This document shows, in pieces, positions 1 through 64,000 of a stretch of 64,000 nt of DNA. The stretch is taken from NCBI GenBank assembly GCA_963693055.1, contig OY843751.1, positions 5,472,001 to 5,536,000 on the forward strand. The letters are read 5' to 3'. Numbering within the stretch: position 1 is the stretch's first letter; the number at the start of each line of letters is the position of its first letter. The notes beneath the pieces were generated by a model that was given only the letters and a program-made list of their open reading frames with translations, did no database searches and was not told the origin of the DNA. The translations under genes and the position numbers were made by a program. The stretch is from a bacterium. Lineage in GTDB: Bacteria; Zhuqueibacterota; Zhuqueibacteria; Residuimicrobiales; Krinioviventaceae.

Positions 1-2
1 TA

Positions 3-1439
3 TATGGTGATATTGAATTGGATGAAAACGCCCGCGTTTTGGGTAATGTTGTCAGCATCGAAGGAATAATTTGGACCAATGAAGGTTCCTTTGTTGAAGG
101 TGATATCATTGAAACCAGCGGTTCAAAGAGCAATAAACGAATTGAAAGATCTGACAAATACGATGAGAATGAGAATGACAATGACTCGGACAGAGCAAAG
201 CGCAGATCAAAAAGAAAATCAAACATTTCTGTTCGATATCGTGATTACGAATATGATGATGAGCCCATGTGGTTTGAATACAGCAGTGTTGACGGATTAA
301 CTCTTGGTATGAAATTCCCCGAACCAGGCTGGTGGCAGTATCGTGACCATGACTTTGCGATACTCGGCAAAATAGGGTACTCTTTTGCCCGCAAGGAATG
401 GCAATACAAAGTAGGTCTTGAAAAATGGTTCCTGCAAGATAATCGTATGGCATTTGGCGGAGAATATCATGATCTTACAGCATCAGAAGATAACTGGATT
501 ATTTCTGATACCGAAAACACCCTGGCGTCTCTTTTATTCAAAGAAGATTTTCGTGATCATTATTTAAAAGAAGGTTTTTCAGTCTATATGAAAAATTACC
601 TTACTCATTATTTAAATTTCAAAATTGCTTATAATGAAGACCGTTTTAAAAATCTTCAAACCCGTGCTGATTGGGCAGTATTCGGTGGAGACGATAAAAA
701 GTTCAGACCCAATGCGGCCGCGCTTCCTCAAGGTCTGGTAGATCAGGAATTGGCCAAACCGGCAGGATTTCAAAATCCATATTTGGATTTGACCAGCTAT
801 ACTCTTGATGCGGAATTTGATACACGCGACAGTTACAAACACCCGCAACGAGGTTGGTACGTACAAGCCTTTGCTGAAAGAGCAACTTATACTCAGCTTG
901 AAAACAGTGAATTTGACCGATATGTACTTGATATCAGACGTTATCAGCCGCTGGGTTGGGATGAGAATCTCAACATTCGTTTACGTGGCGGCACTACCAA
1001 GGGTGATGTGCCCCCTATGTACTGGTTCAATCTTGGCGGACTCTCAACCTTGCGTGGTTATGAATTTAAAGAATTTACCGGCGATCGTATGGTTTTGGGA
1101 AATATAGAGTACCGAATGCGCACAAGTGATGATGACTGGTTTATATTTGACACCTTTGACATCGTATTGTTTGTAGATTCCGGTCTGGCATGGTTTGCAG
1201 ACAGTGAAACCCCGAACCGGGTAAACGCTTGGAATTATGATAATGAAACAGAAAATCCTGATGCAACAAACAGTGACCCACAAGACACGTTCGATTCTTT
1301 GACCTGGAATTCGCTGAAAACCAATGTAGGCGTTGCCCTTGCAACTGAAGATGATGAATTCAGAATTAATTTTGCACGTAGAACAGATGTCGGTGGAAGA
1401 GATTTTGTTGTAACATTTCGCATCAATCACCCGTTTTAA
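3..1439 (+). CDS. Omp85/BamA-TamA family outer-membrane beta-barrel protein, 5'-truncated, with a bactofilin-like N-terminal remnant
   Basis: The frame is open from base 3 (YGDIELDENARVLGNVVSIEG). It has a DTRD...P.RGW motif, a loop-6 GGLSTLRGY (VRGY-like) motif, GDRMVLGNIEYR, FVDSG and a C-terminal Phe (RINHPF). Confidence 0.8.
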   Translation, partial: YGDIELDENARVLGNVVSIEGIIWTNEGSFVEGDIIETSGSKSNKRIERSDKYDENENDNDSDRAKRRSKRKSNISVRYRDYEYDDEPMWFEYSSVDGLTLGMKFPEPGWWQYRDHDFAILGKIGYSFARKEWQYKVGLEKWFLQDNRMAFGGEYHDLTASEDNWIISDTENTLASLLFKEDFRDHYLKEGFSVYMKNYLTHYLNFKIAYNEDRFKNLQTRADWAVFGGDDKKFRPNAAALPQGLVDQELAKPAGFQNPYLDLTSYTLDAEFDTRDSYKHPQRGWYVQAFAERATYTQLENSEFDRYVLDIRRYQPLGWDENLNIRLRGGTTKGDVPPMYWFNLGGLSTLRGYEFKEFTGDRMVLGNIEYRMRTSDDDWFIFDTFDIVLFVDSGLAWFADSETPNRVNAWNYDNETENPDATNSDPQDTFDSLTWNSLKTNVGVALATEDDEFRINFARRTDVGGRDFVVTFRINHPF

Positions 1440-1466
1440 ATAGTATCACACAACTCCAAGCCCGTA

Positions 1467-1497
1467 CATGAAGAAGCGGAAACTCCGCTTCTTCATG
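1467..1497. repeat. Perfect 14-bp inverted repeat (intergenic hairpin, no U-tract)
   Basis: CATGAAGAAGCGGA-AAC-TCCGCTTCTTCATG between two co-directional genes. Confidence 0.8.
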
Positions 1498-1530
1498 CAT
1501 TATATAAAAATGCAGGGAGGTTCCAAACCA

Positions 1531-2379
1531 ATGAAAAATTTATTGCTACTATTATTCTTGATTTTATTCCTGACGAATAATACCTTCGCCTATAATGATA
1601 TGACTCTGGAAGAGCATTTCACAATTTCAGAAAAGCTTGATATTGATATCAATATTGACGCGGGAGAGATCAAAGTCAGACAAAATGAAATTGATGACCA
1701 ATGCCATGTCCGCATTCAATACAATACAGATCGCGCAGAAGCTGATATCCGTTTTAATGATAAAAAAAACGCTCTTGACGTTATTGTAGATTATGATTCA
1801 TGGAAATCCGTTGGTAAAGATCATGAAGACCACAACAGGGGTCCTGAAGTATTGATTGAACTCCCTTCCAGTGCAATTCTGGATATCAATGCAAAGCTCA
1901 AAGCCGGTGAATTTGATTTAAGACTTGGCGGTCTTAAAATACGCAGTTTCCAATTCACCAATTGGGCGGGAGAAGCAGATATAAATTTTGTCTCACCCAA
2001 CCAGATTGAAATGGAAACCCTGGATATTAATTTCAAAGTAGGCGAGCTCAATATCCGCAACTTGGGGAACGCGCGTTTTAAAGAAGCCGATATCAACAGC
2101 GGCATTGGAGAATTAAACATTGATTTTAGAGGAGATCTGCTCGAAAGGGCCATGGCACGCATTGATCTGGATATTGGTGAAACACAAATCACCGTCCCGG
2201 AAGAGGTTGGCTCTAAATTACGCGTATCAAAATTTCTGTTTTTAGCAGAGATCAGCTATCCCCATTGGTTTGAAAAAAGAGGCAAATATTATTATTCAGA
2301 AAACTATTCGGATAGTGAAAAAAATTTGTATCTTATAATATCGGCAGGAATTGGTGAACTATCTATAGATGTTAAATAG
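1531..2379 (+). CDS. Secreted beta-strand repeat protein (toast-rack / LiaF-C / DUF4097-like)
   Basis: A GGGAGG RBS precedes ATG 1531, followed by signal peptide MKNLLLLLFLILFLTNNTFA and repeated xxIxxxxGE(L/F)xI/L motifs. Confidence 0.65.
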   Translation: MKNLLLLLFLILFLTNNTFAYNDMTLEEHFTISEKLDIDINIDAGEIKVRQNEIDDQCHVRIQYNTDRAEADIRFNDKKNALDVIVDYDSWKSVGKDHEDHNRGPEVLIELPSSAILDINAKLKAGEFDLRLGGLKIRSFQFTNWAGEADINFVSPNQIEMETLDINFKVGELNIRNLGNARFKEADINSGIGELNIDFRGDLLERAMARIDLDIGETQITVPEEVGSKLRVSKFLFLAEISYPHWFEKRGKYYYSENYSDSEKNLYLIISAGIGELSIDVK

Positions 2380-2384
2380 TAGAC

Positions 2385-4109
2385 ATGATTATGAAATTTC
2401 TTAAAATTCTTTTACTCCTTTTTATCTCTGCTTCGGTCTTGTTTTCTAGTGAATCAACAAAACCAGCCGTAAACATTGACAATACAGGTCTGAAAAACTG
2501 GGCGGTTAAAGCATTCACAATTGACCATGATATGTATTTAACCATCACAGCTACCGGTCAGGCTGTAAATGATCAATGGCAAGCAAAAGCATGGATATTA
2601 AATGCTCAAACCCGACGCCCCGTCTGGGAAATGAACTTTGATAATTCTCACAAAATAAACGACAATGGTCGTAGAAGATTCCTGGGAGAACAATTATTCA
2701 CAGCAGGTTCGTATGAAGTCTATTTTGGCACAGATGCATATGTACAGCAAAAAGCCAAAGGATGGACGGGAATTGTAGACGACTTGTTTGACAATCTTGA
2801 TTATTATGAAAGAGACAAACGCTATTGGGGAATAACTGTAGAATCACAGGATGATGAACAAAACGCATTTCATCCTGTACAGATAAATGAAACAAAGGGC
2901 ATCAATCCGGATATCCACATGGCCCCAATTGGAGATAACGCTAAAGAAGAAACCGGCTTTTTGCTGGAACAGGAAACCACTATTCAGATATATATGGTGG
3001 GCGAAGGGACCCGTAAAAACGATCAAATGTATGATTACGGATGGATCACAAATTCCGATACTCATCAAAGAGTATGGCAGGCCCAGGTCAAAGAGACGCT
3101 ATATGGGGGTGGAGCAGAAAAAAACCGCATTGTAGATGAAACCTTTCTTCTTCCGGCAGGGCATTATACACTGCATTACATTACAGATGACTCTCATTCT
3201 CCCGACATGTTTAATCAAATGCCCCCCTATGATCCTCTAAGCTGGGGGATATCTGTATGGTCAAGTGATGGTGATATTATTCTGAATGAAAAGCAGGCCA
3301 TTACCTCTATATCATCACTTGCACCTATTGTCAGTTTTACCAAAATGCAGAATAATGAATATAATTGTGAGGGTTTTGAAATCCGTGAACCTATGGATAT
3401 TTACATCCAGTGTGTGGGTGAGTACTCTAGAATTTTTAATACTTTTGCAGATTATGGTTGGATCACAAACGCACATACACGTGAACGTATCTGGACCATG
3501 ACACTGGACAATTCTTTTCATGCAGGTGGCAGCAGAAAAAACCGCAAAACCCAGGACCATATACACCTGGAACCGGGGGCCTATACCGTTCACTATATAA
3601 CAGATGATAGCCATGCTTTTAATTCCTGGAACAGCAGCAAACCATCAGAACCGGAGCAATGGGGTATAACCATAACTCCCGAAGACAATTCAGCAAACGT
3701 AAAAATATATCCCTATTCAGAAAAGGACGATCCGGCTATACTGGCATCAATAAAACAAGTAAATAAAAATGAACACAGACGAAAATCCTTTGACCTTGAT
3801 CAGGGTGCAAATATACGAATTTACGCACTGGGAGAAGGTGAAAAGGATGAAATGTACGATTATGGTTGGATAGAAAACCAGGACGGTGACTGGGTATGGG
3901 AAATGGAATATGACGACACATTTCATGCAGGTGGTGCCAGAAAGAATAGATTGTTTAATGATATAATTTATTTACCTGCCGGCAAATATACCGTTCACTA
4001 TGAATCGGATGACAGTCATAATTATAATGATTGGAACGCAGACCCACCAGATGATGCAATGAGTTGGGGAATTACTTTGATCAATACTGAATGGATAGAA
4101 AATCAATAA
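2385..4109 (+). CDS. Secreted hypothetical protein with four tandem ~130-140 aa repeats
   Basis: Signal peptide, then a repeated motif GE..DYGWI..W..(H)AGG..KNR..L.(A/P)G.Y..HY.(T/S)DDSH..W..P..WGI. Three copies are clear and the first is degenerate. Confidence 0.8.
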   Translation: MIMKFLKILLLLFISASVLFSSESTKPAVNIDNTGLKNWAVKAFTIDHDMYLTITATGQAVNDQWQAKAWILNAQTRRPVWEMNFDNSHKINDNGRRRFLGEQLFTAGSYEVYFGTDAYVQQKAKGWTGIVDDLFDNLDYYERDKRYWGITVESQDDEQNAFHPVQINETKGINPDIHMAPIGDNAKEETGFLLEQETTIQIYMVGEGTRKNDQMYDYGWITNSDTHQRVWQAQVKETLYGGGAEKNRIVDETFLLPAGHYTLHYITDDSHSPDMFNQMPPYDPLSWGISVWSSDGDIILNEKQAITSISSLAPIVSFTKMQNNEYNCEGFEIREPMDIYIQCVGEYSRIFNTFADYGWITNAHTRERIWTMTLDNSFHAGGSRKNRKTQDHIHLEPGAYTVHYITDDSHAFNSWNSSKPSEPEQWGITITPEDNSANVKIYPYSEKDDPAILASIKQVNKNEHRRKSFDLDQGANIRIYALGEGEKDEMYDYGWIENQDGDWVWEMEYDDTFHAGGARKNRLFNDIIYLPAGKYTVHYESDDSHNYNDWNADPPDDAMSWGITLINTEWIENQ

Positions 4110-4141
4110 AAAAGGCGGCAAATGCCGCCTTTTTTATTTTT
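4108..4141. terminator. Bidirectional intrinsic terminator
   Basis: A-run, AAGGCGGCA-AA-TGCCGCCTT stem and T-run between convergent genes. Confidence 0.85.
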
Positions 4142-4493
4142 GCGCTTTTGCTTTACAGCACTCGCTTTGACTTTCTTTGCAACAATCCTTATTGCATGTC
4201 TTTACTGCAGGACACTGGTTATCAACAACTTTGAAACCAGTTTTATTAACAGCCTGAGTAATTTTTGCTGCATCTGCTTTGTCGGTCTCATATGTAACTT
4301 TGGCAGAATTACTGGCTAAAACCACATCAGCCTCTGTAACGCCATCCACTTTCTCTATTGCAGCTTTAACAGCGTGAACACAACCATTACAGGTCATACC
4401 ATCAATTTTCAAATCAACGGTTTCTTTCTCGCCTGCTAAAACAGCAACTACTGCAATAATAGAAAAAAGAATTATAAATTTTGTCATCTTCAT
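4134..4493 (-). CDS. Exported heavy-metal-associated (HMA, MerP/CopZ-like) protein with Cys-rich tail
   Basis: Signal peptide, IDGMTCNGC metal-binding motif and C-terminal tail CPAVKTCNKDCCKESQSECCK. Confidence 0.85.
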   Translation of the reverse strand: MKMTKFIILFSIIAVVAVLAGEKETVDLKIDGMTCNGCVHAVKAAIEKVDGVTEADVVLASNSAKVTYETDKADAAKITQAVNKTGFKVVDNQCPAVKTCNKDCCKESQSECCKAKAQK

Positions 4494-4626
4494 TTCATCT
4501 CTCCTTTTTCAAAATACAACCTGACTCTGCCAAGTATGAATACAACCTAAAAGACCATTTGAATGAATATTCCTGTTTGTTATATAACAAATATATAATT
4601 ATATTGCAAAAAACAAAAGAGGACAT

Positions 4627-5796
4627 TTGAAAATAATATTAACATGCCTTACTCTGCTGATGGTATATTGGATGTATGAATACCTTATGTTGAGTATAAA
4701 AAGAAGAAAAATACCAAACAGAATATTGGTAACCGGTACCCGGGGTAAATCTTCTGTAACCCGGCTTGTAGCCGCAGGTCTAAATGCCGCAGGCATAAAA
4801 ACAATAGCCAAGGTTACCGGTAGTGCTGCCAGAATAATAATGCCGGATGGAACAGAACACACCATCCAAAGAAATGGCATGCCAACTATCCTTGAACAGA
4901 AAAAGATCATATCCATTGCAGTTGAAAATAAAGCACAATGCCTCGTTGTTGAAGGCATGGCAATACGCCCGCAAATGATCAAAACCGAATCATTTTCCAT
5001 CATTAAACCCAATTCAATCATTGTTTGCAGAATTGGTCCCGACCATTTGGATATAACCGCGGAAACCATCCCCGGACTGGTTAAAGCCTATTCAAAAACC
5101 ATTACAGAAAACAGTATGGTTTTCACATTACCAGAAAACCGGGAGCTGTTTGCCAAACGTTGTTTTTATATGGACGCCGAGCTTTACGATCCTGTTGATA
5201 TGGAATCAAATGCTTTAGAAATCCCACTTGATCGTTTCTCATATATAGAACACAAAGAAAATATTGAACTCGCACTTCAGGTATGCAATTACCTTGGAGT
5301 TGATTCCGGAACTGCGCTTTCGGGCATGCTTCGTGCCAATCCCGATCCTGGTGCCCTTGCACTATATAAATGCGATATTGACAATTCAACGATAACATTC
5401 ATACAGGCATTTGCAGCTAACGACACCCATGCACTGTCTATCATTCAGGAAAGTCTAAAATCACATCTGGAGGGCAATGTAATCATCATAATCAATACAC
5501 GCAAAGACAGGCCCTTTAGAAGCCGTGAAATGCTTAAATATGTACAAACGCATTCTCACGTCAAGGAATGCATACTGACCGGAAATGGACATTTGGAACC
5601 CTTGCGTCAGGAACTTGAAAAATCTATCAAAACCATAATACTTGAAGATACCGAATCTATTATAGCATTTATTTCTAAAAATACATTACAGCCTGCTACT
5701 ATTCTGGGAATAGGAAACCTATATGGAGCGGGTCAGGAACTTTGTTCCTATTTTAAAAACAAATGCACAACATCGTCAAACAATGTCGTGCATTAA
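4627..5796 (+). CDS. pgsB: Poly-gamma-glutamate synthetase PgsB/CapB-like (Mur ligase fold)
   Basis: N-terminal TM helix, RILVTGTRGKSSVTRL P-loop, AKVTGS, ILEQ, EH.EN, A.PDPG, AFAAND and N.R.DR..RS motifs. Confidence 0.8.
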   Translation: MKIILTCLTLLMVYWMYEYLMLSIKRRKIPNRILVTGTRGKSSVTRLVAAGLNAAGIKTIAKVTGSAARIIMPDGTEHTIQRNGMPTILEQKKIISIAVENKAQCLVVEGMAIRPQMIKTESFSIIKPNSIIVCRIGPDHLDITAETIPGLVKAYSKTITENSMVFTLPENRELFAKRCFYMDAELYDPVDMESNALEIPLDRFSYIEHKENIELALQVCNYLGVDSGTALSGMLRANPDPGALALYKCDIDNSTITFIQAFAANDTHALSIIQESLKSHLEGNVIIIINTRKDRPFRSREMLKYVQTHSHVKECILTGNGHLEPLRQELEKSIKTIILEDTESIIAFISKNTLQPATILGIGNLYGAGQELCSYFKNKCTTSSNNVVH

Positions 5797-5869
5797 AAAA
5801 AAATCAAGAAAATTTAATTTTTTTGTTGTTTAATTATTAAAAATTTATTACATTTAATTCTGTAAGGTT

Positions 5870-5942
5870 GAGGGCGTAGCTCAGCCGGTAGAGCAGCGGC
5901 CTTTTAAGCCGTCGGTCGTGGGTTCGATTCCCGCCGCCCTCA
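5870..5942 (+). tRNA. tRNA-Lys (anticodon UUU), CCA end not encoded
   Basis: Cloverleaf with GAGGGCG/CGCCCTC acceptor stem, D arm GCTC..GAGC, anticodon loop CTTTTAA and T loop TTCGATT. Confidence 0.97.
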
Positions 5943-5949
5943 CTTCTTC

Positions 5950-8487
5950 TTACATTTCCAACATCTCTTCCTCATAATAATTTCCATTTCTATAAGAAGC
6001 AACGTTTCTATTATCACTATCGGTTAATTCGAATTGTGCTGTCATGCTGCGCATTTCTTCAGCCTGACTTGATAACTCTTCAGCAGTACTTGCTGATTCT
6101 TCCGCATTTGCAGCATTCTGCTGAGTCAACATGTTCAACTGTTCCAGAGCTTTATTGACCTGTGAAATACCTTCAGTTTGTTCACTTGAACCGGCTGCAA
6201 CTTCAGCCATCAGATCACTAACTTTGGCTACCTGTTCAAGAATTCCATGCAACTGCTCAGCAACCTGTTTGTTATATTCAAAACCCGATTCCGCGTTTTG
6301 TACAGCTTCTGTAATTAACTGTGAAGTATTTTTAGATGATTCTGCACTCTGTATAGCAAGGTTTCTCACTTCTTCTGCAACAACAGCAAAGCCCTTGCCT
6401 GCTTCACCTGCTCTTGCAGCTTCAACAGCAGCATTCAAAGCCAGCAGATTGGTTTGAAATGCAATATCATCAATTGTCTTGATAACTTTGATAGTTTCAT
6501 CAGATGACTTTTTGATCTTTTCAATAGCACCAGACAAAAGGTCCATACTTTTCATACCCTGGTCAGCACTTTCTCGTGTTGCATCTGTAAGATGCTTGGC
6601 TTCACTTGCATTATTCGAGTTATGCATTGCCATTGAAGATACTTCATGCAGTGAGCTCGATATTTCTTCAAGTGAGCTTGCCTGTTCTGATGCTCCCTGG
6701 GCCAAAGCCTGTCCACCGGAACTAATCTGATCCGATGCTGATGCCACCTGATCGGAACTAACAGCAACCTGATGTAAACTGGTATCTAGATTATCCAGTG
6801 CGGTATTTAAAGAAACTTTAACTTTATTAAAATCGCCCTTGTATTCACCTTTCATTCTAACGGTTAATTTTCGGTTTGCTACTTTTGAAAGAACATTCGA
6901 AGCTTCATTTATTGGACGTGTAATTGCTGACACGATACTATTAATACCTATAATTATATTTTTAAAATCATTTTGAAATTGATCCGAGTTCGCGCGTTTA
7001 GAAAGATCTCCTCTCACAGCACTGGAAGCCAAAGTCTCAATCTCAGACAAAAGCAGTTGGATCCGTTTTTTCATCTTTGCCATTGCTTTGCCCAGATTAT
7101 CATCTTCAGATGCAATCTGCTCTTCTGCTGATAAATCTCCTTCAGCAATTTGTTCTGCTAAATGGGTTTTTGCTTGCAACGCTGTTATCATTCTTCTAAA
7201 AGAATCTGCCAATTCACCTGTTTCATCAGAAGATACATGATCAATTTCCTGGTTAATATCTCCCAATGCCAATTTGTCAGCACTTTTGCTCATCCGGGTT
7301 ATGGGCTTGGCAATTCGTGTGCTCATAAAAATTGAAGCTAACGTACCCAAAACAAGTATAACAAGTCCTGTTCCAGCTATGCCCATTAACAACTGTTTCA
7401 AAGCATCATCAATTCTATACAACGCTTGATAATAATCATCCTCATATGTTCCCACACCTATCACCCAATCCCAGGGTTCATAATATGCAATGGATGCAAT
7501 TTTCATTCTCGCTCTAGTATCACCTTCATTCAACCAGGGATACCTTTCAAAATCAATCTGGGTACCTTTTAATTTTAATGCCTTGTTAATTACAGATTGT
7601 ATAAAAAGGTTCCCATCAGAGTCTTTGGCATTCCAAATATTCTCACCATCGCGCTCACCACCTTTTGAAATGATATATTCACCCTGCTGCTCGCCTTTTC
7701 CCTGCAAAACATATACATACCCTGTCTTTCCAACTGTAATGTCAAGAATTGCATGGCGCAAACTCTTTATGGCTTCTTGTTTAATACCTACATATAGCAC
7801 ACCAATTACTTTATCATTATTATCAAATAGCGGCTTGTATGCTGTGATATACCAATCATTGACAACATAAGCACGGCCATAAAAGGTTTCCCCTTTTAAA
7901 ATAGTAGAAATCACTTGATTCGCTTGCCCATCAGGATTTATAGCAGGAATAAAGGTACCCATTGCCCGGTTTCCACTCAAATTTTTAACATTGGTAGCTA
8001 CTCGTAACATATCTCCGGACTCATTCATCCTTTGGAAAATTGTGCAAGTCCCTCCAACTAAATTTTCAATATCATCAATAAAAGGCACCTTTTGATCAAA
8101 ATCCTGAATCTGCCCCAGCCAGGAACTTCCGATATTAACTTGAGGCAATTCAACAGATAGTGATTCATTTGTATATTGATTTTTAGCTTCCCAGGTTACC
8201 GTACTTGAACTGAAATTGATCCCACCATTTCTATTAAACAGCTCACTCGCAACAACAAGATCATCCTTTACCTTATCTTTCAATACGTCATTCATTGAAT
8301 CACATAAATGATATACATCCTTGGCTATTTGAGAGATATTTTCCTTAATCAAAACATCAATTTCATCTGTAACTTTGGCCTTTAAAGCTCCTTTTTGAAA
8401 ACCAACCTGAATCAAAATAATTACAATCGGTATCAAAACAAATAAAAAAGACAAAGCCATGATTTTGTATTTAATTGTAAATCGCAT
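5950..8487 (-). CDS. Methyl-accepting chemotaxis protein (periplasmic Cache domains, HAMP domains, signalling domain)
   Basis: Two TM helices; Cache-like motifs [17 protein letters not shown] and [10 protein letters not shown]; hairpin tip [37 protein letters not shown]; GAGGTG RBS before ATG 8487. Confidence 0.95.
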
Positions 8488-8518
8488 TGCACACCTCAAC
8501 TTTTTTTATATTTGTTAA

Positions 8519-8535
8519 GGCAATTGTAATGCCAA
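8519..8535 (-). promoter_or_regulatory. sigma54 (-24/-12) promoter of the MCP gene
   Basis: TTGGCATTACAATTGCC, with exact GG-N10-GC spacing about 30 bp upstream of the start codon. Confidence 0.75.
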
Positions 8536-8749
8536 CTTGCAACATGATAGATATAATCATATAACAACAAGCAAAACCATGCAAATGGAAAGCGAATAAA
8601 AACAATACCTTGCAAGCAAAACATACTAAATTCAGACTAATGAAAGCAAAATTTGCACCAACATGGTTGTTGAGAGTCATAGCTGTAAAAATTTCTTACA
8701 GTAGTGTAAAATAATTTTTCTTTTCAGGAAATAATAAAAGGGATGACAT

Positions 8750-8775
8750 AAAAAGCCCTGTCTGAAACAGGGCTT
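8750..8775 (-). terminator. Intrinsic terminator after the nqr-apbE-nqrM-like cluster
   Basis: Minus strand reads AAGCCCTGT-TTCAG-ACAGGGCTT followed by a T-run. Confidence 0.8.
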
Positions 8776-8780
8776 AAATT

Positions 8781-9035
8781 TTAGTGGTTACCGCAGCTGC
8801 ATTGATCTCCACAAGACTTTTTGTTCAAAGCATCATACTTTTCTACAAATTTCATTTTCTCGTCATAACAACCGCATGAATGATCATCATCATGTTCATC
8901 GGTATCACAATGACCGCCCCCACAGCAGCCTTCGGTACCTGGTCTTTTCTTATATTTGCTAAAATTCAGAGCAAACGCGAAAAAGGAAAAAAGAACAACC
9001 ATTACCAAAGCTACTAAAAGTATTTGCACAATCAT
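8781..9035 (-). CDS. nqrM: NqrM-like small membrane protein with Cys/His-rich C-terminus (putative Na+-NQR maturation factor)
   Basis: Single N-terminal TM helix and GCCGGGHC...CGC motif. It lies directly after apbE, the canonical nqrM position. Confidence 0.6.
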   Translation of the reverse strand: MIVQILLVALVMVVLFSFFAFALNFSKYKKRPGTEGCCGGGHCDTDEHDDDHSCGCYDEKMKFVEKYDALNKKSCGDQCSCGNH

Positions 9036-9039
9036 AATA

Positions 9040-10116
9040 TCACCTGTTATTAATAGTATTAATTAAATTCTCAAAACCGGGTGTCATCTTTTCAACAAAG
9101 TCTTTTTTTTCTCTAATGATCATAAAAACCAAAAGTTCCTCGTCAATAGCAAACTGGTATCCTTTTTCCGGTCCTAATACGGAAATTGCAGTAGCATAAG
9201 CATCCGCTATTTGGCATGACGGATGGATAACTGTTACAGATGCAAGATTATGAGTTATAGGTCTACCGGTTCTTGGATCAATTGTATGTGAATAACGAAT
9301 CCCGTTTTTTTCAAAATAGTTTAAATAGTCTCCTGATGTAGCTACACCCACATTATTTACAGAAAGAGCTTTAACATAGCCTGGCTCTGTCTTTGGAGAT
9401 GCAATACCAATGCGCCATTTATCTGTATTAGCGTTATGCCCCCGGGCTCTAATTTCGCCGCCTATTTCTACCAAATAGTTTTCATAATCCTGCTGTTCAA
9501 GATAATTGGCAACTATATCCACTCCATAACCTTTTGCAATGGACGAAAGATCACAATACAATTCAGGAATAGTCTTGCTTACAACAGAGCGGCTTGTATC
9601 GACAGATAAATTATGGTAACCCACCCTGCTTAAACGTTCAGTAATTTCATCGTCTGGCGGAACCTCATCTTTATGGTGCTCGGGCCCAAATCCCCATAGG
9701 TTTACCAGGGGACCCACTGTAACATCAAATGCACCATCAGATTTTTCACTGGTTTGGATTGCATTGTAAAACACAAAGGATAACGCTTTTGAAACAGGAA
9801 ATTCAGTAGTCTCTGAAAATTTATTAAATCTGGAAAGCTCGGAAGAATCAATATAGGTAGACATTTGCATATTGACCTGCTCAAGCAGCGAATCAATATC
9901 ATTCTTTACTTTTTCTATATCAATCACATCATCTGGGGCAGTAACAATCTTTATTGAAAAACTGGTCCCCATTGTGCGGCCGGCCAGTGCATGTTCGTTA
10001 AATTTGTGCCGGTCACACCGGGTCCAATAACTGGCAAACAGTAAAACAGTAAAAAAAACAACCAGAAGAACAGCTTTATTTTTTCTTTTTCCATTGCCAG
10101 TTTTCATAGTATTCAA
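9040..10116 (-). CDS. apbE: FAD:protein FMN transferase ApbE (start may be ATG 10107)
   Basis: GRTMGT, GAFDVTVGPLVNLWGFG, DLSSIAKGYGVD, EIGGE, ATSGDY and HTIDPRTG motifs. Confidence 0.95.
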   Translation of the reverse strand: MNTMKTGNGKRKNKAVLLVVFFTVLLFASYWTRCDRHKFNEHALAGRTMGTSFSIKIVTAPDDVIDIEKVKNDIDSLLEQVNMQMSTYIDSSELSRFNKFSETTEFPVSKALSFVFYNAIQTSEKSDGAFDVTVGPLVNLWGFGPEHHKDEVPPDDEITERLSRVGYHNLSVDTSRSVVSKTIPELYCDLSSIAKGYGVDIVANYLEQQDYENYLVEIGGEIRARGHNANTDKWRIGIASPKTEPGYVKALSVNNVGVATSGDYLNYFEKNGIRYSHTIDPRTGRPITHNLASVTVIHPSCQIADAYATAISVLGPEKGYQFAIDEELLVFMIIREKKDFVEKMTPGFENLINTINNR

Positions 10117-10540
10117 AGCTTATCATCTCGTTTAAATTTTTAATTTCTTCATTTTTTTCAATCAAAATGGTTTTTGCGACATCACCCATTGAGAGAAACC
10201 CAATGTATTCACCTTCTTTTTCCACCAGAATATGCCTGAACCGATGACCCAAAAATTTATCCATTAATTGATAAATAGAGTCAGAATGCTTTGCCGCAAT
10301 CAGGTTTGTTGTCATATAGTCACCTATTTTGGCATTTTTTATATCAAGACTATCATCAAGAATGTCTTGCATTAAATCACGTTCGGTCCAAATGCCAGTG
10401 ACAACATCATCTTTTGTTACCAGGATAGCACCAATCTTGTGCTCGTTCATAATCTTTAAAGTTTCAGCAATCGTTGAATCTACCGGTACGGCAATTACCT
10501 GTTCTGATTTAAGGTTAACAATTTCTTCGGCTGTTTTCAT
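10076..10540 (-). CDS. Stand-alone CBS-pair protein
   Basis: IGAILV..GIWTERD and FRHILV..GFLSMGD motifs, with a GGAGG RBS. Confidence 0.9.
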   Translation of the reverse strand: MKTAEEIVNLKSEQVIAVPVDSTIAETLKIMNEHKIGAILVTKDDVVTGIWTERDLMQDILDDSLDIKNAKIGDYMTTNLIAAKHSDSIYQLMDKFLGHRFRHILVEKEGEYIGFLSMGDVAKTILIEKNEEIKNLNEMISFEYYENWQWKKKK

Positions 10541-10659
10541 AAAGCCTCCTTTATATTTATTAATTTAAATATAATTGTCAACCGCACTTTATTTATTCCC
10601 ACAAAAGCAGAAATAATACAAGATCGGCTTTAAATCCTCTAGCAATCATTTAAAATCGA

Positions 10660-11067
10660 TTATTTTACACCTTTGGCTTTGAAAAATTCCGAATAGGCCA
10701 TATCAGTTTTCAAAATATGATTGGCCAACCACTCTTTCAGGAATTTACTCAAATCAATTACCATCAATGTACTGCCATTTTCAAATTTTGCTTTATATTC
10801 CATTACTTTTTGTTTCAAGTCATTATGCTCTTTTTGATGTGTGAAAATTGCAGAATAACCAAAACGGGTCATCAATTCTTCTTCGGTATCAAAATGGATG
10901 ATCGTATAATTGATCAATTCCTCAAATATCTCTCCCAACACCGAATTAGCTTTGCCGGCACTCATGGCTTCATAAAAGTCATTAACCAAACTAACTAATT
11001 TTTGATGTTGCTTGTCAATTTTATCTATTCCAACACAATAAGAATCTTTCCATTCAAAATAAGCCAT
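10660..11067 (-). CDS. Bacteriohemerythrin (single domain)
   Basis: W...Y..G...ID.QH, HF..EE, H...H and WL..HI...D motifs; all diiron ligands are present. Confidence 0.95.
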   Translation of the reverse strand: MAYFEWKDSYCVGIDKIDKQHQKLVSLVNDFYEAMSAGKANSVLGEIFEELINYTIIHFDTEEELMTRFGYSAIFTHQKEHNDLKQKVMEYKAKFENGSTLMVIDLSKFLKEWLANHILKTDMAYSEFFKAKGVK

Positions 11068-11178
11068 TCTCTCCTACGGCCTAAAAATATCAAGAAAAAA
11101 ATATATCCTTTTATCATATAAGCCAATTCAATTTAATTTATTATAGAATCTGAACAAAAAATTCAAACGTTTAATAAC

Positions 11179-11589
11179 TCAGGAAATAATCTTGTTGTCT
11201 CTTAAAAATTTTACATACTGCATATCCGTTTGCAAAATATGATTTGCCAACCACTCTTTAAGATATTTGCTCAATTCAATTACAACGCTTGAACTACCTG
11301 CAAGATATTTCTCCTGACTGGATTTAATCTTGCTGGTAAAGCCATCATGATAGGCTTTATGTGCTGTAAAAGTGGGATAATTATACTTTTCCAGCAGCTT
11401 TTCTTCGGTAGAAAAATGGGTGATCGTATAATCCAATAGATTTTGCAAAATCGGTCCCATTACTTCTTTACTTTTTCCGGCACTCATTGTTTCATACAAC
11501 TGATTTATATATTCAACCAGTTTTTTATGCTGTGTATCAATTGTAGGTATAGTGGTGCTATAGCTGTCTTTCCATTCAAAAAAAGCCAT
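11179..11589 (-). CDS. Bacteriohemerythrin (single domain), paralog of the neighbouring gene
   Basis: GGAG RBS before ATG 11589 (MAFFEWKDSY), with IDTQH, HFSTEE, HKAYH and WLANHILQTD motifs. Confidence 0.95.
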   Translation of the reverse strand: MAFFEWKDSYSTTIPTIDTQHKKLVEYINQLYETMSAGKSKEVMGPILQNLLDYTITHFSTEEKLLEKYNYPTFTAHKAYHDGFTSKIKSSQEKYLAGSSSVVIELSKYLKEWLANHILQTDMQYVKFLRDNKIIS

Positions 11590-11617
11590 TTCATAACTCC
11601 TTATTTTTGATTTTTTA

Positions 11618-12850
11618 TTAACCAAAATCATCAAACAAGATATTTTCGGGCTCTACACCAAGATCATCAAGCATTTTGAAAACAGCATTAATCATCATTG
11701 GAGGACCACATAAATAATATTCGCAATCTTCAGGTGCCTTGTGTTTGCCAAGATATTCATCAAGAATAACCTGATGTATAAAACCTACATATCCTTCCCA
11801 GTTGTCTTCTGGCAAAGGTTCAGACAGTGCTACATGCCACTTGAAATTATCATGATTGGCCTGCAAAGTATCAAAATCTTCCTGATAGAAAATTTCTCGT
11901 TTACTTCTTGCGCCATACCAGAATGTCATTTTTCGTTTTGAATCCAAACGTTTTAACTGATCAAAAATATGAGACCGCATGGGTGCCATACCTGCACCAC
12001 CACCAATAAAAACCATTTCATTATCGGTTTCGCGTGCAAAAAATTCTCCATAAGGACCGGATATTGTTACCGTGTCTCCCGGTTTTAAATTAAAAATAAA
12101 TGAAGACATCTGGCCCGGCGGTACACTTGGCTTGTTTGGAGGAGGCGAAGCAATACGTACATTCAGCATAATGATGCCCTTCTCCTCGGGATAACTTGCC
12201 ATAGAATAAGCTCGCAAAACGGGCTCATTCACTTTTGAGACAAATTGCCACATGTTGTACTTGTCCCAATCGTCTCTATATTCTTCTTCAATATCAAAAT
12301 CTTTATAACTTACAGTATGTGGTGGTGCTTCAATTTGAATATAACCACCCGCTCTAAAGTTAACATCTTCACCTTGGGGCAGTTCAAGCACCAGCTCTTT
12401 GATAAAAGTAGCAACATTATGGTTCGATTTTACTTTACATTCCCACTTTTTAATTTCAAATACTTCTGCAGGTACTTCCAACTTCATATCACCTTTAACA
12501 GGAAGCTGGCAGCTCAGGCGATATCCTTCACGCACCTGTCCACGGGTCAATTTTGAACGCTCTGTAGCAAGCACATCACCACCACCTTCTGTGACGATGA
12601 TTTTACACTCACCACAAGTACCACCTCCACCGCAAGCGGATGGAATAAAAATACTCTGATCTGCCAGAGAGTTCAAAAGCTTGTCACCCATTGGGACTTC
12701 AAAAGTATGGTCCGGATCATCATTGATAACAATTTTGGCTTTGCCGCTTTGAACAAGCTTTGACTTGGCCAGTAAAATAATTAATACAAGGACCAGTACA
12801 ATCAGCGTGAACATGAACACGCCGAGTAATATTAAACTAAATCCCGACAT
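11618..12850 (-). CDS. nqrF: Na+-translocating NADH:quinone reductase subunit F
   Basis: [2Fe-2S] motif [12 protein letters not shown]...RLSCQ, plus [20 protein letters not shown] and C-terminal DDFG. Confidence 0.97.
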
Positions 12851-12865
12851 CTATCCTCCTTCCCC

Positions 12866-13477
12866 CTATAATTGAATACCAGAAAATATCATAAATGCAA
12901 TGGCCATTAACCCTACAGTTATAAAGGTTATGCCCAGCCCACGCAAACCAGTGGGAACATTGCTGTATTTCATTTTTTCGCGAATACCTGCCAGAGCGAT
13001 AATAGCCAAAGCAAAACCAATACCAGAGCCAAAGCCAAATACCACACTATCTGGAAAATTATATCCACGTTCTACCATAAACAACGATCCACCTAAAATA
13101 GCACAGTTTACAGTAATAAGGGGTAAAAAGATACCCAAAGAGTTATAAAGTTTGGGTACATATTTATCAAGAATCATTTCAAGGATCTGCACCATAGCTG
13201 CAATAACACCAATATAGGTAATAAGCCCTAAAAATGTGAGATCCACATCCGGTAGCCCAGCCCATGACAAGGCGCCAGCTTTTAACACATGATTATAAAT
13301 CAAATTGTTCACCGGCAGGGTGATGGCTTGCACAACCACAACAGCCAAGCCCAAACCTACTGCAGTGTCCACTCGTTTGGAAACCGCAAGAAAAGTACAC
13401 ATGCCCAGGAACAGAGCCAGGGCCATGTTTTCCATAAAAATGGATTTTACAAATAAACTCAGATAATGTTCAAACAT
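12866..13477 (-). CDS. nqrE: Na+-NQR subunit E
   Basis: [26 protein letters not shown] and C-terminal FSGIQL. Confidence 0.97.
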
Positions 13478-13479
13478 GG

Positions 13480-14100
13480 TTATTCCTCTTCAACTTGCTC
13501 AGGTTTCCAGGTTCTAAAGATCCAAATTAACAGACCAATTATAAAGAAAGCGCTAGGTGACAAAACAAACAAACCATTGGGTGCATACCAACCGCCTTCT
13601 GTAACGGGTTGCAGTACAGTAAATCCTAAAAGCTTTCCAGAGCCCAACAGTTCTCTGAAAAACCCTACAAACAGCAATACAAAACTGTAGCCCAATCCAT
13701 TACCAATACCATCCAGAAAACTTAGCCATGGTGGATTTTTAAGGGCAAACGCTTCAGCACGTCCCATAATAATACAGTTTGTAATGATCAAACCAACGTA
13801 AACTGACAACTGTTTGCTGACATCAAAAGCAAAAGCTTTGATCAACTGATCAGCAATAATAACCAATGAAGCAATAATGGTCATTTCTACCAGAATACGT
13901 ATTGAACTGGGAACATAATTACGAATTGAACTGACCGCAAGGTTTGAAAACGAAACTACAAACGTTACCGCTAGTGACATAACGATAGCTGTTTCAAGCT
14001 TTGAAGTAACCGCTAATGCGGAACAGATTCCCAATATTTGTTTTGCAATAGGATTATTGTTAAATATAGGATCCAATATTATTTGTTTATATTTACTCAT
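13480..14100 (-). CDS. nqrD: Na+-NQR subunit D
   Basis: [16 protein letters not shown] and [17 protein letters not shown]. Confidence 0.97.
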
Positions 14101-14888
14101 TTCAAGCCCTCCCTTAATTGCTCAATATAGGGGCCATATCCATCATTACCTAACCAGAATTTCACAGTGTTATCCAATCCACGAGTTGTCAATGTTGCAC
14201 CAGAAAGACCATCTACCTGATATTTTGCATCGGGAGAAGATTTATCAACTGTGCTCTTGATGACCGTTATTTTTACATTACCCTCGTCATCAAATGCCTG
14301 CTTGCCCGGCCAGATCGCTTTCCACTTGGGATTATCGATTTCACCACCAAGCCCGGGGGTTTCGCCATGTTCATAAAAAGTCAAACCCCGAATGGTTTTA
14401 ACATCATGATCAATAGCGATAAATCCGTACATTGTAGACCACAAACCGAACCCATAAATCGGTAAAATCACTTCGTCCAATTCACCATCTTTTATCACCT
14501 GATAAACAGTCATGTATTTAGGCATACGTTTAATATCCGCTATATCTTTTTCAGCGGGAATACTTTTTCCATATTCCGAATCTTCTGCCATTGCTTTTAT
14601 ATCAAATTTTTCAACATTCAATTCATCATTATAATCTGATTCGGGAATGGGTTCACCGGTTTTCATGTCAATAATTTCGCCTCTTACCAGATCTTTATAG
14701 GTTTGAGTTACATCTATATTATCTTTATACAAATCACCGGCAACTAAAATATTCTTCAACTTGTCCAGCTTTTTGTTTTCCTGCTGTATACCATGCAGGG
14801 AAACAGCCGCAGAGGAAACCAATATCGAACACACAAGGCAAACACCCAGTGCTACGATAAGAGTTTTTTTTGTGCTATCATTAGACAT
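14097..14888 (-). CDS. nqrC: Na+-NQR subunit C
   Basis: Start MSNDS overlaps the nqrB stop; [15 protein letters not shown] and the FMN site [10 protein letters not shown] are present. Confidence 0.97.
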
Positions 14889-16080
14889 TACGTAACAGCC
14901 TCCTCTTGATATTTTTATTGATATACACCTTGTCAATAATAGGTGCAAATACATTCATAAACAGGATCGCAAGCATCATTCCTTCAGGAAAGGCAGGATT
15001 AATAACACGAACCAGTACGGTCAACGCACCAATTAAAAATCCGTATATCCAATGTCCTTTTATTACCTGGGGGGCGCTTACAGGATCTGTCGCCATAAAC
15101 ACAGTACCAAAAGCAAACCCACCCAAAACCAGATGCCACATGGGGGTAACTGCAAACATGGAATTGGTATCGCTTCCTATTACGTTTAGCAATAACGAGA
15201 ATGCTGCCATACCCACCACAGAGCTCAACATAATTCGCCAAGATCCTATACCGGTAACAATCAAAATAAAAGCACCAATTAATATTGCAAGTGTAGAGGT
15301 CTCACCCATAGAACCGGGGGCCAATCCGATAAAAGAATTCCACCAAGTCGCAGACATTTTCATAACCGGATCAGCAAGCTCACCCAGCGCGGTAGCGCGT
15401 GACAATCCGTCAACAGCAACCCACACTTTATCTCCAGAAATCTGAGCAGGATAGGCAAAGAATAAAAAGACGCGTGCGGTTAATGCGGGGTTAAGAATAT
15501 TCATACCCACGCCACCAAAGACTTCCTTTCCAATAACAACACCAAAGGTGATACCTACGGCAACCTGCCAATAAGGAATTGTTGGAGGAAGAATAAGTGG
15601 GAACAGAATACTGGTTACGAAAAAGCCTTCATTTACTTCATGCTTACGTATAGTGGCAAACAAAACTTCCCAAATACCACCAACAGCCAAAGTAACAATA
15701 TATACAGGAAAGAAGTAAAGCGCTCCATGCAGTAAATTTAGCCATAAATTAGAGGGATCAAAACCGAGTCCCATCCAATTCATAAAACGGGCCTGCCATA
15801 AAAGATCAGTCGCTCCCGCATTGGCTGCAAGCGCAAGATTAGCCTGGTAACCTGTATTGTAAAGCGCCATACCAATGGCAGGAAACAATGCTATCATTAC
15901 CATCATCATCATTCGTTTTAAATCCAACGAATCACGGATATGTGTTCGCTTCAGTGTCACTGTGCTGGGAGTGTAGACTAGTGTGTCTAACATCTCCCAC
16001 ACATAGAAAAGCTTTTCATACTTGCCACCCTTATGAAAGTGCTTTTCCTGCTTGTCAAGAAAATTTCTTAAAGATTTCAC
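14881..16080 (-). CDS. nqrB: Na+-NQR subunit B
   Basis: HIRD..DLKRMM, NEGFFVT, NPALTAR, GSMGETS and FMATDPVS motifs. Confidence 0.97.
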
Positions 16081-17429
16081 TATCCTTCCTTCTCTATGAC
16101 GGTTAACGTTTTTCTCAAATTCTCACCATGATCAATTTTTGACGGACAGACAAAAGTACACAATGCCAAATCTTCTTCAATCAATTCAAGGCAGCCAAGT
16201 TTTTCACTTTCTTCAACATCTTGAATTGCGAGAGCTTTTAACAAATGTGCAGGTAAAATATCCAAAGGCATTACTTTTTCATAACTACCTATTGGAACGA
16301 TTGCCCGAACGCCACCGTTTTGCGAAGTATTGAAATCAAAGCGTTTATTCGGTATCAGTTTAGACATTACTATATTCTTTACAGAATAATGTTTTGGGCC
16401 GTAATCCAGCCATCCCAAAAAGTGTCTTTCGCGTCCTTCATGAATCACTGTTATCTGCTGATGAAAACGTCCCAAATAATTTCTTTCAGGAGTTGAAGTA
16501 TGACCATTAAATACAGAACCCGAAATTGTTCTGTTATCACCTTCCTTTAATTCCCCTTCAAGCAATTCACTCAAACAAGCACCAACCCGGGTTCGCAATA
16601 GACGAGGTGATGTTGCTCCGGCACCTCCCAAAGCAACAACATGTTCAACACTCAATTTACCGGTTGTAAACAATTTACCAACCTTAATTACATCCTGTGC
16701 TTGTATATGCCATACAATTTTGTTTTTCCCAATGGGATCCAAAAAGTGAATGTGAGTTCCGGGCAAGCCGGCAGGATGCGGACCATCAAACGACTCTACA
16801 GAAAATTGAGGTTTATCAGGAACGGGTATTTCCTCGGACGGTTTCTTACAAACAAATACTTTACCTTCAGTAAGACGAGAGAGAACCAATAGTCCATTCT
16901 TAAAATCCGTTTCCTGACCTTGAACAATCTTTTCAACTACAGGGGCCAATGGATTCGTATCCATAGCTGTTACAAAAATAGAATTGGGCACTGTTTCAGG
17001 ATTCGCAACATGACCAAAGGGCCTGGCTAATAAAGTTGTCCACAGACCGGAATCTACCAACTGTTTCACAACCATTTCACGGTCCAGTGTTGCCAATGCA
17101 TTCTCACCAAATGCAGTAAAAGAGACTTCTTCATCGCCTTCCAGCTCTATCACAAGCGACAAAAATGCGCGTTTCTCACCCCTGTTAATTTCTACTACTT
17201 TACCAGCCCCTGGAGCAGTATATTTTACTCCTGGAAGCTTTTTGTCAGTTAATAAAAGCTGACCTAGTTTAACAGAGTCTCCTATATCTACTTCCATGGT
17301 TGGTTTCAAACCAACATAGTCTTCTCCCAACAGTGCCACCCGTTTTACTGATTTTCCGTTTTCAATTTCCTGACGGGGTTCACCATTAATGGGAAGTGTG
17401 TTTCCTTTTTTTATTTTGAACGTTCCCAT
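16080..17429 (-). CDS. nqrA: Na+-NQR subunit A
   Basis: [24 protein letters not shown] and [14 protein letters not shown] motifs. Confidence 0.97.
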
Positions 17430-17596
17430 GTACACCCTTTATTTTACTAAAATACAGTGTATTAGTTAACAAATTTTTCTCCTAACCTTTTAAATTATAA
17501 AAAAACAATACTAATTACAATTATTTTTTTTGAGATCATGGATTAATAAAGTGCTTTGCTATATAATTTACCGGGCTTTTATCTTGTGAATACTGG

Positions 17597-17625
17597 TTGA
17601 CTTTTTGAAAAAAAATCATTAAAAT
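17597..17625 (+). promoter_or_regulatory. sigma70-type promoter for the PTS IIA-ClC operon
   Basis: TTGACT-N17-TAAAAT. Confidence 0.65.
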
Positions 17626-17739
17626 AATAACTTACGTAGTATGGTCATTCCATTCATGTATTTTCGTACTACATTTGTATATTTATATTTTTGCCGGTCC
17701 CGGATGTAGACCACCTTTGAAATATTGGAGGAAACAAAC

Positions 17740-18195
17740 GTGAGAATTGCAGACTATTTAAGTGACGGTCTGATTTTTTTAGACATAGAAGCTACTGACA
17801 AAGACACCACTATTGCAAAAATAGTAGAACTGATGGATAATAACAAAATCCTTTCAGACGCCAGCGGTTTCCTGAGTGAAGTTAATCAACGAGAAAGTCT
17901 TGGTAGCACCGGTATCGGTTACGGAATAGCATTACCCCATGCCAGAACACAAAATGTGAAAAACATTGTAATTTCTGTAACCCGTTTAAAAAATGGGGTA
18001 GATTTTGGTGCCGAAGACAAGAAACCCGTAAAACTCGTTTTTTTGTTGGGGACCCCCCTCAAAGCAGTGGGTGAATATCTCAAAGTTCTTGCAAAATTAT
18101 CCAAATTATTAAGAGACGAAAAAATTCGTGACCAAATCCTGGTTGCACAAACTCCCTCGGAAATCCGTAGAATTTTCGAAGATGCTGAAAATTAA
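17740..18195 (+). CDS. PTS IIA domain protein (fructose/mannitol/nitrogen-regulatory PtsN-like)
   Basis: GGAGG RBS before GTG 17740; RE.LGSTGIG.GIALPHAR contains the phosphorylatable His. Confidence 0.9.
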   Translation: MRIADYLSDGLIFLDIEATDKDTTIAKIVELMDNNKILSDASGFLSEVNQRESLGSTGIGYGIALPHARTQNVKNIVISVTRLKNGVDFGAEDKKPVKLVFLLGTPLKAVGEYLKVLAKLSKLLRDEKIRDQILVAQTPSEIRRIFEDAEN

Positions 18196-18223
18196 AACTC
18201 ATTCTGGTTGAACTGTTCCCATT

Positions 18224-20011
18224 ATGTTCCAAATTCAAAAAACCGGTAAATTTTTAAATCCTTTTGCAATAAATTCTTCCGGCAGGTTGTTCCTCATTAG
18301 CATAGTAGTAGGAATCATCTCCGGTTTGGGGGCAATTGCTTTTTTTTCATTGCTTAATCATGTATCTCATTTTTTCTTGCATCAATTGGCAAATTATTAT
18401 CCCCCGGAACCCTCTGGTGAGCTTTCCGGATATCACAATGCCGGTGGTGAACTTCGGAGATGGGTTTTAATCTTTGCTCCTGTTATTGGCGGATTGATCT
18501 CAGGAATACTTGTTTTTACATGGGCACCTGAAGCTGAAGGTCACGGAACCGACGCGGTTATTGATTCCTTTCATCACAAGCGTGGTGTAATCAGAAAACG
18601 CGTTCCCATCATTAAAGCCATTGCATCCATTGTTACAATTGGCAGTGGGGGAAGTGCAGGACGTGAGGGTCCTATTGCTCAAATTGGTGCGGGATTCGGC
18701 TCGTATCTTGGTACCGTATTAAAACTCAGTGACGACGAAAAGCGCATTCTGGTTATTGCGGGTGCGGCAGGCGGCATAGGCGCTATTTTCCGTTCTCCTC
18801 TTGGCGGTGCATTGTTTGCTGTAGAAGTATTGTACAAAAGAGATTTTGAATCCAAAGCATTGATTCCCGCGTTAATATCTTCAATCGTTGCCTTTTCCAT
18901 TTTTGCTTCGCGTTTTGGTTGGGGACAACTATTTGAAACTCCAGATTATCAATTCAGCAATCCCTCAGAATTATTGTTTTACCTTTTACTGGGCCTGTTT
19001 TGTGCATATATGGGCCTGTTTTACATCAAGATTTTCTACGGCATGCGCGATCATTTTTTTCACACCATCAAAATTAAACCACAGCTTCGCCCCGCTATTG
19101 GCGGTTTAATGATCGGTATTACTGGCTTTTTTGCCCCTCATATTCTTGCTTCCGGATACGGATATTTGCAGCAAGCCATGAACGGAAACCTGACTATTCA
19201 ATTCATGCTGATTGCAGCTATTTTAAAAATATTTGCCACATCTTTTACAATTAGCTCCGGTGGTAGTGGTGGTGTATTTGCACCTTCACTATTCATAGGC
19301 GGCATGTTGGGTGGCGCTTTTGGTCAGGTTGCCGAACAGCTTTTTCCCTCCCTCATAAGCAATCCCAATGCTTTTGTATTGGTGGGCATGGGTGCCTTTT
19401 TTGCAGGAGCTGCCAAAGTACCTATATCTTCAATGATCATGGTGAGTGAAATGACCGGTGGATATCACCTGCTGGTTCCCATGATGCTCAGCTCATCCGC
19501 TGCTTATGTAGCAACATCACGAACAACTCTGTACGAAAAACAAGTGCCGCGCATGGCAGACTCTCCCGCTCACATGGGCGATTTTACAATCGATGTGTTG
19601 GACACATTAGTAGTTGACCAGGCATTCCGAAAAGAAAAAGTGCCCATATTAAAAGTCGACACTCCGCTTCTTGAATTTCAGAATATTGTACAGGAAGGGC
19701 ACGACAATCATTTTCCTGTGGTTAACCACACAAACGAAATTGTGGGAATTATTTCACTTAGAAATACCCGTTCTATATTGTTTGAAAATGACATGTGTGA
19801 TCTGCTAATAGCACAGGATCTTATGAGTCCGGCAGTAACTGTAACCCCCGCAGAAAGTCTGAGAAGCGCATTAAAGAAATTTATGGATTATGAATACGCC
19901 CAGATCCCGGTTGTTGATTTACGTGACGAACGCAGAATACTGGGCATGTTAAATCACGGAGATGTTATTGTAGCTTATAATAAAGAAGTAATGAAACGCA
20001 AAACCAATTAA
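18224..20011 (+). CDS. ClC-family chloride channel/antiporter with C-terminal CBS pair
   Basis: AEGHGTD, GSAGREGP and GGSGGVFAP signatures, multiple TM helices and two CBS domains. Confidence 0.93.
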   Translation: MFQIQKTGKFLNPFAINSSGRLFLISIVVGIISGLGAIAFFSLLNHVSHFFLHQLANYYPPEPSGELSGYHNAGGELRRWVLIFAPVIGGLISGILVFTWAPEAEGHGTDAVIDSFHHKRGVIRKRVPIIKAIASIVTIGSGGSAGREGPIAQIGAGFGSYLGTVLKLSDDEKRILVIAGAAGGIGAIFRSPLGGALFAVEVLYKRDFESKALIPALISSIVAFSIFASRFGWGQLFETPDYQFSNPSELLFYLLLGLFCAYMGLFYIKIFYGMRDHFFHTIKIKPQLRPAIGGLMIGITGFFAPHILASGYGYLQQAMNGNLTIQFMLIAAILKIFATSFTISSGGSGGVFAPSLFIGGMLGGAFGQVAEQLFPSLISNPNAFVLVGMGAFFAGAAKVPISSMIMVSEMTGGYHLLVPMMLSSSAAYVATSRTTLYEKQVPRMADSPAHMGDFTIDVLDTLVVDQAFRKEKVPILKVDTPLLEFQNIVQEGHDNHFPVVNHTNEIVGIISLRNTRSILFENDMCDLLIAQDLMSPAVTVTPAESLRSALKKFMDYEYAQIPVVDLRDERRILGMLNHGDVIVAYNKEVMKRKTN

Positions 20012-20034
20012 TCATCTTTCCTGCTAAATCAATT

Positions 20035-21255
20035 CTAACGGACCGGCTCCAAACTTTCACCCTCTAGATGTGCAACAACCACAACACCTGATGAATCGCT
20101 GATTACATTTGTAGTTGTACGAAACATGTCTAAAATCCGGTCTACAGCCATAATAATCCCAACACCTTCAAGGGGCAAGCCCACTGCATGTAAAATTATC
20201 GACATCATAACCAAACCTGCCATGGGAATTCCTGCGGCGCCAATGGATGCAAGCAATGCGGTCAAAGCAACCGTAAACTGTTGGGTAACACTTAGATCAA
20301 CTCCATAAGCTTGCGCAATGAAAATAGTGGCAACACACTCGTAAAGCGCTGTTCCGTCCATGTTAATAGTAGCTCCAATAGGCAGAAAAAAATTGCTGAT
20401 TTTTTTCGAAACACCCGAAGCCTCACTGGCATATTCCATGGTCAAAGGCAAAGCAACCATAGAAGAACTGGTTGAAAACGCTGTGAGATATGCAGGTAAC
20501 ATATTTCGGTAATGCTTAAAGGGTTTAACTTTTCCTACAAACTTTAATACGAGTGGAAGAACAATTAATGTATGAATAAACAAGCCCATCAATACAACAA
20601 TAAAATATTTACCCAGAGAATAAAACGCTCCAAAACCGGTAGTAGCTACTATTTTAGCATTAATACCCATAACACCTATAGGAGCAAGCCAAATAATAAC
20701 GTGTGTCAGTTTCATCATGGCTTCAAACGAAGCCTGCACAATGTCAGTAAACCGGGAACGTAGTGGATCTTCAAGCTTTGTAATAAAAAATCCAAACAAT
20801 ATGAAAAAGAAAATTACCGGCAGCACATCTCCATTTGCCATGGACTGGAAAGGATTCTCTGGTATGATGCGGAATATCAACTCCATGGGAGACTGGTTAG
20901 CAGCGGAGATTGCAGAAACATCACCTGTCAGACCAATATCTGCACCTTTGCCGGGTTGGAAAACATTTACAAGAAACTGTCCGGTTAAAATGGCAACCAG
21001 GCTGGTAAATATATAATATATTGCGGTTCGAATTCCCAGTGTTCCCAGATTTTTTCCGGTCCCCACGCTCAACACTCCAGACAAAATCGAAGTGATAATC
21101 AATGGCATGATAGCCATTCTCAACAAGCGAAGAAATAACTGCGCCATGGGCTCAGCAAATGGCAAAATACTTTCACCGAACAACCATCCGGCAAATACCC
21201 CTAAAAAAATTCCGATAAAGATATAAAGCGTTAAAGAGTGTTTTTTCATAATCAT
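20035..21255 (-). CDS. Dicarboxylate/amino acid:cation symporter (DAACS, GltP/GltT-like)
   Basis: AFSTSSS, GATINMDGTALY and DRILDMFRTTTNV motifs. Confidence 0.93.
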   Translation of the reverse strand: MIMKKHSLTLYIFIGIFLGVFAGWLFGESILPFAEPMAQLFLRLLRMAIMPLIITSILSGVLSVGTGKNLGTLGIRTAIYYIFTSLVAILTGQFLVNVFQPGKGADIGLTGDVSAISAANQSPMELIFRIIPENPFQSMANGDVLPVIFFFILFGFFITKLEDPLRSRFTDIVQASFEAMMKLTHVIIWLAPIGVMGINAKIVATTGFGAFYSLGKYFIVVLMGLFIHTLIVLPLVLKFVGKVKPFKHYRNMLPAYLTAFSTSSSMVALPLTMEYASEASGVSKKISNFFLPIGATINMDGTALYECVATIFIAQAYGVDLSVTQQFTVALTALLASIGAAGIPMAGLVMMSIILHAVGLPLEGVGIIMAVDRILDMFRTTTNVISDSSGVVVVAHLEGESLEPVR

Positions 21256-21354
21256 AAAACCTTAAATACTAGAGTAATTGTGGCAGGGCGCCAAAATTGT
21301 CTATCAACATAACAAAAATTTTTGAAAATTACAAATATTGAAATCCATTTTTGC

Positions 21355-22005
21355 TCAAATATATCCTTTGAATTTATAATAGATAAATTTTGCATATTCT
21401 CCATATACTCTGCGAATACCGGAAAGCGACTTCCACCAGTTTTGTGCATTCACATGTATGGGAACCGAACAGGCAAGAACATGAATTTCATTGGGTTCAA
21501 ATACTTTTCGATAAGCAAGCAGGCTCCGTTTGATATGAAAGGTATCCTGCAACAGAATCAAAGTATCTGTTGTTGCGGGGTTGTTTTCAAGGTATTGAGA
21601 TATTGAAACTGCGGAATTGCGGGTAAAGGGGTCTTGTATGTGAGACAAAAGTATATGGTATTGCGATTTTAAAACATTTCTTTTTATCAAAGCAGTGTCA
21701 AGCAATGCGGGATAATTGTCAACACCAAAAGCATCAACAGCACCATCTGCAGTGTTTAACACGATCAGCAGTTTTTCTGCTTTACCGTTTTTAATTAATT
21801 CAATGGCTCTTTCCATAAAGACAGCAGGAACAATATTGCCCCCTTCTACAATAACAAGGTCGGCATGTTCACCATCGTAAGGAACATCTAAAACTGACGC
21901 CATAGAAGCCAGCCACAGTTTTTTCGTACTAAGCAATGTTATTAGAGCCAGTATAAAAACCGAAAAAAACACAATGCGGAATAAACGTCTTTTATGCTTT
22001 TTCAA
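21355..22005 (-). CDS. YdcF/DUF218-like membrane-anchored protein
   Basis: Probable TTG start at 22005 after GAGGG. N-terminal TM, ADLVIVEGG, T...A, FHIKRS and WW.......VY.EY.K motifs. Confidence 0.65.
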   Translation of the reverse strand: MKKHKRRLFRIVFFSVFILALITLLSTKKLWLASMASVLDVPYDGEHADLVIVEGGNIVPAVFMERAIELIKNGKAEKLLIVLNTADGAVDAFGVDNYPALLDTALIKRNVLKSQYHILLSHIQDPFTRNSAVSISQYLENNPATTDTLILLQDTFHIKRSLLAYRKVFEPNEIHVLACSVPIHVNAQNWWKSLSGIRRVYGEYAKFIYYKFKGYI

Positions 22006-22018
22006 AGTGCCCTCGAGA

Positions 22019-23110
22019 TCACTTTTCAACCAGCATGGGTACCGTAAAAGTAACTTGTGTGCCCTTGCCAAGCTGACTTTCCGCAGATATTTGCCCCCCA
22101 ATTCTCTTAACATAGACTTTGCATAACGAAAGCCCAAAGCCCATACTAAATTCATCTGAAGATTTTACATCAGAACCAAACGCGTCAAAAGCCATTACTT
22201 TATTTAACAATTCAGAACTCATTCCGGCTCCGGTATCTGATACAGTAATGCTCTTGTGTTTTGCATTATTTTCAGCAGAGATCCTGATCTTGCCTCCCGA
22301 TTCCGTGTACTTGATCGCGTTTGAAAGCAGGTTCCGTAAAATAATACTAAACATTTCTTTATCAACAGTAATCTTTTGTGAAGCAATATCACTAATTATT
22401 TTAACATTACAAAGATCAGCCGTTCCCTGGTACAACTGTGTTACATTGTTCACAATGTCTTTCAAGTCATATTCTTGAGGATTCTCTTCAAGAGTGCTCA
22501 TTTGTGTTTTCGACCAGTCGAGAATCGTATTTAACAAATGAAAAGCAGAACTTGAAACCCGGCTCATATGATCATAAATTTGCTGCCACTCTTTATTCTT
22601 TTCCGGCGTCCGCTGGTACAATAATTTTAATCCACTTTGTATACTGATCAACGGATTTCTTAAATCATGAGACAATACAGACAATAGATCATCTTTTGAT
22701 TGATTGATGGCTTTTAAACGTTGTTGCGTAGACCGTAATGTTAATTGAGATTTTACACGTAAAGTGAGTTCAAGGGCATTGAAAGGTTTTGTAATATAAT
22801 CTACAGCACCCAGTTCAAAGCCCTTTACAACATCTTTATAATCATACCTGGCTGATAAAAACATCAATGGAATATCATTAATTCTTGGATCATTCTTGAT
22901 CTGTTTACACAATTCAAAACCATCAATTCCCGGCATTATGATATCAAGCAATATCAAATCCGGACGTCCGGTTTTCAAAAAATCAAGGGCCTTTTCTCCA
23001 CTGTTAACGGATTCAATAAAATATCCTTCAGGTTTCAGGATCATCACTATTGTTTTGACATCCTTGGCATCGTCATCAACTACAAGTATATTTTTATTAT
23101 TTACAATCAT
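22019..23110 (-). CDS. Hybrid response regulator-histidine kinase (REC-HisKA-HATPase)
   Basis: ILVVDDD, LLDIIMP, KPF, SHDLRNPL, NLLSNAIKY and DTGAG motifs. Its ATG overlaps the pepT stop (TGATG). Confidence 0.93.
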   Translation of the reverse strand: MIVNNKNILVVDDDAKDVKTIVMILKPEGYFIESVNSGEKALDFLKTGRPDLILLDIIMPGIDGFELCKQIKNDPRINDIPLMFLSARYDYKDVVKGFELGAVDYITKPFNALELTLRVKSQLTLRSTQQRLKAINQSKDDLLSVLSHDLRNPLISIQSGLKLLYQRTPEKNKEWQQIYDHMSRVSSSAFHLLNTILDWSKTQMSTLEENPQEYDLKDIVNNVTQLYQGTADLCNVKIISDIASQKITVDKEMFSIILRNLLSNAIKYTESGGKIRISAENNAKHKSITVSDTGAGMSSELLNKVMAFDAFGSDVKSSDEFSMGFGLSLCKVYVKRIGGQISAESQLGKGTQVTFTVPMLVEK

Positions 23111-24366
23111 CAAGCATTCGCTCTGCTTTTTTCCTCCCAAACACAAACAAGCTCAACAATCACATCTACTGCCTTTTGCATATCCTGTACAGATATCCAT
23201 TCTTGTCGTGAGTGGAAATTGTGACCACCGGTAAAAACATTCGGAGTCAATAAACCTTTATATGACAATTGCGCACCATCTGTTCCACCACGAATAGAAT
23301 TGCGGATGGGCTTAACGCCGGCACGCTCAACTGCTTCCAACGCGTAATCTACAACTTTGGGATCTTTATCAAGCTGATATTTCATGTTCCGGTAATATTC
23401 ATCGATCTTGAATTCAAAAGAAGCTTTAGGATAAGCGACAATTACCTTTTCTGTAAGATCTTTGAGATACGCTTCTTTTTCTTTCAAACCTTCAACTGTA
23501 AAATCACGGATCAAAAACTTTGCCGTTGTTGTTTCAACATCTCCATTAAAGCCGATGGGATGAACATAACCCTCCCGTTTTTCGGTTGTCTCTGGTGATA
23601 GTTTATCCTTGGGTAAACGTTCAATAATTTCTGACATGATCTTGATAGAGTTTACCAGTTTATTCTTTGCATAACCAGGATGCACATTCACACCAAATAT
23701 GGTCAACGTTACAGAATCCGCACAAAAGGTTTCATCTTCAACCTCACCAAGGGTTTCACCATCTATGGTGTATGCATAATCGGCAGCATACTTTTCAATA
23801 TTGAATTTTTCTGATCCTCTTCCCACTTCTTCATCTGGCATTACCGCAACTTTAACAGTTCCGTGAGGAATTTCAGGGTGCGTTACCAAATGGTTAACAG
23901 CATCAAAGATCTCGGCAATACCGGCTTTGTTGTCGGCTCCCAGCAATGTAGAGCCATCAGACGTCACAATATCATGCCCCAACTGGTTCGCCAGCTCTGG
24001 ATTTTCATCCGCTTTAATCACAATACCAGACTCTGGAGAAAGCTTGATGTCTCCACCTTTATAATTATGATGGACCATGGGTTTTACATCCTTGCCTGAA
24101 ACATCAGGAGAGGTATCAAGGTGGGCAATAAGACCAATAACCGGGACCTTGTGTTCCACATTCGCTGGTAATGTGGCAGTTACATACCCCCACTCATCCA
24201 TTTCAGCATCCATGAGACCAATTTGCTCAAGCTCAGTCACCAGATCTTTTGCCAGAATTTTTTGTTTTTCTGTTGTAGGAAAGGTTGAGGATTCTTCTGA
24301 AGATTGTGTGTCATATTTTACATATTTCAACAATCGATCCAGACACGTGTACTCGACATTAGCCAT
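23110..24366 (-). CDS. pepT: Peptidase T (tripeptide aminopeptidase, M20B)
   Basis: AHLDTS, LLGADNKAG, PDEEVG, VHPGYAK, IRGGTDG and NFHS motifs. Confidence 0.96.
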   Translation of the reverse strand: MANVEYTCLDRLLKYVKYDTQSSEESSTFPTTEKQKILAKDLVTELEQIGLMDAEMDEWGYVTATLPANVEHKVPVIGLIAHLDTSPDVSGKDVKPMVHHNYKGGDIKLSPESGIVIKADENPELANQLGHDIVTSDGSTLLGADNKAGIAEIFDAVNHLVTHPEIPHGTVKVAVMPDEEVGRGSEKFNIEKYAADYAYTIDGETLGEVEDETFCADSVTLTIFGVNVHPGYAKNKLVNSIKIMSEIIERLPKDKLSPETTEKREGYVHPIGFNGDVETTTAKFLIRDFTVEGLKEKEAYLKDLTEKVIVAYPKASFEFKIDEYYRNMKYQLDKDPKVVDYALEAVERAGVKPIRNSIRGGTDGAQLSYKGLLTPNVFTGGHNFHSRQEWISVQDMQKAVDVIVELVCVWEEKSRANA

Positions 24367-24438
24367 CAGAGTTCTCCTGTTTTAAAAGTGTTTTTTCAAT
24401 ATCTCTAATATAAAAAAATAGGTTTTCTATACAAACAA

Positions 24439-26370
24439 TTAATAATTTTTCCAATCCAATTGTACTGAAATCTTGCTGATATGGTCACCCAATACAAGAT
24501 TATTTCCAGTTCCCACTGTGACAAGGTTATCGTATCGTGTTATTTCATATTTTAAGGACAGCTTTATTTTCCCTAGTTTAATTCCCGCAACCGCATACCA
24601 GCGAACACCCCGATTTTGTAGCATTTGCAGTTTCATTACGCCTGCAAGATCATTTTCAAATTGGTAAAATCTCAAATCATATAACGGTGCATCAAAAAAA
24701 GACCATCGGGTTCTCAAATCTAAAAACTTTTCAGGTTTATACCGTATATCATGAAATAGCAATATTGCTGAACTGTCTGTTAATCCATCCACATTTTTTA
24801 AATAATCCCAACCCAAATGGTTATAAGCAATACGGCTTTTCATTTCCAGCTTTTCTGCTTTATAGTAAACCTGAATTTGAAAAGAACTTAAATTCTTAAC
24901 GTTCTGCTTGCGACTTTTATTTCCCCAGATATCATAAGCATTTACAAACAATTCTCTCTGTGTAGACTTTATTCTTGCTTGTATTTTAAAATTCCGGATC
25001 GCTTGTTCAAAACCAATCATCCACTCTTTACCCCAATGTTCTCCTGTTGACTGTTCATCAAACACAGGGTGCTTAAAACTGTCAAAGTTCAAAGTGAGCA
25101 AAGTTTGCTTAAAGAAATTCCATTTCCAGCCCCAATACATACCTTGCTCATTATTAGGCGAATAATTATCACCAAAAGCCCGACCAAAGGGAGAATGAAA
25201 TGATTGATTATAGTTCCTGAACAGCCAAACAGCCTGAAATCGATTTTCATTCAGCATAAAACCGGTTACAAATCCATTACCCGTTTGATTGGTTATGCCT
25301 CCTTCTCCAAAAAAGCTGAGCGAACGAAAATCAAAATTGTAATAAACAGACGATGCTGTCTTTTTATCATCAAAGGAATCAACAGACAGCATAAAAGGCT
25401 TATCAAACTGCTGCATTAAATAGTTTACCCCAACCTGGGCTGCCGACGCAGGATGCCACTCAACTACAGCCCCATGTGTTGAAACGGTTACAGCATCTTT
25501 GAATTCCCACTCGCTCCCAAAACGATGATATCCGGTCGTATGTAAACTTTTGATCTGTTCATTTTCAAGAGAAGCGTCTATTTTACGGTTACTGTAAAAC
25601 CCTGTCAATTTCACAGAATGAAACGGTACAGACACCCCCGCACCAAACAAAGAACCATTTTCGTCCACAGACAATGAAGGCTTTAAACCACTTTCAGGTT
25701 TAATTGCAGGCACAATAGGATCAAATCCTTTGTACATTTTATAGGGTCCCCAAAATACCAATCCCTGACCGCTTTTTACGATATAGTTCCCCAACACAAT
25801 CTGAACCGGGCTTTTCAGTGGCGTGTACTGAGCATATACACCCTTATAATCCGCAACAGAGGCTTCGCCTGCATCCTTTTCGGCGACAACACCAGCCTTA
25901 ACAACATCTCCATAAATTACATCAAAACGGTTATAAAGCTTATCCGCATTTCCTCTATACTTGTTTTCATGGTATGCTTTGCTTTTCTCAACCGGGTGAC
26001 TGTATCGATCTCTGGCCCTTACCTTGAGCTGCTCTGAATGAGATTCCTCTATGGTAAAAAAATGAATCACTATATTGGCAACCGGACGAACACTTTTAAT
26101 CTCATTTAAAACCTCGACAGATTGAAATTCATTATGCTTGAGGCGAAAGTCAAGAATATCTCGCACCATTGTTTCTGAAACAAATGGCAATTCTTTCAAC
26201 TCTTTTTCTGAAACACGATTTATATCCAAAGGATTATCGATGTAATACTGCACTGCCTGATACAACTCTGAATCCTGCTCGTCGCTTTGTGATTCAAACA
26301 GCATTTCAAGTTCATCCGCAGACAAAATTGTTGAAAATAACAGCAACAACAGCGATAAAGTGTTTTTCAT
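24439..26370 (-). CDS. Exported protein with N-terminal ComEA-like helix-hairpin-helix domain and probable beta-barrel C-terminus
   Basis: Signal peptide; PLDIN.....L..LP.......I...R....F.....L (HhH); EKDAGE, GQGLV, G.HR...E, NEQG.Y.G and Y.FEND motifs of the Bacteroidota-type family. Confidence 0.75.
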   Translation of the reverse strand: MKNTLSLLLLLFSTILSADELEMLFESQSDEQDSELYQAVQYYIDNPLDINRVSEKELKELPFVSETMVRDILDFRLKHNEFQSVEVLNEIKSVRPVANIVIHFFTIEESHSEQLKVRARDRYSHPVEKSKAYHENKYRGNADKLYNRFDVIYGDVVKAGVVAEKDAGEASVADYKGVYAQYTPLKSPVQIVLGNYIVKSGQGLVFWGPYKMYKGFDPIVPAIKPESGLKPSLSVDENGSLFGAGVSVPFHSVKLTGFYSNRKIDASLENEQIKSLHTTGYHRFGSEWEFKDAVTVSTHGAVVEWHPASAAQVGVNYLMQQFDKPFMLSVDSFDDKKTASSVYYNFDFRSLSFFGEGGITNQTGNGFVTGFMLNENRFQAVWLFRNYNQSFHSPFGRAFGDNYSPNNEQGMYWGWKWNFFKQTLLTLNFDSFKHPVFDEQSTGEHWGKEWMIGFEQAIRNFKIQARIKSTQRELFVNAYDIWGNKSRKQNVKNLSSFQIQVYYKAEKLEMKSRIAYNHLGWDYLKNVDGLTDSSAILLFHDIRYKPEKFLDLRTRWSFFDAPLYDLRFYQFENDLAGVMKLQMLQNRGVRWYAVAGIKLGKIKLSLKYEITRYDNLVTVGTGNNLVLGDHISKISVQLDWKNY

Positions 26371-27188
26371 AATTTGGTTTTAAAAAATGAAAGCGTAAAT
26401 AAATGTGTACCATTTAAATACTGATGTGATTGAAAAGCATACCGGGCATTAATCCAACCCAACTGCACAGACACCCCTCCGGTCATGCGTTGCGGAAAGT
26501 TTCCGCAGCCGGCGCGTAACGACACCGCAGGCAGCACAAGCCATTCAATACCTGTGCGGTAATCGGTTTTAAATCGATTGTCTTTGTACACGTCAAAAAC
26601 CACTGAAATATGGGGCACCGGATTTAAAGCAATTCCTGATATATAAATCTGCGGTAGTTTTTCCCTGTTTTGGCCAATACAAGCGGCATTCACATTTCGA
26701 ACGGCCCACCCCCATTTACACATGGGTAAAATCTCGGCACAGCCTCCCAAATCTAACAAAACCGACCCACTATTGCCATAACGTATGATATCTATTCCCG
26801 CATAACGCAGTGTTGCACCCAGATGAAATTGCGATGTTATAGGAATAGCTGCACCTAAAGCATAGACATACTCTTGATATGCGGAGTTCCCATAAACATA
26901 TCCCCCACCAGCAACAGTAAACGTATTGAAATTCAAAGCACCAGTTGCAGCGTGTAACCCAAGATCCTTGATCCCATATAAATGACAGGAATGAAAATCT
27001 ACTTTCCACCCTTTATCAAATACTAAAGCACCCGGATTATAAAAAAGGTTTCCCGTTGAACCATAAATGGCGCTACCGGCCCCGCCCACACCCGCAAGGC
27101 GAGCATTCAAAGGCAAATCTTCAACCGCAGCCATTAAATTTAAAGAAAAACAACAAATCAAAATTAATGCGGAACGTTTATTAGTCAT
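26367..27188 (-). CDS. PorV/PorQ-like (FadL-type) small outer-membrane beta-barrel protein
   Basis: Signal peptide; AR..G.GG.........FYNPG.L motif; LRAG and YAF..H..L..TH near the C-terminus. Confidence 0.65.
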   Translation of the reverse strand: MTNKRSALILICCFSLNLMAAVEDLPLNARLAGVGGAGSAIYGSTGNLFYNPGALVFDKGWKVDFHSCHLYGIKDLGLHAATGALNFNTFTVAGGGYVYGNSAYQEYVYALGAAIPITSQFHLGATLRYAGIDIIRYGNSGSVLLDLGGCAEILPMCKWGWAVRNVNAACIGQNREKLPQIYISGIALNPVPHISVVFDVYKDNRFKTDYRTGIEWLVLPAVSLRAGCGNFPQRMTGGVSVQLGWINARYAFQSHQYLNGTHLFTLSFFKTKL

Positions 27189-27276
27189 ATCGCGTACAAT
27201 TGTAAAATGTTCTTGATTATCTGCTAAAATTCTTTAATATTACAGTTTATATAAATTACTATTTTGGAGGCAATTC

Positions 27277-28137
27277 ATGCCGAAAAATCTTTTCTTAATT
27301 ATTTTTTTATCCACCCTCTTGCTTGCAGGTACATCTTTTTCACAACGTATAGATGCTTATGTATCTATTGCAGAAGATGCCTTGTCTGATGAAGCCAAGG
27401 AAAAGCTGGCCGACTTTACAGACAAGGTTGAAACCTACATCAACAACAATGATCGCTGTCCTAACGAGTGGAACACAGAAGTAATTGTTAATATAAATAT
27501 GGTTCTTTCTGATATCAGTTCCGGTGCTGAAGAAAAATATAATTGCCAAACCTTTCAAATCGGAACAAATTATGACATACAACTTTCTGACAAACGCTGG
27601 AAATTTGCATATGACAGCAAAGACAACCTGACGTATGATGACACCAATTACGATTCTTTTACCAGCATGATCGAGTTTTATCTCTATCTTATACTGGGTT
27701 TTGAATATGACAAATGGGGAACTTTGGCCGGTGACATTTATTATGAAAAAGCCAAATATATTGCCGAACAAAGCAAGTTTGGTCTGGGCCGTTTTGTCGA
27801 CGGTTGGGACAAACGTCTTGACCTTGTAAACTATTTTTTGAGTGACAGGCACAAACCGTTCCGTGAAATGGTTGATTATTATTTTTATGGTCTTTCTTTT
27901 GTCAATGAAGACAATGAAAAAGTAAGAAAACATATTGCAACAGCTATAGAAAAACTGGACCGCATACTGGCTGACGATCCCGAAAATGAATATGCAGAAT
28001 ATTTCCTTAGCGCGCATCGAGGTGAATTAATTGATATTTATAGAAATGCAATTAATAAAGAGCCCATACGGTTATTAATGATCATGGACACTGACGATGC
28101 TTACAAACGTGAATATCAAGACATCTTGAACAACTAG
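27277..28137 (+). CDS. DUF4835 family (PorD-like) exported protein
   Basis: Signal peptide; D..W.F.Y, TS...FY.YLILG.EYD....G..YY.KA, GW...R..LV and FR.....Y.YGL motifs. Confidence 0.7.
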   Translation: MPKNLFLIIFLSTLLLAGTSFSQRIDAYVSIAEDALSDEAKEKLADFTDKVETYINNNDRCPNEWNTEVIVNINMVLSDISSGAEEKYNCQTFQIGTNYDIQLSDKRWKFAYDSKDNLTYDDTNYDSFTSMIEFYLYLILGFEYDKWGTLAGDIYYEKAKYIAEQSKFGLGRFVDGWDKRLDLVNYFLSDRHKPFREMVDYYFYGLSFVNEDNEKVRKHIATAIEKLDRILADDPENEYAEYFLSAHRGELIDIYRNAINKEPIRLLMIMDTDDAYKREYQDILNN

Positions 28138-28172
28138 GTTCCAGTCTTACTGCCCCTGGAAAGTACTTCCCC

Positions 28173-28215
28173 AAAAAAATAACAACCCCGGAGCGAAATT
28201 CGCATCCGGGGTTGT
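28173..28215 (-). terminator. Intrinsic terminator after clpC (between convergent genes)
   Basis: Stem ACAACCCCGGA...TCCGGGGTTGT followed by a T-run on the minus strand. Confidence 0.8.
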
Positions 28216-28219
28216 CTAT

Positions 28220-30712
28220 TTATTTTTCTACTGTTTCAGTTTTGGTAAATTCATCAGGATCAACACTGTTTTCATTATCCACATGTGTGAATTCCAGTCC
28301 ATCACCTTTTTTCTTAACATGGATATGGCTGCCATCTACAAAGACACCCTTTAACATTTCTTCCGCTATAGGATCTTCTATGTGTTTCTGTATCGTTCTC
28401 TTTAATGGCCGCGCACCATAGACAGGATCAAATGCAAGTTGTGCCAGATACTCTTTGGCACCCTTGGTGAGATCAATGCGAATATTACGGTCTCTAACCT
28501 TGTCCAACATTTCCTCAATAACGATATCAATAATAACAAGCATATCATCAAGTCCAAGCTGGCGGAACACAACAAGTTCATCAACACGGTTCAAAAATTC
28601 AGGATTAAAAACATTTTTTACTTCTTCAATAATGCGAGATCGCATAGTTTCATAGTTCGTGTCTGCATCATCTTTGGAGAAACCAAAGCCGCCACCCTTG
28701 GTAACCTTGCGCGCTCCAATATTACTGGTCAAGATTAAAACAGTATTTTTGAAATCAATCTTGCGGCCCAATCCGTCAGTTATATGGCCTTCGTCCAGAA
28801 TTTGAAGCAAAATATTAAACACATCCGGATGTGCTTTTTCAATCTCATCAAACAGGATGACAGAATAAGGATGTCTGCGAACGCGCTCAGTTAACTGGCC
28901 GCCTTCTTCAAAACCCACATATCCCGGAGGAGCTCCTGTCAAACGAGATACTGAAAATTTCTCCATAAATTCTGACATATCAATACGGATCAATGAATCT
29001 TCTGATTCAAACAAATACTTGGCAACTTCTTTTGCCAGATAGGTTTTACCTACACCGGTAGGGCCTAAAAAGATAAATGACCCAATAGGACGATTAGGAT
29101 CTTTTAATCCGGCTCGTGTACGCTGAATAGCCTTGCTAATAATCTCTATTACATTATCCTGGCCAACAATCCGGTTTTTCAACTCGGAAGGCATTCTGAG
29201 CAATTTTTCAGATTCGGACTGTGCTACGCGGGTAACCGGAATACCCGTTATCATAGAGATAACATCGGTTACATCTTCCAAATCTACATCGGCATAGGTG
29301 CCGTCTTGTTCTTCATTCCAGCGTTGCTTGGTATCTTCAAGTCTTTCAATCAAAGATTTTTCACTATCACGAAGTTCGGCTGCTTTTTCAAAATTCTGAG
29401 AACGAACGACATGTTCCTTCTCACTGCGAACTTTTTTAATTTCTTCTTCAAGCTCGGTTATTTCCTTGGGCACAACAATATTTGCCAGGTGCACCCGCGC
29501 GCCGGTTTCATCCATCACATCAATTGACTTGTCCGGTTGAAAACGATCAGAAATATACCGGTCTGACATATAAACAATATTTTTTACTACATCGTCACTG
29601 TAATTTACACGATGATGCGCCTCATAGCGGGACTTTAAGCCCTGAACAATTGCCAAAGTCTCTTCAAGAGACGGTGGATCAACCATAACTTTTTGGAAAC
29701 GACGTTCAAGCGCACCGTCTTTTTCAATAAACTGCCTGTATTCGTCCAATGTGGTTGCACCAATACACTGCAGCTCTCCACGTGACAGAGCAGGTTTAAA
29801 CATATTTGATGCATCCAGAGATCCTGATGCACCACCTGCACCTACTATGGTATGCAATTCGTCAATGAATAATATAATATCTTTCATCTTGGCCAATTCA
29901 TTCATAATAGCTTTCATACGTTCTTCAAATTGACCTCTATATTTGGTTCCGGCCACAATTGAGCCTAGATCTAAAGTTACTACACGTTTACTGTGTAAAA
30001 TTCTCGGTACTTTTTTATCAACAATTCGCAATGCCAGGCCTTCAGCAATAGCTGTTTTACCTACACCCGGTTCGCCAATCAATACAGGATTATTCTTTTT
30101 GCGTCTGCTCAAAATTTGGGCCACGCGCTGTATTTCGTTTTCACGACCGATTATAGGATCAAGCTCGCCTTTACGGGCAAGTTCAGTTAAATCCCTGCCG
30201 AAATGGTCAAGCGCTGGCGTTTGGGACTTTGATTGTCCCTGCGGATCTGTTGAATCAGGTTGTACATTTTCAGACCCTTGCATAACACGCTCCAATTCTT
30301 CAGATGCATTTTCATAAGTAACACCAAAACTCTTTAATATCTGAGCGGCAAGTCCATCTTTTTCCTTAACCAGCGCTAATAGTAAATGCTCTGTTCCAAT
30401 AATATCCGATTTATGTCTATCTGCTTCTACATAAGCGCTTTTTAATATCTTTTCAGCCCGTTTGGTAAAGGGAATGTTGCCAATGGTCATGGTGTCACCC
30501 GATGCTCTACCAGCATCTTCAATTGCTCGTTTCACCTCATCCAAATCACAGCCCAATGCCGCCAGTATCTCTATCGCTATGCCTTCACCTTCACGTATTA
30601 GTCCCAACAACAAATGTTCTGTACCAATATAATCATGTCCCAGACGTAAAGCTTCATCACGTGCAAACTGTATGACCATCTGTACTCGACTAGAAAAGTT
30701 GTTTTTCATCAT
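28220..30712 (-). CDS. clpC: ATP-dependent Clp protease ATP-binding subunit ClpC
   Basis: Clp_N repeats (GTEHLLL twice), GEPGVGKT, UVR coiled coil, GPTGVGKT, ClpP-docking GFGF and YGARPL. Confidence 0.96.
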   Translation of the reverse strand: MMKNNFSSRVQMVIQFARDEALRLGHDYIGTEHLLLGLIREGEGIAIEILAALGCDLDEVKRAIEDAGRASGDTMTIGNIPFTKRAEKILKSAYVEADRHKSDIIGTEHLLLALVKEKDGLAAQILKSFGVTYENASEELERVMQGSENVQPDSTDPQGQSKSQTPALDHFGRDLTELARKGELDPIIGRENEIQRVAQILSRRKKNNPVLIGEPGVGKTAIAEGLALRIVDKKVPRILHSKRVVTLDLGSIVAGTKYRGQFEERMKAIMNELAKMKDIILFIDELHTIVGAGGASGSLDASNMFKPALSRGELQCIGATTLDEYRQFIEKDGALERRFQKVMVDPPSLEETLAIVQGLKSRYEAHHRVNYSDDVVKNIVYMSDRYISDRFQPDKSIDVMDETGARVHLANIVVPKEITELEEEIKKVRSEKEHVVRSQNFEKAAELRDSEKSLIERLEDTKQRWNEEQDGTYADVDLEDVTDVISMITGIPVTRVAQSESEKLLRMPSELKNRIVGQDNVIEIISKAIQRTRAGLKDPNRPIGSFIFLGPTGVGKTYLAKEVAKYLFESEDSLIRIDMSEFMEKFSVSRLTGAPPGYVGFEEGGQLTERVRRHPYSVILFDEIEKAHPDVFNILLQILDEGHITDGLGRKIDFKNTVLILTSNIGARKVTKGGGFGFSKDDADTNYETMRSRIIEEVKNVFNPEFLNRVDELVVFRQLGLDDMLVIIDIVIEEMLDKVRDRNIRIDLTKGAKEYLAQLAFDPVYGARPLKRTIQKHIEDPIAEEMLKGVFVDGSHIHVKKKGDGLEFTHVDNENSVDPDEFTKTETVEK

Positions 30713-30951
30713 TCACTCCCGCGGTGTTGCAACATTCAAAGTATTTCTCAGCTCACTCTACTTGAATAACACCAGTTTATTCTTAAAAGATTCCAACAAT
30801 TTCATCTAAAGCAAAATTCTTTTGCTTTTTCCTGCTGAATAATTCATCAGGACTCTACTAAACATTACTACAGTGATATTTAGTCCCAAAATACTCTATA
30901 CAGAATATTTTGCATTCTATTTTTATTACAATTTTTATGCCAAACAAACAC

Positions 30952-31641
30952 CTAGCCGGGTTTGAGATTGTTTTTTATTTTACCATCATACAGTTCAATT
31001 ATCCGGTCAGCCTTATCAGCAAGCTCCAGGTTATGTGTAACAATAACAAGGGTTTGCTTGAATTGCCGGCTAATGGACCATAAAAGCTCATGAAGTGAAT
31101 CTGCGGTCTTGTGATCCAGGTTACCGGAAGGTTCATCGGCAAGCAACAATCTTGGCTCATTCATGAGCGCGCGTGCCACAGCAATACGCTGTTGTTCACC
31201 ACCGGACAATTCATTGGGCTTGTGGTCCGCACGGTCAAGCACACCAACCTTTTCGAGCAGCTCAGAACTGCGTCGTTCCAAATCTTTGGGCACTCCGCGG
31301 GCGATCATCCCCGGCATCATAATGTTTTCACGTGCGGTAAATTCAGGCAACAAGTGGTGGGCCTGAAACACAAAACCAATAGTCTTGTTGCGCAATTGCG
31401 CAAGCTGCGAATCGCTGTAACGGGTCAATTCCTTTTCATCAATCCATACCTGACCACGTGTGGGACGGTCAAGGGCACCAACAATTTGCAGCAAGGTACT
31501 TTTCCCTACTCCTGATGGACCAATAACCGCAATGATCTCGCCTTCTTCCACCTCAAGGTCAACGCCGTTCAACACATCTACCTGGGTGTGGCTTCCAGGA
31601 TTATAAGTTTTATATACATCTAACAGTTTCAATACTGACAT
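30952..31641 (-). CDS. lolD: Lipoprotein-releasing ABC transporter ATPase
   Basis: GPSGVGKST, LSGGEQQR and ADEPSGNLD; follows a lolC/E-type permease. Confidence 0.9.
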   Translation of the reverse strand: MSVLKLLDVYKTYNPGSHTQVDVLNGVDLEVEEGEIIAVIGPSGVGKSTLLQIVGALDRPTRGQVWIDEKELTRYSDSQLAQLRNKTIGFVFQAHHLLPEFTARENIMMPGMIARGVPKDLERRSSELLEKVGVLDRADHKPNELSGGEQQRIAVARALMNEPRLLLADEPSGNLDHKTADSLHELLWSISRQFKQTLVIVTHNLELADKADRIIELYDGKIKNNLKPG

Positions 31642-31651
31642 GATTTACTTT

Positions 31652-32911
31652 CTATTCATAGCGTATACTTTCTACAGGGTCATGTTTTGCAGCTTTGACC
31701 GCAGGATATATTGCCGCAATATAGGTAATTAAAACAGACGCGGCAGAGATCATGATAAAATCCTGCCATTTCATCAAAATGGGCAGCCAGTTGATAAAAT
31801 AAACATCACCCGGCAGTGCCAGAAATTTATATGTATATTGCAGCCAGCACAAGCCATACCCAAAAACATTACCCAGAATGGTCCCTAAAATTCCTACAAA
31901 TAAACCTTCATAGGTAAAAATGCGCCTAATGCCCAGGTTGGTTGCCCCCATAGATTTCAAAATACCAATATCCCGTATTTTTTCCATGGTAACCATAATC
32001 ATAGTGCTAACGATATTAAACGCAGCCACCATAATAATTAAACTCAGGATTAAAAAAGCAGCCCAGCGCTCAATCTCCATCCATCGGAACAGATTCTGGT
32101 TCAAATCAAACCATGTTTCCGCACGGTAAGGATAACCCAGCTTGTCCCTGACCGTGTCTGCAACGGCTTTGGCGTGCATATAATTATCGAGTTTTACTTC
32201 AATGCCAGATACTTTGGTACCCATATTGAACAATTGCTGCGCCGATTCGATCGAGATAAAAGCCATATTGTTATCAATCTCGTATAGACCACTTTCAAAA
32301 TAACCTGCTACACGAAACTGTTTCATCCGCGGCATCTGCATAAAATTTTTCATACCTGAAAAACTCGCAGCCGACACCTTGTCACCAATGGATACTGCCA
32401 TCCTGTCGGCAACAGAAAGCCCCAGCAAAATACCCGGCAAGGGTCGCTGGTCTTCATCACTTTCAGGGGCGGCGACCTCATCCAATTTCAATTCACCATA
32501 TATCACATTATCCAATATGGATGAGACCTTGACCGCGGTTTCGGTTTCAATTCCTCTGAAAATAACCGCTGTATTTTCGTGCTTGGACATTAGCAAACCC
32601 CGGCCATCAATATAAGGAGACATGGCCTTGATCTGCGGAACATCTTTGAGTATATGCTCAACAGCTGTATAGGTTTCCATTCCATCATGCTCAATTGTAC
32701 GAAAGGTTCGCACCTTGAGATGTGTATTGATCCCAATCAATCGGGAACGCACTTCGGATTCAAAACCGTTCATAACAGAAAGTACAATAATTAGCGCTGC
32801 TACACCAATGGTTACGCCACCTACGGAAATCAGGGTAATTAATGATATAAACCCTTCTTTCCGCTTGGATTTCAGGTAACGATACGCTACAAATAATTCA
32901 AAAGGCATCAT
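31652..32911 (-). CDS. lolC: Lipoprotein-releasing ABC transporter permease LolC/E
   Basis: A.RYL, LIIVLSVMNGF, VAAFNIVS, IGILKSMGA and YPA.KAA..DP...RYE motifs. Confidence 0.9.
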   Translation of the reverse strand: MMPFELFVAYRYLKSKRKEGFISLITLISVGGVTIGVAALIIVLSVMNGFESEVRSRLIGINTHLKVRTFRTIEHDGMETYTAVEHILKDVPQIKAMSPYIDGRGLLMSKHENTAVIFRGIETETAVKVSSILDNVIYGELKLDEVAAPESDEDQRPLPGILLGLSVADRMAVSIGDKVSAASFSGMKNFMQMPRMKQFRVAGYFESGLYEIDNNMAFISIESAQQLFNMGTKVSGIEVKLDNYMHAKAVADTVRDKLGYPYRAETWFDLNQNLFRWMEIERWAAFLILSLIIMVAAFNIVSTMIMVTMEKIRDIGILKSMGATNLGIRRIFTYEGLFVGILGTILGNVFGYGLCWLQYTYKFLALPGDVYFINWLPILMKWQDFIMISAASVLITYIAAIYPAVKAAKHDPVESIRYE

Positions 32912-32913
32912 TT

Positions 32914-34419
32914 TTATTTTTCCGGTCTCATCGTTGGGAAAAGGATCACATCTCGTATTGAAGCAGAATCTGTCAAAAGCATTACCAAACGATCAATTCC
33001 CATACCCAGCCCTGCTGTTGGCGGCATGCCATATTCCAAAGCGCGCAGAAAATCATCATCAAGCATTTGCGCTTCATCATCACCGGCTTCCAGCAAACGG
33101 ACCTGCTCTTCAAAACGCTGGCGCTGATCAATAGGATCATTCAATTCGGAAAACGAATTTCCAATTTCACGTCCCGCCACAAAAGGCTCAAAACGTTCAA
33201 CCAGCTTGGGATCATCACGGTGACGTTTTGCCAATGGCGACAACTCTACAGGATAATCCATTATAAATGTAGGCTGTATCAGGTGTTCTTCTACCTTTTC
33301 ACCAAAAATTTCATCCAAAATCTTGCCGCTTCCCCAAAAATCTTCAACTTCAACATGTAACTCTTTAGCAACTGCTTTTAATTCTTCAGTAGTCTTGCCG
33401 TATAAATCTTTACCTGTGTACTGTTTTATAGCCTCAAACAATGGCAAACGTTTCCAGGGTGGTGTCAGATCAATTTCCTGTCCCTGATACGTAATTTTAC
33501 AAGTACCCAGTACCTTTTTCGCAATGGTGGTAACCATATCTTCCACCAGATCCATCATGTAATTATAGTCTTCATAGGCAACATATAACTCCATCATGGT
33601 AAACTCGGGATTATGGGTACGGTCAATACCTTCATTACGAAAATCTTTGCTGATCTCGTAAACACCATCGTAGCCACCCACAATCAAACGTTTCAGGTAC
33701 AACTCGTCTGCAATACGCATGAACAATTTCATGTCCAATGCATTGTGGTGTGTGGTAAAAGGACGCGCGGTAGCGCCACCGTAAATAGGCTGCAATACCG
33801 GAGTTTCTACTTCTAGGAAACCTTTGTTGTCCAGATATTCACGCATGGCTGAAATAATGCGGGAACGTTTTATAAATACATCGCTCACCTCGCGATTCAC
33901 TACCAAATCTACATAACGCTGACGGTATCTTGCTTCGGTATCTGAAAAAGCGTCAAAAGTTACTTTTTTGCCATCTTCTTCTTTTTCTTTAACCACCGGC
34001 AAGGGACGCAGATTTTTGGTCAACAACTCAAAGTAGCTGACCTTGATGGTGATTTCACCGGTTTTAGTTTTTACCACGGTACCTTTAACACCTACAATAT
34101 CACCAATATCAGTTAATTTAAAGGCCGCGTATGCCTCTTCACCCACATCATCCAGACGAACATAGATCTGAATCCGTTCGGTACTATCCATTATGTGTGA
34201 AAAGGCTGCTTTTCCCATACGACGCAAAGACATCATGCGTCCCGCCAATGAGACCTCTTTTTCTTCATACTTTTCATAATTGTCAAGTATCTCTTTGGCG
34301 AAATGCTCCCGTTCAAATTTATACGTAAAAGGGTTAACTTTTAATTCTTTTAATTGTTCCAGTTTTTCCAGGCGGGCCTTCATTACCTGGTTTAAATCCT
34401 GTAATTGTTCTTCACTCAT
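32914..34419 (-). CDS. lysS: Lysine--tRNA ligase (class II)
   Basis: [24 protein letters not shown] and [15 protein letters not shown] motifs. Confidence 0.98.
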
Positions 34420-35537
34420 AGTTCCTCACTATTTATATAGATTCGCTGTACTCTGTTAGAAACCCAGCAGATCACTTCATAGGGTATTGTATTTATTTTT
34501 TCACAAATGGATTCTACAGTTATTTTATTATTTTTTTGGTTACCAAATAAAACGACTTCATCACCTTCCTGTACCGAGGTATCATCACCCAAATCAACCA
34601 TAATCATATCCATGGTTACACGTCCAATCACCGGAAATTGTTTTCCTTGAATCAGCACCTCACCGCAATTGGATAATAAACGGTTGTACCCGTCTTCGTA
34701 TCCAACAGGCAATGTGGCTACACGGGTATCTCGGTCGGCAATATAGATCCTGTCATAACTTACACTTTCACCTTTGGCAAGCTCTTTTGTGTAAAGCACT
34801 CTGGTTTTAAACTCCATTACCGGTTTAATCTGAACGCTTTCACTTGTATGGGCAGCCGGATAATGGCCATACATCAAAATACCGGGACGCACCATATCAA
34901 AATAGGTCTCTGGCAGATCCAATATTGCGCCACTGTTTGCGGCATGTGCCAAAGGAATCATTATGCCCGCGGCTTTAACATCATCGAGTATTTGTTTAAA
35001 CCGTTCTGCCTGTAGCAGCGCATAACTTTTATCTATATGATCGGATGTTGCAAAATGGGTATAGACTCCCTGTAAATTGAGCACGCTGTCACGATAAATT
35101 TCACGGATGAACGCTTCAGCTTTTTGCCAATGAATACCCATTCTACCCATGCCGGTATCAATTTTGACATGAATTCTTGGATTTTTTTTACATGAGCGGG
35201 CAGATGCTTTAACCCGCTCTAATCCCTCATGATCATATAATGTTATATCCAGATCGTATTCCAAATACAGATCCGTCTGATTCAACCCGGAACTACTCAA
35301 TACCAATATAGGGGCCTGAATTCCGGCATTTCTCAGTGCAATACCTTCTTCAATACAAGCTACACCCAGGTAATCTGCTCCGTTTTCCAGTACGGTTTTA
35401 CTGACCTCAACAGCACCATGACCATAAGCATTCGCCTTTACAACAGCCAAAACCTTTGCGGGGGCAACTTTATCCCGAATAGCTTGTACGTTATGCTTGA
35501 GGGCAGAAAGGTCTATTTCAACGGCTGTGGGTCTCAA
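34416..35537 (-). CDS. alr: Alanine racemase
   Basis: [11 protein letters not shown] (PLP Lys), [18 protein letters not shown] and GRVTMD. Confidence 0.97.
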
Positions 35538-35553
35538 TTTGTTCTCCGGTGTA

Positions 35554-36661
35554 TTACTGTTTTTTGGAATTACCTTGCATTAAAAAGGATTCTATAAATC
35601 CGTCAATATCACCATCCATTACCGCGGTAATGTTGCTGGTTTCAAAACTTGTTCTATGGTCTTTAACCATATTATACGGATGAAAAACATAAGACCGGAT
35701 CTGGCTACCCCAGCCGATCTCTTGTTTTGTATTTTCAAGCTCTGCCATTTTCGCTTTTTCTTCTTCAAGCTTTTTCTGATACAATTTAGACATGAGCATT
35801 TTCATAGCAGCGTCTTTATTACGGTGTTGCGAACGCTCATTCTGACACTGAACAACAATATTGGTCGGGATGTGCGTAATACGGATCGCCGAACTGGTCT
35901 TGTTTACATGCTGACCACCGGCCCCGCTTGCCCGATACGTATCAATTCTCAGGTCTTTTTCATCTATATCAATTTCAATATCATTATCTACTTCCGGGTA
36001 AACAAACACAGACGCAAAGGATGTATGGCGTCTGCTGTTGGCATCAAAAGGAGAAATTCTTACCAAACGGTGCACACCAGCTTCGGCTTTTAAATAACCA
36101 TATACATAGCTGCCTACAACTTCAAATGAAACGCCTTTAATTCCGGCTTCGTCACCAGATTGAAAGTCAAGTGTATCGTATTTGAATCCTCTACGTTCAA
36201 ACCAGCGGGTATACATGCGCATTAGCATTTGCGCCCAATCCTGAGATTCTGTACCTCCGGCCCCGGGGTGTATCGTCACAATCGCATTTTTTGAATCTTC
36301 AGGTTTTCCCAACATTCTACGGAATTCAAGAGCAGATAGGTCTTTTTCGAGTTGTTTCAAATCAGATTGGAGCTCTTTACCAATCTCTTCATCATTTTCT
36401 TCCTGGGCAAGAACAGTCAGTTCTTCAATCTCATTACATTTATCATCAATCTTTTGCCAGGTTTCAACCCATTCACGTCGGCCGCTGATTTCCCGCATAA
36501 CCTGCTGTGCGCTTTCGTTATCATTCCAAAAGCTGGTTTCCTGGGTTTGTTTTTCCAATTCAGCTATCTCATTCTCTTTGGTTTCTATGTCAAAGAAACC
36601 TCCTGAGAGCCTGGGTTCTGTCTTTATAATCTTTAATACTTGATAAAATCTCATCAAACAT
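35554..36661 (-). CDS. prfB: Peptide chain release factor 2, translated via programmed +1 frameshift
   Basis: ATG 36661 gives MFDEILSSIKDYKDRTQALRRFL, then AGGAGG-TTT-CTT-TGA-C. The +1 frame contains SPF and GAGGQ. Confidence 0.97.
36589..36604 (-). other. prfB programmed +1 ribosomal frameshift site with internal Shine-Dalgarno
   Basis: AGGAGG TTT CTT TGA C on the minus strand. Confidence 0.95.
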
Positions 36662-36700
36662 AGTACGTCCTAATTGTTTGGTATCATAAACTAAACTAAC

Positions 36701-36729
36701 AATTTACGACATTTCAAAACAAGAGTCAA
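36701..36729 (-). promoter_or_regulatory. sigma70-type promoter for prfB-alr-lysS-lolC/E-lolD
   Basis: TTGACT-N17-TAAATT about 40 bp upstream of the prfB ATG. Confidence 0.6.
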
Positions 36730-36771
36730 CACCTGTTATTCGAGACAAGGACGGTAACTGTGGAAAGAGGA

Positions 36772-36906
36772 TTACTTGCTTTTTTCCCGTACTAGTTCCA
36801 ATTCTTTACGTGCTTTTGAAATTTTAATGGCTATAGTTAACAGGTAGACAAACAAACCTGTCCAGATAAATGCATATGCGATAAATAAATATAGTAAATT
36901 GTTCAT
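36772..36906 (-). CDS. ccmD: Heme exporter protein CcmD (44 aa, absent from the ORF track)
   Basis: MNNLLYLFIAYAFIWTGLFVYLLTIAIKISKARKELELVREKSK: a TM helix with AY...W and a basic tail, directly after ccmC. Confidence 0.85.
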   Translation of the reverse strand: MNNLLYLFIAYAFIWTGLFVYLLTIAIKISKARKELELVREKSK

Positions 36907-36920
36907 TTCTCTATATATCC

Positions 36921-37616
36921 TTAAAATTGTTGTTTAATCAAGTTAACATCCTGTTCAAGGTAAATGGATTTCAATCTTAACCGTAACAGGGTTATGAACA
37001 GAATTGTAAACGCACCAACAGAGACCAACAGCGTTGCCAGCATCTGTGGTGCCAACCCACTTCCACTACCACCGGCTATAACAGCACCCGGATGTAATGT
37101 GCGCCACCAGCGAATGGACATGTATACGATGGGTACATCCACAAAACCAATTATGCCGAAAACTGCAGCAAACCTTGCACCTCTTTCATTGTCCGCAGTA
37201 AACTGTCTTATCATCAAATACGCGATATAGATCAACCATAAAACAAATGAGGTGGTCAATCGGGCATCCCAGCTCCAGTATGTATTCCATACCGGCTTTG
37301 CCCACATGGGCCCGGTAAGCAAGACTAACGTTATAAACAAAACTCCAATTTCTGCGGAAGCCAATGCCATCTTGTCCCATTTTTCATTTCCACTCTTTAA
37401 AAATGCTATGCCGGCAATACATACAATAAAAAATGCCAAAAAAGAAGCCCATGCCGAGGGCACATGGAAATAAAAAATACGCTGCACATCACCCATAGTC
37501 CGCTCTGTGGGGGCATATAAAAAAGCCATATACAAAGCGACCATTACAGCAACATAAGACAACGTGATCAAAACCAAATCCACAATCAATGATTTTTGCT
37601 TCATAACCTGCCTCAT
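36921..37616 (-). CDS. ccmC: Heme exporter/cytochrome c biogenesis protein CcmC
   Basis: IFYFHVP, WWD domain WAKPVWNTYWSWDARLT, and WWRTLHP. Confidence 0.95.
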   Translation of the reverse strand: MRQVMKQKSLIVDLVLITLSYVAVMVALYMAFLYAPTERTMGDVQRIFYFHVPSAWASFLAFFIVCIAGIAFLKSGNEKWDKMALASAEIGVLFITLVLLTGPMWAKPVWNTYWSWDARLTTSFVLWLIYIAYLMIRQFTADNERGARFAAVFGIIGFVDVPIVYMSIRWWRTLHPGAVIAGGSGSGLAPQMLATLLVSVGAFTILFITLLRLRLKSIYLEQDVNLIKQQF

Positions 37617-38290
37617 TCCTCTATAACATATTCATACAATAAATAACAGACAACAAAAAAAATCACATCAAACCCGATCAAGAGACGCATCCAAGGGTAT
37701 ACCTTTGAGAGAGGTTCAGCGCTTAATAAATATTGTGTACTTTTTATAGCACCCAGAATTACAGGAACTGTAACCGGCAACAATAAAATTGGCAGCATTA
37801 TTTCACGAGATTTTGTATTGGCCGCAATTGCAGAAAACAATGTTCCAACAGAGGCAAATCCAAGAATACCCAGAAACAGCACCAAAAGCAGCAACCCAAA
37901 AGTTCCGGTAACCGGCAGATCATACAAGACAATCATAACCGGCAGCATAATCACCTGCACAGCAGAGATAAATATAACATTTGCCAGCATCTTGGACAGA
38001 AAAATAGCGCTTCTATCCATGGGCGTTAACAAAATACCCTGCATATTACCGGCTTCCTGTTCTTTTACAAATGTTCTGTTCAACCCCAAATTTGATGAAA
38101 AAATAATTGCCACCCACAAAATACCAGGTGCGGTTTTTTGCATTATATCCGTTCCGGGATCAAAAATAAAATTAAAGATCACCAGCACGGTAATAGCAAA
38201 TACAACCATAGACCAGATAACTTCGCGGCTTCGTAGCTCTATGAGCACATCTTTATATACCAGGGCACCAATATGTTTCAGTGTATTCAT
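37613..38290 (-). CDS. ccmB: Heme exporter permease CcmB
   Basis: KD...E.R, PGILW, F..E...G and LPILLLP..VP motifs. Confidence 0.93.
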   Translation of the reverse strand: MNTLKHIGALVYKDVLIELRSREVIWSMVVFAITVLVIFNFIFDPGTDIMQKTAPGILWVAIIFSSNLGLNRTFVKEQEAGNMQGILLTPMDRSAIFLSKMLANVIFISAVQVIMLPVMIVLYDLPVTGTFGLLLLVLFLGILGFASVGTLFSAIAANTKSREIMLPILLLPVTVPVILGAIKSTQYLLSAEPLSKVYPWMRLLIGFDVIFFVVCYLLYEYVIEE

Positions 38291-38296
38291 TTCAGA

Positions 38297-38980
38297 TCAT
38301 CCAAATGCTGCTACCAGCTCGTCACGAGAAAGGTTTTGGGTTTCAGTATCTTTTACAAGCTTGCCTTGTTTAATCAAGAGCAAGCGTTTGCAATGGGTTA
38401 TAGCAAAATCCAGATCATGTGTAGTCATTAAAATAGTAGTACCTTTAGCATGCAAACCATTCAACAAATCGGTAAGGTTTTGCGAAGATTTAAAATCCAA
38501 TCCGCTAAAGGGTTCATCCAAAAGCAGCAGGTCTGGTTCATGCAAAAGCGCTCTTGCAAGTGCAAGACGTTGCTGCATTCCGCGCGAAAATGTACGAACA
38601 AGGTCATACCTTCGAACAGACAGATCTACCTGTTCGAGCACAGATAGCACCCGCTCTTGCAGGTTTTCCAGATTGTTTAATTTACCATAAAATTTTAAAT
38701 TCTCTTCTGCGGTAAGATCTCCATATAAAAAGGGATCATGGCTCACAACGCCCATTTGTCGGCGAACCTGTTCTGCCTGTTTGGGCAGGTTGAATCCATT
38801 TATACTGACCTCACCAGATGTAGGTCGTGACAATGAGGCAATAATACGCAACAAGGTAGTTTTACCGGCACCATTCTGTCCCAGTAGTGCGGTATACTCT
38901 CCCTCCCGGATGTTAAAATCAATCCCCCGAAGGACTTGTAACGCAGCAAATGATTTATGTACATTGTGCACGCGTATCAT
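38297..38980 (-). CDS. ccmA: Heme ABC exporter ATPase CcmA
   Basis: GQNGAGKTT, FSRGMQQR and LLLDEPFSGLD; adjacent to ccmB. Confidence 0.93.
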   Translation of the reverse strand: MIRVHNVHKSFAALQVLRGIDFNIREGEYTALLGQNGAGKTTLLRIIASLSRPTSGEVSINGFNLPKQAEQVRRQMGVVSHDPFLYGDLTAEENLKFYGKLNNLENLQERVLSVLEQVDLSVRRYDLVRTFSRGMQQRLALARALLHEPDLLLLDEPFSGLDFKSSQNLTDLLNGLHAKGTTILMTTHDLDFAITHCKRLLLIKQGKLVKDTETQNLSRDELVAAFG

Positions 38981-39936
38981 TTTGCTTTTGTTCCATTCTC
39001 CCTAAAATGACCGACAACCAAAATAACCATAAGCAATGCGGCTGTTAACAAGACCGTAGGTAATGGTGACTTGTTGGGCAAAGATTGCTGTACAATCTGA
39101 AAAGCAACAGTTTGACCGGCATGTACACCTTCAATGCCATAACGTTTATATTCGGCATTACGAATTTTAAAGGGGCCAAAATCCTGCATATCAGCAGATA
39201 CAAGAGACAAATTCTGGCTTTTTAAAAATACATCAAAAGAACGGGTGTGAGCATCAAAACCCAAGTCCACTGCAACTCGGCCGTTACGATAAGGTATACG
39301 GTACGCATAAGACAGTTGACGGGTTCCTGGCAGCAGAATGCTTTTATCAAAAACGTCTCTTCCTTCCTGCACATGCTGATTGCTGAAATTGGCAGACATG
39401 GGCGTAAAATCAAAAGCATTGCTGGGTAATTGATACTTGATTGTGTAATCACCTGCTTTTTCGTCATGTGCAACATTGGTTATAGCCTTGTCACCACCAT
39501 TGTGATAGACCCGGGTTTCCCGAACCTGGATCATGTTACCCATATCTTCTACTATTAGGTGGTGCATCATGCTGCTTAAACTCTCTGCAGAATGAGTTGT
39601 ATCATAAACCACTATGTTTTGCTCTGCAGGATTGGTTCCCTGACTGTAAAATCGCACACCATTAAAATCTACTGCGGCGAAATAAGAAGCGGCTGTGTCC
39701 GGTTGGGCTATGGGAAAAACAAACTGTCCCTTACCATTTGTAGATGTCTTGCCAACATCAACAGGGCCCGTATCGCCGGTTTTCATACTTTGCAAAAAAA
39801 CTGTTAAATTGGCAACTGCCGTACTGTCTTTAGAAGCATTTACAACAGTACCTTCAAGCTGACTGTTGGGGAATCCATAAACAGACCCGGTACAAATAGC
39901 CAGCAATACAATATATTTTAATACTTTCATACCCAC
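38977..39936 (-). CDS. Exported, C-terminally anchored beta-sandwich protein in the ccm cluster (carboxypeptidase-regulatory-like N-terminus)
   Basis: Signal peptide, GTVVN...T...G.F.F motif and a C-terminal TM helix; translationally coupled to ccmA. Confidence 0.6.
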   Translation of the reverse strand: MGMKVLKYIVLLAICTGSVYGFPNSQLEGTVVNASKDSTAVANLTVFLQSMKTGDTGPVDVGKTSTNGKGQFVFPIAQPDTAASYFAAVDFNGVRFYSQGTNPAEQNIVVYDTTHSAESLSSMMHHLIVEDMGNMIQVRETRVYHNGGDKAITNVAHDEKAGDYTIKYQLPSNAFDFTPMSANFSNQHVQEGRDVFDKSILLPGTRQLSYAYRIPYRNGRVAVDLGFDAHTRSFDVFLKSQNLSLVSADMQDFGPFKIRNAEYKRYGIEGVHAGQTVAFQIVQQSLPNKSPLPTVLLTAALLMVILVVGHFRENGTKAK

Positions 39937-39939
39937 ACC

Positions 39940-40176
39940 TTATAGATTAGTCTTTGCACCGCATTGTGAACAAAATTTATCATCAGGTTTTATTTTTGTA
40001 CCGCATTGCGTACAAAAGCTTTCACGCTTTTCCGGTTGTTGCTTTTTCGGTAGCTGCTTTACAGGTTTAGCCTGTTTGGTTGTTTTCTTGACAGCTTTGG
40101 GTGCTTCCTGCTTTGATAACAATGGCCAACCAACCCAAAGGGACGCGGCTATACTGAGTACGATAGATGATATCAT
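39940..40176 (-). CDS. Small membrane protein with C-terminal zinc ribbon (CcmI N-terminus-like)
   Basis: TM helix ending WPL, Lys/Pro linker and FCTQCG......DKFCSQCG. Confidence 0.75.
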   Translation of the reverse strand: MISSIVLSIAASLWVGWPLLSKQEAPKAVKKTTKQAKPVKQLPKKQQPEKRESFCTQCGTKIKPDDKFCSQCGAKTNL

Positions 40177-40178
40177 AA

Positions 40179-42122
40179 TTACCTGCTCTTTGGTTTATAT
40201 TGAACAAAAGTCAATAATGTTCCGGCGACCATTACAATTCCACCAAACCACATCCAGAACATCATGGGATTAATTAATACAGTTACGGTTGCCCGCTGAG
40301 ATACAACTTCAAATCCGGCAAGGATCACATAAATATCTTCTTTCATAGTGGTACGTATACCCACTTCGGTAGAGGGTTGAAAATTGGGATGCTGATGTTT
40401 TTCAGACCGCAGTTGGCTGACAAAGCGTCCTTTTTTATATATATCAAATCGGCCCGAATAGATATCTACATCTCCTTCAGTCCAGGATTCTATACCCATA
40501 TAACGGATCTCATAACCACCGGCCTTGATGGTTTCTTCTTTATCCAGAGTTGCTGTCTGTTCAACACTGAATGCAGACGAACCAATAAAGCCCAGAAACA
40601 TCATCAATACACCCAGGTGAACAATATAAGCGCCGTATCTCCTTTTGTTTTTCATTACCAGTTTTCCAACCGCCATAAAAGGATTTACACCCTCACGTTT
40701 TGAAAACAGTACAACATGTTCAACAAAAGATACAATGATTGCAACAAAGGCAAAAACAGCAACCCATAAACTGATCAGCGGCATTACAGCTCTAATACCC
40801 GTGGCAACAAAAAATACGGTTGCCGCAACAGCCGCTGCTATTGGCAGCCATAAACGTTTTTTCAGATCAGCAGCTTGTGTTTTTCTCCAGGAAAGCAGCG
40901 TTCCCAATCCTATAAGAAAAAAGATAACCAGGCCAAATGGTGTTGCCATACGGTTAAAAAACTCTACACTTACAGTTTGTTTTTCTCCGTTCATAGCCTC
41001 ACTGATAGAAGGCAAAACTGTCCCAATAAACACGCCTACAGTCAAAGCAATAAACAACATATTATTTAATAAAAATGAAGATTCCCGTGAAGACCAGGAA
41101 TCCATAGCATCTTTACTTTTCAGAATTGGCAGCCGATTGAGTATAAGCACAATGGTACTGATCACAATAATGGCCAGATAGCCCAAAAACAACGGGCCCA
41201 AATCAGATACACCAAAGGCGTGCACTGAAGAAATAAGACCGCTGCGAGTTACAAAGGTACCAAAAATGGTAAGTGCAAATGTTAGCATGATCAAAACAAT
41301 GTTCCAGGTCTTCAACATGCCGCGAAATTCCTGGACCATTAGCGAATGCACAAAAGCTGTCAGGGTCAACCAGGGCAGCAACGAAGAATTTTCAACAGGG
41401 TCCCAGGCCCAGTAACCTCCCCAACCAAGCTCTACATATGCCCATTGCATACCCAGCACATTACCGATGGTTAAAAACAACCATGCAAACAATGACCAGT
41501 TGCGAATGGAACGCAGCCACATCATATCCAGATTGCGGGTTAACAAAGCCGCAAATGCCATTGCAAATGGAACGGTTGCACTAACGAATCCCAGGTACAA
41601 CGTTGGTGGGTGAAATACCATCTGTGGGTTTTGCAGCAAAGGATTCAAACCCTTACCGTCCATAGGGGTAAATGGTAACTTTTGAAATGGATTCGATTTA
41701 AATACAAGCAAATATAAAAAAAAGAGCGTTGCAACACTCATTACAATCATTACATAAGGCAATCTTTCAGGATCACGTTTTTTATTTTGTTCGAGCACAA
41801 TAAAGGAAAAAATTGCCAATAACCATGCCCAGAACAATAAGGATCCCGCTTGTCCACCCCAGAAAGCTGCTGCAGTATAAAACCAGGACAATGCCCGGTT
41901 GGAATACTGTGCTACATATTCAACCTGAAAATCACGGGTAAACAAACTGTAAAACAGGGAAATTGCCGCCAGTGTAATCAAGGCAGACCATGCATAAACC
42001 GCACGCTGTGCACTTTTTAAAAGGCGGTCCGAATTTCGTTTGATGGCCAGCAAATACACAATTGCTGAATACGCCGACAATACCAGCGCTACATTCAAAG
42101 CTTCAAAACCAATTCCTGCCAC
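40179..42122 (-). CDS. ccmF: Cytochrome c heme lyase CcmF (probable GTG start at 42122)
   Basis: WGGQAGSLLFW, GLNPLLQ, HPP, WAYVELGWGGYWAWDPVEN, SVHAF and HLG motifs. Confidence 0.96.
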   Translation of the reverse strand: MAGIGFEALNVALVLSAYSAIVYLLAIKRNSDRLLKSAQRAVYAWSALITLAAISLFYSLFTRDFQVEYVAQYSNRALSWFYTAAAFWGGQAGSLLFWAWLLAIFSFIVLEQNKKRDPERLPYVMIVMSVATLFFLYLLVFKSNPFQKLPFTPMDGKGLNPLLQNPQMVFHPPTLYLGFVSATVPFAMAFAALLTRNLDMMWLRSIRNWSLFAWLFLTIGNVLGMQWAYVELGWGGYWAWDPVENSSLLPWLTLTAFVHSLMVQEFRGMLKTWNIVLIMLTFALTIFGTFVTRSGLISSVHAFGVSDLGPLFLGYLAIIVISTIVLILNRLPILKSKDAMDSWSSRESSFLLNNMLFIALTVGVFIGTVLPSISEAMNGEKQTVSVEFFNRMATPFGLVIFFLIGLGTLLSWRKTQAADLKKRLWLPIAAAVAATVFFVATGIRAVMPLISLWVAVFAFVAIIVSFVEHVVLFSKREGVNPFMAVGKLVMKNKRRYGAYIVHLGVLMMFLGFIGSSAFSVEQTATLDKEETIKAGGYEIRYMGIESWTEGDVDIYSGRFDIYKKGRFVSQLRSEKHQHPNFQPSTEVGIRTTMKEDIYVILAGFEVVSQRATVTVLINPMMFWMWFGGIVMVAGTLLTFVQYKPKSR

Positions 42123-42288
42123 AATTATACCTATCGTTTTAATTATTATTTTAATACAAGTGATTAATATATTAAAACCCGCTCCAAGGCGCAACAAAAT
42201 AATAAATTTAAGGTATTATTTGCTTTGATTTGCATGTCAGTTATTTTATATTTAAGGACAATTTAAACAAAAATGAGGAAGTCAAAAT

Positions 42289-43062
42289 ATGGAAAAACCG
42301 GTTGCATTAGTAACAGGCGCTGGACGGGGTATAGGCAGGGGAATTGCTGAAAAACTTGCTAAAGAAGGTTATAATATTGTAGTTGATGATGTACACGCGG
42401 AACAGGATGTTAAAGATACCATCCAGGCATTAACAGACAAAGGTGCGGAAGCACTTTATATACAAGCCGATATTTCAAAAGCAGAAGATCGTGACAGAAT
42501 AGTAAGCGAGATCAAATCCCGTTTTGGACGTTTGGATCTACTGGTCAACAACGCAGGCGTTGCCCCCAAAGTCCGCATGGATCTATTGGAAGCTACTGAA
42601 GAAAGCTTTGACCGGGTCCTGAATATCAATTTACGCGGGCCCTACTTTTTAACTCAAAAAATTGCCAATTGGATGATTGAACAAAAGAAACAAGATCCTG
42701 ATCGCAATTGCCAAATCATCAACACAGGTTCGCTCTCGTCATATGCGTCATCACCTGCACGAGGTGAGTATTGTGTATCCAAAGCAGGCGTAAGTATGAT
42801 GACCAAACTCTATGCAGACAGACTTGCCGAGTTTAACATACCCGTTTATGAAATCCGACCCGGCATCATTGCAACAGACATGACCAGCGTTGTAAAAGAA
42901 AAATACGACAATCTGATTGAAGACGGATTACTGCCTACCAAACGCTGGGGTTACCCGGAAGATATTGCAAATGCAGTTATTGGTATTGCCAAAGGATACT
43001 TTGCATACTCTACCGGACAAGTGTTTAATGTTGACGGTGGCTTTCATCTGCCAAGATTGTAA
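42289..43062 (+). CDS. Classical short-chain dehydrogenase/reductase (FabG-like family; substrate unknown)
   Basis: TGAGRGIG, NNAG and YCVSK motifs. Confidence 0.9.
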   Translation: MEKPVALVTGAGRGIGRGIAEKLAKEGYNIVVDDVHAEQDVKDTIQALTDKGAEALYIQADISKAEDRDRIVSEIKSRFGRLDLLVNNAGVAPKVRMDLLEATEESFDRVLNINLRGPYFLTQKIANWMIEQKKQDPDRNCQIINTGSLSSYASSPARGEYCVSKAGVSMMTKLYADRLAEFNIPVYEIRPGIIATDMTSVVKEKYDNLIEDGLLPTKRWGYPEDIANAVIGIAKGYFAYSTGQVFNVDGGFHLPRL

Positions 43063-43082
43063 GAAAGGAATATATCGTTTTC

Positions 43083-45080
43083 ATGAAAAAATCAACTATT
43101 AGCATAAATAATATTGAATTCCCGGTTGTACAACTGGATACATTAGTCATTGGTACCGGTGCCGCATCCTTAAACTGTGCAGATGCTTTATACGCCTCGG
43201 GCAAGACAGATATTGCCATTATTACAGAAAAAGTAGGCGGCGGAACATCAAACAATACCGGCTCAGACAAACAAACCTATTACAAACTCTCCGTAAGTGG
43301 CAAAGAGCCAGACTCTCCCGTAGAAATGGCCAAGTCCTTGTTCGACGGCGGAGGTATGCACGGAGATCTTGCATTAATTGAGGCGACTCTCTCTGCCCAG
43401 GGATTTTTTCACCTGGCCCAGATTGGTGTTCAATTTCCACACAACTCGTACGGCGGTTTTGTGGGCTATAAAACCGATCACGATCCTCGTCAGCGTGCAA
43501 CCTCTGCTGGCCCCTGGACATCGCACCAGATGGTTCAATGCCTGCTAAAAGAAATCAAAAACAAGGGCATAGAAATTTTTGACAATCACGACATTGTAGC
43601 CCTGTTGGTAGACAATGGCCGCAGTGTTGGCGCTATTGCCATTAATAAAGACAAGTTAAATGAGCAAGATTTTGGTTTGGTCTTTTTTATGGCTAACAAT
43701 GTTGTATTTGGTGTTGGCGGACCCGGTGGATTATATAAAACCTCTGTTTACCCCGAAGTACACATTGGTGCCATTGGTCTGGCACTCGAAGTGGGCGCGG
43801 TAGCCCGAAACCTGACCGAATCCCAATATGGTCTGGCATCCACAAAATTCCGCTGGAATGTTTCCGGAACGTATCAGCAGGTTATTCCTCGCTACATCAG
43901 TACTGATGCGGATGGAAATGATGAACAGGAATTTTTGAACGAATACTTTATCACAATGGGCAAGCTGGCAACCGATATCTTTTTAAAAGGATACCAGTGG
44001 CCGTTTGATCCCCGCAAGATCCCAAATTATGGATCATCTCTGGTAGACGTACTGGTATATATCGAGACTGTTGTCAAAGGCCGAAAGGTCTATATGGATT
44101 TTAGAGAAAATCCCCGCGGTGACGAGCGCATTGGCGCTTTCCGGTTTGAAGATATGGAGCCGGAAGCATACAAATATCTTGAAAATTCAAATGCGCTGTT
44201 TGGCACGCCCATTGAACGATTGGAAAAGATGAATCCCCTTGCCATTGAACTGTACGACAAGAACGGTATAGACATCCGTACCGAACCGCTGGAAGTTGCG
44301 GTTTGCGCGCAGCACAACAATGGCGGCCTTGCAGGTAACCTGTGGTGGGAATCCAACATCCGCAACCTCTATCCCATCGGTGAGGTTAATGGCAGTCATG
44401 GTGTTTACCGTCCCGGTGGTTCTGCCTTAAACTCGGGACAAGTAGGTTCTCTGCGCGCGGCACAAAAAATTGCAGCCAGCAAAACCGTAGAGCCCGTTTC
44501 CGAAGAACAGTTTAAAAACGCTGCGTCAATTCAAGGTGAAAAGCTGTTAAACGTAATCCAAAAACTCAGCAAATCCTTATCGCAACAAAACACAGCAAAA
44601 GCGTATCGTGATGAATTTCAACAGCGCATGACCAATTTTGGTTCACACATTCGTGATCTTAACCAGGTCAACAAAGCACTTGAAGAAGCATATAATCAAA
44701 TCAAACGTTTTGATGAACAGCAAATCACGTCACTAACAGACCTGCCATTTGTTTTGCAAAATCGACATCTGGTAACGGCACAGGCTGCCTATCTTGAAGC
44801 CATACGCGCCTATCTTGAAAAAGGCGGTGGCAGCCGCGGTTCTTATATGGTTATGGACCCCAATGGAGATCCTGTTCTGGAAAGTCTGGGAAGCGAATGG
44901 AATTACAAACCCGAAGTTCCGGATCTGCGCGAATGGGTGCTTGAAACCGTATTAACCGAGGATGGTACCTATAAATCCACCTGGAAAAAACGCAGACCCC
45001 TGCCGGAAGAAGAAAGCTGGTTTGAGAACGTTTGGGGCAAGTATATGAACGGTGAGATATTTATAAACGGCGATTATTAA
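43083..45080 (+). CDS. FAD-binding oxidoreductase of the succinate dehydrogenase/fumarate reductase/L-aspartate oxidase flavoprotein fold
   Basis: IGTGAA dinucleotide-binding start, QHNNGG, GE...HG..R.GGSAL and C-terminal SRG motifs. Confidence 0.8.
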   Translation: MKKSTISINNIEFPVVQLDTLVIGTGAASLNCADALYASGKTDIAIITEKVGGGTSNNTGSDKQTYYKLSVSGKEPDSPVEMAKSLFDGGGMHGDLALIEATLSAQGFFHLAQIGVQFPHNSYGGFVGYKTDHDPRQRATSAGPWTSHQMVQCLLKEIKNKGIEIFDNHDIVALLVDNGRSVGAIAINKDKLNEQDFGLVFFMANNVVFGVGGPGGLYKTSVYPEVHIGAIGLALEVGAVARNLTESQYGLASTKFRWNVSGTYQQVIPRYISTDADGNDEQEFLNEYFITMGKLATDIFLKGYQWPFDPRKIPNYGSSLVDVLVYIETVVKGRKVYMDFRENPRGDERIGAFRFEDMEPEAYKYLENSNALFGTPIERLEKMNPLAIELYDKNGIDIRTEPLEVAVCAQHNNGGLAGNLWWESNIRNLYPIGEVNGSHGVYRPGGSALNSGQVGSLRAAQKIAASKTVEPVSEEQFKNAASIQGEKLLNVIQKLSKSLSQQNTAKAYRDEFQQRMTNFGSHIRDLNQVNKALEEAYNQIKRFDEQQITSLTDLPFVLQNRHLVTAQAAYLEAIRAYLEKGGGSRGSYMVMDPNGDPVLESLGSEWNYKPEVPDLREWVLETVLTEDGTYKSTWKKRRPLPEEESWFENVWGKYMNGEIFINGDY

Positions 45081-45085
45081 AAGCT

Positions 45086-45117
45086 GGCCTGTTGGGATGA
45101 TCTGACAGGCCTTTTTT
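45086..45117 (+). terminator. Intrinsic terminator
   Basis: GGCCTGT...ACAGGCC followed by TTTTTT. Confidence 0.8.
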
Positions 45118-45136
45118 ATAATATAACAGGGTAATC

Positions 45137-46783
45137 ATGGACTGGAAAATTATTGACGCCATTGGTCCTTTTTTCAAGGGATACAAAAAGACAACCATAA
45201 ACTGGTCAAAGATCCCTTTTCGCAACCTTGAAAAAAACGGACAGGTCAATACCAATAAATTCGAAAAAATAAGACCCGCTTTTGAACAGTTTTGTGTACA
45301 AGCCAAATCCCTGGGTTATGACACCATTGCGCTTGATGACATTGCCCATCTGGTTTTGTTTGAATTCTATCCAAAAAAGTTAAGACAAAAAATCAATGCC
45401 TATCAGAACGAATTTGATCAATTATTTATAATTGCAAAAAAACTCGATTTGAAAATTGTTATCAACTCGGATATCATGTTTTTTAACAAATGGATTGAAA
45501 AGCATACCAAAGGCAAACTCAAAAATGCGATAGCCCTGCTTGCCCAGGCATGCGATACTCTGCTGGAAAAGTCCCCCATTGATGGTATTGTACTGCGCAT
45601 TGGGGAATCTGATGGTATTGATGTACGGGAAGATTTTAAAAGCCGGTTGATATTAAAAAAACCGTCGCATGTTCGGTATTGCATTAATGAATTGATGCCG
45701 GTTTTTAAAAAGCACCAAAAACATCTGATCTTTAGAACCTGGACTGTTGGCGTATATCCCATTGGTGACCTTATCTGGAACCCCGCGACATACCATCAAT
45801 CTTTTAACAGTATAGACAGCGAATATTTTATTGTTTCCATGAAATTCGGAGATACTGACTTTTTTGATCATCTCGAGCTCAACCCCCTACTCACAAACAG
45901 CCGTCATAAAAAAATAATTGAATTACAGGCAAGACGAGAGCGCGAAGGCTTTGGTGTTTTCCCCTGGTATGTGGGCTGGCAGTATGAAAAATATTATCAA
46001 CAGTTAAAAGACAATCCCTTACTTGTGGGTATATCTGTCTGGTGCCAAACCGGTGGCTGGTCAAAATGGAGAAATTATACTTTTTTAAAACAATCATCCC
46101 TGTGGAACGAATTAAACACCAGAGCATGCATCCGTATTTTTGAAAATGGAGAAAGCGCGAACGAAATTTTAAAAACCTTGTTAAGCCCGGAACAGATAAC
46201 ATTCCTCGTCGAGTTTCAATCCATATTTGATAAAATATTATACATTGAGGGCTTTGCCGAAAAATCTTTTTACCTGCGCCGGTTTCGCATTCCTCCCCTG
46301 CTATGGTTGTACTGGGACAATGTGACCATATCTCCATTTCTCATAGCATTTCTGGATTATACAGGCATGAAGCCCATAGATGTATCACTGGGAGATTTAA
46401 AAGAGGTTCGTAAACGGGGCAAAGTGGCAAAAATTGAAAACATTGACTATATATATGACACACTGCGGGTCTTGCTGTACAGCCGCAGGGCATTATATAA
46501 AAAATCAGCAAAGCCCAAATACCTTGCAAAAATAGCCCAATATCAAAAAAAATACCCCGCTTCGGTTGATTTTTCAATCACCTTTTCAACAAGCAGCCAC
46601 CGCATGCTAAAATTCTTTTTCCAGGTATGCGTCCGCCAAACACAGCAATACCGCTTTATCGATAGAATATTGCTTTCCGGCCCTGTCTCGTTCTTGTTCA
46701 GGGTATTCATTCACTTTTATATGCGGCATTTGCCTTCGTTTGTCAACAAACAGGCGATGAAAATCGATTCAATTTTTTATTAA
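45137..46783 (+). CDS. Hypothetical protein, possible glycoside-hydrolase-like TIM barrel (GH67-like catalytic region)
   Basis: DGIVLRIGESDG, LIFRTW, SMKFG..DFF, IELQARRE.EG.G and WCQTGGW motifs; no signal peptide. Confidence 0.5.
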   Translation: MDWKIIDAIGPFFKGYKKTTINWSKIPFRNLEKNGQVNTNKFEKIRPAFEQFCVQAKSLGYDTIALDDIAHLVLFEFYPKKLRQKINAYQNEFDQLFIIAKKLDLKIVINSDIMFFNKWIEKHTKGKLKNAIALLAQACDTLLEKSPIDGIVLRIGESDGIDVREDFKSRLILKKPSHVRYCINELMPVFKKHQKHLIFRTWTVGVYPIGDLIWNPATYHQSFNSIDSEYFIVSMKFGDTDFFDHLELNPLLTNSRHKKIIELQARREREGFGVFPWYVGWQYEKYYQQLKDNPLLVGISVWCQTGGWSKWRNYTFLKQSSLWNELNTRACIRIFENGESANEILKTLLSPEQITFLVEFQSIFDKILYIEGFAEKSFYLRRFRIPPLLWLYWDNVTISPFLIAFLDYTGMKPIDVSLGDLKEVRKRGKVAKIENIDYIYDTLRVLLYSRRALYKKSAKPKYLAKIAQYQKKYPASVDFSITFSTSSHRMLKFFFQVCVRQTQQYRFIDRILLSGPVSFLFRVFIHFYMRHLPSFVNKQAMKIDSIFY

Positions 46784-46785
46784 CG

Positions 46786-46822
46786 CAAAAAAAGCCGTCT
46801 TTTAAAATTAAAAAGACGGCTT
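46786..46822. terminator. Intrinsic terminator between convergent genes (best for hflC)
   Basis: AAGCCGTCTTTT...AAAAGACGGCTT with an A-run on the left. Confidence 0.8.
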
Positions 46823-46838
46823 GGACTTTATATTTGTT

Positions 46839-47783
46839 CTATTTTTGCGTTTTCAAATATTTCAAATAGTCATTATCCGTACTGAAAATAACCGTACTGG
46901 ATTTATCTATGGTTTCGCGATAGGTATTCAACGTTTCCATAAAAGTATAGAATTCGGGATCACGATTAAACGCGCTGGCGTAAATCTCGGTTGCTGTTGC
47001 GTCTGCTTTACCTCGGATCTCCTGGGCTTTACGATAAGCTTCTGAATTGATCTTTTGCAATTCGCGATCTGTTTGTCCCTCAATTTCAGCCTTTTTACCC
47101 TGACCTTCTGAACGATACAACATGGCAATACGTTTACGTTCAGAAATCATACGGTCAAAAACCTTGGTCCGTACTTCTTCAATATAGTTCACCTGTTTAA
47201 TACGAATATCTTCAACCTGAATGCCATATTGCGGAACAACTTCTTGCACCTTTTCCAAAATCACATTGGTTATGGCCATGCGTCCTTTTTCGATTTTAAG
47301 CGAATCTACTTCCATAATCAGTTCGCTCTGTTCTTCTGTAGAAAATGCCATAGCACGGTTAGAATTACGGACCACTTCAATCAGTAAATTCTCACTGATA
47401 TAATCCCGGGTAATACCGTCAATAATATCATCAAGACGTCCCAATGCATTTCTTTCATTATTTACTGACTGAAAGAACTTTAATGGATCAACAATTCTCC
47501 ATCTTGCAAAAGTATCAACCAGGAGATATTTTTTATCTTTGGTTGGGATCTGATTTGGATCGCCATCCCATTCCAGTATTCGTTTTTCAAAATAGGTTGC
47601 TTTTTGAAAAAATGGTACCTTTACATGTAATCCTGCATCTGCTACAGGATCACCCACAGGCTCACCAAACTGGGTTATGATGACCTGCTTGGTTTCATCG
47701 ATTGTATAAAATGTGTTAGCAAGAATGATAATCAGCACAAGGGCAATGATACCATATACAACGAGTTTAGGATTCTTGTTCAT
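46839..47783 (-). CDS. hflC: FtsH modulator HflC
   Basis: SPFH domain; TKDKK...VD.FARWRI, RMISER and DPEFY.F motifs. Confidence 0.95.
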   Translation of the reverse strand: MNKNPKLVVYGIIALVLIIILANTFYTIDETKQVIITQFGEPVGDPVADAGLHVKVPFFQKATYFEKRILEWDGDPNQIPTKDKKYLLVDTFARWRIVDPLKFFQSVNNERNALGRLDDIIDGITRDYISENLLIEVVRNSNRAMAFSTEEQSELIMEVDSLKIEKGRMAITNVILEKVQEVVPQYGIQVEDIRIKQVNYIEEVRTKVFDRMISERKRIAMLYRSEGQGKKAEIEGQTDRELQKINSEAYRKAQEIRGKADATATEIYASAFNRDPEFYTFMETLNTYRETIDKSSTVIFSTDNDYLKYLKTQK

Positions 47784-48763
47784 TTGCCCGCCTCCTTTCC
47801 TAACTGCAGCATTGGCAAAAAGGACTTTAATTCATCGTCCACAATATATTTTTTATCAATCTTGGGCAATACTTCACGCATCATTTCAATGTACATTCTT
47901 CGCTTGGTTACATCCTTGGCCTTAGAGTATTCCCGCCAAATCTGGGTAAAGCGATCTGCGTCACCTTTGGCACGGTTAATTCTATTGGTGGCATATCCTT
48001 CTGCTTCGAGGATAGCCTGTTCTGCCTGACCTTTTGCTTTAGGAATGATTGTATTGTATGTTTCTCTGGCTTCATTGATGATACGTTCTTTTTCCTGTCT
48101 GGCTTCGTTCACTTCATTAAACGCCGGTTGAACAGGTACGGGTGGATTCACATCCTGCAAGTTAACTGTCACAATATCAACACCCGTTTCGTAATCATTC
48201 AATAATGACTGCATCAGTTCCTGCGCTTGCAACGCAATGGTTTTTCTACTGAGAATAATAACTTCATCCACACTATTATCACCAACAACCTGTCGCATTA
48301 TAGATTCTGAAACATATCGAATGGTGGCTTCAACATCCCGAACCTTGAACAGATACTTGACGGGATCTTTGATGCGATATTGAACAATCCACTCTACCAA
48401 GGCGGCATTCAAATCACCGGTAAGCATTAAAGATTCTGAAGAGAAATCACGGTCCGAATACTGGGTCCTAATTCCTGCTTTGACGGTTCTAAATCCAAAT
48501 TCCTGCTTAAATACACGCTGTACTTTAACTTTGGTTACGGTTTCTACCCCCAACGGGATCTTGAAATGGAGGCCGGGAGTTGTTGTAGTTGCGTATTTTC
48601 CAAATCGCTGGATCACGCCAACTTCATCTGCATCAACCGTGTAAGCGGATGAAAAAGCCATCCATACAACAATAAACCCAACAATGATATAGAGCAGTAT
48701 ACGGTTTTTAAATTCCGGAATAACCACATTTTCACCGCCTATATTGATCACTCGTTTGTTCAT
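47780..48763 (-). CDS. hflK: FtsH modulator HflK
   Basis: MLTGD.N, QDVNPP..VQ.AF and A.GDA.RF...EY......T..R.Y.E motifs. Confidence 0.95.
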   Translation of the reverse strand: MNKRVINIGGENVVIPEFKNRILLYIIVGFIVVWMAFSSAYTVDADEVGVIQRFGKYATTTTPGLHFKIPLGVETVTKVKVQRVFKQEFGFRTVKAGIRTQYSDRDFSSESLMLTGDLNAALVEWIVQYRIKDPVKYLFKVRDVEATIRYVSESIMRQVVGDNSVDEVIILSRKTIALQAQELMQSLLNDYETGVDIVTVNLQDVNPPVPVQPAFNEVNEARQEKERIINEARETYNTIIPKAKGQAEQAILEAEGYATNRINRAKGDADRFTQIWREYSKAKDVTKRRMYIEMMREVLPKIDKKYIVDDELKSFLPMLQLGKEAGK

Positions 48764-48830
48764 AGGTCTTTCCTTATTTAGATTACGTTACACACTAGTA
48801 TTACACATGTAACTGCTGTTTTATTCAATA

Positions 48831-50120
48831 TTATATCACTGTTCCATCAGGAATTACTGCATTTTTGGTCACAATTACAATTCCATCCCTAATCCAGTAA
48901 CCATTCTTGTCATCTTCATATTCTTCAAGATTATTTTTATTTATAATCCTCACATTCTGACCAATTCTCGCATTCTTGTCAATTATTGCACGTTTAATAA
49001 AGGTATTTTTCCCTATACCCAAAGGGATCTCTCCATTTTCATGTATTTCTTCACGCCTTTCAGCAGATTCAAAATAATCGTTTCCTAAAATCAGAGAATC
49101 TTCAATGGTCACATTTTCTGACACAAAAGAACGAACACCCAAAATTGAACGTCTGATTTTGGCATTGATCACTATACATCCTTCAGAGATCATGGTCTCT
49201 GTCAATTCCGTATTTACCAGCTTGCAGGGAGGTAAAAAGCGTTGACGCGTAAAAATAGGGGCATTGGTTTCATAAAAACTAAAATCGGGATTATCGTACT
49301 TTGTAAGATCAATATTACATTGATAATATGCACCAATGGTACCAATATCTTCCCAGTAATCATTAAACAGATATGCCTGAACGTTATATTCACCAATAGC
49401 ATGAGGGATAATCTCTTTACCAAAATCCTGCTGGTCTACCAGTTCAGTCAAAAGTTTAATTAACGCGTCCCGTTTAAACACATAGATTCCCATAGACGCA
49501 ATATAAGGTTTGCGTTCTGCCTCTTCAGGAGTTAGCCCCAACACCGTAGTATCAACTTTCATTTCCTGTAAAGCCTGACCCTTTGGCTTTTCTGAAAATT
49601 CTACAATGGCACCTTTGTCATCAATTTTCATTAATCCAAAATCAGAAGCTTTTTCTTCTTCAACCGGAACAACAGATATTGTGAGATCTGCTTTAGAATC
49701 CCGATGCTTTTTAATAAAAGGACGGTAATCCATACGATACAAATGATCTCCGGATAATATCAAAAATTCACTTACCGGAACTTCTTTTATCGTATGTAAA
49801 TATTGTCGGACAGCATCAGCAGTACCCTGAAACCAATCAGAACGTTCAGGAGTTTGCTGAGCAGCAAGTATCTCAATAAATCCCTCAGAAAAGGGTGAAA
49901 AATGATACGTCAGGCCAACATGTCTGTTCAAAGACGCAGAATTAAATTGGGTCATGATATAAATCTTTTGGATGCCTGAATTGATACTGTTACTGATGGG
50001 GATGTCAATCAGTCTGTACTTTCCGGCCAGGGGAACTGCAGGTTTTGCCCTGAGTTTTGTCAGTGGATGTAGACGTGTACCTCTACCCCCTCCCAAAATG
50101 ATAGTCATCACGTTGCGCAT
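48831..50120 (-). CDS. glgC: Glucose-1-phosphate adenylyltransferase (ADP-glucose pyrophosphorylase)
   Basis: [32 protein letters not shown] and YWEDIGT motifs. Confidence 0.97.
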
Positions 50121-50218
50121 ACAACTCTCCCTTTTATTAAGCTGATGTTAAACTCAAGTATAATTCAATATAGAAAGTAATTTATAGAAATGCCATAAGA
50201 AAAAGAAAATATATTTAT

Positions 50219-50243
50219 AAAAAAAAGCCGCTTTCGCGGCCTT
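50219..50243 (-). terminator. Intrinsic terminator after smc-GWxTD
   Basis: GCCGC-GAAA-GCGGC followed by a T-run on the minus strand. Confidence 0.8.
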
Positions 50244-50246
50244 TTC

Positions 50247-51752
50247 TTAATACATATTACTATTATAAGTAGATTCGTTATCAGGATATATCCAACGCTG
50301 CCATTGGGCATCGTACAACTCGCCTCGAGCGGTAGAGTGTACCAATTCAAAATCTCCCATACCCCGGCGGTCAACAAAAGCAAAAGCTACACCACCCTGT
50401 AAATAATGATATTGCCAGATCTCATAAGGCCGTGTTTCCATGCCTGACGGATGTCTTTCAACTTCATCAGGTTCACCATAGATAAGCAATATTCTTCCAC
50501 GGTCACTTTTCCAGCCTTCTTTAAAACCACCTTTATAATTGTTATTGGCCTTTTTAACCCGACCCAAATAATCTTCTTTAAATTCATTTGCATCTGTTCC
50601 GGGTGTTCTGTCTCTTCTTGACCAAAAAGACCTTATAAACTCTTTTTTTCCATCATGATTTAATCGTTTATAGGTTGATTTTTCTTCCCGGGTTGCAATA
50701 TACTTGGCTATATCAAATTCTTTATCAATTTCTTTTTCAGACATTACATCATAACGATGCGCGTCCAGTCCGGCACTTCCTTCTCCTGTGATTTCTTCCT
50801 TGTTGGCATACAACTCTCCACCTTCTTTGAAATCACCATCACGGTAAACATAAAATTTACGTTTAAAATTGGCTTTCTGGCCTGACCCTTTATCTTCCAC
50901 AATAGTATTCAAAGTATAAGGCCCCGAAACCAATGTGACTACATTAATACTATTAACCTCTACCGAAGATTTGCCGGGTTTTTTTCTCAATTTTTCAGGT
51001 AATGATTTTACTTCTTTACCATCCCGATCAGAGATAGTATAGGAAACACCATAATACTGACCCGAATCAGATTCCGATGGAACCAAATTATAAACTTCTG
51101 CATAGCAATAAAGCATTGGAAGCCCTATTCCATACAAATAAGATGGATTGGGTATAATTTGAAATCCATTTTTAACAAATGGATTATTTGCCTCACTTCT
51201 TGATATGGAAGATGCAAATTGAACATCAGAAATTAATAATTTTTCATTATCAAAAGGATCTATTTTGACAGGAAACTCTCCACGCGCAACGCTATTTTCA
51301 TTATTAGGATCAGAAACTTTAACTTTGAGTTTATAATCTCCAGGATTTAGTACAAAGCTGCTGATGGTATATAAACGCTGGTTGTAATTTATTTGTCCCA
51401 GGCTGTCTACTGTGTTTGCATTCATCCACTCTTTTTGAGAAATAACCGAATCACCCTGCACAAGCTCCGATGAAACCATAAATTTCCCCATGTATTGATT
51501 ATTCTCAGTTTCAACAAACTGTAACATGGATTGAAAAATCGCAATTGAATATTCCAGATAGGTTAAACTGTCTGCATATCTGAAACGGTTCATATCCAGG
51601 GCAAATTCAAACCGTTGAGTTCCAACTGCAGAACTATCTTCTGCCGCAGGGGTGGCAGCTTCATTTTGAGCAAACAACAGGGATACATCGCTTGTCAGCA
51701 ATATTACCAGACTGACAATAAGAAAAAGCCCTTTAACTTTGTTGTTTTGCAT
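50247..51752 (-). CDS. GWxTD domain-containing exported protein
   Basis: Signal peptide; FW..RD.TP.T..NE....Y..R...AN and GWKSDRGRI...YG.P motifs. Confidence 0.88.
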   Translation of the reverse strand: MQNNKVKGLFLIVSLVILLTSDVSLLFAQNEAATPAAEDSSAVGTQRFEFALDMNRFRYADSLTYLEYSIAIFQSMLQFVETENNQYMGKFMVSSELVQGDSVISQKEWMNANTVDSLGQINYNQRLYTISSFVLNPGDYKLKVKVSDPNNENSVARGEFPVKIDPFDNEKLLISDVQFASSISRSEANNPFVKNGFQIIPNPSYLYGIGLPMLYCYAEVYNLVPSESDSGQYYGVSYTISDRDGKEVKSLPEKLRKKPGKSSVEVNSINVVTLVSGPYTLNTIVEDKGSGQKANFKRKFYVYRDGDFKEGGELYANKEEITGEGSAGLDAHRYDVMSEKEIDKEFDIAKYIATREEKSTYKRLNHDGKKEFIRSFWSRRDRTPGTDANEFKEDYLGRVKKANNNYKGGFKEGWKSDRGRILLIYGEPDEVERHPSGMETRPYEIWQYHYLQGGVAFAFVDRRGMGDFELVHSTARGELYDAQWQRWIYPDNESTYNSNMY

Positions 51753-51770
51753 GGTTACCCTCCTTTTAAA

Positions 51771-54700
51771 TTATTCGGCAGGTACTGCCTGTTCATTTTG
51801 GGTTATTTCCAGTGCAGAATCAAATTTGACCGAAACCACTTTTGAAACACCCTGCTCTTGCATGGTTACACCATATAGCTGCTTTGCAGCCCGCATGGTA
51901 AGCTTGTTATGGGTAACAACAATAAACTGGGTATTTTCCGAGTATTCCTGCAATGCCTTTGCAAAACGGTTCACATTTAAATCATCCAGTGGTGCATCAA
52001 CCTCGTCAAAAATACAAAATGGACTGGGTTTTACAAGATAAATGGCAAACAAGAGGGAAACAGCGGTCAATGACTTTTCACCACCAGACATAAGTGCCAA
52101 TGAGGATAATCTTTTACCACCCGGTGTAGCAAAAATATCAATATCTGCCTCAAGTGGATCATCACCCTCTCTCAGAACAATATCAGCTCTCCCACCCTCA
52201 AAAAATGTTTTAAAAACCTCTGAAAAATTCTTTTTTATTTCTTCAAATGTACCAACAAACTTGTCCCTGGCCGTTTTGTTAATCAGGGTAATTGCGTCTT
52301 TAAGATCTTGGCGCGCCTTGATTAAATCGTCTCGTTGGGTTGTTAAAAATTCAAGACGTTCCTTTTCCTTTTCAAATTCTTTCAATGCTAAAAGGTTTAC
52401 AGGACCAAACGCTTTAATCTTTTCTTTTAACTGCGTTATAGTGTCTTTAGTTTCAGCATAATCAAAATTTTCTTCAACAAGTTCTTTTTTTAATGTATAT
52501 TCATATTCTTCAATCATTCTGCTTTTCAGGTTCTCTACATTCATTTTCAACTCTGAAATGCGCAATTCTACCTGGTGAACAGATTCAGACAATACTTCAG
52601 ATCTTGATCTTATACTTTTAATATCTTTTTCATTCACATCAACCTGAACGTTGATCTGGTATTGCTGTTCTTTTAACGATTCAAGACTTTTATGTATCTC
52701 TTCCCGCTTTTCTGCAAGCTCTTTAATATTTTCCTGATACGTTTTATTTATCTCATCAAGCTCTTCTATTTCTTCACCGGCACGACGTGTTTCTTCTTCA
52801 CGAAGCTGGATCATCCGGTTCGCTTCATGCAACTGATTTTGTAAGGAATCAACCTCTCGCTGACGAGATTCATAAACACTTTGCATTTTCGCAACTTTGA
52901 CCTGCATTTCCTGAACTATGCCGGCTGCCTGATTCAACTTGTCTTCAAGCACCTTTTGTTCTTCATTCAAGACCTGGGTCTGTTCTGCAACTTTTTGACG
53001 CTTGGTTTCAATATCCTGAGTATCTGAACTTTTATTTTTCAGGTTTTCATCAACCTGCCCCATTTGTTTTATCAGGTTTTGCTTTTCATTATCCCGGTCT
53101 TTTAGCAGCTCTTTAATTGATTGCTCTTCAAACTGCATTTGACCCAATTCAAGACGCTTTGACGATACAAGTTCTTCCAGGCTATGAATAGAAACGGACA
53201 ATGCCTCAGCTTCGGAAGCAGCTGCGCTGATCTGCTCATTGCGTTGAGCAATAATCAAACGTCTCTGTTCTACAGTTGCTTTCAACTGTTCAATCTCTTC
53301 CAAAAGCTCTTTTAATTGCTCTTCACGCCCTACAAAGTCCAGTTGCTTTTTATTCAGGCTACCGCCTTTAACAATACCCCAGTAACCCAGTACTTCTCCA
53401 TTTAATGTAACCAGGTTGGTTTTATGTCCTTTAAAAGAATCAAACAACCTGTTGGCAGTTTCAAGATCTTGCACAATCAAAAAATTACCGAGAAGTAAAT
53501 CTAAAATGGGTTGATATTGAGGTTCACATTGCACAACCTGGTTCGCCCAGCCAATAATTCCCAGGTCATCAATTTTGGGTTGATCAAGCACGGATGCTTT
53601 AATTCGTTTAAAAGGCAGAAAAGATGCTGTTCCCTTTTTATCCTGCTGTAACAAACCAATACCGTTAAAAGCTGTATTCATATCTTCAACGATCAAATAT
53701 GTGGCAGCATCACCCAATGCGGCGGCAACTGCCGGACGATATTCTTGCGGCATGTGCAAAAGATTGGCAATAGCACCAAATGTATGAAAATGATCAGTCT
53801 GATTGGTGGCAAGATATCGAACCCCTGCCGGGTAATCCTGGTAGCTTTCCAGCAACCGCTTAACCATTTCAGCCTGATTTTCAAGCACTTCAATACGGTT
53901 CCTGTCCTGCATCTCTGATTTTTGCAGACTTTCCAAAGAGCTTTTTGCTTCAAGGGTCTCTTTGTTTATTTTATCAAGGTTACTTTTTTTCTTTTGTAAC
54001 TCTTCTTCAAGGGATTGTTTTTGTTCATCAGTAGATTTGATCTGCTCAACCAACTCGCCCAGTCGTCGGGTTTGGTTTTCGCTTTCTTCAGTAATCTGCT
54101 TTAAACGGCTGCTCAGGTTTTCCTCGGTAGCTTTTAAGCGCTCACCTTCGTTTTGGGTACGGCTTAATTCTTCGGTATACCGAAGCACGAGCATTTCCGC
54201 TTCTTTTACCTGACTGCGTTTTTGTTCATACTCTTCACGTAAATTTTTAAACTGATCGTTATGAATTTCATATTTTTCCTGAGCTGCCAAATGTTCTTTT
54301 TTGGCATTTTTTAGGTCATAATGAGATTCATCGCTGGTTGTTGCAAGTTCTTCCGCGCGGGTTTTTTGCACTTTTTGTTCTTCAACATAACGGTCGCAAG
54401 CTTCTTTCAAACTGCGAATACGTTCACTGTTTACAAGAATACGTTCTTCAAATTTTTGTATTTCGTGATTCTTTGTATTATAATCCCGCTGGCCTTCTGA
54501 TAATTTCTTTTCAAGATCCAGCAGTGTATTGCGAAGAGACTCGAAGGAAGTTTCATGCTTTACAAGATTGGTAGATATTCCTTCACGCTCATCACGTATT
54601 ACATTAAATTTTTCCTGCAAAGGATCAAGCTCATTCATCAATCTTGCATATTCATATTCTGCAAACAAAATTTCCAGTTTTTTCAACTCGCCGGAATATT

Positions 54701-55349
54701 CCTGATATTTTTCAGCTTTGGAAACCTGCCTTCGTAAAGACCGGGTGGTTTTTTCCACTTCTGACAAAATATCTTCTATACGAAGCAGATCTTTTTCTGT
54801 ACTTTCCAGCTTTCTCAAAGACGCTTTGCGACGAATTTTATACTTTGTTATTCCTGCTGCCTCTTCAAATATTTTTCTTCGTTCTTCAGGCTTACCGTTC
54901 AACAAACGTTCAACCTGGGGCAGCTCTATTACAGAATAAGAACCCAAGGCCATTCCCGTATCCATAAACAAATCGTTTATGTCTTTTAAACGACATTGGT
55001 TTCCATTAATCAAATACTGACTTTCACCGGAACGAAACAAACGTCGGGTAATCACAACCTCAGAATAATCAACAGGCAAAAGATTGTTGGTATTTTCGAC
55101 CTTGAGAGATACTTCAGCCATACCTACCGGTTTTGCGCTCGCGGATCCGGCAAAAATAACATTATCCATTTTATCACTACGTAAAACGCCACTTTTTTGC
55201 TCACCCATTACCCATCGAATGGCGTCTACTATATTGCTTTTACCACAGCCATTAGGCCCCACAATAGCCGTCATACCATCATGAAAAACCACATGAGTTT
55301 TTTTGGCAAAAGACTTGAATCCCACAACATTTAGTTCTGCTAACTTCAC
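51771..55349 (-). CDS. smc: Chromosome segregation protein SMC
   Basis: GFKSF, GPNGCGKSN, long coiled coils with a hinge, MSGGEK and DEVDAPLD. Confidence 0.98.
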   Translation of the reverse strand: MKLAELNVVGFKSFAKKTHVVFHDGMTAIVGPNGCGKSNIVDAIRWVMGEQKSGVLRSDKMDNVIFAGSASAKPVGMAEVSLKVENTNNLLPVDYSEVVITRRLFRSGESQYLINGNQCRLKDINDLFMDTGMALGSYSVIELPQVERLLNGKPEERRKIFEEAAGITKYKIRRKASLRKLESTEKDLLRIEDILSEVEKTTRSLRRQVSKAEKYQEYSGELKKLEILFAEYEYARLMNELDPLQEKFNVIRDEREGISTNLVKHETSFESLRNTLLDLEKKLSEGQRDYNTKNHEIQKFEERILVNSERIRSLKEACDRYVEEQKVQKTRAEELATTSDESHYDLKNAKKEHLAAQEKYEIHNDQFKNLREEYEQKRSQVKEAEMLVLRYTEELSRTQNEGERLKATEENLSSRLKQITEESENQTRRLGELVEQIKSTDEQKQSLEEELQKKKSNLDKINKETLEAKSSLESLQKSEMQDRNRIEVLENQAEMVKRLLESYQDYPAGVRYLATNQTDHFHTFGAIANLLHMPQEYRPAVAAALGDAATYLIVEDMNTAFNGIGLLQQDKKGTASFLPFKRIKASVLDQPKIDDLGIIGWANQVVQCEPQYQPILDLLLGNFLIVQDLETANRLFDSFKGHKTNLVTLNGEVLGYWGIVKGGSLNKKQLDFVGREEQLKELLEEIEQLKATVEQRRLIIAQRNEQISAAASEAEALSVSIHSLEELVSSKRLELGQMQFEEQSIKELLKDRDNEKQNLIKQMGQVDENLKNKSSDTQDIETKRQKVAEQTQVLNEEQKVLEDKLNQAAGIVQEMQVKVAKMQSVYESRQREVDSLQNQLHEANRMIQLREEETRRAGEEIEELDEINKTYQENIKELAEKREEIHKSLESLKEQQYQINVQVDVNEKDIKSIRSRSEVLSESVHQVELRISELKMNVENLKSRMIEEYEYTLKKELVEENFDYAETKDTITQLKEKIKAFGPVNLLALKEFEKEKERLEFLTTQRDDLIKARQDLKDAITLINKTARDKFVGTFEEIKKNFSEVFKTFFEGGRADIVLREGDDPLEADIDIFATPGGKRLSSLALMSGGEKSLTAVSLLFAIYLVKPSPFCIFDEVDAPLDDLNVNRFAKALQEYSENTQFIVVTHNKLTMRAAKQLYGVTMQEQGVSKVVSVKFDSALEITQNEQAVPAE

Positions 55350-55549
55350 TATTATCCTAATATTAAAAATTTATACAAAATCAAAAACGAATACCTAAAA
55401 CTAAACAAGATACGACCCACAGCGTCAAAAATCAAGTATATTTTCCGGTAAAATTTGTACCGCTTTCCTTCTGTAAGATAAATTTACTATAACCTGATAT
55501 TTTTTTTATTTTCATATAGATATATTATTGTTAAATTTATACAACAATA

Positions 55550-55897
55550 ATGAAAGGTACTTTAATGGAAAAAAATTCAAAACGGGTTTATTCCACCAAT
55601 CCTCATACTAGAATAGAACAGGAAACCCAGGCAGAAATTCCTGACAAGCCATTATCGGGGCAAACCGTCAAGATCCGTATTGACAGTAAAGGACGTAAAG
55701 GAAAAAGTGTTACGATTATTGAAGGATTACAGGTGAATCCAACCCATTTGAACGATATTGCCCGCCAGCTAAAACAATTACTGGGAACTGGTGGAACCGC
55801 AAAACAAGGTGTAATAGAAATACAGGGTGACAGACGTGAACAAATCATCACCCATTTGGAAAAATTAGGTGTCAAATGTAAAAAAGTGGGTGGATGA
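55550..55897 (+). CDS. yciH: Translation initiation factor SUI1/YciH family protein
   Basis: VYST, KGRKGK.VT, LK...GTGG and IEIQGD motifs. Confidence 0.92.
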   Translation: MKGTLMEKNSKRVYSTNPHTRIEQETQAEIPDKPLSGQTVKIRIDSKGRKGKSVTIIEGLQVNPTHLNDIARQLKQLLGTGGTAKQGVIEIQGDRREQIITHLEKLGVKCKKVGG

Positions 55898-55918
55898 TCT
55901 CCCCCAGCTTTAGTCTTT

Positions 55919-57568
55919 TTATCGGTTAATAACTATATCCCGAATTGATAAAAATCCATCCAACCTTCTTTGTACCGTAAAAGAATTAGTATCTACAATC
56001 TTGATCTTTACCAGTTGATTTGTACCATTATCACCAATCCAGCATTCACCTGTTGACTTTTCTATGGTTAACACCTGGGGTTTAACAAACTGATAATTTC
56101 CGTTAAGAGCATGTTTTTGCAATACATTGTTTATTTCAAACAGTTCCAAATCTCCGCTTGCATTAATGACCAGCACCATATCAACCAAATTGACTGTAAT
56201 TACACCTAAAAGCTGTGGAGATGCAGACAATGGACTCACTGGCGCCAGCCGTTGGTATGTACCATCGCGGAAACTGAATCGTTCAATCTGATTATCATAC
56301 GTGTCAGCAATAAATACCTGAGATAAATCCACATCAGTCCGATGATGTATAAACAAATCCATGGGGCCATTAAAATCGGTTGTAAAATCCATTGCACCTT
56401 CGCCCATAACAGTATCTCCCAGGGCAATCATATGGTGTAACGAATCCGGCAGTGTATCAACGCCTTCTGTTATATTGAATTGAATTACACGGTTATTGCC
56501 TTCTTCTACTATCCACACATCACCATTATATTGATTGATATCTATTTGCGTTGGTTGTTCAAAACCATAAATGGTTTTCTCTACATTACCCGTGCGCTGA
56601 TCAATGACAGTAACAGTACCATCATTATAACTCAACGCCCACAATTTTTGTGTATATTGGTGTAACGCTATATCAATCACATGAGAAATTCCGGAATAGG
56701 TTTCAAGCTGATTGCCATTATAATCCAGCTTATATACCTGATCAGAACCCTGATCTGCCACAAAGCATCCACCTAGCTCGTCAACAGCACCTGCAATTGC
56801 AACAGGGGAAGAAAACGACTGTGAGGAAGTCAAAATCTTGTATCCATTACTGGTATATTTGGTCAGTGTTTTATGGTCGCTATCAACAACCCATAACGAT
56901 CCATAATTCGAGTATACAAGAACATCCAGTGTATCAGAAGAAGTAAAATTTAACTCATCAGAAACAAAAACCGCAATTTTGTAAACCTCCGATCCACCGG
57001 TATTTGATGGAGATGTCCAGACTGCTGTAGAATCTGTATCTTCAGCATGGTCTAACTCACCTGTCTCATCTAATACTTTGAATAAATAGGTCAACTCACC
57101 GCCTTCAGGGTCTGTAGCACTACAAGCCAAATTTACAGAGTTACCAGACACAACATGCTCAGAGCTCACGGTAAAAGAATTGATTTTGGGCGGAGCGTTA
57201 CCCACGTAAATGATAACTTCTTTATGGGCCACTCCTTCTTTGGTATCTGTTGCTGTAGCTATAATAGATACAGTAGCAGTATCCATGGGTGCAGTCCAGT
57301 CAATAGATGTACCATGCGTTTGCGACAATTCACCGGCAGAGACTTCCCAGGTAACGGTTACCTCGTCATTCTCATCAGGATCATAAATTTCAGCTGTAAT
57401 GGTCTGAGTGGTACCTATATCAGGAGTAGTATCTTCTACTTTTAATAATATAGTCGGACGGGTATTGGGTTCAACACCCGTTAATGTATCATATAATTCA
57501 CATCCCCACATACCAGAGGCCACCAGAACTATTAGAATTTTGAGAACGTGTTTCATTAAATTATCCAT
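55919..57568 (-). CDS. Lipoprotein with two Ig/PKD-like domains and an NHL-like beta-propeller
   Basis: Lipobox-like ASGMWGC; two A.DP(D/E)...W.(A/S)P Ig-like units; repeats of WV.D..N..(V/L) with P..I. Confidence 0.7.
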   Translation of the reverse strand: MDNLMKHVLKILIVLVASGMWGCELYDTLTGVEPNTRPTILLKVEDTTPDIGTTQTITAEIYDPDENDEVTVTWEVSAGELSQTHGTSIDWTAPMDTATVSIIATATDTKEGVAHKEVIIYVGNAPPKINSFTVSSEHVVSGNSVNLACSATDPEGGELTYLFKVLDETGELDHAEDTDSTAVWTSPSNTGGSEVYKIAVFVSDELNFTSSDTLDVLVYSNYGSLWVVDSDHKTLTKYTSNGYKILTSSQSFSSPVAIAGAVDELGGCFVADQGSDQVYKLDYNGNQLETYSGISHVIDIALHQYTQKLWALSYNDGTVTVIDQRTGNVEKTIYGFEQPTQIDINQYNGDVWIVEEGNNRVIQFNITEGVDTLPDSLHHMIALGDTVMGEGAMDFTTDFNGPMDLFIHHRTDVDLSQVFIADTYDNQIERFSFRDGTYQRLAPVSPLSASPQLLGVITVNLVDMVLVINASGDLELFEINNVLQKHALNGNYQFVKPQVLTIEKSTGECWIGDNGTNQLVKIKIVDTNSFTVQRRLDGFLSIRDIVINR

Positions 57569-57570
57569 TA

Positions 57571-58218
57571 CTATTTATAGGTTTCTGATACAATATAAAT
57601 TATTCTAGACAATACCGCTTCAAACGAAAAAAAAGTCTGATTTTCAATAATCCAGGTTGCAGAAGCATCAGGATCAATATAATTAAAATCGGATGTTAAT
57701 TTTTGCACCGTTGTCCAAGATGCTTTGTATTGACGTGTAAAATATTGTGATTGCGTTTTCATCAACAACATATCCCGCCAGTCAATATTCGTATCATAAT
57801 TGAATACATATTTAGGAAAAGATTTAACAAAATAATCAACGAGTGGAGTAATCTCGTCAAATCTCTCCTGATTAAATTTTGCCAGTATAATACCAGCACG
57901 GCAATCTGATTCAGGAGCAGCGTCTGTCATTGCATTTTCCAAAGCATTAATGGCAAGCTGATAATGATTGCTGCCTTTCATTAACAATGACCACCCTTTA
58001 CCCAAATTGGCATTACCATTTGAAGGTTCTTTAACCAGTGCCTGATCAAAATATGACTTGGCATTATCATATTTATAATTTTCGAATTCATTCCAGCCGG
58101 AACTCAATAGTTCGTCTACACTTGAACCTGAACCACCCGGGTTATCCGGTTCTGTGGGACTTGAACCGCAATGGAAAGACAGAATTCCAGCAATCAATAT
58201 ATACATTAATCTCTTCAT
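57571..58218 (-). CDS. TPR-containing lipoprotein
   Basis: Signal ending LSFHC-GSSPTEP; GW..F....Y..A...F..AL...P...NA.LG.GW (TPR). Confidence 0.72.
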   Translation of the reverse strand: MKRLMYILIAGILSFHCGSSPTEPDNPGGSGSSVDELLSSGWNEFENYKYDNAKSYFDQALVKEPSNGNANLGKGWSLLMKGSNHYQLAINALENAMTDAAPESDCRAGIILAKFNQERFDEITPLVDYFVKSFPKYVFNYDTNIDWRDMLLMKTQSQYFTRQYKASWTTVQKLTSDFNYIDPDASATWIIENQTFFSFEAVLSRIIYIVSETYK

Positions 58219-61200
58219 CGTATCAACAGCACCTTTTGAGTTAATACATTATCTCTTGTTTGAATTTGAATAAAATATACTCCGGACGGAACAGGATTGG
58301 AAAATTTATTCATCCCATCCCATGAAAATTCTTGTATTCCTGTTTCCAGGGAATTGTATTCATGAACAAGTACTGCCTGACCCAGAATATTATAGATCCT
58401 CACATCTGCTTTACCCGCACCGTTCAATAAATAACGTATCTTTACACGGCTATTGAAAGGATTGGGATAAGATGCAATCTTGGCCTTTAAAACATACTCT
58501 TCAGTAGCAGGCATATCCGACGTTCCAAATGTAAATGACCTGTCCGTTTCAATGGATGCATAGTACATCCCTTCACCATCGGTACTGGTATTTACAGATA
58601 ATAGCTCACCGTTTTCTACATAATAAAAAGAATAATAATTGCTTCCGCTATTTACAGATGGTTTTGCCCGGGTCCAAACATTTTTACCAGGGCCATTATA
58701 TGACAAAGTATAAACTTTGTTTTCATTATTGGTTTCTTTGAGGATGTATACATCCCGTTCATTTGTAGTCTCGGGGATATCTACCAACAACTGCCGGTCA
58801 GAACTGGTCAGCGTTTTGCCCAAGCCTTTACCCAGAATCGTAGTTAACCACAAACTGTCCTTAACAGTCAATCCGCTTGCATAACCAAATTCAAGATTTA
58901 GCTTGTACAAGCCCGAACTTGACAGAATATAGGGAGATGTCCAAATCTTTTGTGTTTCTGTTGAATCAATCATTTTAAAATTCAACGCCAAAGAATCTCC
59001 GTCAAATTTAAAAGAATAACCCATATCCGAAACATTTGCATCTGCATTGATTACAAAATTAACCTTGTTCGACACAATAGAGTTAAAGAAACAAGAAACG
59101 TTCGTCTTTCGGGAGACCGTAACATTAATCAGGTTTGAGATTGAACTGGTATCCTGATTCGTTGCCTTAAAGATCACAGGAGATGTACCACTAAAGCCAT
59201 CTACACCCGAAATGGTTACCTGTGTTGTATTGCTATTGATATTTACATTCAAGTCACGATTATCATATTCGGCGGAAAATGTGATTTCATTCCCACCGGC
59301 AATACAAAAGCGATTTAAATATAGTGATGAATATATTTGTCCACTGCTAATCTCAATAGGTGGAATGGTTCTCCAAACGGGTTCTCCGCGTTTGGCAATT
59401 GTAACAATAACCGTATCAGATGTTGAATATCCGGCGAGGTTGGTCGCTGTAAAGATGACCATCTGATCACCAATTTTATCAAAAGTGGATATTTTAACAA
59501 GATTCTCTTCTGTTTTCACAATATCTAAATAGAGATGATTATAATCAATACGCCAGATAATCGACGAGTCCGGTGTTGAAAAATCCCAAACATAATCATC
59601 AAGATCCACATATTCCTGAGGTATCAGCATTTTCCAATAGTAATACGCATCCGGCAATGGCGTCATGAAAACAGGATTAGGATTGTACTCGATACAGTTT
59701 ACGTACAACTTTTGAGTTGCTATATCTCCATCTGGATTTTGCGCAACAATGTTCAAACTGTCAAGACCCAAAAACACAGTATCTGCCGAAATGGTAACCT
59801 TGTGTGTTAATGAATCAATTCTTACTCCTTTTAAAGAGTCACCGCCTGAATACCCAAAAGACAGTTCATCAATAGAATACAGAGGATCAACAACATAATC
59901 GTTTAAATCCAAAACATCCAAATCCATACCCTGCATAATGGTCACTTGCGGGAACGGAAAGATGGAAATTTGATTTTCAGACAAAACTTTTAACAACGTT
60001 TTACCGGAATCCCTGTTTTCATTACCGGCAGAAACCGTGACATAGAGTTCGTCAATTGCCAAATGTCCGTCAATAGCTGAAATGGTTAATACTTGTTGAT
60101 CTGAATTGTAGGATAATATTACATTTGTATCTTCCTGTAATGTTTTTGAATCCAACACTTCAAAAGACCAAATCAATTCAGATTTTATATTACTGGGATA
60201 ATCAACATAATTATTTAGGAAAATATCTTTTGATTGTCCCGAAATCACTATGATAGTAGGAATAGGTAACAACTTGACCGGAGTTGGCTGAATATTCACC
60301 GTTACGGTAGAAGAATCCATAGCCATTTCATCGTCCATTACGGTAATTTTGATATCAACATTGCCTGAGAATTGAGAATTCAAGGCTTCAAGCCTTAATA
60401 CATTGTCATTAACAAATTCCGCTACCAGGTAATCGGTATTCATAGATTCCACTGACCAGGTAAATTCCGTATCATCCACATCATTAACATAAACACCATT
60501 CTGCATCGTAATTTGTTTCACTACACCATAGAAAACAGGTATGGGATCCAATTCTGAAAAATCCAATTCCGGAGGATCATTTATGGGTAATACATTAATG
60601 TTAATAGTTGCTCTTGTTGTATCATTCACCAGCCTTTGGACCGGATCCTGAACGACCAGTTCAGCGGTTGAATTGCCAGACCAATTCGGTGCGGCAGCAA
60701 ACCGTATCGAATCACCCGCCTCTTCAATAACAAGGTTGCTTGAACCGGGCGTTACTTCTATATCAGCATAATCATCATCCAGGTCTGTAAAGAAATAAGA
60801 CTTGGAGAGCATTATCACTTCATCTTCATTAAACGTTACCGTTGGTATAGAACTGTGGAATTCAGGGACATGATCAACTCCAACAGTAAATTCCTGGCTG
60901 TCTACATAATTGGTGTTTTTTTGCACACCTCGCACGTTCAGCTTGAGAACACCTTTGGTCGTTGGGGTTGTCGTTACCGTAACTAGCGTGTCATCAAGCG
61001 TGGGTACCGCTCCGCTCAGGGCTTCCTGTTCCGTCATGCTCCAGCTTATTTCAAAGTTGTCTGAATTACTGGTTACATGATTATTCAGATTCAACTCATA
61101 GTTTGTACCCGGTGCTATCAAAGTATCCGGAAATTCAGGATAAATTCTAAAACCGGCAATAAACATACTATAGTTCATAAACTTGCCAAAACGCTGCTCA

Positions 61201-61772
61201 TTGCTGGGCTCATCAAGTTTGTAATATGTTGTAAGGCGGTTGTCGTCATTTTTAAAGTCAAAGGTTATAGCGGTTGAATCATTCGCGTTATCTGGCATAC
61301 CCACAACTCGCAATTTAAATGATGCAACAATACCCGTTCCTTTAACACTGGGTCGAACACCATTCAAAATGGATCCGGTTGATTGATAATAATCCATTTG
61401 GAAATCATCAATTCCATTACCCCAGCCAGGCTGGTCTGACAAATGCAAACTGTCTTGGTGTGTACTGTTAATAACGGCATCACCGGTCATTTCTATAAAT
61501 CTACCCGGTGTAAAAGGTTTACCAAACGGAAGGTCACCAGGGAAAACAGGCTGTAAAAATTCAGGATCTATAGTAATATAAGACGTAACACCTGTAATTC
61601 TTTCCCCTTGGGTGTCAATCATAATGTTGAATTTGATCTCGTCACCGATATACACAAGACGCGATTGATTCATATCTGCTCGTTCAATCCAGATCTCTGC
61701 ATTACCGGCAAAAGCCAAAATCGGATAGGCAATAAATACCCACAAAAATAATACTAGTCTATTATTCTTCAT
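58215..61772 (-). CDS. Large secreted protein: cohesin-like N-terminus, tandem Ig/cadherin-like repeats, T9SS type A/FlgD-like C-terminal domain
   Basis: Signal peptide; repeats with DL.DYV.D; C-terminal YPNPFN...IYNILGQ...WDG......PSGVYF......KVLLIR. Confidence 0.75.
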   Translation of the reverse strand: MKNNRLVLFLWVFIAYPILAFAGNAEIWIERADMNQSRLVYIGDEIKFNIMIDTQGERITGVTSYITIDPEFLQPVFPGDLPFGKPFTPGRFIEMTGDAVINSTHQDSLHLSDQPGWGNGIDDFQMDYYQSTGSILNGVRPSVKGTGIVASFKLRVVGMPDNANDSTAITFDFKNDDNRLTTYYKLDEPSNEQRFGKFMNYSMFIAGFRIYPEFPDTLIAPGTNYELNLNNHVTSNSDNFEISWSMTEQEALSGAVPTLDDTLVTVTTTPTTKGVLKLNVRGVQKNTNYVDSQEFTVGVDHVPEFHSSIPTVTFNEDEVIMLSKSYFFTDLDDDYADIEVTPGSSNLVIEEAGDSIRFAAAPNWSGNSTAELVVQDPVQRLVNDTTRATININVLPINDPPELDFSELDPIPVFYGVVKQITMQNGVYVNDVDDTEFTWSVESMNTDYLVAEFVNDNVLRLEALNSQFSGNVDIKITVMDDEMAMDSSTVTVNIQPTPVKLLPIPTIIVISGQSKDIFLNNYVDYPSNIKSELIWSFEVLDSKTLQEDTNVILSYNSDQQVLTISAIDGHLAIDELYVTVSAGNENRDSGKTLLKVLSENQISIFPFPQVTIMQGMDLDVLDLNDYVVDPLYSIDELSFGYSGGDSLKGVRIDSLTHKVTISADTVFLGLDSLNIVAQNPDGDIATQKLYVNCIEYNPNPVFMTPLPDAYYYWKMLIPQEYVDLDDYVWDFSTPDSSIIWRIDYNHLYLDIVKTEENLVKISTFDKIGDQMVIFTATNLAGYSTSDTVIVTIAKRGEPVWRTIPPIEISSGQIYSSLYLNRFCIAGGNEITFSAEYDNRDLNVNINSNTTQVTISGVDGFSGTSPVIFKATNQDTSSISNLINVTVSRKTNVSCFFNSIVSNKVNFVINADANVSDMGYSFKFDGDSLALNFKMIDSTETQKIWTSPYILSSSGLYKLNLEFGYASGLTVKDSLWLTTILGKGLGKTLTSSDRQLLVDIPETTNERDVYILKETNNENKVYTLSYNGPGKNVWTRAKPSVNSGSNYYSFYYVENGELLSVNTSTDGEGMYYASIETDRSFTFGTSDMPATEEYVLKAKIASYPNPFNSRVKIRYLLNGAGKADVRIYNILGQAVLVHEYNSLETGIQEFSWDGMNKFSNPVPSGVYFIQIQTRDNVLTQKVLLIR

Positions 61773-61830
61773 GTTTCCCAAATATTTTTTAAACCAAAAA
61801 CCAAAAAATCTTTCTGCTCAGCCTTTTATA

Positions 61831-61847
61831 TGCAAAGGGCATGCCAG
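61831..61847 (-). promoter_or_regulatory. sigma54 (-24/-12) promoter of the 61772-55919 operon
   Basis: CTGGCATGCCCTTTGCA with exact GG-N10-GC spacing. Confidence 0.78.
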
Positions 61848-61980
61848 CCCAGCGCCCTACATTACGCACACAACTCTATATAAAACAACATATTAAAACA
61901 ACATAAAATTCTAACAACAAGAATCCATCCACTTTTCAAGTAAATTAGATCATTAAACCGGGTAGTTTTTACCCGGTAAC

Positions 61981-62014
61981 AAAAAGGCCCCGTGGGATAA
62001 ATCCCACAGGGCCT
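61981..62014 (-). terminator. Intrinsic terminator after the last gene
   Basis: Minus strand reads AGGCCCTGTGGGAT-TT-ATCCCACGGGGCC-TTTTT. Confidence 0.8.
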
Positions 62015-62040
62015 CGCCATGAAGAGAATGAACCAGAAAT

Positions 62041-64000
62041 CTATTTCAGTAACAGCATCTTTTGAGTGCCAATAACATTGTTGTCGACTTCAAGGCGATA
62101 AAAATACATACCAGAACTTACTTTGCGTCCGAAATTATCTTGAGCGTCCCACATAGCTTTGAAATTACCAGCAGCCATCTCTGTGGAAACCAGGGTACGA
62201 ACTTGTTGTCCCAGCATATTATAAACTGTAAGTGTAACATTGCCAGCTTTAGGCAGAGCGAACTCGATCGTAGTTGTTGGGTTGAACGGGTTCGGATAGT
62301 TTCTGCTCAGACTGAATTCAGTCGGCAATGCGTTTTCTTCATCTTCAACGTCGCTTGAAATAACCGGAGTATTTGCACGGCCATAAGCATCTACCAACTT
62401 GATATCTTGCAATTTCAATTCAGTTGGATTTTCAACTTTGGCTTTTACTGTAAAGGTTACCAATGTCGGGTTCATCTCTTTTGAAGCTACTCCCTGATAA
62501 CCGGAGCATACAAAGTCATGATTGTAACCAACAACTTTGGTAAAGAACAGTTTAGATTCAGTATTGTGCAATGCTTCTGTATATTCTACCAGTTCCCATG
62601 ATTGAGCATCAATAAAGACCTGTGCAGAATAAGCCTGCAATACCGGGAAATTTTTAGCAACAACTGCATAGGTAATGATATTTTTATCACGTTTTACCTC
62701 TACCAATTCAGCAAGTGTTTCTGCACTATTAGTAGAAGTAGCTTTTTTATAAAGAATACCTTCACCATTTCCTACTGGAGTATTGTTGGCAACAAAGCGA
62801 ACATCTTCAACATCAATGTAATCATCACCGTTAACATCACAATACATATTCCAGTTAGTATCCGCAGATGTTGAGTGGAAAGCACCTTCATATACAGTGT
62901 GGTCTGTAGCATTAACCTGATTGTCAGGCAGAGACTGGGTATCTGTGTCACCATCATCATCGTAACCAGCACAGTCACCACCAAGCAGTCTGTCATCATT
63001 ATAGAAATCAACAGTGGTTGTAGAATAAGCCTGTACTACTACTGCTGATTCTTTTTGATCCAACCAACCAGTTTTATGTACAAGAATATCATATTTACCA
63101 GTTGGAACAGAAGTTAACAAATAACGTCCGTTTGCATCCAGAGTAACTGATAAACCGTCTGATACATCACTGTCGCCATTAGCTGCAACAAAAGAAGCAT
63201 CCGTAATATTGTCATAAGAACCAGTAGGACAAATCCACATTACTACAGTCTGGCTAGAGTCACTACGGCCTTCAATATCAATTAAACCGGTGAGCTTGCC
63301 ACGAGGAGTCATGCTCAATGTAGAAGCTGCAGGAGGTACATTTGCAGTCAACTGGGTAAAATCAGCATCAAACATTCTGCTTGTGCGTTCGCCAGTTGTA
63401 TTAAAAGTAATTGCTGCGCTTTCCAGGGCTTCACTGACAGCATCAGTTTTTGCATAAATCTGGAAGGTTGCTATAACTTCATCGTTCAAATCGGTTTCGG
63501 TTGCAAGGTCAGAAGCATGACGAATCAAGTCCAATTCGTAATGATCTGTAGAATCAGCCGCAATATTTTTTGTAGTTGTTCCAGCAAAATTTGTAGTATT
63601 GGGAGTAAAACCTTCAACAACTGCTGTACCTGTATTCTGATCTACAATACCGTAGAATTCTGAAGGTACATTCAAATAGGTCTCCAACCACATTACATCG
63701 TTGCCACCACCTGGATTCGCATCAGATGCATAGACAGATATGGTAAGTGTATCACCTTTTTCCATTACAATCTGGGTGGGTTCCATTCTAAAGTTATAGG
63801 TACTGTTTTTATCTACAGCGCCAGAGAAAAAGAGTTTTCCGTCTGCCTTAACAATTCCATCGTCTGCTGCATCAATAGCATTCCAGTTTTCAGAACCAGC
63901 GCCTTCAGCACTACCTGTATCATACAAGTACCATACATCGTAATTACCGGAAGGATCAACAACTGTTCCGGCCATATCTTCTGTTATATCACTAACATCG
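62041..64000 (-). CDS. Secreted T9SS/FlgD-type CTD protein with cohesin-like, carboxypeptidase-regulatory-like and dockerin-like modules (5'-truncated)
   Basis: The frame is open to the window edge. It has EF-hand-like pairs GD...DNQVNATD and CDVNGDDYIDVED, and CTD LPTEFSLSRNYPNPFNPTT...SSGMYFYRL...KMLLLK. Confidence 0.78.
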   Translation of the reverse strand, partial: DVSDITEDMAGTVVDPSGNYDVWYLYDTGSAEGAGSENWNAIDAADDGIVKADGKLFFSGAVDKNSTYNFRMEPTQIVMEKGDTLTISVYASDANPGGGNDVMWLETYLNVPSEFYGIVDQNTGTAVVEGFTPNTTNFAGTTTKNIAADSTDHYELDLIRHASDLATETDLNDEVIATFQIYAKTDAVSEALESAAITFNTTGERTSRMFDADFTQLTANVPPAASTLSMTPRGKLTGLIDIEGRSDSSQTVVMWICPTGSYDNITDASFVAANGDSDVSDGLSVTLDANGRYLLTSVPTGKYDILVHKTGWLDQKESAVVVQAYSTTTVDFYNDDRLLGGDCAGYDDDGDTDTQSLPDNQVNATDHTVYEGAFHSTSADTNWNMYCDVNGDDYIDVEDVRFVANNTPVGNGEGILYKKATSTNSAETLAELVEVKRDKNIITYAVVAKNFPVLQAYSAQVFIDAQSWELVEYTEALHNTESKLFFTKVVGYNHDFVCSGYQGVASKEMNPTLVTFTVKAKVENPTELKLQDIKLVDAYGRANTPVISSDVEDEENALPTEFSLSRNYPNPFNPTTTIEFALPKAGNVTLTVYNMLGQQVRTLVSTEMAAGNFKAMWDAQDNFGRKVSSGMYFYRLEVDNNVIGTQKMLLLK

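What the first reader, a model, noticed from the sequence alone, without database searches (positions are those of the whole stretch)
8781..17429. Na+-NQR operon with two hemerythrins and a CBS protein inserted between nqrF and apbE/nqrM
Seen: the order nqrA-B-C-D-E-F-Hr-Hr-CBS-apbE-nqrM-like, all on one strand. The first hemerythrin starts 28 bp after the nqrF stop, CBS overlaps apbE, and the only strong terminator is after the last gene. Established: the canonical Vibrio-type locus is nqrA-F-apbE-nqrM; NqrF FAD leaks superoxide under O2; bacteriohemerythrins bind O2/NO; CBS pairs bind adenylates. Inference: an O2-buffering or sensing and energy-charge-sensing accessory module for the sodium pump, or an NqrF-reduced hemerythrin O2-scavenging branch. 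I know of no description of this arrangement.
Basis: partly seen in the sequence, partly recalled or inferred. Interest (0 to 1): 0.75.

Follow-up and report, generated by a model that had tools for sequence, protein, structure and literature searches.

The report
Sodium pump operon carrying two hemerythrins
The operon for a sodium-pumping respiratory enzyme in an uncultured KSB1-type bacterium carries two extra hemerythrin (oxygen-binding type) genes seen only in its own genus, plus a CBS sensor-type gene that is standard in this operon across its phylum; the hemerythrins likely help the pump cope with oxygen, which is untested.

Summary
On the minus strand, 17429 to 8781, the genes run nqrA-B-C-D-E-F, hemerythrin 1, hemerythrin 2, CBS-pair protein, apbE and a small NqrM-like gene. 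One strong terminator follows the last gene.

The three extra genes are not one inserted module.
- **CBS gene:** a regular member of this operon across the phylum. Of 56 genomes with nqrF, 41 have the CBS gene directly after it. Orthologs in four genomes of other phyla lie outside nqr operons.
- **Hemerythrins:** found in the operon only in this genome and its one congener. They are an old tandem duplicate under strong purifying selection (dN/dS 0.02-0.03). They are the only bacteriohemerythrin-model matches in this 6.5-Mb genome.
- **Slot after nqrF:** variable. Other genera hold unrelated genes there.

My reading, inferred and untested: the hemerythrins are made together with NQR and buffer or scavenge cytoplasmic O2 in a bacterium that has both a haem-copper and a bd oxidase. 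The CBS protein would be a nucleotide-sensing regulator.

I found no paper describing this layout. The nearest precedent is a Methylomonas bacteriohemerythrin gene beside an NQR operon. I found no RNA data, and the complex predictor was unavailable. An earlier scan note reports a CBS gene at the end of an NQR-like operon in another genome.

The parts
16080..17429 (-). nqrA (the open frame extends to a GTG at 17435)
   Evidence: NF003759 649.7 bits, cut-off 505. Pfam NQRA_N, NQRA_2nd and NQRA_SLBB. The ATG at 17429 aligns with relatives.
14881..16080 (-). nqrB
   Evidence: NF003756 591.4 bits, cut-off 414. PF03116.
14097..14954 (-). nqrC
   Evidence: NF003749 327.7 bits, cut-off 255. FMN_bind.
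13480..14100 (-). nqrD
   Evidence: NF006777 346.1 bits, cut-off 235.
12866..13477 (-). nqrE
   Evidence: TIGR01940 337.8 bits, cut-off 247.55.
11618..12850 (-). nqrF
   Evidence: TIGR01941 701.5 bits, cut-off 295. Fer2, FAD_binding_6 and NAD_binding_1.
11179..11589 (-). Hemerythrin 1 (136 aa). ATG 28 nt after the nqrF stop, with an AAGGAG ribosome-binding site.
   Evidence: NF033749 151.8 bits, cut-off 84. DcrH hemerythrin domain 2avk E 2.2e-23. H21, H58, E62, H77, H81, H117 and D122 present. dN/dS 0.032 against the congener.
11068..11178 (-). Spacer between the two hemerythrin genes, poorly conserved
   Evidence: 70 of 112 aligned columns identical to the congener. Fold z = -0.76.
10660..11067 (-). 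Hemerythrin 2 (135 aa), 48% identical to hemerythrin 1
   Evidence: NF033749 149.5 bits. Same seven ligand positions. Groups with hemerythrin 1 in the tree, support 94/93. dN/dS 0.022.
10541..10659 (-). Conserved non-coding spacer before CBS, with a hairpin at about 10580-10629 and a TTGACA hexamer
   Evidence: 110 of 119 columns identical to the congener, against 72-76% at third codon positions. The hairpin is kept in both species with changes on both sides of its tip. Single copy in the genome. No Rfam match.
10076..10540 (-). Stand-alone CBS-pair protein (154 aa) with a conserved C-terminal tail SWEYYENWRWKK
   Evidence: PF00571, two stretches. 27-sequence alignment with Y145, E146, W148 and W150 invariant. 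AlphaFold2 model pLDDT 87.3. Best structural match Atu1752, 3fhm.
9040..10116 (-). apbE (flavin transferase); overlaps the end of CBS
   Evidence: PF02424 291.7 bits. NF007774 306.4 bits, below its equivalog cut-off of 498.
8781..9035 (-). NqrM-like small membrane protein (84 aa): one N-terminal hydrophobic helix, then KYKKRP and a GCCGGGHC cysteine cluster
   Evidence: Sequence. Alignment of 28 positional counterparts. No Pfam or NCBIfam family. 94 relatives, none with a Pfam domain.
8753..8775 (-). Intrinsic terminator-like hairpin ending the operon
   Evidence: 10-pair stem followed by a T run. -14.8 kcal/mol, z = -3.95.

Best explanation
This is a complete Na+-NQR-type operon (nqrABCDEF, apbE and an NqrM-like gene). 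It carries a CBS-pair gene that is typical of its phylum, and a tandem pair of bacteriohemerythrin genes specific to its genus. The hemerythrins are likely co-transcribed with the pump genes and would act as cytoplasmic O2-binding buffers or scavengers for a microaerobic respiratory chain.

**Shown:**
- the gene order and the family assignments;
- the seven di-iron ligand positions in both hemerythrins;
- strong purifying selection on both hemerythrins;
- their restriction to one genus;
- the phylum-wide placement of CBS directly after nqrF;
- one haem-copper oxidase and one bd oxidase in the genome.

**Inferred:**
- The hemerythrins ride on the nqr transcript. Only 28 nt separate nqrF from hemerythrin 1, no terminator intervenes, and the ribosome-binding site is strong.
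- They bind O2 like their solved relatives.
- They serve either to keep O2 away from the O2-reactive flavin and iron-sulfur centres of NQR, or to hold O2 for the terminal oxidases when it is scarce.
- The CBS protein binds an adenine nucleotide and tunes NQR assembly or activity. Its gene is translationally overlapped with apbE.
- The conserved spacer before CBS sets the expression level of the CBS-apbE-nqrM part separately.
For: **Operon and families:**

**Transcription signals:** the 28-nt gap and ribosome-binding site are.

**Hemerythrins look functional:**
- These are the only two matches to the bacteriohemerythrin model NF033749 in the 6.5-Mb genome.
- Their nearest solved relatives are the DcrH hemerythrin domain and the Methylococcus bacteriohemerythrin.
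- All seven ligand positions are present.
- Both genes are kept in the congener at 94% and 96% protein identity.
- dN/dS is 0.032 and 0.022, against 0.014-0.042 for NqrA, NqrE and NqrF.
- GC3 is 0.34 and 0.33, like the neighbouring genes, so this is not a recent import.
- The two group together in the tree with support 94/93, which points to an old tandem duplication.

**Oxygen physiology:** the genome encodes one COX1 haem-copper oxidase subunit and one cytochrome bd subunit I.

**Other hemerythrin-type genes beside this enzyme superfamily:**
- nqrF, an nqrM-like gene and an HHE-domain gene in genome G056;
- a hemerythrin gene 18 nt upstream of rnfC-rnfD on metagenome contig L132;
- a published case, bhr-99 beside the NQR operon on the opposite strand in four Methylomonas genomes (PMC12607906, passages read).

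**CBS:**
- 41 of 42 orthologs in 167 genomes of the phylum lie directly after nqrF. The 42nd sits at a contig edge.
- 19 of the 20 relatives' loci fetched have apbE next. The 20th contig ends.
- The model is a Bateman fold, and its relatives include the nucleotide-binding AcuB and CBSX2.
Against: - No expression data: no RNA run holds the stretch.
- No binding or activity data.
- The hemerythrin linkage is confined to 2 genomes of one genus. None of the 22 non-congener genome loci and none of the 45 metagenome loci holding the nearest hemerythrin relatives (49% identity or less) shows nqr genes.
- In other genera the same slot holds unrelated genes: an S9 peptidase, a PepSY-type membrane protein with a lipoprotein-like ORF, a YgaP-like membrane protein and a small cysteine-rich ORF. 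A GNAT gene lies between CBS and apbE in one genome. Insertion there may need no functional tie to NQR.
- Hemerythrin-domain genes are common in the phylum, in 126 of 167 genomes. Those of related genera sit in uninformative contexts.
- CBS orthologs with the same tail lie outside nqr operons in 4 of 4 genomes examined from other phyla. In one of these no nqrF was found.
- Sequence alone does not separate O2 carriers from O2, NO or redox sensors.
Confidence: 0.4

Rival explanations
1. Hitch-hiking insertion. The junction after nqrF is a permissive landing site where unrelated genes settle and borrow the strong nqr transcript. On this view the hemerythrins serve a general cellular role (O2, NO or iron handling) with no specific link to NQR.
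For: - Across 27 CBS-bearing loci the slot between nqrF and CBS holds five different contents: two hemerythrins (2 loci), a cysteine-rich ORF (5), a lipoprotein-like ORF plus PepSY_TM_like_2 (3), a YgaP-like membrane protein (2) and an S9 peptidase (1). Fourteen loci hold no assignable gene.
- The hemerythrin linkage is limited to one genus.
- The spacer between the two hemerythrin genes evolves fast, at 62% identity.
Against: - The pair are the genome's only matches to the bacteriohemerythrin model, and both sit here.
- Strong purifying selection acts on both.
- There are three other, independent cases of a hemerythrin-family gene beside nqr or rnf genes (PMC12607906).
Confidence: 0.3
2. Iron-centre care. 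The di-iron proteins act with the NqrM-like protein to supply, store or repair iron for the NQR iron-sulfur centres under O2 or NO stress.
For: - They sit among the maturation genes (apbE and the NqrM-like gene).
- In G056 an HHE-domain protein with weak similarity to the RIC/YtfE repair protein (TIGR03652, E 4.7e-05, far below its cut-off) follows nqrF and an nqrM-like gene.
- NqrM is proposed to deliver iron to NqrD/E (PMC6209661 and PMC12174285, passages read).
Against: - Hemerythrins 1 and 2 match the O2-binding bacteriohemerythrin model, not RIC.
- The RIC similarity in G056 is marginal.
- No data bear on iron transfer.
Confidence: 0.12
3. NqrF reduces met-hemerythrin directly, so that NQR plus hemerythrin forms an NADH-driven O2-scavenging side path. 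Alternatively the hemerythrins and CBS are physical regulatory partners of NqrF or NqrA.
For: Hemerythrin 1 begins 28 nt after nqrF. CBS follows nqrF across the phylum.
Against: - Nothing tested supports contact.
- The hemerythrins are absent from 54 of 56 nqrF-bearing genomes of the phylum.
- CBS orthologs with the same tail exist apart from nqr operons, and in one genome where no nqrF was found.
Confidence: 0.08
4. Sensor model. The hemerythrins sense O2, NO or redox state and pass the signal to NQR expression or activity, possibly through the CBS protein.
For: The nearest solved relative is the sensor domain of DcrH. Hemerythrin sensor domains are a known class (review cited within PMC12607906; I saw only the reference entry).
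Against: Both are single-domain proteins with no output domain. CBS occurs without hemerythrins in 39 of the 41 operons that have it.
Confidence: 0.07

Closest known systems
Vibrio cholerae nqrABCDEF-apbE-nqrM operon
   Same: Six structural genes in the same order, followed by the flavin transferase gene and a small cysteine-bearing membrane protein gene. In Vibrio these are co-transcribed (PMC12174285, passages read; PMC6209661).
   Different: Three extra genes lie between nqrF and apbE here. The last gene does not match the NqrM family model.
Methylomonas bhr-99 bacteriohemerythrin beside the NQR operon (PMC12607906)
   Same: A bacteriohemerythrin gene adjacent to an NQR operon, conserved in four genomes of one genus (passage read).
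   Different: In Methylomonas the hemerythrin gene is on the opposite strand and outside the operon. Here two copies lie inside the operon, on the same strand, directly after nqrF.
Single-domain bacteriohemerythrins: Methylococcus capsulatus Bhr (4xpx) and the DcrH hemerythrin domain (2avk)
   Same: Same length, same family model and same di-iron ligand positions.
   Different: The HMMER alignment to the DcrH hemerythrin domain is printed, and I did not compute percent identity to either solved protein. The partner or role is unknown here.
Stand-alone CBS-pair proteins: Atu1752 (3fhm), NE2398 (2rc3), M. tuberculosis HRP1 (1xkf), AcuB, plant CBSX2
   Same: Bateman fold. 3fhm scores E 6.6e-21 by sequence and TM 0.71-0.87 by structure.
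   Different: This family has a conserved 15-residue aromatic and basic C-terminal tail that lies outside the aligned part of Atu1752. In this phylum it also has a fixed place in the nqr operon.
Hemerythrin genes embedded in nitrate reductase operons
   Same: A respiratory-enzyme operon carrying its own hemerythrin gene.
   Different: A different enzyme (Nar, not NQR). I did not verify those notes.

Membership tests
Na+-translocating NADH:quinone oxidoreductase (NqrABCDEF) | All six subunits present and matching the equivalog models | tested here: met
   Six of six pass NCBIfam equivalog cut-offs.
Na+-translocating NADH:quinone oxidoreductase (NqrABCDEF) | Genes in the order A-F in one co-directional cluster | tested here: met
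   Junctions are tight or overlapping.
Na+-translocating NADH:quinone oxidoreductase (NqrABCDEF) | Sodium pumping and quinone reduction | not testable with these tools
   Needs biochemistry.
Bacteriohemerythrin | Match to the family model above its cut-off | tested here: met
   NF033749 at 151.8 and 149.5 bits, cut-off 84.
Bacteriohemerythrin | Seven di-iron ligands (H, HxxxE, HxxxH, HxxxxD; the motif itself is recalled) | tested here: met
   H21, H58, E62, H77, H81, H117 and D122 are present in both proteins. They align to the DcrH hemerythrin domain.
Bacteriohemerythrin | Reversible O2 binding | not testable with these tools
   Needs spectroscopy of the purified proteins.
CBS-pair (Bateman) protein | Two CBS motifs folding as one Bateman module | tested here: met
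   PF00571, two stretches. AlphaFold2 model pLDDT 87.3. Foldseek probability 1.00 to CBS-pair structures.
CBS-pair (Bateman) protein | Adenine-nucleotide binding | not tested
   I did not examine ligand-site residues. It needs a binding assay.
ApbE flavin transferase | Match to the family model | tested here: inconclusive
   Pfam ApbE 291.7 bits, cut-off 25.6. The NCBIfam equivalog NF007774 scores 306.4 bits, below its cut-off of 498. This is family membership, not equivalog rank.
NqrM (DUF539) | Match to the NqrM family model | tested here: not met
   No NqrM hit in Pfam even at E up to 1, and none in NCBIfam. None of the 94 relatives carries a Pfam domain.
NqrM (DUF539) | Small protein at the end of the nqr cluster (after apbE where apbE is present) with one membrane helix and conserved cysteines (features recalled from Kostyrko et al. 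2016, which I could not read) | tested here: met
   Position and sequence. 28 positional counterparts share a hydrophobic N-terminus, a YKKR-type motif and a CC cluster; C37 is invariant and C38 is at least 90% conserved.

The most novel reading that the evidence does not exclude
KSB1 bacteria run a Na+-NQR with cytoplasmic add-on subunits unknown in Vibrio. A CBS-pair protein docks on the pump through its WEYYENWRW tail and gates it by nucleotide status. In this genus NqrF also keeps two hemerythrins reduced, which turns part of the pump's NADH flux into an O2-trapping shield for its own flavin and iron-sulfur centres. Hemerythrin genes beside nqr or rnf genes in other lineages would then mark a wider, unrecognised partnership between di-iron proteins and this pump superfamily.
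Probability: 0.07. Interest if true: 0.8.

Novelty: new variant of a known kind. Interest (0 to 1): 0.45.

Why it matters
Na+-NQR has been studied almost only in Vibrio and a few pathogens, where the operon is nqrA-F plus apbE and nqrM. This locus shows three things about a whole uncultured phylum:
- it routinely adds a CBS-pair gene to the operon;
- it uses an unannotated small protein in the NqrM position;
- it has a variable slot after nqrF, which one genus has filled with two hemerythrins.

If the CBS protein regulates the pump, or the hemerythrins shield it from oxygen, that would be a new layer of control or protection for a major respiratory sodium pump. It would also give a concrete, testable role to two bacteriohemerythrins, a family with few assigned partners. 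If not, the locus is still a clear example of an operon junction that collects passenger genes.

Tried and rejected
- **Complex prediction** (NqrA + NqrF residues 35-410 + CBS as partner): the queue was full. Searches came too early and were not sent on. Nothing was folded, so contact between CBS or the hemerythrins and NQR remains untested.
- **RNA evidence:** no RNA holder listed for window 8700-12900.
- **Known RNA families:** no match in 8300-18300 at E up to 1.
- **FNR/CRP-type box** (TTGATNNNNATCAA, up to 2 mismatches): no hit in the nqrA upstream region 17436-17724. The pattern is loose, with 110 hits in the window against about 80 expected.
- **Sigma-70 scan:** promoter-like hits were only modestly more frequent than in shuffles (46 against 31.7, sd 5.9). 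I did not rely on them.
- **Shared motif upstream of CBS:** reading the upstream sequences of 27 loci by eye showed none beyond the ribosome-binding site.
- **Context of small hemerythrin genes in related genera** (4 loci): glycosidase, SPFH/NfeD, peptidase, NAD synthesis. No common theme.
- **Metagenome scan with the hemerythrin alignment:** I repeated it with the single protein.
- **Kostyrko et al. 2016 on NqrM** (PMC4751810): not held. NqrM features are recalled or taken from passages in PMC12174285 and PMC6209661.
- **Recall that the Atu1752 structure holds AMP and NADH:** I could not confirm it. No paper holds both '3FHM' and 'CBS'. I do not use it.
- **Protein atlas:** generic CBS clusters for the CBS protein. 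For the cysteine-rich ORF the hits were mostly viral hypothetical clusters, at a recognition value below the tool's guide line. Leads only.
- **Recent horizontal transfer of the hemerythrins:** rejected. Their GC3 equals that of the host genes.

Full report
**1. What is there**

The window's minus strand from 17429 to 8781 carries eleven co-directional genes.

- **Nqr subunits.** Each of the six passes an NCBIfam equivalog cut-off: NqrA 649.7 bits (cut-off 505), NqrB 591.4 (414), NqrC 327.7 (255), NqrD 346.1 (235), NqrE 337.8 (247.55) and NqrF 701.5 (295).
- **Hemerythrins.** After nqrF come two single-domain bacteriohemerythrins of 136 and 135 aa. They match NF033749 at 151.8 and 149.5 bits, cut-off 84.
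- **CBS protein.** A 154-aa protein with two CBS motifs follows.
- **apbE.** It matches PF02424 at 291.7 bits. It is below the NCBIfam equivalog cut-off, at 306 against 498.
- **NqrM-like gene.** The last gene encodes 84 aa with one N-terminal hydrophobic helix and a cysteine cluster.

- There are 28 nt between the nqrF stop and the hemerythrin 1 ATG at 11589, which has an AAGGAG ribosome-binding site.
- The spacers are 111 and 119 nt.
- The CBS stop lies inside apbE.
- One strong terminator-like hairpin at 8775-8753 follows the last gene. It folds at -14.8 kcal/mol, z = -3.95.

**2. The organism**

- The window also encodes type IX secretion cargo tails, and GWxTD and DUF4835 proteins.
- Products on relatives' contigs are named 'candidate division KSB1 bacterium' by NCBI.
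- Earlier notes of this scan also call the genome KSB1-like.
- The genome is one 6.5-Mb contig. It encodes one haem-copper oxidase subunit I and one cytochrome bd subunit I, so it can presumably respire oxygen.

**3. The CBS gene is the phylum's norm, not an insertion**

A first search of 40 relatives gave 20 strong CBS orthologs, at 46-96% identity.
- I fetched all 20 loci. In 20 of 20 the gene directly follows nqrF.
- In 19 of 20 it is followed by apbE. The 20th contig ends.

Across 167 genomes of the phylum:
- 56 hold nqrF and 42 hold a CBS ortholog at E of 1e-25 or better.
- By coordinates, 41 of the 42 lie on the nqrF contig, same strand, 32 to 1318 nt downstream. The 42nd is at a contig start.

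Of the 15 nqrF genomes without the CBS gene I fetched 14. G024, on a very short contig, was not fetched. Their layouts:

| Layout after nqrF | Genomes |
|---|---|
| cysteine-rich ORF, then apbE (and nqrM-like) | 4 |
| apbE, then nqrM-like | 3 |
| nqrM-like only | 3 |
| nqrM-like, then an HHE-domain gene | 1 |
| contig ends, or only a small NqrM-like ORF | 3 |

The family has a distinctive feature.
- The tail SWEYYENWRWKK is nearly invariant in 27 sequences; Y145, E146, W148 and W150 are invariant.
- The AlphaFold2 model has mean pLDDT 87.3. It shows a Bateman module and a long helix at 118-139. The tail has low confidence, about 50.
- Its nearest structures are uncharacterised CBS pairs (Atu1752, NE2398), AcuB with adenine nucleotides, M. 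tuberculosis hypoxic response protein 1 and plant CBSX2.

The family is large, with at least 2006 proteins at E of 1e-10 or better, and it is not tied to NQR everywhere. I examined four orthologs from other phyla, all at 49-56% identity. The two I translated, G167 and G169, carry the same tail.
- G167 (titled Melioribacteraceae): nqrF is on another contig.
- G169 (titled Desulfobacterales): no nqrF was found.
- G312: no nqr gene within 8 kb.
- G212: the CBS gene lies 7.7 kb upstream of nqrA.

Only 3 of 151 sampled genomes of G167's phylum have the ortholog. The linkage is therefore a trait of this phylum. An obligate physical partnership with NQR is unlikely.

**4. The hemerythrins are a genus-level addition**

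tblastn with both hemerythrins found them inside the operon only in the window's genome and its congener G001, at 94% and 96% identity.

| Content of the slot between nqrF and CBS (27 CBS-bearing loci) | Loci |
|---|---|
| two hemerythrins | 2 |
| cysteine-rich 80-100-aa ORF with no family | 5 |
| lipoprotein-like ORF plus a PepSY_TM_like_2 protein | 3 |
| YgaP-like membrane protein | 2 |
| S9 peptidase | 1 |
| no assignable gene | 14 |

One genome also has a GNAT gene between CBS and apbE. Family names rest on one representative of each filler.

Hemerythrin-domain genes are common in the phylum, in 126 of 167 genomes. Among the 150 match rows listed, only G000 and G001 have them at the nqr locus; 53 rows were not listed.

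The nearest relatives outside the genus are at most 49% identical.
- 22 non-congener genome loci: none has nqr genes.
- 10 loci from the phylum: nqr queries returned no hits.
- 45 metagenome loci: none has nqr genes.

In a tree of 44 hemerythrins, hemerythrins 1 and 2 with their G001 orthologs group together with support 94/93. One long-branch outsider sits weakly inside the group. Rows aligned over fewer than 110 residues were left out.

The genes are not decaying passengers. dN/dS against G001 is 0.032 and 0.022, against 0.014-0.042 for NqrA, NqrE and NqrF. Their GC3, 0.34 and 0.33, equals that of the neighbours. All seven di-iron ligand positions are present in both, and they align to the DcrH hemerythrin domain and the Methylococcus bacteriohemerythrin. 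They are the only matches to the bacteriohemerythrin model in the genome. Two further matches to the broader Pfam hemerythrin/HHE domain lie elsewhere.

**5. Hints of a wider link**

Three other cases put a hemerythrin-family gene beside this enzyme superfamily.
- **G056, another class of the phylum.** nqrF is followed by a small NqrM-like ORF and a 168-aa HHE-domain protein. The protein matches PF01814 at E 2.5e-12 and has weak RIC/YtfE similarity at E 4.7e-05, far below the cut-off.
- **Metagenome contig L132.** A 157-aa hemerythrin gene ends 18 nt before rnfC-rnfD on the same strand. This is 1 of the 67 non-congener loci screened.
- **Methylomonas.** The paper on M. denitrificans bacteriohemerythrins reports bhr-99 next to the NQR operon, on the opposite strand, in four Methylomonas genomes (PMC12607906, passages read).

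Earlier notes of this scan also report hemerythrin genes inside nitrate reductase operons. I did not check those. These are anecdotes, not a statistic.

**6. Non-coding signals**

Between G000 and G001:
- the spacer between the two hemerythrin genes is 62% identical (70 of 112 columns);
- the spacer before CBS is 92% identical (110 of 119), well above third codon positions at 72-76%.

The spacer before CBS holds a hairpin at about 10580-10629, kept in both species with changes on both sides of its tip (z = -1.74 and -2.54). A TTGACA hexamer lies 35 nt before the CBS ribosome-binding site. The spacer is single-copy in the genome and matches no Rfam family. I read this as a signal that sets the level of the CBS-apbE-nqrM part, either an internal promoter or a processing or attenuation hairpin. 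Which of these it is cannot be told without RNA data.

**7. The last gene**

It has no Pfam or NCBIfam match, even at E up to 1. A profile of 28 positional counterparts finds 94 proteins. All are 'hypothetical' where named, and none has a Pfam domain. Source names include KSB1, Melioribacteraceae, Ignavibacteriae and Calditrichia. It occupies the NqrM position and has the NqrM build, but it fails the family test. I call it NqrM-like by function only, which is an inference.

**8. Mechanism**

My best reading, at confidence 0.4:
- The hemerythrins are translated from the nqr transcript.
- They act as cytoplasmic O2 buffers or scavengers for a microaerobic respiratory chain.
- The CBS protein is a nucleotide-sensing regulator that this phylum has wired to NQR maturation or activity.

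Rivals:
- a passenger insertion with no tie to NQR (0.3);
- iron-centre care together with the NqrM-like protein (0.12);
- direct reduction by NqrF, or physical partnership (0.08);
- a sensor role (0.07).

I did not check them in papers here.

**9. Literature**

- No paper holds 'hemerythrin' with 'nqrF'.
- No paper holds 'CBS domain' with 'nqrF'.
- Four papers hold 'hemerythrin' with 'Na+-translocating NADH' and three were listed. I read passages of one, the Methylomonas paper above.
- The 2025 RNF/NQR review holds neither 'CBS' nor 'hemerythrin' in its text (PMC12174285, term search).
- Two papers hold 'KSB1' with 'Nqr' (listing only).
- The library lacks most subscription journals. Supplements were not consulted.

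**10. Verdict**

This is a new variant of a known system. The more general and better supported novelty is the phylum-wide CBS gene and the variable slot after nqrF. The hemerythrin pair is real and under selection, but it is confined to one genus and is functionally untested.

Noticed in passing
L016:9588-9836:-, L019:6363-6668:+, L020:4869-5114:-, L021:645-893:-, L026:8622-8882:+, L062:5734-6024:-, L063:5591-5887:-, L067:1536-1775:+, L075:966-1223:-: A conserved cysteine-rich ORF of 80-100 aa sits directly after nqrF in 9 genomes of the window's family. Its motif reads FLHVQRRRIEHDKWCEGCG...C..C......CG. It has no Pfam or NCBIfam family. The atlas look-alikes are mostly viral hypothetical clusters, which is a weak lead.
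   Followed up: partly
window 8781-9035 (-) and 27 counterparts (alignment A6): The small protein in the NqrM position belongs to an unannotated family. It has one hydrophobic helix, a YKKRP-type motif and a GCCGGGHC cluster. The family has 94 members, none with a Pfam domain, and its source names come from KSB1, Ignavibacteria-type and Calditrichia bacteria.
   Followed up: partly
window 10541-10659 (-): The 119-nt spacer before CBS is 92% identical to the congener, more than synonymous sites. It holds a conserved hairpin at about 10580-10629 and a TTGACA hexamer. It is single-copy in the genome and has no Rfam match.
   Followed up: partly
L132:2971-6017:+: On a 91.6-kb metagenome contig, a 157-aa hemerythrin gene ends 18 nt before rnfC, with rnfD following on the same strand. 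This would make a hemerythrin the first gene of an Rnf operon.
   Followed up: partly
L069:1298-3284:-: In genome G056 (same phylum, another class) nqrF is followed by a 42-aa NqrM-like ORF, a 168-aa HHE hemerythrin-like protein with faint RIC/YtfE similarity, and an overlapping 386-aa ORF. The last looks like a zinc-type alcohol dehydrogenase by eye; I did not scan it.
   Followed up: partly
alignment A2, last 15 residues (window 10076-10123): The CBS family's C-terminal tail SWEYYENWRWKK is nearly invariant, also in orthologs from other phyla. AlphaFold2 models it with low confidence. It may be a docking or membrane-surface motif.
   Followed up: partly
window 17725-20011 (+): Divergent from nqrA lie a PTS EIIA-2 domain protein (17725-18195) and a CLC chloride channel with its own C-terminal CBS pair (18224-20011).
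   Followed up: no
window 5950-8499 (-): An 849-aa chemoreceptor with a Cache_3-Cache_2 sensor, two HAMP domains and an MCP signalling domain follows the nqr terminator on the same strand. This synteny is kept in the congener, at 87% identity.
   Followed up: no
L015:7887-8955:+ (also L017, L023): In one related genus the slot after nqrF holds a 151-aa lipoprotein-like ORF with no family and a PepSY_TM_like_2 membrane protein.
   Followed up: partly

Follow-up and report, generated by a model that had tools for sequence, protein, structure and literature searches.

Comparison with described systems

Type II cohesin-dockerin pairs have a role in anchoring, as described in excerpts of PMC12484212. 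In the clostridial examples, CipA of C. thermocellum is held on proteins of the SdbA/OlpB type and ScaA of A. cellulolyticus on ScaB (PDB 2b59, 5g5d, 3kcp, 4fl4 and 4u3s). The cassette described here, which lies at the end of a 64,000-nucleotide stretch of contig OY843751.1 (the window) from a KSB1 genome, is a variation on this known mode of anchoring. As in the clostridial systems, one protein (gene 1) carries a cohesin-X-dockerin arrangement, and its proposed partner (gene 2) carries an N-terminal type II-like cohesin followed by a spacer and, at the C-terminus, a surface anchor. However, the host is diderm, and a T9SS CTD replaces the SLH or sortase anchor. The cassette is without tandem type I cohesins and without a CBM, no dockerin-bearing glycoside hydrolases were seen, and the additions are two lipoprotein genes, inserted residues within Ca loop 1 and, after the dockerin, a further putative cohesin.

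In the diderm FCB bacterium Chlorobium chlorochromatii, the neighbouring genes Cag_2037 and Cag_2038 similarly encode a protein that combines Ig repeats with a type II cohesin at its N-terminus and an Ig-rich protein bearing a C-terminal dockerin, and their binding was modelled rather than measured (excerpts of 10.64898/2026.03.19.712371). As described there, Cag_2037 belongs to the RTX/T1SS proteins and includes an alginate lyase-like domain, and the anchoring role is proposed for the protein with the dockerin, whereas neither RTX/T1SS export nor a catalytic domain was found for gene 2, which carries a T9SS CTD and otherwise only Ig/cadherin-like matches. The same excerpts describe no CTD or lipoprotein pair for Cag_2037/Cag_2038, the comparison being one of descriptions. 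In Ca. Stygibacter (Cloacimonadota, FCB), secreted proteins that end in a T9SS-type CTD likewise carry cohesins and dockerins; unlike the cassette, with one pair and no enzyme, this organism is described in excerpts of PMC8542988 as having a 3755-aa tandem-cohesin scaffoldin and dockerin enzymes.

The S-layer of Tannerella forsythia, a non-catalytic coat of two T9SS-secreted proteins, TfsA and TfsB (excerpts of PMC10202324 and PMC4175972), resembles the cassette in its secretion route. It differs in that cohesin and dockerin have 0 occurrences in the excerpted text of PMC10202324 (again compared by description) and in that gene 1 and gene 2 look unequal in expression. In its excerpted text, that review calls the T9SS restricted to Bacteroidota; the T9SS cargo and SprA/PorU reported here lie outside this phylum.

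Organization of the locus

Four ORFs, all on the minus strand, occupy positions 55919-64000 of the window (Table 1), in agreement with the four co-oriented genes called in the first-pass annotation, and the ATGA overlap of the gene 3 start with the gene 2 stop is confirmed as 4 nt by the ORF coordinates. That annotation had seen only the last 652 residues of gene 1; reading past position 64000, as it proposed, yields the complete protein of 1416 aa. The cassette from gene 1 to gene 4 is a real unit. The glycosyltransferase cluster upstream in the source genome was rejected as a part of it, since it does not flank the cassettes of Marinisomatota.

Table 1. Features of the cassette (window positions unless stated otherwise)
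Feature	Position	Strand	Description
Gene 1, full ORF	genome 5534041-5538291		1416 aa; signal peptide, ~5 beta-sandwich domains, cohesin, X-module, type II-like dockerin, cohesin, T9SS CTD; pI 4.05
Gene 1, 3' part	62041..64000	-	ORF runs 2291 bases past the window
Gene 1 cohesin 1	63301..63810	-	residues ~828-997
Gene 1 X-module and type II-like dockerin	62752..63309	-	residues ~995-1180
G-x-G-x-x-Y-K motif after the dockerin	62746..62766	-	start of low-confidence linker; K or R in 24/24
Gene 1 cohesin 2 (putative)	62380..62736	-	residues 1186-1304; directly before the CTD; all-beta in model
Gene 1 T9SS type A sorting domain	62059..62298	-	TIGR04183 41.3 bits, cut-off 23
Intrinsic-terminator-like hairpin and T-run after gene 1	61981..62014	-	read from sequence
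Sigma-54-type -24/-12 motif before gene 2	61832..61846	-	
Gene 2	58215..61772	-	1185 aa from ATG, 1188 aa from upstream TTG; N-terminal type II-like cohesin, ~7 Big_9/cadherin-like repeats (count read off alignment), T9SS CTD
Gene 2 N-terminal cohesin	61137..61706	-	residues 26-215, TTG frame
Gene 3, TPR lipoprotein	57571..58218	-	215 aa
Gene 4, Ig and NHL-type beta-propeller lipoprotein	55919..57568	-	549 aa

Domain architecture of gene 1

The cohesins, beta-sandwich, dockerin and CTD previously assigned to gene 1 are supported. The Pfam scan suggested with that assignment places Cohesin and Dockerin below their cut-offs in the window proteins, but profiles of greater depth, together with a structural model, bear these two domain types out. 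Dockerin_1 (PF00404) scores 14.3 and 16.8 bits in gene 1, under the curated cut-off of 22.9, and is found at E<=0.01 in 5/24 orthologs. The model of the C-terminal part (pLDDT 86) best matches CipA Coh9-X-DocII (4fl4_C, E 2e-13; 3kcp_A, E 4e-13). In this model, cohesin 1 adopts the nine-stranded jelly-roll of solved cohesins (Z 15.0, rmsd 2.2-2.5, 138-140 residues aligned); its fold fits either type, since solved cohesins of type I and of type II are both matched (Z 12.4-15).

The X-dockerin profile retrieves 4wi0_B and 4u3s_B (E 6e-13) as well as 5g5d_B, 2b59_B and 3kcp_A, and the model aligns with 4u3s_B/4wi0_B across both X-module and dockerin (Z 13.1, rmsd 2.7, 149 residues), which places the X-module fused N-terminal to the dockerin. 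The dockerin contains two helices in the model and two Ca-binding loops, of which loop 1 is extended by ~10 inserted residues, and the Ca ligands D112, D129, D136, D158 and D169 are invariant in 24/24 orthologs. The motif that follows the dockerin is a possible processing site; the idea of a Lys motif common to CTD proteins was discarded, as none was found ahead of the CTD among 194 of them and the gene 2 counterpart is missing in 2/9. Cohesin 2 has no direct PDB or Pfam match. Its profile is matched by four distant relatives (P0103, P0110, P0123 and P0145), in each of which a segment immediately ahead of the CTD exceeds the Cohesin cut-off of Pfam, and cohesin 2 is thus a putative cohesin by this transitive route only.

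The N-terminal 790 aa of gene 1 contain a Pfam family in 0/22 members. The VIA-align fold search with this body, in which its first domain alone is well tested, returned beta-sandwich matches of a generic kind only (best Z 9.2). Foldseek likewise gave nothing beyond generic Ig-rich chains, and the Atlas a best score of 0.79, which is a lead only. The S-layer entries 7ptp and 9g93 were discounted as matches to this region (TM ~0.15).

Gene 2 and the lipoproteins

The N-terminal cohesin-like domain previously called in the 1185-aa gene 2, with its quoted motif, is present, and it is kept as a type II-like cohesin in 22/22 aligned orthologs, Pfam Cohesin being found in 3 of the 22. Shallow profiles gave no PDB match for this cohesin and a cohesin-cohesin hhalign probability of only 12.8%. 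With the deeper profile, 8 PDB matches are obtained at E<=10, and every one is a cellulosomal cohesin from a type II entry, with modest E values of 0.0038-0.46 (best 5g5d_A, E 0.0038), and gene 1 cohesin 1 is homologous to it (hhalign 96.4%, E 1.1e-9). On the inferred binding strands, polar residues are conserved (Q 21/22, D 20/22, R 22/22).

Gene 3 yields TPR matches below the cut-off. The Ig domain and beta-propeller earlier attributed to gene 4 are borne out by weak NHL/Ig matches, which correspond to two Ig-like domains and an NHL-type beta-propeller, and by the match of the gene 4 profile to PDB beta-propellers. Both proteins appear to carry lipoprotein signals, read by eye as a Cys after a hydrophobic stretch; in gene 4 this Cys is invariant in 6/6. 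Distant gene 4-like genes in one further family (f14) and at one further locus (L073) stand alone outside the cassette and were set aside.

The earlier statement that no hydrolase motif is visible holds, as neither the Pfam scan nor the fold search found a catalytic domain. The assignment to T9SS cargo is likewise upheld: both large proteins exceed the TIGR04183 cut-off (gene 2 with 47.1 bits against 23), and SprA and two PorU proteins score over their cut-offs in the source genome.

Conservation and predicted expression

The order gene 1-gene 2-gene 3(-gene 4) is found in 6/167 genomes of KSB1 and ~20/401 of Marinisomatota with differing flanks, so the synteny check proposed earlier finds the cassette conserved in two phyla. 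Full-length gene 1, the gene 2 cohesin and close gene 4 orthologs occur in the same 6/167 KSB1 genomes; in Marinisomatota, gene 1 occurs in 22/401 and the gene 2 cohesin in 25/401, with 20 shared. The five Marinisomatota cases with gene 2 only have a contig edge at or near the upstream side of gene 2, and one of them shows a gene 1 tail. Gene 2 follows gene 1 in 24 loci with changing flanks, gene 3 follows gene 2 in 28/29 informative loci, and gene 4 follows gene 3 in 24/27, being non-adjacent in the other 3; these genome and locus counts are not independent because the genomes are related. Synteny within the genera labelled g1 and g5 was discounted as evidence, since the flanks are syntenic too. 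Literature searches, limited by poor coverage of subscription papers, returned no match for KSB1 with cohesin, for Latescibacteria with cohesin and dockerin, or for dockerin with Marinisomatota.

A hairpin similar to that after gene 1 is present in nearly all 24 loci (by eye, unscored). The sigma-54-type motif before gene 2 is found in 16/24 loci against 0.09 expected from shuffles, rpoN is present in the source genome, and a second such motif lies 299 nt before gene 1, outside the window. In codon adaptation, gene 1 ranks 21 of 3419, gene 2 1161 and gene 4 1007; among CTD proteins gene 1 ranks 8/201, seven others being higher. A second, Sharp-type measure places gene 1 only 939/1923 and is uninformative genome-wide in the source genome; across loci it is higher for gene 1 than for gene 2 (and gene 4) in 19/19, four of them near zero. 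Gene 1 looks separately transcribed and far more highly expressed than gene 2-gene 4, which sharpens the first-pass annotation.

Proposed pairing and function

The X-dockerin and gene 2 cohesin profiles hit opposite partners within one set of solved complexes (5g5d, 2b59 and 4u3s). Both modules are single-copy in the source genome, where each profile finds its own gene alone at full length. These matches suggest a type II-like pair, with the X-dockerin on gene 1 and the N-terminal cohesin on gene 2, a more specific form of the earlier reading. The complex prediction proposed with that reading, run on the gene 1-gene 2 pair, weakly supports it with a score of 0.40 against 0.00 for the best control. 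In calibration, the mark was reached by 116/157 solved complexes and 2/215 mismatches, and passes at a score <=0.60 comprise 18/157 solved complexes and both mismatches that passed. Contact agreement among the three runs falls as low as 0%, with a partner pLDDT of at least 79, and the score may stem from resemblance to cohesin-dockerin complexes already solved.

The chances appear evenly balanced that gene 2 is an anchoring stalk that holds an abundant, non-catalytic gene 1 coat protein through a type II-like clasp. Gene 1 would be transcribed alone and strongly and gene 2-gene 3-gene 4 as a lower-level sigma-54 operon, and both large proteins would cross via SprA and be processed by PorU. The calcium-dependent dockerin of gene 1 would then clip onto gene 2, a stalk tipped by its cohesin and probably tethered at the outer membrane, so that gene 2 would act like the clostridial scaffoldins SdbA/OlpB with the CTD replacing SLH. 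Many gene 1 molecules would pack into a coat via their beta-sandwich domains and spare cohesins, and the TPR lipoprotein gene 3 (and gene 4 where present) might chaperone or anchor gene 2. The initial interpretation, a self-assembling adhesin, scaffold or S-layer-like structure, is partly supported. An S-layer is plausible; it is possible but doubtful that the cassette is a new build of S-layer, with a T9SS-exported lattice protein on stalks, held by a type II clasp and perhaps self-clipped, in KSB1, Marinisomatota and related uncultured phyla. For KSB1 and Marinisomatota, the cassette supplies a first candidate for a surface coat.

The gene 1 cohesins, rather than the gene 2 cohesin, could be the true dockerin partner. 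Gene 1 would then self-polymerise, its dockerin binding a neighbouring molecule through cohesin 1 (or 2) in a chain or lattice that gene 2 only starts or ends. This is an unlikely reading, although gene 1 holds both the dockerin and a homolog of the gene 2 cohesin, cohesin 1 and X-dockerin are joined in 91/144 new library representatives, four gene 1 copies in three loci are without an adjacent gene 2, and high gene 1 with low gene 2 expression (codon adaptation) fits many subunits per anchor. Against it, cohesin 1 matches type II cohesins at E 0.54 versus 0.0038 for the gene 2 cohesin, and its positions equivalent to the conserved Q/D are below 75% conservation.

It is quite unlikely that there is no intermolecular clasp and that gene 1 and gene 2 are independent T9SS surface proteins, the dockerin-cohesin 2 segment folding back or extending the export signal. 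Each protein has a CTD, so gene 1 may need no anchor, dockerin-cohesin-CTD tails also occur on unrelated source-genome proteins (at 1728119 and 5212790), and the poorly shared contacts point the same way; however, the type II-like cohesin kept at the free gene 2 N-terminus, the strict gene 1-gene 2 co-occurrence and the invariant dockerin Ca ligands would be left unexplained.

A small cellulosome-like scaffold, with gene 2 anchoring gene 1 and the gene 1 cohesins recruiting dockerin enzymes encoded elsewhere, is improbable: a CTD-bearing scaffoldin is proposed for Ca. Stygibacter (excerpts of PMC8542988) and the source genome has five other Dockerin_1 and four Cohesin Pfam matches over cut-off, but gene 1 has two cohesins and gene 2 one in place of the tandem-cohesin scaffoldin and dockerin polysaccharidases of a cellulosome, and the five dockerin proteins read as a subtilisin-like peptidase, a LamG-like and three FG-GAP-like proteins, none of them a glycoside hydrolase and none matching the dockerin half of the cassette profile. 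The cassette points to a use of the CipA-type anchoring module outside cellulosomes. Cohesin-dockerin matches in uncultured FCB-group genomes are usually taken as cellulosome-like degradation; here, a type II-like pair that is dedicated and free of enzymes, encoded in a conserved putative operon, points to a structural role in the envelope. Additionally, the pair could serve protein engineering as an orthogonal clasp.

Domain structure of gene 1

The first-pass annotation is right about the four ORFs and their shared orientation, about the length of gene 2 (1185 aa) and the motif quoted from it, and about the 4-nt overlap of genes 2 and 3. Gene 1 goes on past position 64000, and its full-length product, longer than was first seen, comprises 1416 aa with a signal peptide and has a pI of 4.05. 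The products of genes 1 and 2 both pass TIGR04183, in keeping with the proposed T9SS type A C-terminal sorting domains (CTDs), whereas Cohesin and Dockerin_1 stay under the Pfam cut-off in the window's own proteins, and the domains were therefore tested via ortholog alignments.

A profile of gene 1 residues 995-1180 (24 sequences) matches type II X-dockerins in the PDB (4wi0_B and 4u3s_B, E 6e-13, followed in order by 5g5d_B, 2b59_B, 3kcp_A and 5k39_B). The five Ca-ligand Asp residues are invariant (24/24), and Ca loop 1 carries an insertion of ~10 residues. Residues 825-1304 were modelled with AlphaFold2 (pLDDT 86), and the top Foldseek match of this model is the Coh9-X-DocII fragment of the clostridial scaffoldin CipA (4fl4_C, E 2.3e-13; 3kcp_A, E 4.1e-13), with a query TM-score of only 0.33 and an rmsd of 8, which indicates that the domain orientation differs. 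The first domain of the model, cohesin 1, matches cohesins with Z 15.0 and rmsd 2.2-2.5, and the X-dockerin matches 4u3s_B with Z 13.1. The last domain before the CTD, cohesin 2, gave no direct match in its searches; four distant relatives that match its profile exceed the Pfam Cohesin cut-off at that position. Residues 41-830 are predicted to form about five beta-sandwich domains (model pLDDT 77) with only generic fold matches (best Z 9.2), and a Pfam family is assigned to this N-terminal body in 0 of 22 members. Between the loci of two congeneric genomes (L001 and L017), gene 1 is 86% identical and genes 2-4 are 96-98% identical; the gene 1 differences concentrate in the N-terminal third (residues ~40-330), a pattern that would suit a variable region exposed at the surface.

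Genes 2 to 4

The N-terminal domain profile of gene 2 (22 sequences) has eight matches in the PDB. Each is a cohesin from a cellulosome, in a type II entry (E 0.0038 for the best), and the partner chains of the gene 1 dockerin matches (5g5d, 2b59 and 4u3s) are among them. The domain is homologous to cohesin 1 of gene 1 (hhalign, 96.4%). The stalk is Big_9/cadherin-like (Big_9 in 2/9 members, cadherin-like in 1/9, tandem-95 below cut-off). Gene 3 encodes a TPR lipoprotein and gene 4 an Ig plus beta-propeller lipoprotein. The motif D-[ST]-small/hydrophobic, the Bacteroidota O-glycosylation sequon, is over expectation in gene 2 at 19/19 loci (about two-fold in most) and under expectation in gene 1, with CTD proteins of the source genome at 1.02 overall; gene 2 may be a glycosylated stalk.

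Conservation of the cassette

The cassette of genes 1-3, with or without gene 4, is real and conserved. Of 167 KSB1 genomes, 6 have full-length gene 1, and it is these 6 that also have the gene 2 cohesin and a close gene 4 ortholog; one of the underlying searches gave a seventh, partial match, and another gave weaker matches in 55 more genomes. In a Marinisomatota sample (n=401), gene 1 is found in 22 genomes and the gene 2 cohesin in 25, with 20 in common; the five cases with gene 2 only have a contig end on the upstream side of gene 2, at the gene or close by, and one of them shows a gene 1 tail. Gene 2 follows gene 1 in 24 of 39 mapped loci (gene 1 copies lack gene 2 in three, the rest being cut by contig ends), gene 3 follows gene 2 in 28/29 informative loci and gene 4 follows gene 3 in 24/27, gene 4 being dispensable in one subgroup; the profiles were partly built from the same loci, and related genomes are non-independent. 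The flanks vary between KSB1 family f1, the KSB1 genome G137 and Marinisomatota.

At E<=1e-30, the gene 1 C-terminal profile recovers 119 clusters from a set of 1.84 billion representatives. Cohesin 1 plus X-dockerin is present in 91 of 144 new representatives, and in 45 of them the N-terminal body is largely present too. One of the relatives bears the label Gemmatimonadota. In 24 hand-picked long relatives, no family of hydrolases or proteases was found at E<=1e-6. The gene 1 paralogs without gene 2, at L133 (G265), L143 (G363:C12) and L145 (G513), are two copies in tandem, one copy on its own and a shorter one of 1075 aa, and such extra paralogs may be variant coat genes.

A predicted clasp between genes 1 and 2

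The suggested cohesin-dockerin pairing was modelled as a complex of the gene 1 X-dockerin, the gene 2 cohesin and two calcium ions, alongside three controls. It is weakly supported by a score of 0.40 (runs 0.57, 0.30 and 0.40) against 0.00 for the best control; the runs share at least 0% of contacts, and partner pLDDT is at least 79. The mark it passes is attained by 116/157 solved complexes and 2/215 mismatches, at <=0.60 by just 18 of the 157 and by both mismatches; similar complexes are already solved, so that the pass may reflect likeness only.

The simplest reading, on which we are evenly divided, is the arrangement of CipA and its anchoring protein SdbA transferred to a diderm envelope. 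Gene 2 would be a stalk with the cohesin at its free end and the CTD as anchor, and gene 1 an abundant, acidic, non-catalytic subunit that clips onto it by its own dockerin. A K/R directly after the dockerin is invariant (24/24) and lies at a low-confidence linker of the model; we infer a possible cleavage site that would release gene 1 with a C-terminal dockerin. Gene 3, coupled to gene 2, could be its chaperone or anchor. A crystalline S-layer is plausible for the putative coat but less likely than not. With cohesins and a dockerin in one chain, gene 1 might instead polymerise on itself, which we consider unlikely, and an arrangement lacking any intermolecular clasp is quite unlikely. A small enzyme scaffold is very unlikely.

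The CipA-SdbA-like cassette would work like type II cellulosome anchoring (PMC12484212), yet it does not qualify as a cellulosome. The nearest published layouts are Chlorobium Cag_2037/2038 (bioRxiv 10.64898/2026.03.19.712371) and a Ca. Stygibacter CTD scaffoldin (PMC8542988), S-layers secreted by T9SS are known from Tannerella (PMC10202324), and a survey of cellulosome-carrier genomes excluded metagenome-assembled genomes (PMC11557425). A literature search of partial coverage returned no published account of the cassette, which is apparently undescribed.

Expression signals

Downstream of gene 1 there is a hairpin with a T-run, which visual inspection shows at almost every one of the 24 loci. 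TGGC-N7-TTGC, which we read as a sigma-54 site from the consensus, lies upstream of gene 2 in 16/24 loci (expected 0.09) and upstream of gene 1 in 4 of the 19 loci having 650 nt available; RpoN is encoded in the source genome. A strict form of the motif precedes 35 genes there, including dnaK-like, grpE-like and several secreted-protein genes. In codon adaptation to ribosomal-protein genes, gene 1 ranks 21, gene 4 1007 and gene 2 1161 of 3419, and gene 1 is 8th among 201 CTD proteins. By a second measure gene 1 ranks 939/1923 genome-wide, yet it exceeds gene 2 (and gene 4) in 19/19 loci. Seven CTD proteins whose codon adaptation equals or exceeds that of core housekeeping genes compete with gene 1 as coat candidates.

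Host genome and related proteins

The genome (G000) is a single 6.5-Mb contig, on which the window spans G000:C1:5472001-5536000, and close cassette orthologs carry the label candidate division KSB1. It encodes SprA, two PorU proteins over cut-off and about 200 T9SS-type CTD proteins (201-207, motif count), so that a CTD by itself is unremarkable. Each cassette profile has a full-length match in its own gene only, and the remaining X-dockerin matches span the X part alone. Five other dockerins and four cohesin matches lie elsewhere.

Coordinates of the cassette, its surroundings and related proteins
Feature	Location	Content
Cassette, minus strand	window 55919..64000	
Cassette flank	window 48831-55897	Housekeeping: glucose-1-phosphate adenylyltransferase-like and SMC-like (labels by reading), GWxTD protein, YciH/SUI1
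Glycosyltransferase run, outside the window, upstream of gene 1	G000:C1 5540671-5551577	Six family 2 glycosyltransferase-like genes in a run; flippase-like, methyltransferase and radical SAM genes (labels by reading); synteny in genus g5 only
Dockerin proteins without CTD	G000:C1 4018588, 1390306, 1393786	Three secreted repeat proteins, dockerin at end
Dockerin-cohesin-CTD proteins	G000:C1 1728119-1730452, 5212790-5222932	Dockerin-like motif and cohesin right before CTD; one of 3380 aa

For the three CTD-less dockerin proteins, binding to a cohesin may be the route to the surface. The tail of dockerin-like motif, cohesin and CTD recurs in KSB1.
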